A DNA stretch of 32,000 nucleotides from Promethearchaeum syntrophicum (GCF_008000775.2 NZ_CP042905.2:450001-482000); one strand, 5' to 3'; counted from the stretch's first letter, positions 1 to 32,000 are shown. A program made the numbers and translations. The notes: generated from the sequence alone by a model not told the origin.

Positions 1-29
1 TAAAAATAAAAAAAAAAGAGATTTTTTTA

Positions 30-1574
30 TTAAATAGAAAATTTTGCTAATTCATCATAGATACCTGTTCTATTTAATTTATCATATAAATTTTCAGATA
101 TTTTAAATAATTTAGCATATCTCTCTGTATTATTAGGGTTTGGGGTCCATTTCTTGTTTATTTTTACCATATTTTCTGCTGCTTTTATAAGATCACTAAA
201 TTCACCTGCACCATAACTTGCTAATATTGATGCACCAACAGCTGTAGATTCTTCAAGTTCACCTCTACCACAAGGAATTCCTAAAACATCTGCCATAATT
301 TGATTCCATAAATTACTTCGAGATCCCCCTCCAGTGATTCTCATTTCACTTGGATTCATTCCTAAAGACTGGAAAACATTTAATGATTTCTTCACTTCCA
401 TGGCAACTCCTTCTAAAACAGCTCTGTAAAGATCAGCGGTTTTATGGCCTAAAGTTAATCCTAAAATTACCCCGCGAGCATAAGGGTTCCAATGTGGAGC
501 TCCTGCACCGATAAAATGAGGAATTAACACCAATCCATTTGCTCCTACAGGTGATGTTTCCGCTTTTTTAGTTATTAATTCATAAGGATCAATTTTTCTT
601 CCCATTTCTAATTCTTTTTCTGCTTTAAGTCTCTCTTCAGCTCCAATATTATCACGGAACCAACGTAAAACTGCTCCGCTGGTAAAAATGGAAGCTTCTT
701 GAACCCATTTACCTGGAATTGCTGCACAACTACATAAAACTCGTTTATCTTTATCAAATGTTGGTTTATCTAGATAACCTAATATGAAAGATCCAGTTCC
801 TGTTGTGCATTTCATTCTACCGGATTTTACAACTCCAACTCCTAATGCAGCACATTGCTGATCCCCTCCCCCTGTAATCACTTTTGTTTTGGTCGAAAAA
901 CCAGTATTTGAAGAAATTATATTACCAATTTCTTTTCCTGAAGGTAATGCTTCGGGCATTTTATCCAGATCAATTCCCATAAGACTTCCAATTGAATCTG
1001 ACCATTTTAAGGAATTTATATCAAATAACATTGTTCTTGATGCATTAGAATGATCCGTGATATATTTTCCAGTTAATTTATATAATATATAATCATGAAC
1101 TAAAAGAAATTTGTATGTTTTCGAATAAATCTCAGGTTTGTGATTTTTAAACCATAGGATTTTAGATCCAGAAAAATAAGGATCAACCGTAAGACCTGTT
1201 GTGTTATATATTTTATCAATACCAATATTTCCTTTAATCCAATTACATTCTTCTGTGGTTCTTCGATCTTGCCATACAATTGCGTTAAAAAGTGGTTCTC
1301 CATTAGAGTCAACTGGGACAATAGTTTCTCTTTGGTTCGTGATTGCAACACTTAAAATATCGTCTCGATCAATTTTCGCATTTTTTATGGCATTCACTAT
1401 TGTTTTTTTAACAGCTTTCCACCATAAATCTGCATCTTGTTCAACCATAACAGTTGTTGGGTAAAAAGATTCCCATTCCTCGTAATCCCGGCCATGTTCA
1501 TTACCAGCTAAATCAAAAATTATACATCTGGTACCAGTTGTTCCAATATCTAAAGCAGCTACATATTTGCTCAT
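30..1574 (-). CDS. FGGY-family carbohydrate kinase (xylulokinase/glycerol-kinase-like)
   Basis: 514-aa ORF. The N-terminal ATPase motif AALDIGTTGTRCIIFD, the EQDADLWW segment and the C-terminal ITGGGSRSNLWNQIMADVLG are typical of FGGY sugar kinases. The EQD..WW segment looks more XylB-like than GlpK-like. Confidence 0.85.
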   Translation of the reverse strand: MSKYVAALDIGTTGTRCIIFDLAGNEHGRDYEEWESFYPTTVMVEQDADLWWKAVKKTIVNAIKNAKIDRDDILSVAITNQRETIVPVDSNGEPLFNAIVWQDRRTTEECNWIKGNIGIDKIYNTTGLTVDPYFSGSKILWFKNHKPEIYSKTYKFLLVHDYILYKLTGKYITDHSNASRTMLFDINSLKWSDSIGSLMGIDLDKMPEALPSGKEIGNIISSNTGFSTKTKVITGGGDQQCAALGVGVVKSGRMKCTTGTGSFILGYLDKPTFDKDKRVLCSCAAIPGKWVQEASIFTSGAVLRWFRDNIGAEERLKAEKELEMGRKIDPYELITKKAETSPVGANGLVLIPHFIGAGAPHWNPYARGVILGLTLGHKTADLYRAVLEGVAMEVKKSLNVFQSLGMNPSEMRITGGGSRSNLWNQIMADVLGIPCGRGELEESTAVGASILASYGAGEFSDLIKAAENMVKINKKWTPNPNNTERYAKLFKISENLYDKLNRTGIYDELAKFSI

Positions 1575-1684
1575 TTTTTTTTCACTAAGAATGATATTTA
1601 AGAATAGTAGGTTCGAAGGTTATAATAAGTATAATGTCAAAATTTTAATTATTATCTTAAAAATTAAAAAAAGGGATATCAATT

Positions 1685-2113
1685 ATGAATATTGAAAATA
1701 TAGATCAAATTCTCGCTGAAAAAGAATTGGCTGAAAAAGAAATTAGCAATATAAAGGAAAACTTTGGAGTTAAGAAGAAAGAAGCAGAAGAAAATGCTAG
1801 TAAGGAATTGGATGGTATCAATACAAAATACAGTTCTGTTTTATCCATCGCTGAAAAAAATCTTGAGATAAAGAAAGGTAATCATGAAGAAGCCATAAAA
1901 AAATTATCAATGGCTAAGAAAGAGTTGATGGATGCTATGAATTCACATAAAGAAATTGGATCATCCTTTAAAAAAGCAAAACATGATTATGATAAAAAAT
2001 ATCATACCATTGTAAAAACAATAGAATCCGATCTTGCGTTCGCATTGAAAGCAAAAGAAAAAGAAATAAAACACATCGACAAAAAGATCCAAGCATATAA
2101 TAAAATAAAGTGA
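1685..2113 (+). CDS. hypothetical Lys/Glu-rich coiled-coil protein
   Basis: 142-aa ORF with heptad-like K/E-rich composition and an AGGGA motif upstream of the ATG. It sits 3 nt from the next ORF, suggesting an operon. No recognisable catalytic motif. Confidence 0.5.
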   Translation: MNIENIDQILAEKELAEKEISNIKENFGVKKKEAEENASKELDGINTKYSSVLSIAEKNLEIKKGNHEEAIKKLSMAKKELMDAMNSHKEIGSSFKKAKHDYDKKYHTIVKTIESDLAFALKAKEKEIKHIDKKIQAYNKIK

Positions 2114-2116
2114 GAA

Positions 2117-2368
2117 GTGACAATTATGATTGAAAAATTACAGAGCTTTTTAAAAAAGAAGCACAAATTTGATAAGAAATTAGATATGTACGATATTTTG
2201 GAAATTTTAGATATGAATTTTAATGCGTTCAGAGGAGCCGTCAAATCTGAAGAAATAGAGAATGTAAAAAAAAGTCTTTCAAATTTCTTAGTCGGAATAA
2301 TTAAGTATTGCAATACCAGAGATATTAATATCCAAGAAGTTATTAAAGAAGATTTTAATTTGGAATAA
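2117..2368 (+). CDS. small hypothetical helical protein (weak MazG-like resemblance, acidic metal ligands not evident)
   Basis: 83-aa ORF starting 3 nt after the stop of the previous gene. The LSNFLVGIIKYCNTRDINIQEVI segment resembles the C-terminal helix pair of MazG-type NTP pyrophosphatases, but the EExxE/D motifs are missing. Confidence 0.4.
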   Translation: MTIMIEKLQSFLKKKHKFDKKLDMYDILEILDMNFNAFRGAVKSEEIENVKKSLSNFLVGIIKYCNTRDINIQEVIKEDFNLE

Positions 2369-2397
2369 AAATTTATACAATATTACGAATTGAGAAT

Positions 2398-3144
2398 ATG
2401 AGATCCGAGAGTACAAAAAAAAAGCCCATTATTTTTGCACATCGAGGTGCATCGGGAGTTGAAGTTGAAAACTCTATAACAGCATTTCAGAAAGCGATAG
2501 ATAGTGGAGCAGATGGTTTAGAAACTGATGCGTGGATTATGAAAGATGGGGAAGTAATTCTTCACCATGATGAATATATAGAATATGGTAAAAATAATAT
2601 TTTAAAAATTCCGAAATCAAGCTTATCTGAAATCAAAAAACTTTCTTTACCCAACGGAGATAAAATTTTAACAATAACTGATTTCTTAGAACGTTTTGGC
2701 CATAAAAAAACCAAATCAAATAAGAAAATACAATTTAGCATTGATTTAGAAAATCTAAATGCGGGTGAAAAAATTGTTCAAATATTGCAGGATTTTGATG
2801 TAATCGATCAAACCATCTTATGTGCCACATCTTATACAGCTTTAAACCGAGTTCGAAAAAAAAACCAAGAAATTAGGTTGAATCTAACTCATAGAGAGGA
2901 TCTAATAACTTCTAATATGTTTCAAAATGGGAATAAATGGAGAAAAATTAAACCCTATGGTTTTAATATTCAAGCGAAAATCTTTACAGAAGAATTAAAG
3001 AGAAATCTTAAAGATAATTCATTAAAATTATATATCTGGGATCTACATTCTGAAGAACTGTTAAAAGAATATTTAAAATATTACCCTGAAGCAATTTATA
3101 CAGATTTTCCTTCCATAGCTAATGAAGTTTGGAGAAATTTGTAA
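2398..3144 (+). CDS. glycerophosphodiester phosphodiesterase (GDPD family)
   Basis: IIFAHRGASGVEVENSITAFQKAIDSGADGLETDAWIMKDGEVILHHD matches the GDPD signature (HRG..EN..AF...GAD.lE.D....DG..vv.HD). Confidence 0.8.
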   Translation: MRSESTKKKPIIFAHRGASGVEVENSITAFQKAIDSGADGLETDAWIMKDGEVILHHDEYIEYGKNNILKIPKSSLSEIKKLSLPNGDKILTITDFLERFGHKKTKSNKKIQFSIDLENLNAGEKIVQILQDFDVIDQTILCATSYTALNRVRKKNQEIRLNLTHREDLITSNMFQNGNKWRKIKPYGFNIQAKIFTEELKRNLKDNSLKLYIWDLHSEELLKEYLKYYPEAIYTDFPSIANEVWRNL

Positions 3145-3169
3145 AATGAGACTAAAAAAACAATGGATT

Positions 3170-3868
3170 CTAAGAACCAATTTTTTTTCTGGTTAGGTAG
3201 CCACAATCTGGACAAACGAGATAGCCAAAACCAATATTATATTCGTCTGCTATCCCAACAATAGGTGAACCACAAGAAGGACATATTGGAGCATTGCTTG
3301 GAAACCATTGCCCCTTGACATTTGGAGTAGCTTTTAAATCATTAATCCAATTTTGGAATCTTCCAATAGCTTGATATTGGTTTTTTTCTTTTAATTTCTG
3401 ATTATATGATTTAGGTCTGGAAACGACCACTACCACAGATTTCATCTTATCGGGGGAATTTAATAAGGTCAAAGTTGGTAAAATGGCATTTTGCTTCATA
3501 TTTGAAAAAAAATCAAATAGTTCGGGGGGGCCTAATGCGACAACTGTTCCTTTTCCATGTGAATCTGGATGTCTTTCAAAAAGAATTTGGAAGATTCTAT
3601 CCTTAAAATCTCGCGCCCAAATTAAAATCCATAAATCGGGATTTAATTCCTTTCCTTGTTCATTAACTAATTGGATTAAACCCATTTCCACATAATAATG
3701 ATTTTCTTTTCTACATAAGAAATTAATATCTTCAAAGAATTTTCTCTCTACCAAAGGATATGATCTGAAAGATTCTATAACACTCTGCAAGCCTACTTTC
3801 GCCTTCGATTTTTGCCAACTCGTTTTAGTCGAGAGATAATACATATCTAAAAAAGGCGCTAATAACAA
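3170..3868 (-). CDS. hypothetical protein with C-terminal zinc ribbon
   Basis: 232-aa ORF. The C-terminus CPSCGSPIVG...VCPDCGY is a CxxC...CxxC ribbon. The track start at 3868 is TTG; an ATG at 3844 (MYYLSTK) is an alternative start. The gene is divergent from the E2/JAB/E1 operon. Confidence 0.55.
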   Translation of the reverse strand: MLLAPFLDMYYLSTKTSWQKSKAKVGLQSVIESFRSYPLVERKFFEDINFLCRKENHYYVEMGLIQLVNEQGKELNPDLWILIWARDFKDRIFQILFERHPDSHGKGTVVALGPPELFDFFSNMKQNAILPTLTLLNSPDKMKSVVVVVSRPKSYNQKLKEKNQYQAIGRFQNWINDLKATPNVKGQWFPSNAPICPSCGSPIVGIADEYNIGFGYLVCPDCGYLTRKKIGS

Positions 3869-3971
3869 ATAAAAATTCGCAAAAACTAAATTTTCATAGT
3901 TTTTATATAAAAAAGTAGAAAGTTATATAATAAAAACACCATTACTTATTAAAAGGCGAAGATGGAGAATT
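3869..3971. promoter_or_regulatory. divergent promoter region with two TATA-like boxes
   Basis: 103-nt spacer between head-to-head genes. It contains TTTTTATATAAAAAAG (about 3900-3915) and AGTTATATAATAAAAAC (about 3920-3936). GGAG lies 4 nt upstream of the ATG at 3972. No transcript data, so this is positional inference only. Confidence 0.3.
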
Positions 3972-4754
3972 ATGAAGCCCTTAATTGAAGAGATCAAAGA
4001 TATCTTAACTCCAAATAATTCAATTGGATTTGTTAAAGATAATAAAATATTCCAATTACAACCAATCTTGCCAATTTCTCAGTTTCTATCCATGGCTAAG
4101 GATCTTGATTCAGAAGGTCAAAAAAAATTTTTAAAATTTGTTAATAGCCCTAACACTGTTATATTTAATGGTGTCATCTATATCACAATAAAAGGATTAA
4201 ATTTGAAAGGACGATTAAAGGAAATACTTTCAATCTATCGTAACCACCTGAAAAACATAGTTGGAGATAAAAAAGCTCTAATTGACTTATATGAAAAAGT
4301 TCCTCCGGAAGACATCGCAAATTTAACTGAAGATCACGTTATTTTCGCAATGTTGGATGTTTTCCATTCTGATAAAAAAGAACTTGCAGCAATTCGTTAT
4401 TTACCGGATTATGAAATCCATTTCGAATCTAAAACTTATAAAATGCCTGGATGCATGCTCGTCGTACATATAGATCAAAATTTAGCCATTGGAGATCCTG
4501 AAGTTGTTGTTGACAATAAAAATTATGAACATCCTTTTGTATATAGGCATGATCATATGAGATTTGGTCAAAAAATATGCATGGGGTCTTTTTATTCATC
4601 AAAAGATCGCAAAAATTTCAATAAACTTCGATTTGCAAATACCATCAATAATTTGTTAAAACAAGCGGTTCAAATATTAGTATCGGGTTATAATCGAGGT
4701 GTTAGCCCTGCGAATGGGCATCTAACGAGTTCGCAATATAATAAATATCTATAA
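3972..4754 (+). CDS. candidate E2-like (UBC-like) conjugating protein, divergent
   Basis: 260-aa ORF preceded by GGAG. YEHPFVYRHDHMRFGQKICMGSF (His187-Pro188 ... Cys203) resembles the E2 HPN...G.ICL active-site region with a longer loop. It is the first gene of an operon with JAB and E1-like genes. The CDS itself is confident; the functional call is tentative. Confidence 0.45.
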   Translation: MKPLIEEIKDILTPNNSIGFVKDNKIFQLQPILPISQFLSMAKDLDSEGQKKFLKFVNSPNTVIFNGVIYITIKGLNLKGRLKEILSIYRNHLKNIVGDKKALIDLYEKVPPEDIANLTEDHVIFAMLDVFHSDKKELAAIRYLPDYEIHFESKTYKMPGCMLVVHIDQNLAIGDPEVVVDNKNYEHPFVYRHDHMRFGQKICMGSFYSSKDRKNFNKLRFANTINNLLKQAVQILVSGYNRGVSPANGHLTSSQYNKYL

Positions 4755-4797
4755 TTTATCTTTAAAATATCCAAAAATTCTTTCACAATGAAAAATA

Positions 4798-5781
4798 ATG
4801 TCAGATAAAAATAATAAATTGAAAATCAAAGATACATTGGATGATTTACTGGAAAATTCAACCAACAATAACAAAGATTCAAATTCAACCAACATTAGTA
4901 TAGGAAAATCTCCAAAAAAACTAAATAAAATTATAATCACAAGATCTGCATATAGAAAAATGATTATCATCGCGCAAGAAGTATCCAAATTATTAAATCA
5001 AAGTATGGAAGTTTATGCATTATGCATCGGTGATAACGGAATCATTGAAGATATATTAATTCCTCCTCAGAATGTAAGTTCGATTTCAATTCATATTAAT
5101 GCTTCCGATATTTTATCTTTAGTGCCCAATATTAGAAAAAATAATTTGAATATTATTGGATGGGTTCATTCACATGGGGATATGTCCGCTTTCTTCTCAA
5201 GTACAGATGATAGGAATCAAATCACTGTTTTAAATGATACATCGAACTATTCAGAAGTCGGAAATATTCGAGTAAAATATTGTTTTGGAATAACGGTTAA
5301 CTTAAGGGAAGAATTGTTTGGAATAGTAACCACACAATTTCCATCAAGTAATATTATCCACGAGAGAGCTATTTTTGAAATTAGAAGTTTTTTCCCTCCA
5401 GATTGGAATGAAAACGAGATACGAAATGAGATTTCTGCAGAATTAAAAGATAAAATAAGAAAAGGTAGGATTAGTCATAAGAATCATAATACTGTCGAAT
5501 TCGCAAATAATTACGATGAAGATTCTGAAATTTCAAAATTTGAAGATAAAAATCTTCTTTCATCCCGTGATCGTTATTTAATTAGCCTATTCCTTAAAAG
5601 AAATAATTTTTCAAATCCAAAAATAAAGAAACTTCTATTTAATTTTGTAAGATTTTTAAATATTAATAAAAATTGGACCAAAGAAACCAAAGAGAATAAA
5701 GAGAACAAAGAGAATCTAGAAAACAAAGTGATAAATGATATGAAGATAAATCAAGATAAAAAGGAGAATCAAGATGAGTGA
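4798..5781 (+). CDS. JAB/MPN (JAMM) metalloprotease domain protein, Rpn11/deubiquitinase-like
   Basis: Complete JAMM motif: Glu71 (SMEVYALC), then GWVHSHGDMSAFFSSTDD, which gives H124-x-H126-x7-S134-x2-D137. The roughly 130-aa C-terminal extension ends in a low-complexity KETKENKENKENLENK tail. Confidence 0.85.
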   Translation: MSDKNNKLKIKDTLDDLLENSTNNNKDSNSTNISIGKSPKKLNKIIITRSAYRKMIIIAQEVSKLLNQSMEVYALCIGDNGIIEDILIPPQNVSSISIHINASDILSLVPNIRKNNLNIIGWVHSHGDMSAFFSSTDDRNQITVLNDTSNYSEVGNIRVKYCFGITVNLREELFGIVTTQFPSSNIIHERAIFEIRSFFPPDWNENEIRNEISAELKDKIRKGRISHKNHNTVEFANNYDEDSEISKFEDKNLLSSRDRYLISLFLKRNNFSNPKIKKLLFNFVRFLNINKNWTKETKENKENKENLENKVINDMKINQDKKENQDE

Positions 5782-6697
5782 GATAAAATACGACCGACAA
5801 AGCAGAATTCCTGAATGGGATCAAACAAAATTATCAAGTGCAAAAGTAGCCGTCATAGGTGCAGGGGCTTTAGGAAATCATGTATGTCTTGGTTTAATAG
5901 GATTAGGTGTTGGATCAATTAAAATATTCGATTTTGATGAAATAGAAACTCATAACCTCAACCGACAATCCTTATTCCGTGAAGACGATATTGGACATAA
6001 TAAAGCTGAAGCTCTCGCGGAATTATTAAAGGAACGGAATTCATCAATTGAAATTATTGGAATTGATGAAAAAATCGAAGAAGATACTATCGAAGATATC
6101 ATTAGAGATGTGGATGTCATTATTGATTGTGTAGATCTCATTTTTGTGCGATATATTCTAAACAAATTATGCATTGAACGCGATATCCCTTTAATTCACG
6201 GTGGTATAAGCTGGACTGGAGGTCAAACAGGGATCTTAACAAGAAAAACACCTTGTATTAAATGTATCTATCCCGAAGCATTGCAGAAAGAAGAACTTGA
6301 TACCGAAACATCATGTATTAGGAACCCCGAAGCGAGTGTTGTATACATAAGCCAAATAATTGCAGGATTGATGGTCTTTAACGTTCGAAGAGTTCTTCTA
6401 CCACTTTCTTCGGATTTATACCCTCCTACAGGATTATACAAATTGGATCTCCGTTTAGAAAATCCATTTTATTTTGAAAATATAAAAAGAAAGAAAAAAT
6501 GTGATTGTGTGAAACTATTGAAGAAAGTAGATCCAAACATTCTAAAAGAAGAAAAAGAAATCCTTAAGAAATTAGAAAAAGAAAACCTGAAAGAACTTCA
6601 AAAAACTGTAGAATTGCAGACTAATGGAAAATTAAAAAAAAAAAAAACTTCTTCAATAAAGAAAAAAACATCCAAAAAACATCCTAAATCCAAATGA
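5774..6697 (+). CDS. E1-like ThiF/MoeB/UBA-family adenylyltransferase
   Basis: YDRQ...VAVIGAGALGNHVCLGLIGLGVGSIKIFDFDEIETHNLNRQ is the Rossmann GxGxxG plus NLNRQ adenylation signature. CIKC and CDC cysteine pairs look like a Zn site. The ATG overlaps the JAB stop by 8 nt (ATGAGTGA) and AGGAG lies upstream. The tail is Lys-rich. Confidence 0.85.
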   Translation: MSEIKYDRQSRIPEWDQTKLSSAKVAVIGAGALGNHVCLGLIGLGVGSIKIFDFDEIETHNLNRQSLFREDDIGHNKAEALAELLKERNSSIEIIGIDEKIEEDTIEDIIRDVDVIIDCVDLIFVRYILNKLCIERDIPLIHGGISWTGGQTGILTRKTPCIKCIYPEALQKEELDTETSCIRNPEASVVYISQIIAGLMVFNVRRVLLPLSSDLYPPTGLYKLDLRLENPFYFENIKRKKKCDCVKLLKKVDPNILKEEKEILKKLEKENLKELQKTVELQTNGKLKKKKTSSIKKKTSKKHPKSK

Positions 6698-6720
6698 AAA
6701 TTAAAAAAAAAGGATAATAA

Positions 6721-7593
6721 ATGACCAATCAAAACACTGAAGATCACCTAAAAAGAGCATTGAAAGAAGGAAACCTAATAAATGTTGGACAAAATTCAAT
6801 TTCAAAAGAAAATAAAAAAGGAATGATCTCCACCGATTCAAAATTCAATAAAACCTATTTTAAATATAATCTCCCCATCGGAATCGATTTCGGAAAATCA
6901 TTAAAACCAAATAATTTCCTTACAAGCTTGGAAATTCTAGATAGGATCCTTGAAATTCCCAATATTTCAGAACAAAATCGATTCAAATTAGAAAATTTAC
7001 GACTTTATTTAACTACCGGAAAAATTTGGCATTATAAACGTGAATTAAAAACATTATTAGAAGATGATATAATTAAACAAGAAAAAGCAAAAGAAACAAA
7101 GTCTCCTAAGGAAATAACTGAAAATACCTTTATCTCCCTTCTAATATCGTTACACTTTATCTTAACTCAAGCATCTATAACTAATGTCAAATGGGTTTCC
7201 CAAAATCAAATTCTAACTTATATCGAGTCAACGGATCAAAAAAAAATTCTTCATGAATGGAAAACTAAAAACTATGGAAAATTACCAGAGGACTTAATCT
7301 TTCTGTCATTAATCTCACAAACATTAATTCAAAAAATTTCACAGCTTAATATACCAGAAGATCAATATTGTCAATTAAATGATTTAAAAAACCTTGTAAT
7401 TTCTGCTAAATTTTCAAAAATCCTTAACATTTTATCCCTTAAATTAAATTCTTTATCTCCAATATATCTATCATCTATAAAATCTGCAAGTAACTCAAAA
7501 GATAAAGAAGCGACTAGACAAGTTTCATCTGACATTAACAATATCTTCATTTACAGAATTTTAGTTACTTTAAATATCCTCCAAAAAGAGTGA
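6721..7593 (+). CDS. hypothetical alpha-helical protein, fourth gene of the E2/JAB/E1 operon
   Basis: 290-aa ORF starting 23 nt after the E1-like stop, on the same strand, with AAGGA upstream. No motif recognised. Confidence 0.6.
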   Translation: MTNQNTEDHLKRALKEGNLINVGQNSISKENKKGMISTDSKFNKTYFKYNLPIGIDFGKSLKPNNFLTSLEILDRILEIPNISEQNRFKLENLRLYLTTGKIWHYKRELKTLLEDDIIKQEKAKETKSPKEITENTFISLLISLHFILTQASITNVKWVSQNQILTYIESTDQKKILHEWKTKNYGKLPEDLIFLSLISQTLIQKISQLNIPEDQYCQLNDLKNLVISAKFSKILNILSLKLNSLSPIYLSSIKSASNSKDKEATRQVSSDINNIFIYRILVTLNILQKE

Positions 7594-7900
7594 ATTAAAA
7601 AAATTTAACATACCGACTATGATTTCACTCGATCATTTCCAAATTTAAAAAATGGGAAATGATTCCCTTTCATAAATAAAGAAATTTGCACAAAAATGAT
7701 TCCATATCTTCGATTTTGAAGATTTGATCTTAAAAAAAACCTCATGCATCCTTTTTCACCGAAAATCCCTACCTTAAAGCTTTTGACTTCCATGTTTTTT
7801 TGTAGTTAGAATGCAAATTTTTTAAGGTGAAAAAATAACTCTTTAAGTAAGATAATCCTTTTCTTTAATATCTTAATTAATTTTAAAATGGTGAAAATAA

Positions 7901-9046
7901 TTGGTAGAAGAATACGACTTCCTTGCTGCAAAACCCCTCGTTGTTGATAACGGTACTGGTATCTCAAAAAACGGGTTTGCAGGTGAAGACCAACCTCGAT
8001 CTGTCTTTCCAACGCTTATTGGATATCCTAAATATACGTCTATCATGACTGACGTTGAACATTATACTCGTGAATATTATATCGGAGAAGAAGCCTTACA
8101 ACTTAAAGGTGTCTTAAAACTTATGTTTCCGGTTGAACACGGTGTAATTGAAGATTGGATGGCTATGGAAAAGATTTGGCATTACACATTCTATACAGAC
8201 CTCCGTGTTGATCCTTCAGAACACCCTGTGCTTTTAACTGAAGCCCCATTAAACCCACGACCAAACCGGGAAAAAATGGCAGAAATTATGTTTGAAACCT
8301 TTAATGTGCCTGCTCTCTACGTTGCAATGCAAGCAGTATTATCTTTATATGCATCCGGTCGAACTACTGGTTGTGTTATTGATATCGGTGATGGTGTTTC
8401 TCACGTTGTCCCGATTTATGAAGGTTTCGCTTTATCACATGCTATCTCAAGACTTGATCTTGCAGGCCGTGATATTACAACATACCTACAAAGACTCCTG
8501 CGCCAAAAAGGATTCTCCTTTACAACCTCCGCAGAAAAAGAAATTGTCCGAGACATCAAAGAAAAATTATGCTACATCGCTCTTGACCCTGAAAAAGAAA
8601 TTATGTTGTCAAAGAAAGTAGCTGGAATGGAAAAAGTTTACATGCTTCCAGATGGTGAGACCATTACTGTTTCCGTTGAACGATTTTTGGCCCCAGAATG
8701 CTTCTTCAACCCTAGTGTCATTGGAAAAGAGTTGGAACCTTTGGATGATGTTATCTGTAGTGCAATCAAACAGTGCGATGTCGACTTAAGACGTGATCTT
8801 TACGGCAATATAGTCCTTTCCGGTGGGTCAACCATGTATCCTGGCCTCAAAGAAAGACTTACAAAAGAAATCAAGGAACAAATCCCAGAATCAGTTGATG
8901 TAAAAATTATTGCTCCTCCGGAACGTATGTATTCTGTCTGGATTGGTGGATCTATCTTGTCATCGTTGAAAACCTTCCAGAGAATGTGGGTTACGCGAAG
9001 AGAATATAAGGAAATTGGCCCTAGCATCATTCACAGATGTTTCTAA
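7901..9046 (+). CDS. actin (eukaryote-like; lokiactin-type)
   Basis: 381 aa with long blocks identical or near-identical to eukaryotic actin: [126 protein letters not shown]. The start is TTG, preceded by GGTGA with a 6-nt spacer. Confidence 0.95.
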
Positions 9047-9083
9047 ATTTTTTTTACTTTATTTCTTTCTATTTTTTTATTTA
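9047..9083 (+). terminator. T-tract terminator candidate downstream of actin
   Basis: T8 (9048-9055) and T7 (9073-9079) runs lie directly after the actin TAA. Archaeal termination commonly uses oligo-T tracts. This is positional inference only. Confidence 0.35.
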
Positions 9084-9180
9084 GTTGTCTAAACCTGTTA
9101 AATTTCATTCAGTTTTGGGAATAATAAGATTTAAAACCGCCAATGAAGAATTATTATTACCAACAAAAAGGTGAAAAAAA

Positions 9181-9486
9181 ATGGCAAAAAACACTGGTGT
9201 AGTACTTGGAAGTGGTGTTATATTGATTATTATGAGTATTGTGTTTAGAACTCCCGGTGCAATAGCGGGTGTAGTTTTTTATTGGGTATTTTATTTCTGC
9301 TGTATGGCAATAAAAGGAGACTCTAGCGATAATTCAGGGAAATTTAGAAGTAATTCAGGGGCTAAATATATTGATATAAATAGAAAAGATGCTGTACGTA
9401 TTATTTGTCCTAGGTGCCAACTGGAATCATTATATAAAATTGAGGAATCTAAGATATGTAGAAAATGTGGTCAAAATTTAGAATGA
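9181..9486 (+). CDS. small membrane protein with C-terminal zinc ribbon
   Basis: 101 aa. There are two hydrophobic segments (GVVLGSGVILIIMSIVF, GVVFYWVFYFCCMAI), then CPRC...CRKC. AGGTGA lies upstream of the ATG. Confidence 0.55.
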   Translation: MAKNTGVVLGSGVILIIMSIVFRTPGAIAGVVFYWVFYFCCMAIKGDSSDNSGKFRSNSGAKYIDINRKDAVRIICPRCQLESLYKIEESKICRKCGQNLE

Positions 9487-9629
9487 AAAAGCCAAAACAG
9501 GTTTTAAAGCTCTTTTTTATATAAAAAAATAGTAGGAAAAAATTTTGAATAATTTATACATAGTTGCTTTTAAATTTCTTGTACGTTCTTTCTTTTTTCT
9601 TTCATTCCATTTCATTTTTCACTTAAATT

Positions 9630-10571
9630 TTATTTTTGAAAAACATTTGACTGTTTATTTTTATCTAAACCTGTGAATTTTTGAGATATCAAGTAGTGTG
9701 CCAATTTAGTATATAAAACCAAACCAATAAAAGCAAGTAAGAATAGCAGTATTAAAAAATAATTTTGATATTCGGAAAAGAAATTACTATTACTAATTTT
9801 TTCAGAATCTTCATTTAGAATACCAACAAGTGGTTTTATGACCGGTTCGATGGCATCTACCCATTCAGAATACATTTTTCCAGAAGGGTGAAGGCTGTCA
9901 TAGGTCAATAATGAAAGATTGTCAGATGCACGACGAGAAATTGAAGTTATATTTATATAATGCACATTTGCGTTGATAGATTCATCATAATTTATTAAAT
10001 TGAATAAATCTATTTCTTTTTTTATCACATCCTTTTGAATATCATCATTAATAAATGGAGTCACTCCATAATCGGGGATTGATACAACAAATACATGATT
10101 TGGATTATTTCCAGCGTATCTGATGGATAAATTAAGTAGATATTTAAAATTTGTTCTGTAATCTTCAGATGAAATGCCTTTATATTGATCATTAACTCCA
10201 ATTAATAAAGAAACCAAATTATAGGGAATATTACTCGGTTCTCGAAATAAAGCGGTCGACAGATCTGCAGTTGTCCAACCGGTTTGAGCAATAAATTCAA
10301 CAGGTCCTACATTATATCCTGAATTTTGTAAACGAGTTGATAACTGGACTGGCCATCTCTCATTGTAGGCAACAGATTGACCAATGGTATAGGAATCACC
10401 CAGAGCAAGAAAAGACACATTAGATGTTGAATATGATGATTTGGGATAAAATATATTGCTTTTTAGAGAAATTTGTTTATAATTTAAGTTATTTGTTAAT
10501 AGAGAAGATACTAAAAAATTTAAAAAGATGAAATACATTATTAAATTTGCAAATTTCTTTGTTCTATTCAT
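9630..10571 (-). CDS. SGNH/GDSL-family hydrolase (esterase/lipase), secreted and membrane-anchored
   Basis: Block I FLALGDSYTIGQS, block III LIGVNDQ and block V DSLHPS (DxxH) are present. There is an N-terminal signal/TM segment and a C-terminal TM segment (FLILLFLLAFIGLVLY). Confidence 0.8.
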   Translation of the reverse strand: MNRTKKFANLIMYFIFLNFLVSSLLTNNLNYKQISLKSNIFYPKSSYSTSNVSFLALGDSYTIGQSVAYNERWPVQLSTRLQNSGYNVGPVEFIAQTGWTTADLSTALFREPSNIPYNLVSLLIGVNDQYKGISSEDYRTNFKYLLNLSIRYAGNNPNHVFVVSIPDYGVTPFINDDIQKDVIKKEIDLFNLINYDESINANVHYINITSISRRASDNLSLLTYDSLHPSGKMYSEWVDAIEPVIKPLVGILNEDSEKISNSNFFSEYQNYFLILLFLLAFIGLVLYTKLAHYLISQKFTGLDKNKQSNVFQK

Positions 10572-10940
10572 TTTATTTTCTATCCTAATGAGGTGGAAAT
10601 TCTCTGCACATACTTTGCCATTTGTGTATGATCTAATAGTCGGGATATAGATTGCTTTAAATTAAAGCACGCTAGAGATATTTCAATATTGCCAATTTTA
10701 CTTAGAAAATCTATAAAAATTCAACTATTTTAATGGTCTTGTGTAGCAGTATAGGAAGAATTAACCAAATAATTAAGAATTATTCGAAAATCTTAATTCA
10801 AACTTAAACAACAAAGGGGCTATCTTCAAATTTTTTCCGCATTATCTAATTTAACTAAAACAATTTTTTTTTATCCATGTTTATATTCATTTTAAGAATT
10901 TCTACTGAAAATTTAAAAATATCCTAAAGAAATGTAGATC

Positions 10941-11486
10941 GTGGAAAATTTTATTAAATATCTTTTTCAACAACGACCTGAGGTATCGAATGAATTTAAA
11001 GGAGTTTCAGAATTAGAAATTCAAAAATTAGAATCATTGATTGGTCCCGCTCAAATGCCAGATGTCTACCGAACTTTTCTGAAATATATGGGAAAAAATA
11101 CTGGAAGGATCAAAGGTATAAGGAATATAACGGTGTACAGATCTCCCGGTGATCAGTACATTGATCAATCCGAAATATTAATAGATTATTGGAGCGTTTT
11201 CAGATTTTACAAAAAAAACCAAGAATATATTCAGCGCTATCTACCAAGAATAATTAAAGACTATAAAAAAAACCCAAACCAATATTTTCTATTCGGAATC
11301 GACACATCGGGTCCAGATTATGGAAATTTTTATTTGGATCTAACTAAACCAAATTTTCCTGTTGTTGAAATTTCAGAAACGCTTGAATTTAGGCTTCGTG
11401 CTGATTCATATTTAGAATTTCTCTTTATGGTTCCATTTCGAAGGGAACTGTCAATTTTCATTCATAATCAGACTTGGATACAGTAA
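10941..11486 (+). CDS. SMI1/KNR4 (SUKH-1) family protein
   Basis: 181 aa with a GTG start. VSELEIQKLESLIGPAQMPDVYRTFLKYMG is the typical SUKH N-terminal pattern (ie..E..lg..lP.dy..fl...nG). Confidence 0.6.
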   Translation: MENFIKYLFQQRPEVSNEFKGVSELEIQKLESLIGPAQMPDVYRTFLKYMGKNTGRIKGIRNITVYRSPGDQYIDQSEILIDYWSVFRFYKKNQEYIQRYLPRIIKDYKKNPNQYFLFGIDTSGPDYGNFYLDLTKPNFPVVEISETLEFRLRADSYLEFLFMVPFRRELSIFIHNQTWIQ

Positions 11487-11547
11487 ATAGATATTTAGCT
11501 TTTTTTTTGGCTTTTATTCTTATAGTTCTCAGACTAAGAGCGCTCGT

Positions 11548-12951
11548 TTAATCAAAAAGTGAAACAAGCTCCAAGAATAAAACTTGGAGATTTGGAAATT
11601 CTTTTTTAATGTAAATGCTACGACGGGCTAATGCAATGGACACAGCTTTATTAAATGCAGCTTTTGAAGATAATAAGCCGATTTCAATATATTTTTTCCG
11701 AAATAATATTTTTGCCTTAGGATCTTTATGTAAAAGTTCAATTTCTTCAGTTAATTTCTCTAGAACCTTAAAAATCTCTTTATCTTTCCGCTCAGGTTCA
11801 TAAGTTTTTTCCATAAATTGCTTTAGTCGGTGAAGGAGAATAGTATAAAATTCAAAATAGGTAGTGATATCATCGAAATAAATCCGAAATTGAGATCTTT
11901 TGAATAATGTATATACCATTTGCCAATAAAAGGGATATTCTAAAGCGGATGGATATAAAACTTGATTTATTTTCAGAGCCAGGAGGCTGTTTTTTTCACG
12001 TTCAGACATTAAACCTTTCCGTAATTTTAAAACCTCTTCTCTTAGTAAGGGGGGTTCATTAAGCGGATCTAATTCCTGCATATTAATAGGAGGATAAAAT
12101 TTTACCAAAGAACGAGACATATCTTTTTGAGGAAAAGAATTACTTGGTATCACGGGAATTCCATATTTATTATGAAAATATGCTAATAATTGTGGAAATG
12201 GAATGAGAAAATCATATTTTTTTTTACCAAAGATAAACGGAACACGATTTTGATGTTTATTAAAGTAATCATGCATTACGAAGACGACTCGATTTTGTTT
12301 CAAATGTTTTTCAATTTCCTTTTCTAGATCGGAAAACTTCCCAGTTACAATGGCAAAGACATTATCCCACATTTTTAAAAATTGACGAAGGAGAAATTCA
12401 TTTTCGGGAGAAACAATACCTACAACTTCTACTTTTTGGGTTTTATTATCGATTGTAACCGTTTTTCTCAGTAAAGCAGAAGTAGGATGATATAATTCCC
12501 CTAAATGTATAATAGGGACTAACACACCTTTCTTTTTTTGTAAAGCGGCTTCAATATGCTCAAAACCTTCCATTTTAATGAAACGTGAGATATTTTTGGG
12601 GGAATGGTTTGGCATGAAAAATGTGATTTCAAAAAAGAACTCAAAGATATAGGAAATGATTTGTAACGCCCACCTTTTAAGGTTAATATTATGTTTTTCT
12701 AAAAAACTTGGAGGATACAGAAATTTCCAGGCATTTTCTAATGTAGGAAAACCTTTTTTAACAATTAAAGGGCCAAAAATAATAGTTAAGAATCGAAATC
12801 GCAAAAAACTTTTCCGTTCAAAGAATTTATGTCGTCCTGTTGATTGAATGAAATGAGTTATCCTAAAAAAGATATTATAATCAAAGAAATTTTTATGGAT
12901 TTTCATGGAAGTGTTCTTATCTAATCTTCTATCTCGATTTGTTACCGCCAA
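11548..12951 (-). CDS. hypothetical protein; possible LpxL/HtrB-like (LPLAT superfamily) acyltransferase
   Basis: 467 aa. KKKGVLVPIIHLGELYH aligns by eye with the (G)vIlltpHfGNWE block of lipid-A-type lysophospholipid acyltransferases, but the acidic residue of HX4D/E is not in register. The track start is TTG at 12951; an ATG at 12906 (MKIHKNFF) is an alternative start. Confidence 0.35.
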   Translation of the reverse strand: MAVTNRDRRLDKNTSMKIHKNFFDYNIFFRITHFIQSTGRHKFFERKSFLRFRFLTIIFGPLIVKKGFPTLENAWKFLYPPSFLEKHNINLKRWALQIISYIFEFFFEITFFMPNHSPKNISRFIKMEGFEHIEAALQKKKGVLVPIIHLGELYHPTSALLRKTVTIDNKTQKVEVVGIVSPENEFLLRQFLKMWDNVFAIVTGKFSDLEKEIEKHLKQNRVVFVMHDYFNKHQNRVPFIFGKKKYDFLIPFPQLLAYFHNKYGIPVIPSNSFPQKDMSRSLVKFYPPINMQELDPLNEPPLLREEVLKLRKGLMSEREKNSLLALKINQVLYPSALEYPFYWQMVYTLFKRSQFRIYFDDITTYFEFYTILLHRLKQFMEKTYEPERKDKEIFKVLEKLTEEIELLHKDPKAKILFRKKYIEIGLLSSKAAFNKAVSIALARRSIYIKKEFPNLQVLFLELVSLFD

Positions 12952-13243
12952 TTTATTCTTCTCAATAAGATATAATTTTTTATAATTGATAAATCTACAT
13001 AGTTAATTATTTCTGAAACGAAAAAAAGGTTTTGAAAAAGTGGATATATAAATACAGATAGCAAATTCTCATTCGAAAAAGATCTTCCATATGTTGTGCC
13101 AACGATGATGAAATTATAGTAGTTTAAAAAATGAGTTAGATGGATAAAAGGGTAGCAAATTTTTCTGGTATAAAGTGATTTTATTTTTAAATGTAAATTT
13201 CGAATTGCCAAAAAATTTATGATGGTTTTCATTTTTTACTTCC

Positions 13244-14599
13244 ATGAGTTTACTCTCCCAAATTGTTGTTGGTATATGTTTTATTATTTTAATTGTAATT
13301 CTTTTCTTTGATAGCAATGATTATCTCACATATTCGGTTCTATTAATGCTTATCGCAGCAGTAATTAGTGCTATTGATATTCCAGAAGCGCGAAATCTTG
13401 AAACTTATATCAAAGCAATTGAATGGGAAGTAATTATTTTCCTTATTGCGATGTTTACTATAGTAGAAATCCTAATTGAAGCTCGAATATTCCATAAAAT
13501 CGCAAAAAGTATTGTAAACAGATACAAAAACAATATTAGGAAGATGTTCTATGTAATTTGCATCGTATCAACCTTATTGGCTTCCATTTTGGAGGATTTA
13601 AGCGTTGCAATTATTTTTATACCGATTATTGTTCTCGCATGTAGCGAGATAAAGATTAATCCTTCTCCTTTTCTTTTAGGAATGACTATTTGTATAAATC
13701 TTGCATCTACATTAACCCCCTTTGGATCTGCTGAAAATATCATGATTGCTAATTATTTTGATTTATCATTTACATTTTTTCTACTTAATTTTGGTCCTTT
13801 TTTTGTTGTTTCAACTTTACTTACACTTGTATTGTTGGATTATTGTGTACTTTCAAAAGAAATTAAAAAGGAGTGGCATTCTGCATGTGAATCGGAAGCT
13901 GTATCGAATTCTGATGAAATCAGGAATGAAAAAGAAATGCTGAAAGATATTCAATTAGATAAAACAACTTTAATTAAGAATTTTGTGGCTTTAGGGATTT
14001 TTGTTCTACTCCTTATTTTTATTGATGAAATTCATGTAGCGGGTCTTATTGGTCTTCTAGTTTTTGTTTTTGTAAATCCTAAAACAGGTGAATCAAAAAA
14101 GAAGCAACCACGATTATCTTATTTTTTGAGTAAAGTGGATTATAAATTAATTTATTTCTTTATGTGCTTGTTTATTATGGTAGAACTCATGGTCTTAAAT
14201 GGAACAGTAGAAATATTAGAAGAAATGATTGAGAATCTTTCCTTTAATAACATTTTTCTTCTGTCTGTGTTTATTTTAATTATTACTTCTTTGTTATCAG
14301 GATTCTTGGATAATGCACCAGTCACAATAATTTTTCTACCCGTTATTAATATTCTTAAAGACACCGGATTATTTGAATTTCTTCCATTGTTAATTGCATT
14401 CGTATTAGGTGTCAATTTGGGGGGAAATTTTCTACCCCAAGGAAGCGCGGCTGATATGATGACATTAGAACTTTCTAAAAAATATTGTGTAGAAGATTTA
14501 ACTTATAAAAAACTGACTAAAGTTGGGGGATTATTTGCATTGATACATATACTCCTTGGAATTATATATCTTGCAATAATTGTATTTCTAATTCTATAA
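13244..14599 (+). CDS. ArsB/NhaD/CitMHS-type anion permease
   Basis: 451-aa polytopic membrane protein in two halves separated by a hydrophilic loop. The re-entrant-type motifs PFGSAENIMIANY and LPQGSAADMM are typical of the ion transporter superfamily. Confidence 0.7.
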   Translation: MSLLSQIVVGICFIILIVILFFDSNDYLTYSVLLMLIAAVISAIDIPEARNLETYIKAIEWEVIIFLIAMFTIVEILIEARIFHKIAKSIVNRYKNNIRKMFYVICIVSTLLASILEDLSVAIIFIPIIVLACSEIKINPSPFLLGMTICINLASTLTPFGSAENIMIANYFDLSFTFFLLNFGPFFVVSTLLTLVLLDYCVLSKEIKKEWHSACESEAVSNSDEIRNEKEMLKDIQLDKTTLIKNFVALGIFVLLLIFIDEIHVAGLIGLLVFVFVNPKTGESKKKQPRLSYFLSKVDYKLIYFFMCLFIMVELMVLNGTVEILEEMIENLSFNNIFLLSVFILIITSLLSGFLDNAPVTIIFLPVINILKDTGLFEFLPLLIAFVLGVNLGGNFLPQGSAADMMTLELSKKYCVEDLTYKKLTKVGGLFALIHILLGIIYLAIIVFLIL

Positions 14600-14641
14600 A
14601 TTTACTCGCAAAATGAAATTTAAAATGAACAAAAACTTTTT

Positions 14642-15682
14642 TTATTCAATATTATATGGCGATTCTCTCATATGTTGTGAATATTTCCATAAAGAATAAA
14701 TCTGCTCAACATTCTTTTCTCCATATTCCTGACAAAGAATGCTTTTATCGATATTATTTTCCATCCCGTATAGTATTTGGTCTGTTAATTTAAAACTATT
14801 AAGCATCTCTCCTTTATTATCAACGGTTGGCATAATGTCAGGGTCTGCAGCCTTTTTTCTAATATAATCAGGAATTTGAATATATTCTGCAATTTGCTCA
14901 AGTTGAGTTCGGTATAAATGCATTATTGGCATGATATCTGCGCAATGATCTACACCCCATTTAGAGAATGTTCCTGTTAACCACTCTGTGCGATTTGCTG
15001 CTCCGACTACCAAAAGATTCCGCACTTCTGCATATTGATAGAGAACCACCATTCTTATTCTGTGTTTGGCAATTGCGTATGCATTTCCTTTAGCGAGCCA
15101 AGAATTAGCTTTCGGTTTCAGACGTTTAATTAGAACACTTTCACCATTTTTAGGGATGAATTGTTTTCTTCCAAGTTCGACCACCCATGTTCTTAATTTT
15201 CGACCTGGAATAAATCTTAATGGGAGTAATCTATAAGTTTTAGTAGATCTTAATATAGAATTAATAGGTTTAACATTTAATTGGATTCCCAGATGTTTTG
15301 CAAATTGCTTAGCATGAATTCGATGAATTTTTTTGCTGTCTTTTTCTGGTAAGTTAATTAAATGTACTTTATTTGCTCCAAGACTACGAACTGTAAGTTT
15401 TGCAGCAATTGCAGAATCTAAACCTCCACTTAATCCAATTACTGCACCATCTCGATGTAAATTTTTCAAAGTAGTACGAATTTTAGCTTCTATAGTTTTG
15501 CATAATTCTGGTAGATCTAATTTTCGTATTTGAGAAATATCATCCATGATTAAAAATGAAAACAATTCAATTATAATATTGTTTCTATCAAAATTAATCT
15601 CCCTTGCATTATTACTCAGATCAAAAATAAAATTTTCTTTTGTGTTACCATGCACCTGAAAAAATTGATTGATTTGAAGCAT
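14642..15682 (-). CDS. nadE: NAD+ synthetase (PP-loop ATP pyrophosphatase)
   Basis: The GLSGGLDSAIAA PP-loop (SGGxDS) sits in an NadE-like context (…VVGAANRTEWLTGTFSKWGVDHCADIMPI…). It carries about 80 aa of extra N-terminal sequence relative to minimal NadE. Confidence 0.75.
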   Translation of the reverse strand: MLQINQFFQVHGNTKENFIFDLSNNAREINFDRNNIIIELFSFLIMDDISQIRKLDLPELCKTIEAKIRTTLKNLHRDGAVIGLSGGLDSAIAAKLTVRSLGANKVHLINLPEKDSKKIHRIHAKQFAKHLGIQLNVKPINSILRSTKTYRLLPLRFIPGRKLRTWVVELGRKQFIPKNGESVLIKRLKPKANSWLAKGNAYAIAKHRIRMVVLYQYAEVRNLLVVGAANRTEWLTGTFSKWGVDHCADIMPIMHLYRTQLEQIAEYIQIPDYIRKKAADPDIMPTVDNKGEMLNSFKLTDQILYGMENNIDKSILCQEYGEKNVEQIYSLWKYSQHMRESPYNIE

Positions 15683-15786
15683 TCTAATGATAAATTTCTC
15701 ACAAATCGATATTTTATCATTATTTATAGGAATGAAATAATAAATTTTTTTTAAATTAGCAATATAATTGAAATCAAGATTAGATT

Positions 15787-16617
15787 ATGAATATTTGGAA
15801 GAAAATTGAGAAAAAAGTAAGTTTCCATGCTGTGTATGAAAAATCTATAATTGAAGCTTTGAATTATGCAAAAAATAATAATTTTACAGGTATCCAACTA
15901 GCTGTTGAATCACCTCATTTCTCATTTGAACATTTATCTCATGAGAAACGTGTAGATATTAAGAATTTTTGTATTAATAATGGGTTATATATTAATATTC
16001 ATGCACCAGATGGTATTTCACTATTTAATACAAATCACCAACTTCAAAACGGTATTTTTGAGTATTTTAAGGAACTTTTTAAATTCGCTAAAGATATTTC
16101 TTCTCAATTGGTAACAATTCACCTAGGGACGATGACTGATTTTCCCACGGATTCATTACCAGAACTGAAATATCCTGAAGAAGATATTAAGTTATATAGA
16201 AATTCTTTAAAAGAAAACTTAAACCGCCTTATTTCCTTAATTGATGGGCAATTTATTTTAAGTATTGAGAATTATCGGGTAGATTCATTTACACTCGATG
16301 TGTTACAATCTTTTATCAAGAATAAGAAATGTTGGTTATGCTATGATGTAGCAAAAGCGCATTATGATAAGCATCATAATAACTTTGAAGTGTACCAATT
16401 CTTCCAAGATAACCAAAAATCAATAAAACAAGTACATCTCCATGATGTGAATGAAAATGGTAGAGCGCATCGTGTAATTGGTTCTGGTATTATTGATTTT
16501 AATGAAATGATGATTAAAATAAAGGAATCTCCTGTAATTGATTATTGTATCGAAGTTAGGCCTCATAGTAAAGCCCTGGAAAGCTTAAGAAATTTAAAAC
16601 AGATTTTGAATAGTTAA
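15787..16617 (+). CDS. sugar phosphate isomerase/epimerase (xylose-isomerase-like TIM barrel)
   Basis: 276 aa. It shows the alternating beta/alpha pattern with conserved His/Asp/Glu positions (INIHAPD, VTIHLG, SIENY, VHLHD) typical of the AP-endonuclease-2/xylose-isomerase-like TIM family. Confidence 0.6.
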   Translation: MNIWKKIEKKVSFHAVYEKSIIEALNYAKNNNFTGIQLAVESPHFSFEHLSHEKRVDIKNFCINNGLYINIHAPDGISLFNTNHQLQNGIFEYFKELFKFAKDISSQLVTIHLGTMTDFPTDSLPELKYPEEDIKLYRNSLKENLNRLISLIDGQFILSIENYRVDSFTLDVLQSFIKNKKCWLCYDVAKAHYDKHHNNFEVYQFFQDNQKSIKQVHLHDVNENGRAHRVIGSGIIDFNEMMIKIKESPVIDYCIEVRPHSKALESLRNLKQILNS

Positions 16618-16680
16618 GTCTAACTTTTCCAGAATTAAATGAATGAATCTTTTTAAAGAAAATGCTCCTCACTTGATCGA

Positions 16681-17583
16681 TTGATTGTGGGTACAAGAAT
16701 AATTCCTTATAATAATGGAGAAATCCTTGAATGGCGTTGGTGGGCTGAGAGTAAATTAATTTCATTTCAATTATTTGCTTCATGTTTTCTCATAGATGGT
16801 TTATTAATTGATTCTAATGCGCCCGGAAGTGAAATGGATCTTCAAAAATATGTAAAAAAACTTGGAGGTAAAAATCACATTAGCTCTTGTTTCTTAACCC
16901 ATTTTCATGAAGATCATGCTGGAGGTTCTCCAATGCTTAAAAAAGAGTTTGATATTCCAATATATGCTTCTCCACTTACAGTTCCATATTTGAGTAAAGG
17001 ATATAAATATCGATTTTATAGAAAAACTTACTGGGGAAGACATGGCCAGAAACCAATAGATGTTGAACCTGTAGATGGACCAATAATAACAAAATCAGGT
17101 AAATATTCATTTGAATTATTTCCTATGCCTGGTCACTCACCAGATTTAACGGCAATAATCGATAAAAAAAATCAGATAGCATTTGTTGGGGATGCAATTA
17201 TGCATAAGTATGGATATACTTTTGGAGGATCTTCTCCTGATCTTTATGAGGATATCTCACAAATTTATAATTCTCAGAAATCTCTCTATAAAATAACCGA
17301 TGGAATGGATGATCTTAAAATATATGTTGCTCATGTTGGAGAGGTTAATCGGGATTTCATTGCAGAGAAAATTAAAGAAATTGAAAACCTACACAAAAAT
17401 GCTCATAAATTCCAGAAAGAGCTAATTAATAATGGATATAAAAAACAGAGTAAAATTTTAAAGGAGATCGTAAAAAAAATGTGGAGAAAAGGAGAATTAC
17501 TGCAATTTAAAATATTATCTATGGGAGAAATATCACGTACGAATTTAGTAGCTACTTTACTTAAATGGCCACTTGATAATTAA
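16681..17583 (+). CDS. MBL-fold metallo-hydrolase
   Basis: THFHEDHAGG (HxHxDH), later MPGHSPD and VGDAI. The start is uncertain (TTG 16681 or GTG 16687). Confidence 0.8.
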   Translation: MIVGTRIIPYNNGEILEWRWWAESKLISFQLFASCFLIDGLLIDSNAPGSEMDLQKYVKKLGGKNHISSCFLTHFHEDHAGGSPMLKKEFDIPIYASPLTVPYLSKGYKYRFYRKTYWGRHGQKPIDVEPVDGPIITKSGKYSFELFPMPGHSPDLTAIIDKKNQIAFVGDAIMHKYGYTFGGSSPDLYEDISQIYNSQKSLYKITDGMDDLKIYVAHVGEVNRDFIAEKIKEIENLHKNAHKFQKELINNGYKKQSKILKEIVKKMWRKGELLQFKILSMGEISRTNLVATLLKWPLDN

Positions 17584-20500
17584 TTTTCTCCCAATAAGTG
17601 TTCTCCTGTTAATTCTTCAACGCGTCGAATAATTTCACTAATATGTGGGAATGTTTTAATTCCTATATCCAGATTTTTAATAAGACTAATTGTTTCTTTA
17701 AACATTTTTTGACTCAGATACACAACCAGTAGGTTATTGTACATACGGGCATAATTTGCTTGATTTGAGTCGTATTTTAAAGCTTTTTCATAAGCTTCAA
17801 TTGCTTTTGGGTAATTTTCTTTAATAGCATATGAATTTGCTAATATGAACCAAGGAGAGAAAAAATGTGGGTATTGCTTTGTGATTTTTAAGGTTCGCTC
17901 CATGATTGTATCAATTTTTTTTGTAGGATCTGCAGAAATATTATAATATAACGATTCAATATCGGCTAATTCTTCTATAAATTCAAGGTAAATAGCTGTA
18001 ATTTTCATTAGTTCTGGATATTTTTCTTCAGAGCATATATTCTTCATCATCAAGAAATATTTCTTTTTATTTTCTCCCAACATTCTTTGATTTTCAAACA
18101 AGGTTTTACTTAAATGTTTTAATTCGATTAAAATATTTTCTAAATTCTGTTTATCCTCGGAATTCTGCTCTAAAATATTCTCAAAAAGTAGTTTTAGTGG
18201 TTTAAAAGTCGATTTATATGTCAAATAATTTGTAGGACTCATCTGAATTAACCATTTCTGAGTTTCCTGAAATACAGAGTAAGTCCCTTGCTTTAAATCT
18301 GCAAGATATTTGACTAAAAATGTTTTAGGTAAGAAAATATCCCTAATTTCTAAGAGTTTTGTTTTCACTTCAATAATTTTTTCGTAATTGGGAATAATTT
18401 TCTCAATAAATAATGATGTATTTTTCATCATTTCAATTCTTAAGTTAAATCTTTCCCCCTCTTGTATATTTAATTCGTATATTGCTATGAAATGTTGATA
18501 AATTTCTTCAAAAATTCTTTTATTGCAAAGAACTATGTCCTCACCTAAATTAGAAATTATATTTTTAAATTTATGAGAATAACCTTTCTGTACAATATTA
18601 ATTAAAGCTATTCGGAGAGTTTTATTATATATTTCTAGGATTTTTTTAATGTTTCTTTTTGATAAATTTAATTTTTTAATATCTTCTTGTAGGAAAGAAA
18701 AAACTTGTTGAAAGATTTGAAATTGTATATAATCTTCAAATATCTTGTTCAAGATTTTCTTCATTTCATTAAACAATTTCTCTCCATTCATTTCAAATAC
18801 GAAATGCGGTAATTCTAAATATTTCTTTTTCATTTCTTCAAGATTGAAATGCTCACATGACCAAATAAAATCTTTAATATGTAAGATATTGAGCATATTC
18901 TGCAAATTTTCTCTATATTCAACAAAATCAATCCAAGTATCAATAATATGTTTATGGGTCTCGAACTCATTTTCTGGCAAATTTCCTGAAAGATACCATT
19001 GATTTAATAAAATTTTGATTTTTTTTTTTATGGATAGTAATAAAATGGGTTGTAAAGATTCTTTATTTAACCAAGGTTTTATTTCATTCAATGTTTTTGT
19101 GGCATTTTTAAAGAAAGCAGGATATTCTTGGAATAATTTGACACTATTTGTAAAAATCTCAACGTAATTAACACAAAATTCTAAAGTCATTTCGGTATTC
19201 TTGTAATTTAGAGTTAAAAATCTAAAGATATGTTCCCCAACTTTGGGTAATCTCTTATAAAACATTACAAGAGAGCCGTTTTCTGCAAATTGATATAGAA
19301 TTTTATAAAAAATTCTCTCTGAAAGAATTTTCTTATCAATCATACTTAGAAAAGTAAGAAAATCAATAATTTTATTGTTCAGATACGCAATAAAATCCAG
19401 ATTGTTAGATAGAGCTTGAATTTTTTCTCTAAATTTCTTTATTAGATCCTTCATTTCGGATTTTTCGAATTTTTCTTTATGGGATTTTAGAATTACTATA
19501 AATTCTCGAAAGAAAGTTAAATATTTAGTATTTGGGAATGAAATATCTCTTGATCCTTCCCTTTTATGATAAATTTCGATTAGAATTTCAAGCATCAATG
19601 TGAAAATATTATAAGAACGAAAGTATGGATGCTCTTCAAGATATTTCGTGATATAACTCCAAATTTTAGCAAAATTTTGTAATCTCATTTGTTCGATTAT
19701 TTTATTAGTAATTGCGACTACTTGGGGTTTTTCTAGTACTTTAATTAGCTCATTAGATGGATTCCAGTATTTTATAATCAAATCTACACTGGATATTATC
19801 GTTTCACTATTTGAATAATACGAATCAAATAAATAAACCATTGTATGGATAAGTAAACTTTTCCTTTTTGAGAATAAATCTAATTTTGAAATTATTTTTA
19901 AAATTGAAGGGACATTTCCAACATTACCTAATTTAAATTGTTCTTTCAGAAAAATACAATAATTATCTTCTAATTTTTCAATAATTTGCGTTTTTAAGAC
20001 AGGATCCGTGTCAAGATTTAGGAGATCTCTCAAAATATTTATTCGTTGATTAACAGTATCAATTCCCTCAATTCTTTGTAGAGAAATTTTTACATATATT
20101 TTTAGATCTTTAGAATTTCTTATCTGGGTGAAATTTTTATTGTTAAGCATTAAAATACCTGATTCAATTCTAGATAGCACTTCGTTTACGAATTCTTCAC
20201 AATCTTCCTTTAATTTCAAATCATACTTCTTTTTCTTTCTTTTTCGTCTACTACTCTGAAAAAAATCTTGATCCAGAGAAAATAAAGTCCGCAAAATGGA
20301 ATCTTGTTCATTTTTATCTCTTCGGTTTTTGAAAATAACTAAATTCCCAAGCTCTAAATTTTCTTTTAATTGGATACCAATTTTAACTCCGAAATCCTCC
20401 ATTATCTCTACATTTGATTTTCGAGATTCAGTTCCAGATATTAATTGTGATTCATCTAAAAATTGAACCCATCTGATCAAATAGATCTCATTTTTAAAAA

Positions 20501-21110
20501 TTATAACTCCAATTTGATTCATAGAAAAAAGCTTCTGTAATGAAAGGTTTAATCCTTCTATGAATTGAACAATTTTTTCATACTTCTGATAAGTTACAAA
20601 TTCCTGTTGAAAATTTGTCTCGGTCATTATTCCTTGTATTTTATCTATCGAAGAAAGACCTTTTGAACAATAAACTTTACCTTCAGCTAAGATCTTATTT
20701 GGATCTTTCAGAAATTCTTCGAGATCTTTAAGATTTTCTAGTTTTTCACTTTCATCCTTATTATTTCCTTGGAAAACAATAATATCATTATCCAAAATAA
20801 TATTTACGAACGGAGCCTTAAGATCAAATTTCTGAATAAAATTCCATTGTGTGGATATTTCTTCTTTATTCTTTTCAAGTTCCTCTAAAATTAAATTATA
20901 CAATTCATTATTAATAGCAGTAAAACTTTCTTTTTTTAGAAATTTAATCAGATTTTGGATTTCCTTCTTTTGAATTAACCCCAAAATAATTTTTTGTTTC
21001 TCTGATAAGATATGATCATAATTTTCTATAATATTTTCTACCCAATCAAGTAGTTCTACAAATCTTTTTGATGTAAGAAAATTATATAAATCATATATCA
21101 TGAAAATCAC
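17580..21110 (-). CDS. giant (1176 aa) helical-repeat protein with C-terminal TPR repeats
   Basis: Uninterrupted 3.5-kb ORF. The C-terminus PWFILANSYAIKENYPKAIEAYEKALKYDSNQANYARMYNNL fits the TPR consensus. The body is Leu/Ile/Lys/Glu-rich and helical. An N-terminal mixed region of about 270 aa has beta-like segments, followed by a basic RRKRKKKK patch. Confidence 0.7.
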   Translation of the reverse strand: MIFMIYDLYNFLTSKRFVELLDWVENIIENYDHILSEKQKIILGLIQKKEIQNLIKFLKKESFTAINNELYNLILEELEKNKEEISTQWNFIQKFDLKAPFVNIILDNDIIVFQGNNKDESEKLENLKDLEEFLKDPNKILAEGKVYCSKGLSSIDKIQGIMTETNFQQEFVTYQKYEKIVQFIEGLNLSLQKLFSMNQIGVIIFKNEIYLIRWVQFLDESQLISGTESRKSNVEIMEDFGVKIGIQLKENLELGNLVIFKNRRDKNEQDSILRTLFSLDQDFFQSSRRKRKKKKYDLKLKEDCEEFVNEVLSRIESGILMLNNKNFTQIRNSKDLKIYVKISLQRIEGIDTVNQRINILRDLLNLDTDPVLKTQIIEKLEDNYCIFLKEQFKLGNVGNVPSILKIISKLDLFSKRKSLLIHTMVYLFDSYYSNSETIISSVDLIIKYWNPSNELIKVLEKPQVVAITNKIIEQMRLQNFAKIWSYITKYLEEHPYFRSYNIFTLMLEILIEIYHKREGSRDISFPNTKYLTFFREFIVILKSHKEKFEKSEMKDLIKKFREKIQALSNNLDFIAYLNNKIIDFLTFLSMIDKKILSERIFYKILYQFAENGSLVMFYKRLPKVGEHIFRFLTLNYKNTEMTLEFCVNYVEIFTNSVKLFQEYPAFFKNATKTLNEIKPWLNKESLQPILLLSIKKKIKILLNQWYLSGNLPENEFETHKHIIDTWIDFVEYRENLQNMLNILHIKDFIWSCEHFNLEEMKKKYLELPHFVFEMNGEKLFNEMKKILNKIFEDYIQFQIFQQVFSFLQEDIKKLNLSKRNIKKILEIYNKTLRIALINIVQKGYSHKFKNIISNLGEDIVLCNKRIFEEIYQHFIAIYELNIQEGERFNLRIEMMKNTSLFIEKIIPNYEKIIEVKTKLLEIRDIFLPKTFLVKYLADLKQGTYSVFQETQKWLIQMSPTNYLTYKSTFKPLKLLFENILEQNSEDKQNLENILIELKHLSKTLFENQRMLGENKKKYFLMMKNICSEEKYPELMKITAIYLEFIEELADIESLYYNISADPTKKIDTIMERTLKITKQYPHFFSPWFILANSYAIKENYPKAIEAYEKALKYDSNQANYARMYNNLLVVYLSQKMFKETISLIKNLDIGIKTFPHISEIIRRVEELTGEHLLGEN

Positions 21111-21151
21111 AAAATTTGTAATCTTTATAATTAAATCGAGTCGAAAATATA

Positions 21152-21724
21152 TTAACTCTTAGTTTTTTCATGTTTGATGAATTGAGAGATCTTAGGAAGA
21201 ATCTTATTCTTTACATCATCAATAGATTCAAGGATTATTTTTGTTTTTCCTACAATATCAATAAAGCCCAATTCAGAATTGTATCTCGGAACTACATGAA
21301 CATGAATATGTTTTATACTTGCTCCTGAATATTTTCCTTGATTATATCCAACATTAAATCCCGTAGGATGAAATAATTCTTGTAGCATATTTTGGCACAT
21401 TATTACAACTTCAAATAATCGATTTCGCTCATCATCAGTTAAATCTTGGAAATCTTCAACATGACGCATTGGAATTACCATTAAATGTCCAGGATTGTAA
21501 GGATATAGATTTAAACAAATAAAAAGCAAATCTTCTGTATAAATTTTTAAGGATGTTACGGTTGGGTTATCGTCCCTTACCGCACACATTATACAGTCAA
21601 CATCTGGTCTTTTTCCCCTTGCATAATTTAGTTTTCCTATAGCAATTAAATGATCTTTGAATATATTTTCATCTTCTGCCAAAATAATCACCCCAACTAA
21701 ATTAGGTAAACATTGAGTTTCCAT
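21152..21724 (-). CDS. HIT-family nucleotide hydrolase/transferase
   Basis: Histidine triad KHIHVHVVPR, a CIMC motif near the N-terminus and YPYNPGHLMVIP. Confidence 0.85.
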   Translation of the reverse strand: METQCLPNLVGVIILAEDENIFKDHLIAIGKLNYARGKRPDVDCIMCAVRDDNPTVTSLKIYTEDLLFICLNLYPYNPGHLMVIPMRHVEDFQDLTDDERNRLFEVVIMCQNMLQELFHPTGFNVGYNQGKYSGASIKHIHVHVVPRYNSELGFIDIVGKTKIILESIDDVKNKILPKISQFIKHEKTKS

Positions 21725-22247
21725 TAGAAAAATTCATATTGTCAATATCTTTTAGAGATTTTCCAGGAATAGCCCCCATAATGAAATCCATTAAAGTCAT
21801 GTTCATAAATACACTGGTATTAAATACAGCTCTAACTGTTGTGTAGAAAAATTGTTCTGTAAGGCCATCAGGATAAATTGATTCAATTACACTGTATCTA
21901 TATTTCTTCACATCGATATTATAAAGCATATTTTTGGTTAACATGTATTTTTGAAAAATCATAAAGAATTTTTTTATACCTAGCGAATCTTTCTTATTGA
22001 TAGCGTCAACATGTTCCTTCCTAATTTGAATATTTGATTGGATTATTATTGCCTTCCTATCTTTCGGTTTCAAAATCATAAGTTTCATTGGTTTTGGGTT
22101 ATTAGGTGGAAAATTAATATTATAGCTAAATTCTAATTTTGGATTATCTGGGTACTTTTTCCCTAAAATGCCCTCATCAATTGCATACTCACGAATTTTT
22201 TCTTCAAGTTCTGAAAGTTCAGTCATATATATTTTTAATTTATTCAT
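21702..22247 (-). CDS. hypothetical protein
   Basis: 181-aa ORF that overlaps the HIT gene start by 23 nt on the same strand, suggesting an operon. No motif recognised. Confidence 0.5.
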   Translation of the reverse strand: MNKLKIYMTELSELEEKIREYAIDEGILGKKYPDNPKLEFSYNINFPPNNPKPMKLMILKPKDRKAIIIQSNIQIRKEHVDAINKKDSLGIKKFFMIFQKYMLTKNMLYNIDVKKYRYSVIESIYPDGLTEQFFYTTVRAVFNTSVFMNMTLMDFIMGAIPGKSLKDIDNMNFSNGNSMFT

Positions 22248-22328
22248 TGAAAATTAAGACAGCTATTTTTTATAGTAAAAAAAATAAAAATCTACCATTA
22301 TCTCACAAATTCTTGAAAATGAAAAAAA

Positions 22329-23171
22329 ATGAGCGTAAATGATAATAAACCAGAATCTGAAAATATTTCTTCAGAACCAGTCTTATATAAAGTAAAATTA
22401 GGAATTGCCTATATTACTCTAAATACAAAAATGAACACAATAAATATGGATACTGCACGAAAATTAGTTCAATTATTAAACGAATCAGATAAAAATCCGA
22501 AGGTAAAAGTAGTTGTATTAAAATCAATTGGAGATAGAATATTTTCTGCAGGTTTTGATTTAAAAATGTTCGAACAAGGGTTTAGTGATAAGGTAGCTGA
22601 TGATTTATTATTATATGGTCGAGATATTTCACGAGCAATATATTTTTTAAATAAACCTGTAATATCCCAAATTCAAGGAAGTGCAATCGGTATGGGGTGT
22701 ATAATGGCACTTTCTTCTGATTTTCGTTTTGTGGCAAAAAAAGAAGAATTATTTTTCCGATTACCAGAGATAGATATCAATATTTTTCCCGCTACAGGAC
22801 CTACCTCAATGGCTGTTAATATTTTAGGTGTATCTCATGCAAAAGATATGTTATATACTGGAAGAAAAGTGTTTTTAGATGAGTTTGATCATTGGGGTGC
22901 AATAACAAAAATCTGTGAACCTGAAGATTTAGCTAGTGAAGTAAAGAAATTTGCGCGAGAATTGTGTCAAAAAAATAAAATTTTAATGAAAATGATTAAA
23001 CCTGCAATTAATATGATGACTTTTGAAAAAGCCATAGACTGGTTTGATTTAGAGAATGAATTTGCACGATACTATTTTGCTGGGGTTATAGATAAAGATA
23101 AATTTAATTTAGATGAATTTATTCGTAAAATGTGGGAAAAATATGGAAAAGGTTCCCCCAAATTCGATTAA
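22329..23171 (+). CDS. enoyl-CoA hydratase/isomerase (crotonase) family protein
   Basis: VVVLKSIGDRIFSAGFDLK and PVISQIQGSAIGMGCIMALSSDFRF are crotonase oxyanion-hole segments. Confidence 0.8.
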   Translation: MSVNDNKPESENISSEPVLYKVKLGIAYITLNTKMNTINMDTARKLVQLLNESDKNPKVKVVVLKSIGDRIFSAGFDLKMFEQGFSDKVADDLLLYGRDISRAIYFLNKPVISQIQGSAIGMGCIMALSSDFRFVAKKEELFFRLPEIDINIFPATGPTSMAVNILGVSHAKDMLYTGRKVFLDEFDHWGAITKICEPEDLASEVKKFARELCQKNKILMKMIKPAINMMTFEKAIDWFDLENEFARYYFAGVIDKDKFNLDEFIRKMWEKYGKGSPKFD

Positions 23172-23763
23172 ACTAATTCTAGCTTCAAAAAGTCGAGATC
23201 GAAAAAAGCTTTTTGACCGTGCTCAAATTCCTGTCGACATTATCCCTAGTGATTTTGATGAAAAATCAATTCATGAATGGGATCCAAAAGAGCTTGTAAA
23301 GAAAATTGCCATTGCTAAAGCTAAAAAAGTAATGTTAAAATGGAATGGCAATTTGGAAAATAGAAATAAGCCCGCAATTATTATCGCAGCAGATACAATG
23401 GTTTTATTAGATGGAAATTTAATTGGCAAGGCACAAAATAAAGAACAAGCGTTTAAAATATTAACCCAATTATCTGGAAAAAAACATGAACTCCTAACTG
23501 GAGTGGCTATTATTCACTCAGTTAGCCAAAAAATAAGTGTTTTTTTAGATATTTCAATTGTTCAATTTCAAATTTTAACTCCATCTGAAATTCAACAATA
23601 TTTAGACGCCACTGATGAATATATCGGGCGCGCTGGGGCGTATTCTCTTTACGATCGTGCCAGTTTATTTATCGATTTTGTTGAAGGGAGTCCAACAAAT
23701 GTTTTGGGTTTACCTATGGCCAAATTACGAAAGGAATTACAATTTTTTGGGGTGTATATTTAA
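23143..23763 (+). CDS. maf: Maf-like nucleoside triphosphate pyrophosphatase
   Basis: IKLILASKSRDRKKLFDRAQIPVDIIPSDFDE, AADTMVLLDGNLIGKA and GRAGAYSL match Maf/YhdE family blocks. The track ORF starts at 23113; I prefer the ATG at 23143 (MEKVPP...), which leaves a 29-nt overlap with the crotonase gene. Confidence 0.8.
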   Translation: MEKVPPNSIKLILASKSRDRKKLFDRAQIPVDIIPSDFDEKSIHEWDPKELVKKIAIAKAKKVMLKWNGNLENRNKPAIIIAADTMVLLDGNLIGKAQNKEQAFKILTQLSGKKHELLTGVAIIHSVSQKISVFLDISIVQFQILTPSEIQQYLDATDEYIGRAGAYSLYDRASLFIDFVEGSPTNVLGLPMAKLRKELQFFGVYI

Positions 23764-23824
23764 TTTTAAAATTTTAAAACATTTCAAAGATATTAAGATA
23801 TATTTATAAAAAAAGTGAACTCAA

Positions 23825-24190
23825 ATGACTAAAAAAACTAAAAATTATGGTGTTGCTCGAACTCTCGCAGTATTAGGAGGAATAATTGCAATTGCAGGAT
23901 TTATTTGGGGTTTAATAACCGTCGTTACTAATGGAGGAAATTTTGAATCTATATTTCTCAATATTGCCATTCAAATCATCGGAATTATAGTTTCCATCTT
24001 TGTTTTAATTTCAACCGGCTTTATTAGAAAAGATAAAAAAAGTCATATTCCATTTAACTGGTGGATGTTATTAATATTTGTTTTAATTCAAGCTTGGATG
24101 ACTTATTATACAACATTTATGGGTTTAGCTACTTTGGGGATAATATTAGAGAGTGTTGCGGTTATATTATTATTAATAGATGTGTTATGA
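23825..24190 (+). CDS. small integral membrane protein (about 4 TM)
   Basis: 121 aa, with four hydrophobic stretches separated by short polar loops. No motif recognised. Confidence 0.55.
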   Translation: MTKKTKNYGVARTLAVLGGIIAIAGFIWGLITVVTNGGNFESIFLNIAIQIIGIIVSIFVLISTGFIRKDKKSHIPFNWWMLLIFVLIQAWMTYYTTFMGLATLGIILESVAVILLLIDVL

Positions 24191-24327
24191 AATTTAATCA
24201 ATGAGATTCCATGGATGAAATATAAATTGGAATTACTGGAGTGCATTTGCATGGTAATGATCATTTAATAGCACTTCACACTAGGCCGTAAATGCTTGTT
24301 ATCAATCCTCTAAAGTGTCAAAAATAA

Positions 24328-25023
24328 TCAAAATCCCTGGGCTTTCAATTGCCCTTCTATAAATCTTTTTACTTTTTCTTTCCCTTCAAAAATTCCATAA
24401 TGCCCTTCACATAAGATATCTGCCTCTAAACTTATCAATCGCTTCATTGATTTTACCCAATCATTAATATTTGAATTAAATTCTTCCAGAAATGGTCCAT
24501 GCACATCTTGACCGAACAAAACCTTTATTCCCTCCTCGTTCTCATATAAAACTGCTATAGAACCTGGTGTATGACCAGGTGTATGATAGCAAATCAGTTT
24601 AGTTCCTTCTAAATTCAGAATTTCTGGATCCTTTTTTATCACAAAATCAATTTTGGGTGGTATCAATTCCTGCCCATACCAATCTGCTGCCGTTAATCTT
24701 TGAGTATTAGGTTGACCTGTGATTGCAGCTAGATCCCAGCTATGCGCATATGTTTTGATTCTCGGAAATAGTTGTTGGAATTGATGGGCCGCTCCAATAT
24801 GGTCAAAATGACAATGGGTTAAAATTAAATCCGAAATTTCCCGACCTCTTAAGTCAGTTTTCGTTAAGTTATCAAGAATTTGTTGTGCATATTGAGTCCC
24901 CGCATCTATAAGGCATAACTTATTCTTTCCGATTCCTAATGCATAGATCATGCAATCTCCAGATCCGGAAAGTGAGTCTGATCCCACAAGGTATAACCCA
25001 TTGAGAATTTTTTTTGGATTCAT
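24328..25023 (-). CDS. MBL-fold metallo-hydrolase (glyoxalase-II-like)
   Basis: THCHFDHIGA (HxHxDH), HTPGHTPGS and FGQDVHG. Confidence 0.85.
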   Translation of the reverse strand: MNPKKILNGLYLVGSDSLSGSGDCMIYALGIGKNKLCLIDAGTQYAQQILDNLTKTDLRGREISDLILTHCHFDHIGAAHQFQQLFPRIKTYAHSWDLAAITGQPNTQRLTAADWYGQELIPPKIDFVIKKDPEILNLEGTKLICYHTPGHTPGSIAVLYENEEGIKVLFGQDVHGPFLEEFNSNINDWVKSMKRLISLEADILCEGHYGIFEGKEKVKRFIEGQLKAQGF

Positions 25024-25169
25024 TATTCTATAATTTCTCTTCTCAAAATTAAATCTTTGGGCATTATAGATATAAAACTTAGATGTTTCTGCTCAGTGGA
25101 GCCATTTGTATTGATAAAATTTATTTTTTATGAATAATTCATTTTCTGGATACTTCCTATTTCAACTAT

Positions 25170-25243
25170 GGGGTATTAGTCTAGATTGGTGTGATACTGC
25201 GTTCGGAACGCAGAGGTCGGGCGTTCAAATCGCTCATACCCCA
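25170..25243 (+). tRNA. tRNA-Pro (anticodon CGG)
   Basis: Hand-folded cloverleaf. Acceptor GGGGTAT/ATACCCC; anticodon stem CTGCG/CGCAG with loop TTCGGAA (anticodon CGG); variable loop AGGTC; T-arm GGGCG-TTCAAAT-CGCTC; discriminator A. No CCA is encoded. The D-stem has 3 good pairs plus a 13:22 mismatch. Confidence 0.8.
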
Positions 25244-25277
25244 TATATTTTATATTTATATCATTTTGGTTAATAAA

Positions 25278-25793
25278 ATGGATCGGATTGCAATTATTGG
25301 CTCAGCGGGTTCTGGAAAATCGACTCTTGCTCTTCAAATTGCAAAATTAATAGATCTTCCATTATATCATTTAGATCGACTTTTTTGGAAACCTGGATGG
25401 GTAGAAACTCCAAAACCTGAGTTTTCCTTGATAGTGGAAGAAGTCGCTAAAAAAAAACAGTGGATTATTGACGGAAACTATAGTAGAACCATCGATATCC
25501 GATTAGAAGCTGCAGATTTGATTATTTTCCTAGATTATTCTAAACATTTATGTGTATTTAGAGCATTAAAACGTTCTATGCTCCATCGAAATAAAAATAG
25601 ACCAGATATTACTGAAGGCTGCAAAGAAAAATTTGATATGGAATTTTATAAATGGATATGGGATTTTCCAAACCGAAATAGAGATAAAATTGTCTTAGCC
25701 CTTTCAAAATTAAAAGAAAAGAAGAAAATATTTGTATTCAAACATCCAAAAGAACTGAAAAAATGGATTGAAAAATTTCCAGGTAATATTTAA
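25278..25793 (+). CDS. P-loop NTPase, adenylate-kinase-like (topology-modulation FlaR-type)
   Basis: MDRIAIIGSAGSGKSTLA (Walker A) followed by HLDRLFWKPGW and IIDGNY. The track ORF start at 25191 (GTG) lies inside the tRNA, so I moved the start to the ATG at 25278. Confidence 0.75.
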   Translation: MDRIAIIGSAGSGKSTLALQIAKLIDLPLYHLDRLFWKPGWVETPKPEFSLIVEEVAKKKQWIIDGNYSRTIDIRLEAADLIIFLDYSKHLCVFRALKRSMLHRNKNRPDITEGCKEKFDMEFYKWIWDFPNRNRDKIVLALSKLKEKKKIFVFKHPKELKKWIEKFPGNI

Positions 25794-26341
25794 TTTAATT
25801 CTTTTTGTAATGCTAACCAGTGGAATGCTGCTATTATGTAAGTGTTGGTTATTTCTCCATTACGGATGTAATTCCGCACTTGTTCTTGAGAGGCAAATTC
25901 AAATTCAATTATTTCATCCGGATCGAGGTTTTGCTCACCCAACGATGAGATTTTTTCTGCTAAAAAAGTGTAACATCGATTATTCTGAATTGCAGGATTC
26001 GCATCAACTACACCAATTTCAGAAAGATTTTCGAGATCTACATGATAACCTGTTTCTTCCCGTAATTCTCGCTGGGCTCCTTTCTTGGGATCTTCTCCTT
26101 TATCTAGACACCCTCCAGGAATTTCCAGTTCAATTTTATCGGTTCCAAATCGAAATTGGCGAACTAATAATATCTCATTTTTCTCATTAATAGCAACGAT
26201 ATTTGCCCAATCAGGAGCGTCGAGAACAAAACTATCGAATTTCTCTTTGGTAATCGGATTTCGGTATTTTTTCTTAAGAAGATTAAATGGTAATGATTTA
26301 AAAATAGTTTTCAATTTCAATAATTTCCAATTTTCTAACAT
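25790..26341 (-). CDS. Nudix hydrolase (ADP-ribose pyrophosphatase-like)
   Basis: Nudix box GGCLDKGEDPKKGAQRELREETGY matches GX5EX7REUXEEXGU. Confidence 0.85.
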   Translation of the reverse strand: MLENWKLLKLKTIFKSLPFNLLKKKYRNPITKEKFDSFVLDAPDWANIVAINEKNEILLVRQFRFGTDKIELEIPGGCLDKGEDPKKGAQRELREETGYHVDLENLSEIGVVDANPAIQNNRCYTFLAEKISSLGEQNLDPDEIIEFEFASQEQVRNYIRNGEITNTYIIAAFHWLALQKELN

Positions 26342-26541
26342 AATTAAGTAAAATTACAATTATCGTGCTATTAATTTTTCCTAAATACTTATAAAATATT
26401 TTGATGGTATTAATTCTTTAAATCCTAATCGTATAACCATTTTCCAATTCTTATTTTTTGTCATGAAATCGACCCCGATGGGGGACCATTTTCTAGGGAA
26501 CTAAAATGGATTGGTTTAAAATCTGTAATAATTTCCGAGAA

Positions 26542-27498
26542 TTATATCCAAGTATCCTTAAACACTCGTAAAAGATTTTCACTCCCCAATTTTTTCAAAT
26601 CTTGTTCACTATATCCATTTTCCAACAAGTAATTGAAAAACAGTGGTAAATCATTCACTCCAGATAAATTAGTAGGAACCGTAGTACCATCAAAATCGGT
26701 TCCAATCGCTACCGTGTTTATATCAGTAATCTTCACAATATGATCAATATGCGATTTTAAAACTTCGAAAGGAAGTTCCACAGGGATTTTCGTTTTTTTA
26801 TGTTCTTCCGACAAGAAAATTACAGATAGGTTTAAACCAATTGTGCCATGTTTTTCATGAATCGCAATAATTTGCTTATCTGTCAAATTTCGTTGGTGGC
26901 TGCAAATAGATCTGCAGTTTGAATGGCTAGCAATAAGTGGTTTACGAGTAATTTCAATTGCATCCCAAAAACTGGGATCGTTTAGGTGAGATACGTCAAT
27001 AGTTATCCCCATTTTTTGACCTGTATGCAATAATTCTTTTCCTAATTCAGTTAGTCCTCTATCTTCTTGTTCTTGTTCAAATAAAGCTCCCGTTGCGAAT
27101 TTATTTACGTTTGACCAACTTAATCCCATAGATCGTAACCCTAATTGATATCCTAAACGTAAAAGCGCAAAATCCTTATCGATTCCTCCTGCTCCTTCAA
27201 AATGAAGTATGGCTCCTATTTTTTTGGAATTTTCTGCTTTACTAAAATCGTCTATATTTTTTATATGATATAGCTGGTTCTCTGGATTATTTAGGAGTTT
27301 AAACCATGCATCCATTCCGTTTATAAGGTTTTTTTTGGTCATTCCAGGCCAAATCGCAAAAAGTGCCGCTGAAACATTGCCTTCTTTCATTCTATGAAGA
27401 TCGCAATGACCTTTATCCGATCTTTGTGAAAAAGTTCGTCCTTGTTGTTTTAATGCTAATAATGTATCTATATGACCGTCAATTACTTTGATATCCAT
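26542..27498 (-). CDS. membrane-dipeptidase family (peptidase M19) protein
   Basis: VIDGHIDTL, HFEGAG, IASHSNCRSICSHQRNLTDKQI and IGTDFDG match the M19 metal-ligand blocks. Confidence 0.85.
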   Translation of the reverse strand: MDIKVIDGHIDTLLALKQQGRTFSQRSDKGHCDLHRMKEGNVSAALFAIWPGMTKKNLINGMDAWFKLLNNPENQLYHIKNIDDFSKAENSKKIGAILHFEGAGGIDKDFALLRLGYQLGLRSMGLSWSNVNKFATGALFEQEQEDRGLTELGKELLHTGQKMGITIDVSHLNDPSFWDAIEITRKPLIASHSNCRSICSHQRNLTDKQIIAIHEKHGTIGLNLSVIFLSEEHKKTKIPVELPFEVLKSHIDHIVKITDINTVAIGTDFDGTTVPTNLSGVNDLPLFFNYLLENGYSEQDLKKLGSENLLRVFKDTWI

Positions 27499-27516
27499 TA
27501 TTTTCTTCTCAAAATT

Positions 27517-28116
27517 CTATGCAATCAGTTTCCGGCCACAATACGTACAGAAGAAAAGTTCTTTTGCTATAGTTTCTCCACAATGGGGGCATTTCTTCAA
27601 GCTCGATTTAAGAATACTCTCGGTTAGAAGATCAAAAATCTTCTCAACATTTTGCCCACTCTTGCTTGAACATTCGATAAAATGGTCAATTTTATTTGAA
27701 GCTTGGAAATTTTTACCATCTTCTTCATTAACTTCCTTTTGATCGCTTAGATCTGATTTGGAACCAATAAGTAATTTTGAAATTTTGCCGCTGGCTGAAT
27801 CAATTAAGTTCATCCATTCGTCAAGTTCATTAAAACTCGAGCGGCTTGTCATATCATATAAAATAAGGGCACCTGATGCGCCTGATAAATAACCTGGAAA
27901 TAGGCTTCTGAACTTTTCTTCGCCTGCGAAATCCCAGATGCTCAAATGAACATCTTGACCCGAGACGTTCATGTTTTTCGTCATGAAGTCGACTCCTATC
28001 GTCGAAAGTGTGTTAATATCGAATTTGCCACTAACATATCTCCGAATCAGCGATGTTTTTCCAACGTTTTTGGCACCAGCGACTATAATTTTTAATTTAA
28101 TCATATGAGTTATCAC
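27517..28116 (-). CDS. Ras-superfamily small GTPase, Rab-like, with C-terminal zinc ribbon
   Basis: G1 GAKNVGKT; switch I LSTIGVDF (Rab-type IGVDF); G3 WDFAGEE; G4 GSKSDL; G5 ECSSKSG; C-terminal CPHCGE...CTYCG. The track start is GTG at 28116; the ATG at 28104 (MIKLKIIV) is more likely. Confidence 0.85.
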   Translation of the reverse strand: MITHMIKLKIIVAGAKNVGKTSLIRRYVSGKFDINTLSTIGVDFMTKNMNVSGQDVHLSIWDFAGEEKFRSLFPGYLSGASGALILYDMTSRSSFNELDEWMNLIDSASGKISKLLIGSKSDLSDQKEVNEEDGKNFQASNKIDHFIECSSKSGQNVEKIFDLLTESILKSSLKKCPHCGETIAKELFFCTYCGRKLIA

Positions 28117-28486
28117 TCTAGAGCTTCTTTAAAAAAATTTTGTTGTGTTTCTTTCTCTATTTTTCTTTTGGCAAATTTCCTTAAAATTCTTTTGGCTATT
28201 TCCAATTTTTCAAAACTTAAATCTGGAAAGATCAAAAATAATAATATTGATCCTAACCCGTTTTTCAAATCAATTTTCAATTTTTAAGAACCAAAGATCC
28301 CAGATCGGGCAATTCCAAACACATAAAAGCCAGAGATTTGGGAACAAGTACAATCAACGAATAAAATTTCTTGAACTTGACCAATAACTAGGTATGTATT
28401 CTTTTTTTTTATAAAACTTAACTTTTAAAAAAATATGTGATAAGGCGAAAAAATTTAACATTGAAAATTTAATTAGAAGATATAGA

Positions 28487-29728
28487 ATGAAAATTCCCGG
28501 TAGTTTCTTCGAAATAGATCTTGTCATTAGCAAAGATAATTTGTTAGAGTTTAAAATAACGAAAAATAAAGAGGTAAAATATAGCGTAAACCCGATGGAT
28601 TTTTCGGAAATCGAATATGATTTGCAATCATTTCTTGAAGATAATAGTGTTTTTCTACCGAAAAACAGGTTTAAACTCGTGTTAGAAAGCTTAGAAGTCC
28701 TTTATTTGGATCTAAATAAAAAACTGCAAAAATTGAAAGATCGTGATGCAAATAGTCCAATAATTTCAGAGGAACAAGAAATCTCTTTTGCTCAACGCGT
28801 TTTTCAGGCTCAAAAAGTGTTGTTGATGGGGGGGGAGGGTAAATCATCAATTTATCAAGTAATATTTGAAGGAAAGTTGCCTCATGAAACTAATGTTATA
28901 AAACACACAAGAGGTATTGAAAAACATGAAATTTCTTTTCCATCATTCTCGAGTGCCGGCTCTTCTAAGCAGAAATTGCTTTTATGGGATTTTGGATCAA
29001 AAAAACCGACTTCTGATGATTATAAAAATGCGACTCTGCTTCTTTTTGTAATAGATGCCTATGATGTACATAATTATGAATTATATCGTGATCAACTCCA
29101 TGAAACAATTGCAATGATGAAAAAACATGGGTCTCGTCCCAAATTTTTGGGTCGTAATCAAAGCAATATCTTTTGTTTTATTCATAAAATGGATCGTTTT
29201 ACGAATGCTGATGATCAATTCAGATCTCTTGTAGAATATTTTAAACTTAATCCCAAAACGAAAGAAAAATCATATGAAATCAAATTCTTTGCCACTTCTA
29301 TTTATGATTCGTCGATCTACAGTGCATGGGCTAAGATAATTGAAATTTTAATGCCTAAATCCTCTAAATTAAATCAGTTATCTAATAAATTAAAGGATGA
29401 TTTAGGTTTGTACGCAGCAATGATTATAGAAAAAAGCACGGGATTACCTATTGCATCATCTAAAACTTTGTTGGATGATAATTCATTGGTTGGAAGCACT
29501 AATCGTATTTTACTAACAACAGAAAAAGTTTTGCCTGAATATGAATTATCTTCTTTAGATACACTTAAAATTGAAACTGCAAATGGGATTTTACAACTAC
29601 GGATTTTTGAACAAATTTACGTATACGTATTGATCCTGATTTATCCTCCCCATGAAAGGAAGATCTCAACACCTGAAGGGGAAAATATCCTTCAAGAATT
29701 TATAAGTGAAATGAGAAAAAGTATATAA
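28487..29728 (+). CDS. Rag/Gtr1-like GTPase with C-terminal roadblock-like domain and N-terminal extension
   Basis: KVLLMGGEGKSSIYQVIF resembles Gtr1/RagA KxLLMGxSGSGKSS. LLLWDFG corresponds to G3. CFIHKMD is the HKxD G4 variant typical of Rag/Gtr. The last 120 aa or so (LGLYAAMIIEKSTGLPIASS...LQLRIFEQIYVYVLI) have a roadblock/LC7-like alternating pattern. The first 105 aa or so are unassigned. Confidence 0.6.
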   Translation: MKIPGSFFEIDLVISKDNLLEFKITKNKEVKYSVNPMDFSEIEYDLQSFLEDNSVFLPKNRFKLVLESLEVLYLDLNKKLQKLKDRDANSPIISEEQEISFAQRVFQAQKVLLMGGEGKSSIYQVIFEGKLPHETNVIKHTRGIEKHEISFPSFSSAGSSKQKLLLWDFGSKKPTSDDYKNATLLLFVIDAYDVHNYELYRDQLHETIAMMKKHGSRPKFLGRNQSNIFCFIHKMDRFTNADDQFRSLVEYFKLNPKTKEKSYEIKFFATSIYDSSIYSAWAKIIEILMPKSSKLNQLSNKLKDDLGLYAAMIIEKSTGLPIASSKTLLDDNSLVGSTNRILLTTEKVLPEYELSSLDTLKIETANGILQLRIFEQIYVYVLILIYPPHERKISTPEGENILQEFISEMRKSI

Positions 29729-29765
29729 TCCAGAATTAAATAATTATGAAATTAATCAAAAATCT

Positions 29766-29786
29766 TTAATGTGAGTGTTAATGTGA
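29766..29786 (+). promoter_or_regulatory. tandem direct repeat TTAATGTGA x2 upstream of the methyltransferase ORF
   Basis: TTAATGTGA occurs at 29766-29774 and 29778-29786 (12-nt period), ending 10 nt before the ATG at 29796. It could be an operator or promoter element. This is positional inference only. Confidence 0.25.
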
Positions 29787-29795
29787 TTTTTTTTA

Positions 29796-32000
29796 ATGGT
29801 TAGTTCAAGTTTAGTTCAGTTTCAAGATATTTTTAGAAATGCGTTTAAATTTCAATATCATGAGATTCTATCAGGAGATTATGCACTATACAACCTTATA
29901 TATCCAAGAATGGAGGATTTTATTAACCAACATCTCCCAAATCTCATTAATTCCACGTTTGAAGAAGCAAGTCACCCATATAACAAGGAATTTTTCTTCA
30001 ATCATTTATATGAATTTTTCTCACAATTTTTCCTAAGGAATAATCATATAATATTTCAAGAATCTGATTACCTTTCTCGGAATTTAGAAAGTTCTCATAA
30101 TGCACTAATCAAAGATAAATATTATTATAATAAGTCCGCATTTATTGAGAATTTGGTTATTGAATTAGAAGATGGGTTCATACTTGAATTTAAATTGACT
30201 TTTAAAGAATCTAAAAAAGAAGGAAAAGCCAAACGAAATTTCTTTTTTATTCTTGAAAAAGACCTAAATCCCGTTAATTACAATTCTCGAGAGAAAAAAC
30301 TTACTGTATATTTCCAATATCGACAATTGCAAGAAGAAGAGGTGAAGGGTTCTAAACGTTCAATTCGAAAAACCTTGAAAAAACTCTGCTATAATTCCAT
30401 TTGCAACAGTATTAAAGATCCTACCCTTCTCGATATTCTTAAAAAAAACCACAGATCTGACGAATCTGACAATCTAACATTTTATTTGGACTTCTATTAT
30501 TTAGAAAACGATTCGGACAGGTTCTTATATAAAGATTTAGGAAAATTTATGAAATTAAATCTTAAAAATTATATTCACAAGCAAATATTACCCAATATGT
30601 TTAGTACCGTAGAAAATGGAAGAAATTTTGAAATTTTAAGGAAGAATATTAAATCTTTTGAATATGTTAGCAATGAGATAATTGATCTTTTGGCAAAAAT
30701 TGAAGAAATCAAAAAGAAATTGTTTCTCAAGAAGAAATTTGTATCGAATACTAATTATGGAATAAGCCTGAAGAAAATTCCCGTCAAATATTACAGAGAA
30801 ATCATAGAAAATGGAGATCAAATTACTCAATGGGATGAAATATTAAACTTTAATTCTTTAAACAAAGACGGGGCAAGCCTAAACTTGGAAGTTTTAAAAT
30901 CGTATCCATTTTTAGTCGTTGACACCAAAAATTTCTCTAGGGATTTCAAATTCAGGTTAATTTCAGATATTCCCGATTTACACGCTTCAATCCAAGGGAT
31001 ATTAATTAAAAGTGAGAATTTTCAAGCAATGAACTTACTTTTAAAAAACCTGAAGGACTCAATTAAGTGCGTATATATTGATCCTCCATATAATACAGGT
31101 CAAAAATTTCTCTATAATGATAGTTTTGAAAGAGAAGCATGGCTTACGATGATGAAAAATAGATTAGAATTAGCAAAAAATCTTTTAAGTAGCGATGGTA
31201 TCTTTTTTTCCAGCATAGATGATAATGAATTGGCATATTACTCCATATTGATTGAGAAAATATTCAAAAAGCGATTAAACACCATAATATGGCATAAGAA
31301 AACTCAACCTTCATTTTTATCTAAAGAATTAATTTCTGTTACGGAATATATCGTTGTGGCAAAAAAGAAAAATGAACCTGTTAAATTGATGGGGGGGTAT
31401 GGAAATTTAAAAAAATTAACTGAATTAATTAATATTGGTAATTCTGTATGTGAAAGAACCTTAAACAATGAAAATTTATTAATTAATTCAGGAAATTGGT
31501 CTGGAACATTGACAAATGGTTTATATGGAAAAGAAAAATTGAAAGTTGAACTGCTAAATGGACCTATTCATGTCAAAGATGGTATCCCCAATAAAAATCT
31601 AAAATTAAAAACTAGATTTAAATGGTCTCAAGATCGAATCAATCTTGAAATTGGAAAAGGAGGGTTAATCCATATCAAGAATATTAAATCTTTACGACCC
31701 ACTATTCAACGGTTTTATGATAAACCAATTATTAAAGCTCCAACCACTTTGCTTTCAAAAAAGATAAATTCTCTACCCACTAATACAGATGCTAATGCGG
31801 AACTAAAAAACCTGTTCAAAATTTCAACTTTCGACTATTCTAAACCATCAGAATTGATAAAATATTTAATCCGTGCAGTTTCATATTTTGAAAAGGAGGG
31901 AACAATCTTAGATTTTTTTGCTGGAACTGGAACAACCGCTCAATCGACTTTAGAACTTAATTCTTCTGATAATGGAACTCGAAAATACGTTTTAATTGAA
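29796..32000 (+). CDS. N6/N4 DNA methyltransferase, beta-class (Type III Mod-like), 3'-partial, with long N-terminal extension
   Basis: This ORF is not in the ORF track. I translated the frame by hand from the ATG at 29796 (an in-frame TGA lies at 29784) to 32000: 735 codons with no stop. Motif IV is CVYIDPPYNTG (31068-31100). FDYSKPSELIKYLI follows, and motif I is ILDFFAGTGTTAQST (31905-31949). The order IV...I is the beta-class arrangement seen in Type III Mod enzymes. Confidence 0.85.
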   Translation, partial: MVSSSLVQFQDIFRNAFKFQYHEILSGDYALYNLIYPRMEDFINQHLPNLINSTFEEASHPYNKEFFFNHLYEFFSQFFLRNNHIIFQESDYLSRNLESSHNALIKDKYYYNKSAFIENLVIELEDGFILEFKLTFKESKKEGKAKRNFFFILEKDLNPVNYNSREKKLTVYFQYRQLQEEEVKGSKRSIRKTLKKLCYNSICNSIKDPTLLDILKKNHRSDESDNLTFYLDFYYLENDSDRFLYKDLGKFMKLNLKNYIHKQILPNMFSTVENGRNFEILRKNIKSFEYVSNEIIDLLAKIEEIKKKLFLKKKFVSNTNYGISLKKIPVKYYREIIENGDQITQWDEILNFNSLNKDGASLNLEVLKSYPFLVVDTKNFSRDFKFRLISDIPDLHASIQGILIKSENFQAMNLLLKNLKDSIKCVYIDPPYNTGQKFLYNDSFEREAWLTMMKNRLELAKNLLSSDGIFFSSIDDNELAYYSILIEKIFKKRLNTIIWHKKTQPSFLSKELISVTEYIVVAKKKNEPVKLMGGYGNLKKLTELINIGNSVCERTLNNENLLINSGNWSGTLTNGLYGKEKLKVELLNGPIHVKDGIPNKNLKLKTRFKWSQDRINLEIGKGGLIHIKNIKSLRPTIQRFYDKPIIKAPTTLLSKKINSLPTNTDANAELKNLFKISTFDYSKPSELIKYLIRAVSYFEKEGTILDFFAGTGTTAQSTLELNSSDNGTRKYVLIE

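Follow-up and report, generated by a model that had tools for sequence, protein, structure and literature searches.

Our studies make it reasonably probable that a four-gene operon of Promethearchaeum syntrophicum MK-D1, a cultured Asgard archaeon, has been inherited vertically within Lokiarchaeia and serves to tag proteins reversibly, with the gene for the tag located elsewhere in the genome. The operon lies within the 32-kb stretch of DNA analysed here (the window) and encodes an E2-like protein (g1), a JAMM protease of the JAB type (g2), an E1-like enzyme (g3) and a helical protein (g4). In the mechanism that we propose, g3 would adenylate the C-terminal glycine of a ubiquitin-like protein (Ubl) and probably take it onto Cys181. 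The tag would then move to Cys203 of g1, which would pass it to a lysine of the target, while g2 would trim the tag precursor and later remove the tag. By means of a conserved, disordered N-terminal motif, g4 may bind the enzymes as an adaptor, a regulator or a preferred target. The ancestral cassette would have had the order Ubl-E2-JAB-E1, the same as bacterial BilABCD, and the core Lokiarchaeial clade, to which MK-D1 and Lokiarchaeum ossiferum belong, would now be without the tag gene in the operon.

Layout and conservation of the locus

The original prediction described four co-directional genes with spacers of 43, -8 and 23 nt. An ORF list and a script reproduced this arrangement: g1 to g4 span 3972-7593 on the plus strand, with 43 nt between g1 and g2, 23 nt between g3 and g4, and an overlap, ATGAGTGA, that accounts for the spacer of -8 between g2 and g3. 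Every motif that had been named was found at the residue given for it, and the Asgard origin of the locus was confirmed by g4, which is 100% identical to DSAG12_00955 of P. syntrophicum. The genes and the region flanking them are as follows.

3170..3868, minus strand: g0, a divergent 232-aa protein with a C-terminal CxxC...CxxC zinc ribbon (zinc-ribbon matches only)
3869..3971, no strand: AT-rich intergenic region of 103 nt between g0 and g1 (sequence read directly)
3972..4754, plus strand: g1, a two-domain protein of 260 aa (AF2 model, hhalign, Foldseek and gene linkage)
4798..5781, plus strand: g2, a JAMM/MPN+ metalloprotease of 327 aa (Pfam Prok-JAB, invariant motif)
5774..6697, plus strand: g3, a single-domain ThiF-family E1-like adenylating enzyme of 307 aa (Pfam ThiF, invariant residues)
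6721..7593, plus strand: g4, a fast-evolving, all-helical protein of 290 aa (homologue search, AF2 model)

The intergenic region, which has TTATATAA about 50 nt before the start codon of g1, is a likely site of divergent archaeal promoters.

Whether the gene order is conserved had been posed as a question, and the answer is clear. The fixed order g0 (divergent zinc ribbon), g1 (E2-like), g2 (JAB), g3 (E1) and g4 (helical) is found again in ten Lokiarchaeial genomes, among which identity to the g1 of the window falls as low as 54%; the arrangement is therefore not due to chance. One core-clade genome (L017) has no JAB gene. The site of the operon is constant across genera, between FGGY kinase/GDPD and actin, GC content is even around it, and no defence, integrase or effector genes were found around the Lokiarchaeial operon. 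This neighbourhood beside actin is a stable housekeeping context, which the earlier framing of the locus as a conflict system does not fit.

No RING-like ORF is present within the operon. A search of all frames of the window for ORFs of at least 40 aa with GG in the last 8 residues returned a single exception, a 43-residue stop-to-stop stretch at 11966-12097, and no small GG-ending ORF lies within about 7 kb of the operon in any of the ten core-clade genomes. The only zinc protein near the operon is g0, which has a four-Cys ribbon, not a RING. It adjoins g1 in all nine other core-clade genomes and is conserved there at 246-489 bits; it is a possible member of the system.

The E1-like enzyme and the JAMM protease

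Two sites within these genes bear on catalysis.

5167..5208, plus strand: codons of the g2 JAMM motif, H124-S-H126-x7-S134-xx-D137 (script and alignment)
6314..6316, plus strand: codon of g3 Cys181, a candidate thioester-forming cysteine in the crossover loop (invariant in 12 orthologues)

The designation of the third gene as E1-like was upheld by a Pfam ThiF (PF00899) score of 185.7 bits and by its adenylation residues. The motifs GAGALG (29-34) and NLNRQ (61-65) are followed by cysteines at 161/164, 181 and 243/245 and by a Lys-rich C-terminal tail. In 12 sequences the GxGxxG glycines (G29/G31/G34), D53, N61, R64, Q65, K77 and D121 are invariant, as are the zinc tetrad C161/C164/C243/C245 and C181 of the crossover loop. 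The latter stands in a [TQ]-S-C context in the 12 orthologues, two of them from the relatives with a GG-ending protein in the operon, and by analogy to ThiF and Uba5-type E1s we infer that it may form the thioester.

The JAB assignment of the second gene held as well. Its Prok-JAB score in Pfam is 32.2 bits against a cut-off of 25, and E71, H124, H126, S134 and D137 are all present and invariant in 12 orthologues and relatives. Although the N- and C-terminal extensions are of low complexity, g2 is, by these residues, an intact JAMM protease.

The E2-like protein

The active site proposed for g1 is the following.

4530..4580, plus strand: codons of His187-Pro188-Phe189 through Cys203, a proposed E2 active-site loop with the candidate catalytic cysteine (invariance in alignments)

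In an AF2 model of g1 (pLDDT 86.4), the N-terminal domain (about residues 1-110) forms two beta-hairpin-plus-helix repeats, and several lines of evidence, without reaching significance, point to an E2-like C-terminal domain (about 112-260). The protein has two cysteines only, 161 and 203, the second following HPF (187-189) at a spacing of 13 residues. It found no matches in Pfam, NCBIfam, PADLOC, PHROGs or PDB sequences, and nothing at E <= 1 against Pfam UQ_con. Among 23 diverse family members, one matched UQ_con (E 0.21) and none matched the Prok-E2 families. With 53 representatives among 1.84 billion, this is a rare family, and we regard g1 as its founder and as a previously uncatalogued E2-like enzyme.

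Conservation of His187 and Cys203 had been named as decisive for the E2 assignment, and both proved invariant, together with Tyr185 and Pro188, in an alignment of 33 close homologues (A1) and in one of 23 diverse homologues (A5), in a family that extends down to about 25% identity. All family members have Phe, Tyr or His where the HPN motif has Asn, whereas His and Pro are invariant. The distance from motif to Cys ranges from 7 to 15 residues; many distant homologues carry HPF-x7-C, comparable to the HPN-x7-C of canonical E2s. We therefore rate the spacing, 7 in many distant members and 13 in g1, as agreeing with the 7-8 or so residues expected after the motif, and the canonical distance in distant homologues bears out the description of the g1 loop as enlarged.

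Fold and profile comparisons point to UBC/UEV while staying below significance. The top PDB matches of the g1 model in Foldseek were Tsg101 UEV, UbcH5c, UbcH10, Cdc34 and UBE2O, none of them significant (best E 0.16, probability 0.63). When the family was compared with four human E2s by hhalign, the sole alignment placed HPF on HPN, C203 on the catalytic Cys and the helix after C203 on E2 helix 2, with E 0.56 for close homologues and 0.0062 for diverse ones (probability 6%). UBE2W, matched in the same E2-aligned register, was one of only four PDB sequences matched by the family profile. The predicted C-terminal domain has six strands ahead of the HPF loop, compared with four in UBC.

The helical protein g4

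Homologues of g4 were found in Lokiarchaeia only, and the genes that occupy its place in L. ossiferum, Harpocratesius and a further genome (L007) are true homologues (E 6e-26 to 9e-8). Its helical part comprises residues 63-290, and the conserved N-terminal segment (about 10-63) is mostly predicted to be disordered. Invariant residues cluster N-terminally: L10, A13, G17, G23, Y49, N50, P52, I53, G54, D56, F57, K59 and P63. The AF2 model, of low confidence (pLDDT 60.3), is helical and without a beta-grasp, and no fold matches were found for it.

Distant relatives with a GG-ending protein

We examined eight relatives outside the core clade (L004, L008, L011, L021, L022, L023, L024 and L025), and in all eight the E2-like gene adjoins JAB, E1 or both. 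In half of them, a protein of about 100-130 residues that ends in GG or nearly so is encoded upstream of the E2-like gene. The order is GG+1 protein, E2-like, JAB and E1 in L004, and GG+5 protein, E2-like, JAB fusion and tandem E1 in L011. In L021 a protein ending exactly in GG precedes the E2-like gene, and in L023 a GG+1 protein and the E2-like gene are followed by the start of a JAB-fusion-like gene. E2-like is followed by JAB in L008 and L022, and by E1 in L024 and L025. L022 also has a dUTPase and a DNA methylase nearby, and L008 a TFIIB-like gene, so that these contexts look mobile or viral.

These neighbourhoods show that the g1 family works with a GG-ending small protein, and their order resembles a Bil-like Ubl-E2-JAB-E1 set with that protein as the putative Ubl. 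The L004-type small protein family retains LLREH[RK]GG followed by variable tails, a pattern that would be the hallmark of a processed Ubl precursor. By sequence, the upstream GG-ending proteins have no similarity to ubiquitin, ThiS, MoaD or one another, and no MK-D1 member of the L004-type family was found. The last gene of the L004 operon encodes a 989-aa TPR protein that has a counterpart in the window.

17580..21110, minus strand: a 1176-aa protein with C-terminal TPR repeats, a possible distantly encoded partner (BLASTP homology)

The two proteins align over 384 residues (60.1 bits, E 5e-13), and the best of 100 local shuffles scored 25.4 bits.

Comparison with known systems

The closest likeness is to BilABCD (Bacterial ISG15-like), which consists of Ubl, E2, JAB deubiquitinase and E1 in that order (PMC10557695). 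It corresponds to operon class 6C/CEHH of Iyer, Burroughs and Aravind, and 6C was first described without a Ubl, like the window. The window has the order E2-JAB-E1, and the full set and order are reproduced by L004 and L011, the latter with a tandem two-domain ThiF protein like BilD. The JAB enzyme of Bil removes the tail of the Ubl, in agreement with the GG-plus-tail precursors of the relatives. In contrast, g1 has HP[FYH]...Cys, with the His before the Cys, and not the Cys-x5-Glu-x-His-x4-His of BilB (PMC10557695); no conserved Glu or His follows Cys203. No BilB structure was among the 50 Foldseek matches listed for g1 or among its PDB sequence matches. Furthermore, g3 is a single ThiF domain of 307 aa without the tandem domains or inserted CYS domain of BilD, and a GG-ending protein, present in L004, L011, L021 and L023, has no upstream BilA-like counterpart in the window or the ten core-clade loci. 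The extra helical g4 and the archaeal core-genome context, not a defence island, also set the window apart.

The canonical Caldiarchaeum-type and Asgard operon (Ub, E1-like, UBC E2, small RING E3 and Rpn11-like JAMM) is likewise an archaeal E1/E2/JAMM set for conjugation and deconjugation, and its JAMM enzyme is expected to process the Ub precursor (PMC5654768, PMC6043591). However, the operon of the window has neither Ub nor RING, and g1 is not recognised by the UQ_con profile. Bub (bacterial ubiquitination-like) operons, which also encode non-canonical E2s, are diverged E1/E2/Ubl cassettes of prokaryotes (PMC11601596); they use oxyester intermediates, an E1 without a catalytic cysteine and a serine protease, whereas the window has invariant cysteines in both enzymes and a JAMM. 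The haloarchaeal SAMP/UbaA/HvJAMM1 system employs a single-domain MoeB/ThiF-like E1 and a JAMM acting on small GG-ending modifiers (PMC4443979), and the window also pairs a single-domain ThiF-type E1 with a JAMM protease. Sampylation, however, needs no E2, while the best-conserved partner of the E1 in the window is an E2-like protein with an invariant cysteine, and the UbaA model, with a cut-off of 450 bits, gives g3 a score of 117.7.

Alternative explanations

Tagging might proceed without a Ubl, on the model of Cap2 acting on the cGAS-like enzyme in type II CBASS: the E1 would take an ordinary protein, encoded in the operon or elsewhere in the cell, and activate its C-terminus, g1 would attach that protein to targets, and the JAB protein would undo the attachment. 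Like Cap2/Cap3, the window combines E1, E2 and JAB with no Ubl in the operon; all ten genomes lack a modifier gene within or close to the operon; and g3 matches Cap2-type PADLOC models (E down to 1.5e-21) and Cap2 structures (about 1e-10 to 1e-11). GG tails do occur on non-Ubl proteins, with 8 of 52 g1-family members ending in GG plus 2-6 residues (1.3 expected; none of 2000 shuffles reached 8). Nevertheless, a distinct small protein ending in GG can accompany a GG-tailed E2-like relative, as in L021, the conserved end of g1 itself is QYxKY(L/I), beyond which the tails vary, and the C-termini of core-clade g0, g2 and g4 vary freely, without a conserved glycine. The proposal that an operon partner serves as the modifier found no support, since g4 is all-helical (in a low-confidence model) and no partner has a conserved C-terminal glycine. 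In addition, Cap2 combines E1 and E2 in one fusion protein whose substrate is an adjacent CD-NTase, while in the window E1 and E2 are separate and CD-NTase, effector and defence context are absent; neighbouring genes matched no nucleotidyltransferase or effector families in Pfam, and PADLOC matches outside the E1 were negligible (E 0.026 and worse). We consider this explanation unlikely.

Sulfur-carrier chemistry, in which a ThiF/MoeB-type g3 would thiocarboxylate a MoaD/ThiS/CysO-like carrier, the JAMM protein would free the product as Mec+ does for CysO, and g1 would be an accessory and not an E2, appears unlikely. The best PDB and NCBIfam sequence matches of g3 are indeed ThiF (164.7 bits; 1zud, 92.6 bits) and MoeB, it is a minimal single-domain E1 without an inserted Cys domain, and L. 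ossiferum has a rhodanese gene about 2 kb upstream of the operon. Yet the NCBIfam equivalog cut-offs are all missed by wide margins, for ThiF (164.7 versus 275.25), MoeB (136.2 versus 449) and MoeZ (95.5 versus 647) as for UbaA, and the Uba1 score is nearly equal to that of ThiF. The MK-D1 window lacks the rhodanese, and sulfur pathways offer no role for g1, the invariant partner that bears an HP-x-Cys signature. Sulfur carriers encoded nearby had been named as evidence against conjugation, but neither ThiS/MoaD/CysO carriers nor cysteine synthase, thiazole or molybdopterin genes were found in the window or the syntenic loci. Alternatively, the mechanism that we favor could serve in defence, as a Bil/CBASS-kind antiviral or conflict system that tags viral proteins. 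This use is consistent with the match of parts and order to BilBCD (PMC10557695), with the mobile- or viral-looking contexts of L022 and L008, and with two unnamed viral proteins in BFVD that the g1 model matches at a probability of 0.99 or higher. It seems improbable for the Lokiarchaeial operon, which occupies one fixed site of even GC with no defence, integrase or effector genes around it; moreover, PADLOC has no matches for g1, g2 or g4, and no relatives were found in INPHARED phages, IMG/VR or PHROGs.

Conclusion

Reversible tagging with a separately encoded Ubl retains part of the original prediction, a non-canonical module with its modifier either an operon partner or encoded elsewhere: the E1 and JAB assignments, the gene order and the conserved g1 residues favor it, and an operon partner as modifier found no support. 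A ubiquitin homologue is encoded and expressed elsewhere in MK-D1 (PMC7015854; 10.1101/2025.11.01.685982). In our reading, the enzymes persisted in the core clade but the modifier gene once linked to them disappeared, and the tag is therefore most likely encoded elsewhere. Lokiarchaeota have been reported to possess a separate Ub gene region (PMC9192718), and thus the operon described here appears to be a second system beside it.

Results

Our analysis has shown that the operon exists, that it is conserved, and that the original prediction described it well. The four co-directional genes, with their coordinates, spacers and motifs, were reproduced exactly by an ORF list and a script.

Genes of the operon (from the ORF list)
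g1, 3972-4754, + strand, 260 aa, E2-like protein
g2, 4798-5781, + strand, 327 aa, JAB/JAMM protein
g3, 5774-6697, + strand, 307 aa, E1-like protein of the ThiF family
g4, 6721-7593, + strand, 290 aa, helical protein

The ORF list and script gave spacers of 43 nt (g1/g2), -8 (g2/g3, the overlap ATGAGTGA) and 23 nt (g3/g4). The script also located HPF at 187-189 and Cys203 in g1, E71 and H124-S-H126-x7-S134-xx-D137 in g2, and GAGALG (29-34), NLNRQ (61-65), Cys161/164, Cys181 and Cys243/245 in g3. The last gene is DSAG12_00955 of Promethearchaeum syntrophicum MK-D1 (100% identity). G+C is 28-31% along the whole window with the exception of an actin gene (7901-9046, + strand; Pfam Actin, 436 bits), where it is markedly higher at 0.40. 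This gene follows g4 on the same strand at a distance of 307 nt, an adjacency also seen in two other Promethearchaeum genomes and in the MAG locus L017, while the actin gene of Lokiarchaeum ossiferum is about 5 kb off.

The same arrangement was found in ten Lokiarchaeial genomes, the core clade: MK-D1, three other Promethearchaeum species, Candidatus Harpocratesius repetitus, L. ossiferum, two 'binchicken' MAGs, MAG HM1_B6_4 and one JGI contig. In these genomes the order is a divergent zinc-ribbon gene (g0, 232 aa), g1, JAB, E1 and g4, with an FGGY kinase and a GDPD gene upstream in most and an actin gene downstream in four. A scan of genome contigs with the alignment of close g1 homologues returned Lokiarchaeia only. 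In a comparison of MK-D1 with L. ossiferum, conservation is high for g1 (312 bits) and for g3 (397 bits) and lower for g2 (170 bits), and g4 is fast-evolving (73 bits). In MK-D1, g0 (3170-3868, - strand) has a C-terminal CxxC...CxxC zinc ribbon and diverges from g1 over a 103-nt AT-rich spacer. It adjoins g1 throughout the ten core-clade genomes, its conservation exceeds that of g1-g4, and zinc ribbons were the only family that it matched. In L017, a core-clade MAG, the JAB gene is missing and E1 directly follows g1 after a gap of about 120 nt (7789-7912), with g0, g4 and actin retained. Elsewhere, the window encodes a small GTPase of the Ras family with a zinc ribbon fused at its C-terminus (27517-28116, - strand) and a Gtr1/RagA-like GTPase (28487-29728, + strand), which are typical Asgard eukaryote-signature genes and not related to the operon.

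Two of the four products are readily classified. The g2 protein scores above the Prok-JAB cut-off of Pfam (32.2 vs 25 bits), and all five of its catalytic residues are invariant among 12 orthologues and relatives. The g3 protein has a ThiF-family adenylation domain (Pfam, 185.7 bits), and its scores against solved structures are roughly equal for E. coli ThiF (92.6 bits), Uba1 (84.6), MccB (80.5) and MoeB (74). Its nucleotide-binding and adenylation residues, its zinc tetrad C161/C164/C243/C245 and its crossover-loop Cys181 are invariant in 12 sequences.

For the g1 protein, in turn, searches of Pfam, NCBIfam, PADLOC, PHROGs and PDB sequences were all negative. Searching 5.8 billion clusters with a word index yielded 40 homologues, all from Lokiarchaeota/Promethearchaeota and none of them named, and a full HMM search, covering 1.84 billion representatives, yielded a family of only 53 proteins, whose distant members align to residues ~118-262 only. 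H187, P188, F189, V190 and C203 are invariant in 33 close homologues. In an alignment of the C-terminal domain from 23 diverse sequences (25-63% identity to g1), Y185, H187, P188, C203 and G239 show no variation. The distance from HP[FYH] to the cysteine ranges from 7 to 15 residues across the family, and many distant relatives read HPFVFRDGKMCLG or similar, with the same spacing as HPNINSNGSICLD of E2 enzymes. The 'enlarged loop' that the original prediction had noted in g1 is thus a clade-specific insertion.

An AF2 model of g1 was confident (pLDDT 86.4) and consists of two domains. The N-terminal domain has two hairpin-plus-helix repeats, and the C-terminal domain runs from a helix and six strands through the HPF loop and a hairpin to Cys203 and then helices. 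Foldseek found nothing significant in the PDB, and UBC/UEV folds were frequent among the best matches: the Tsg101 UEV (E 0.16), UbcH5c (0.22), UbcH10 (E 0.30, probability 0.63), Cdc34 and UBE2O, none of them significant. When g1 was compared with four human E2s by hhalign, the sole alignment was in the expected register (PEVVV...YEHPFV...GQKIC of g1 on PPKVAF...IYHPNI...GSIC of E2) and continued through helix 2, with an E-value of 0.56 using close homologues and 0.0062 using the diverse alignment. The family profile had four matches at E <= 10 among 177,635 PDB sequences, including UBE2W in the same register, and Pfam UQ_con was found in 1 of 23 family members (E 0.21). These fold and profile tests are individually weak and mutually consistent, and they agree with the E2-like assignment that the original prediction had made in advance. 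We consider it likely that g1 has an E2-like catalytic domain, as a predicted rather than a demonstrated one. Searching for the signature Y-x-H-P-[FYH]-x(7-15)-C...G-Y...P could reveal more members of the family.

Two further observations concern this family. Eight of its 52 members themselves end in GG plus 2-6 residues (e.g. NRGG-FI, ERGG-EN), where shuffling gave a mean of 1.3 and none of 2000 shuffles reached eight; these are the distant relatives P0068, P0071, P0082, P0086, P0100, P0102, P0104 and P0110. At its locus (L021), P0100 is also preceded by a separate GG-ending small protein. In addition, two unnamed viral proteins in BFVD, A0A1B0WLX5 (420 aa) and A0A516ML27 (542 aa), match the g1 model (E ~3e-4, probability >=0.99). 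No viral relatives were found in INPHARED phages by tblastn with distant g1 relatives, in IMG/VR by pattern scans with two alignments, or in PHROGs.

The gene contexts of distant relatives are the most informative evidence. JAB, E1 or both lie beside the E2-like gene in all eight readable non-core contexts, and in four of the eight a GG-ending small protein is encoded upstream.

Gene order at the loci of distant g1 relatives
L004, deep-branching 'Lokiarchaeota' MAG (g1 34% identical): 104-aa protein ending REHRGG-L, E2-like, JAB, E1, 141-aa protein, 989-aa TPR protein
L011, estuary-sediment MAG GCA_001595785.1: 134-aa protein ending QEGG-LKLYM, E2-like, JAB fusion (950 aa), tandem two-domain E1, helical protein, ClpB-like ATPase
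L021, short contig assembled from run SRR22315509: 101-aa protein ending exactly KQKGG, then E2-like
L023, short contig assembled from run SRR15425353: 108-aa protein ending RRHTGG-A, 82-aa ORF, E2-like, gene start resembling the L022 JAB fusion
L008 and L022, metagenome contigs: E2-like then JAB
L024 and L025, MAGs GCA_964451135.1 and GCA_048886485.1: E2-like then E1

On the L008 contig, which also carries a TFIIB-like gene, the JAB gene (6679-8299) is divided between two overlapping frames (6679-7491 and 7211-8299), as could result from a frameshift, from recoding or from an error in sequencing.

The small proteins of the L004 type form seven clusters, none from MK-D1, that keep LLREH[RK]GG and then end variably (L, N, IF, Q or a 28-residue tail). 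Judged from sequence, a kept GG followed by a variable tail is the pattern of a trimmed tag precursor. By hhalign, this family had no significant match to ubiquitin/NEDD8, ThiS or MoaD, and the small upstream proteins of L004, L011 and L021 showed no detectable similarity to one another. For this reason, we infer their ubiquitin-like character from size, position and diglycine end. No GG-ending small ORF was present at any core-clade locus. In the whole window, no ORF of at least 40 aa in any frame has GG within its last eight residues, the sole exception being a 43-residue stop-to-stop stretch (11966-12097), and a C-terminal glycine is not conserved in any operon partner. Three candidates for a hidden modifier were rejected. 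The 58-aa ORF at 7617-7793 (- strand) shows only weak conservation even among members of the genus and lacks a GG end, and the predicted secondary structures of g4, which is helical rather than beta-grasp, and of the g1 N-terminal domain are unsuitable.

Homologues of g4 were found in Lokiarchaeia only, and the position-matched genes in L. ossiferum, locus L007 and Harpocratesius are true homologues. Pfam, NCBIfam, PADLOC, PHROGs and PDB sequences offered no usable match for the protein. Its AF2 model (pLDDT 60), in which residues 19-55 are disordered and a helical bundle follows, had no meaningful PDB fold match. Conservation is concentrated in residues 1-63 (L10, A13, G17, G23, Y49, N50, P52, I53, G54, D56, F57, K59, P63), and a conserved disordered segment of this kind would be in keeping with a docking peptide or an acceptor site. 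The g4 HMM misses the proteins that follow E1 in L004 (141 aa) and L011 (259/273 aa), so their equivalence is positional only.

The window also encodes a 1176-aa protein with C-terminal TPR repeats (17580-21110, - strand), a homologue of the 989-aa TPR protein inside the L004 operon (BLASTP 60 bits, E 5e-13, 24% identity over 384 residues; locally shuffled controls reached at most 25 bits). It may be a partner or target relocated 10 kb away. An N-terminal domain common to this protein and g1 was considered and dropped, since the HMM score was not significant.

Discussion

The best-supported reading of these observations is a cassette for conjugation and deconjugation of a protein tag, with the ancestral order Ubl-E2-JAB-E1. 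In the core Lokiarchaeial clade the linked tag gene would have been lost, and the tag would be supplied from another genome location. In parts and order, the closest known system is bacterial BilABCD, which comprises a Ubl, a CEHH-type E2, a JAB and a tandem E1 in constant bilA-B-C-D order (PMC10557695). The operon described here differs in that g1 has a different E2 signature, g3 is a single-domain E1, a Ubl gene is absent, a helical protein is added and the context is archaeal and housekeeping. BilABCD operons also carry divergent regulators at the position matching g0. Other known systems fit less well. With Ub, RING and a recognisable UBC all absent, the operon is not of the canonical Caldiarchaeum/Asgard type; nor is it Cap2/Cap3, since an E1-E2 fusion and a CD-NTase are lacking. 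The catalytic cysteines are kept and the protease is a JAMM, which excludes Bub. A literature search on the locus tags, this operon type in Asgard archaea and the E2-like family found no description.

Several rival explanations have to be weighed against tag conjugation. In core Lokiarchaeia the enzymes might work without a tag, with E1 activating the C-terminus of an ordinary protein, the E2-like enzyme joining protein to protein, and the conserved disordered motif at the N-terminus of g4, in which Lys59 is invariant, serving as docking or acceptor site. The missing tag gene at core loci is consistent with this proposal, and the GG-ending proteins upstream of distant relatives point to a tag; we consider tag-less ligation improbable. 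If it is true, the closest cultured relatives of eukaryotes would possess a Cap2-like system that ligates protein to protein in a housekeeping role. Sulfur-carrier chemistry is another rival. A rhodanese gene of L. ossiferum (locus L001, 5374-5850, - strand), which lies between the FGGY kinase and GDPD genes about 2 kb from the operon and is absent from the MK-D1 window, is relevant to this rival alone. The g3 protein falls under every NCBIfam equivalog cut-off (ThiF 164.7 vs 275, MoeB 136 vs 449, UbaA 118 vs 450), and the presence of an E2-like partner means that the operon is not a sampylation system. Lastly, an antiviral role would resemble that of the prokaryotic ubiquitin-like cascades Bil, Bub and Cap2, which to our knowledge have so far been tied to antiviral defence. 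The core Lokiarchaeial locus is a stable, vertically inherited core-genome site and not a mobile island.

A ubiquitin homologue is encoded and expressed in MK-D1 (PMC7015854; 10.1101/2025.11.01.685982). Because Lokiarchaea have a separate ubiquitin gene region (PMC9192718), the g1-g4 operon looks like a second system in these archaea. It can be seen as a novel variation on a known type of system, with an uncatalogued E2-like family at its core.

The significance of the operon lies in its hosts, which are cultured and central to questions of eukaryote origin. P. syntrophicum MK-D1 was the first Asgard archaeon to be cultured, and together with L. ossiferum it is used in reasoning on the origin of eukaryotic cell biology; both carry the operon at the same chromosomal place. 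If tag conjugation is the right reading, Lokiarchaeia run a second, non-canonical tagging system alongside their eukaryote-like ubiquitin genes, and this system would centre on an E2-like family that no database model recognises. The operon would then extend the growing set of prokaryotic ubiquitin-like cascades by a branch that is archaeal and apparently has a housekeeping role.
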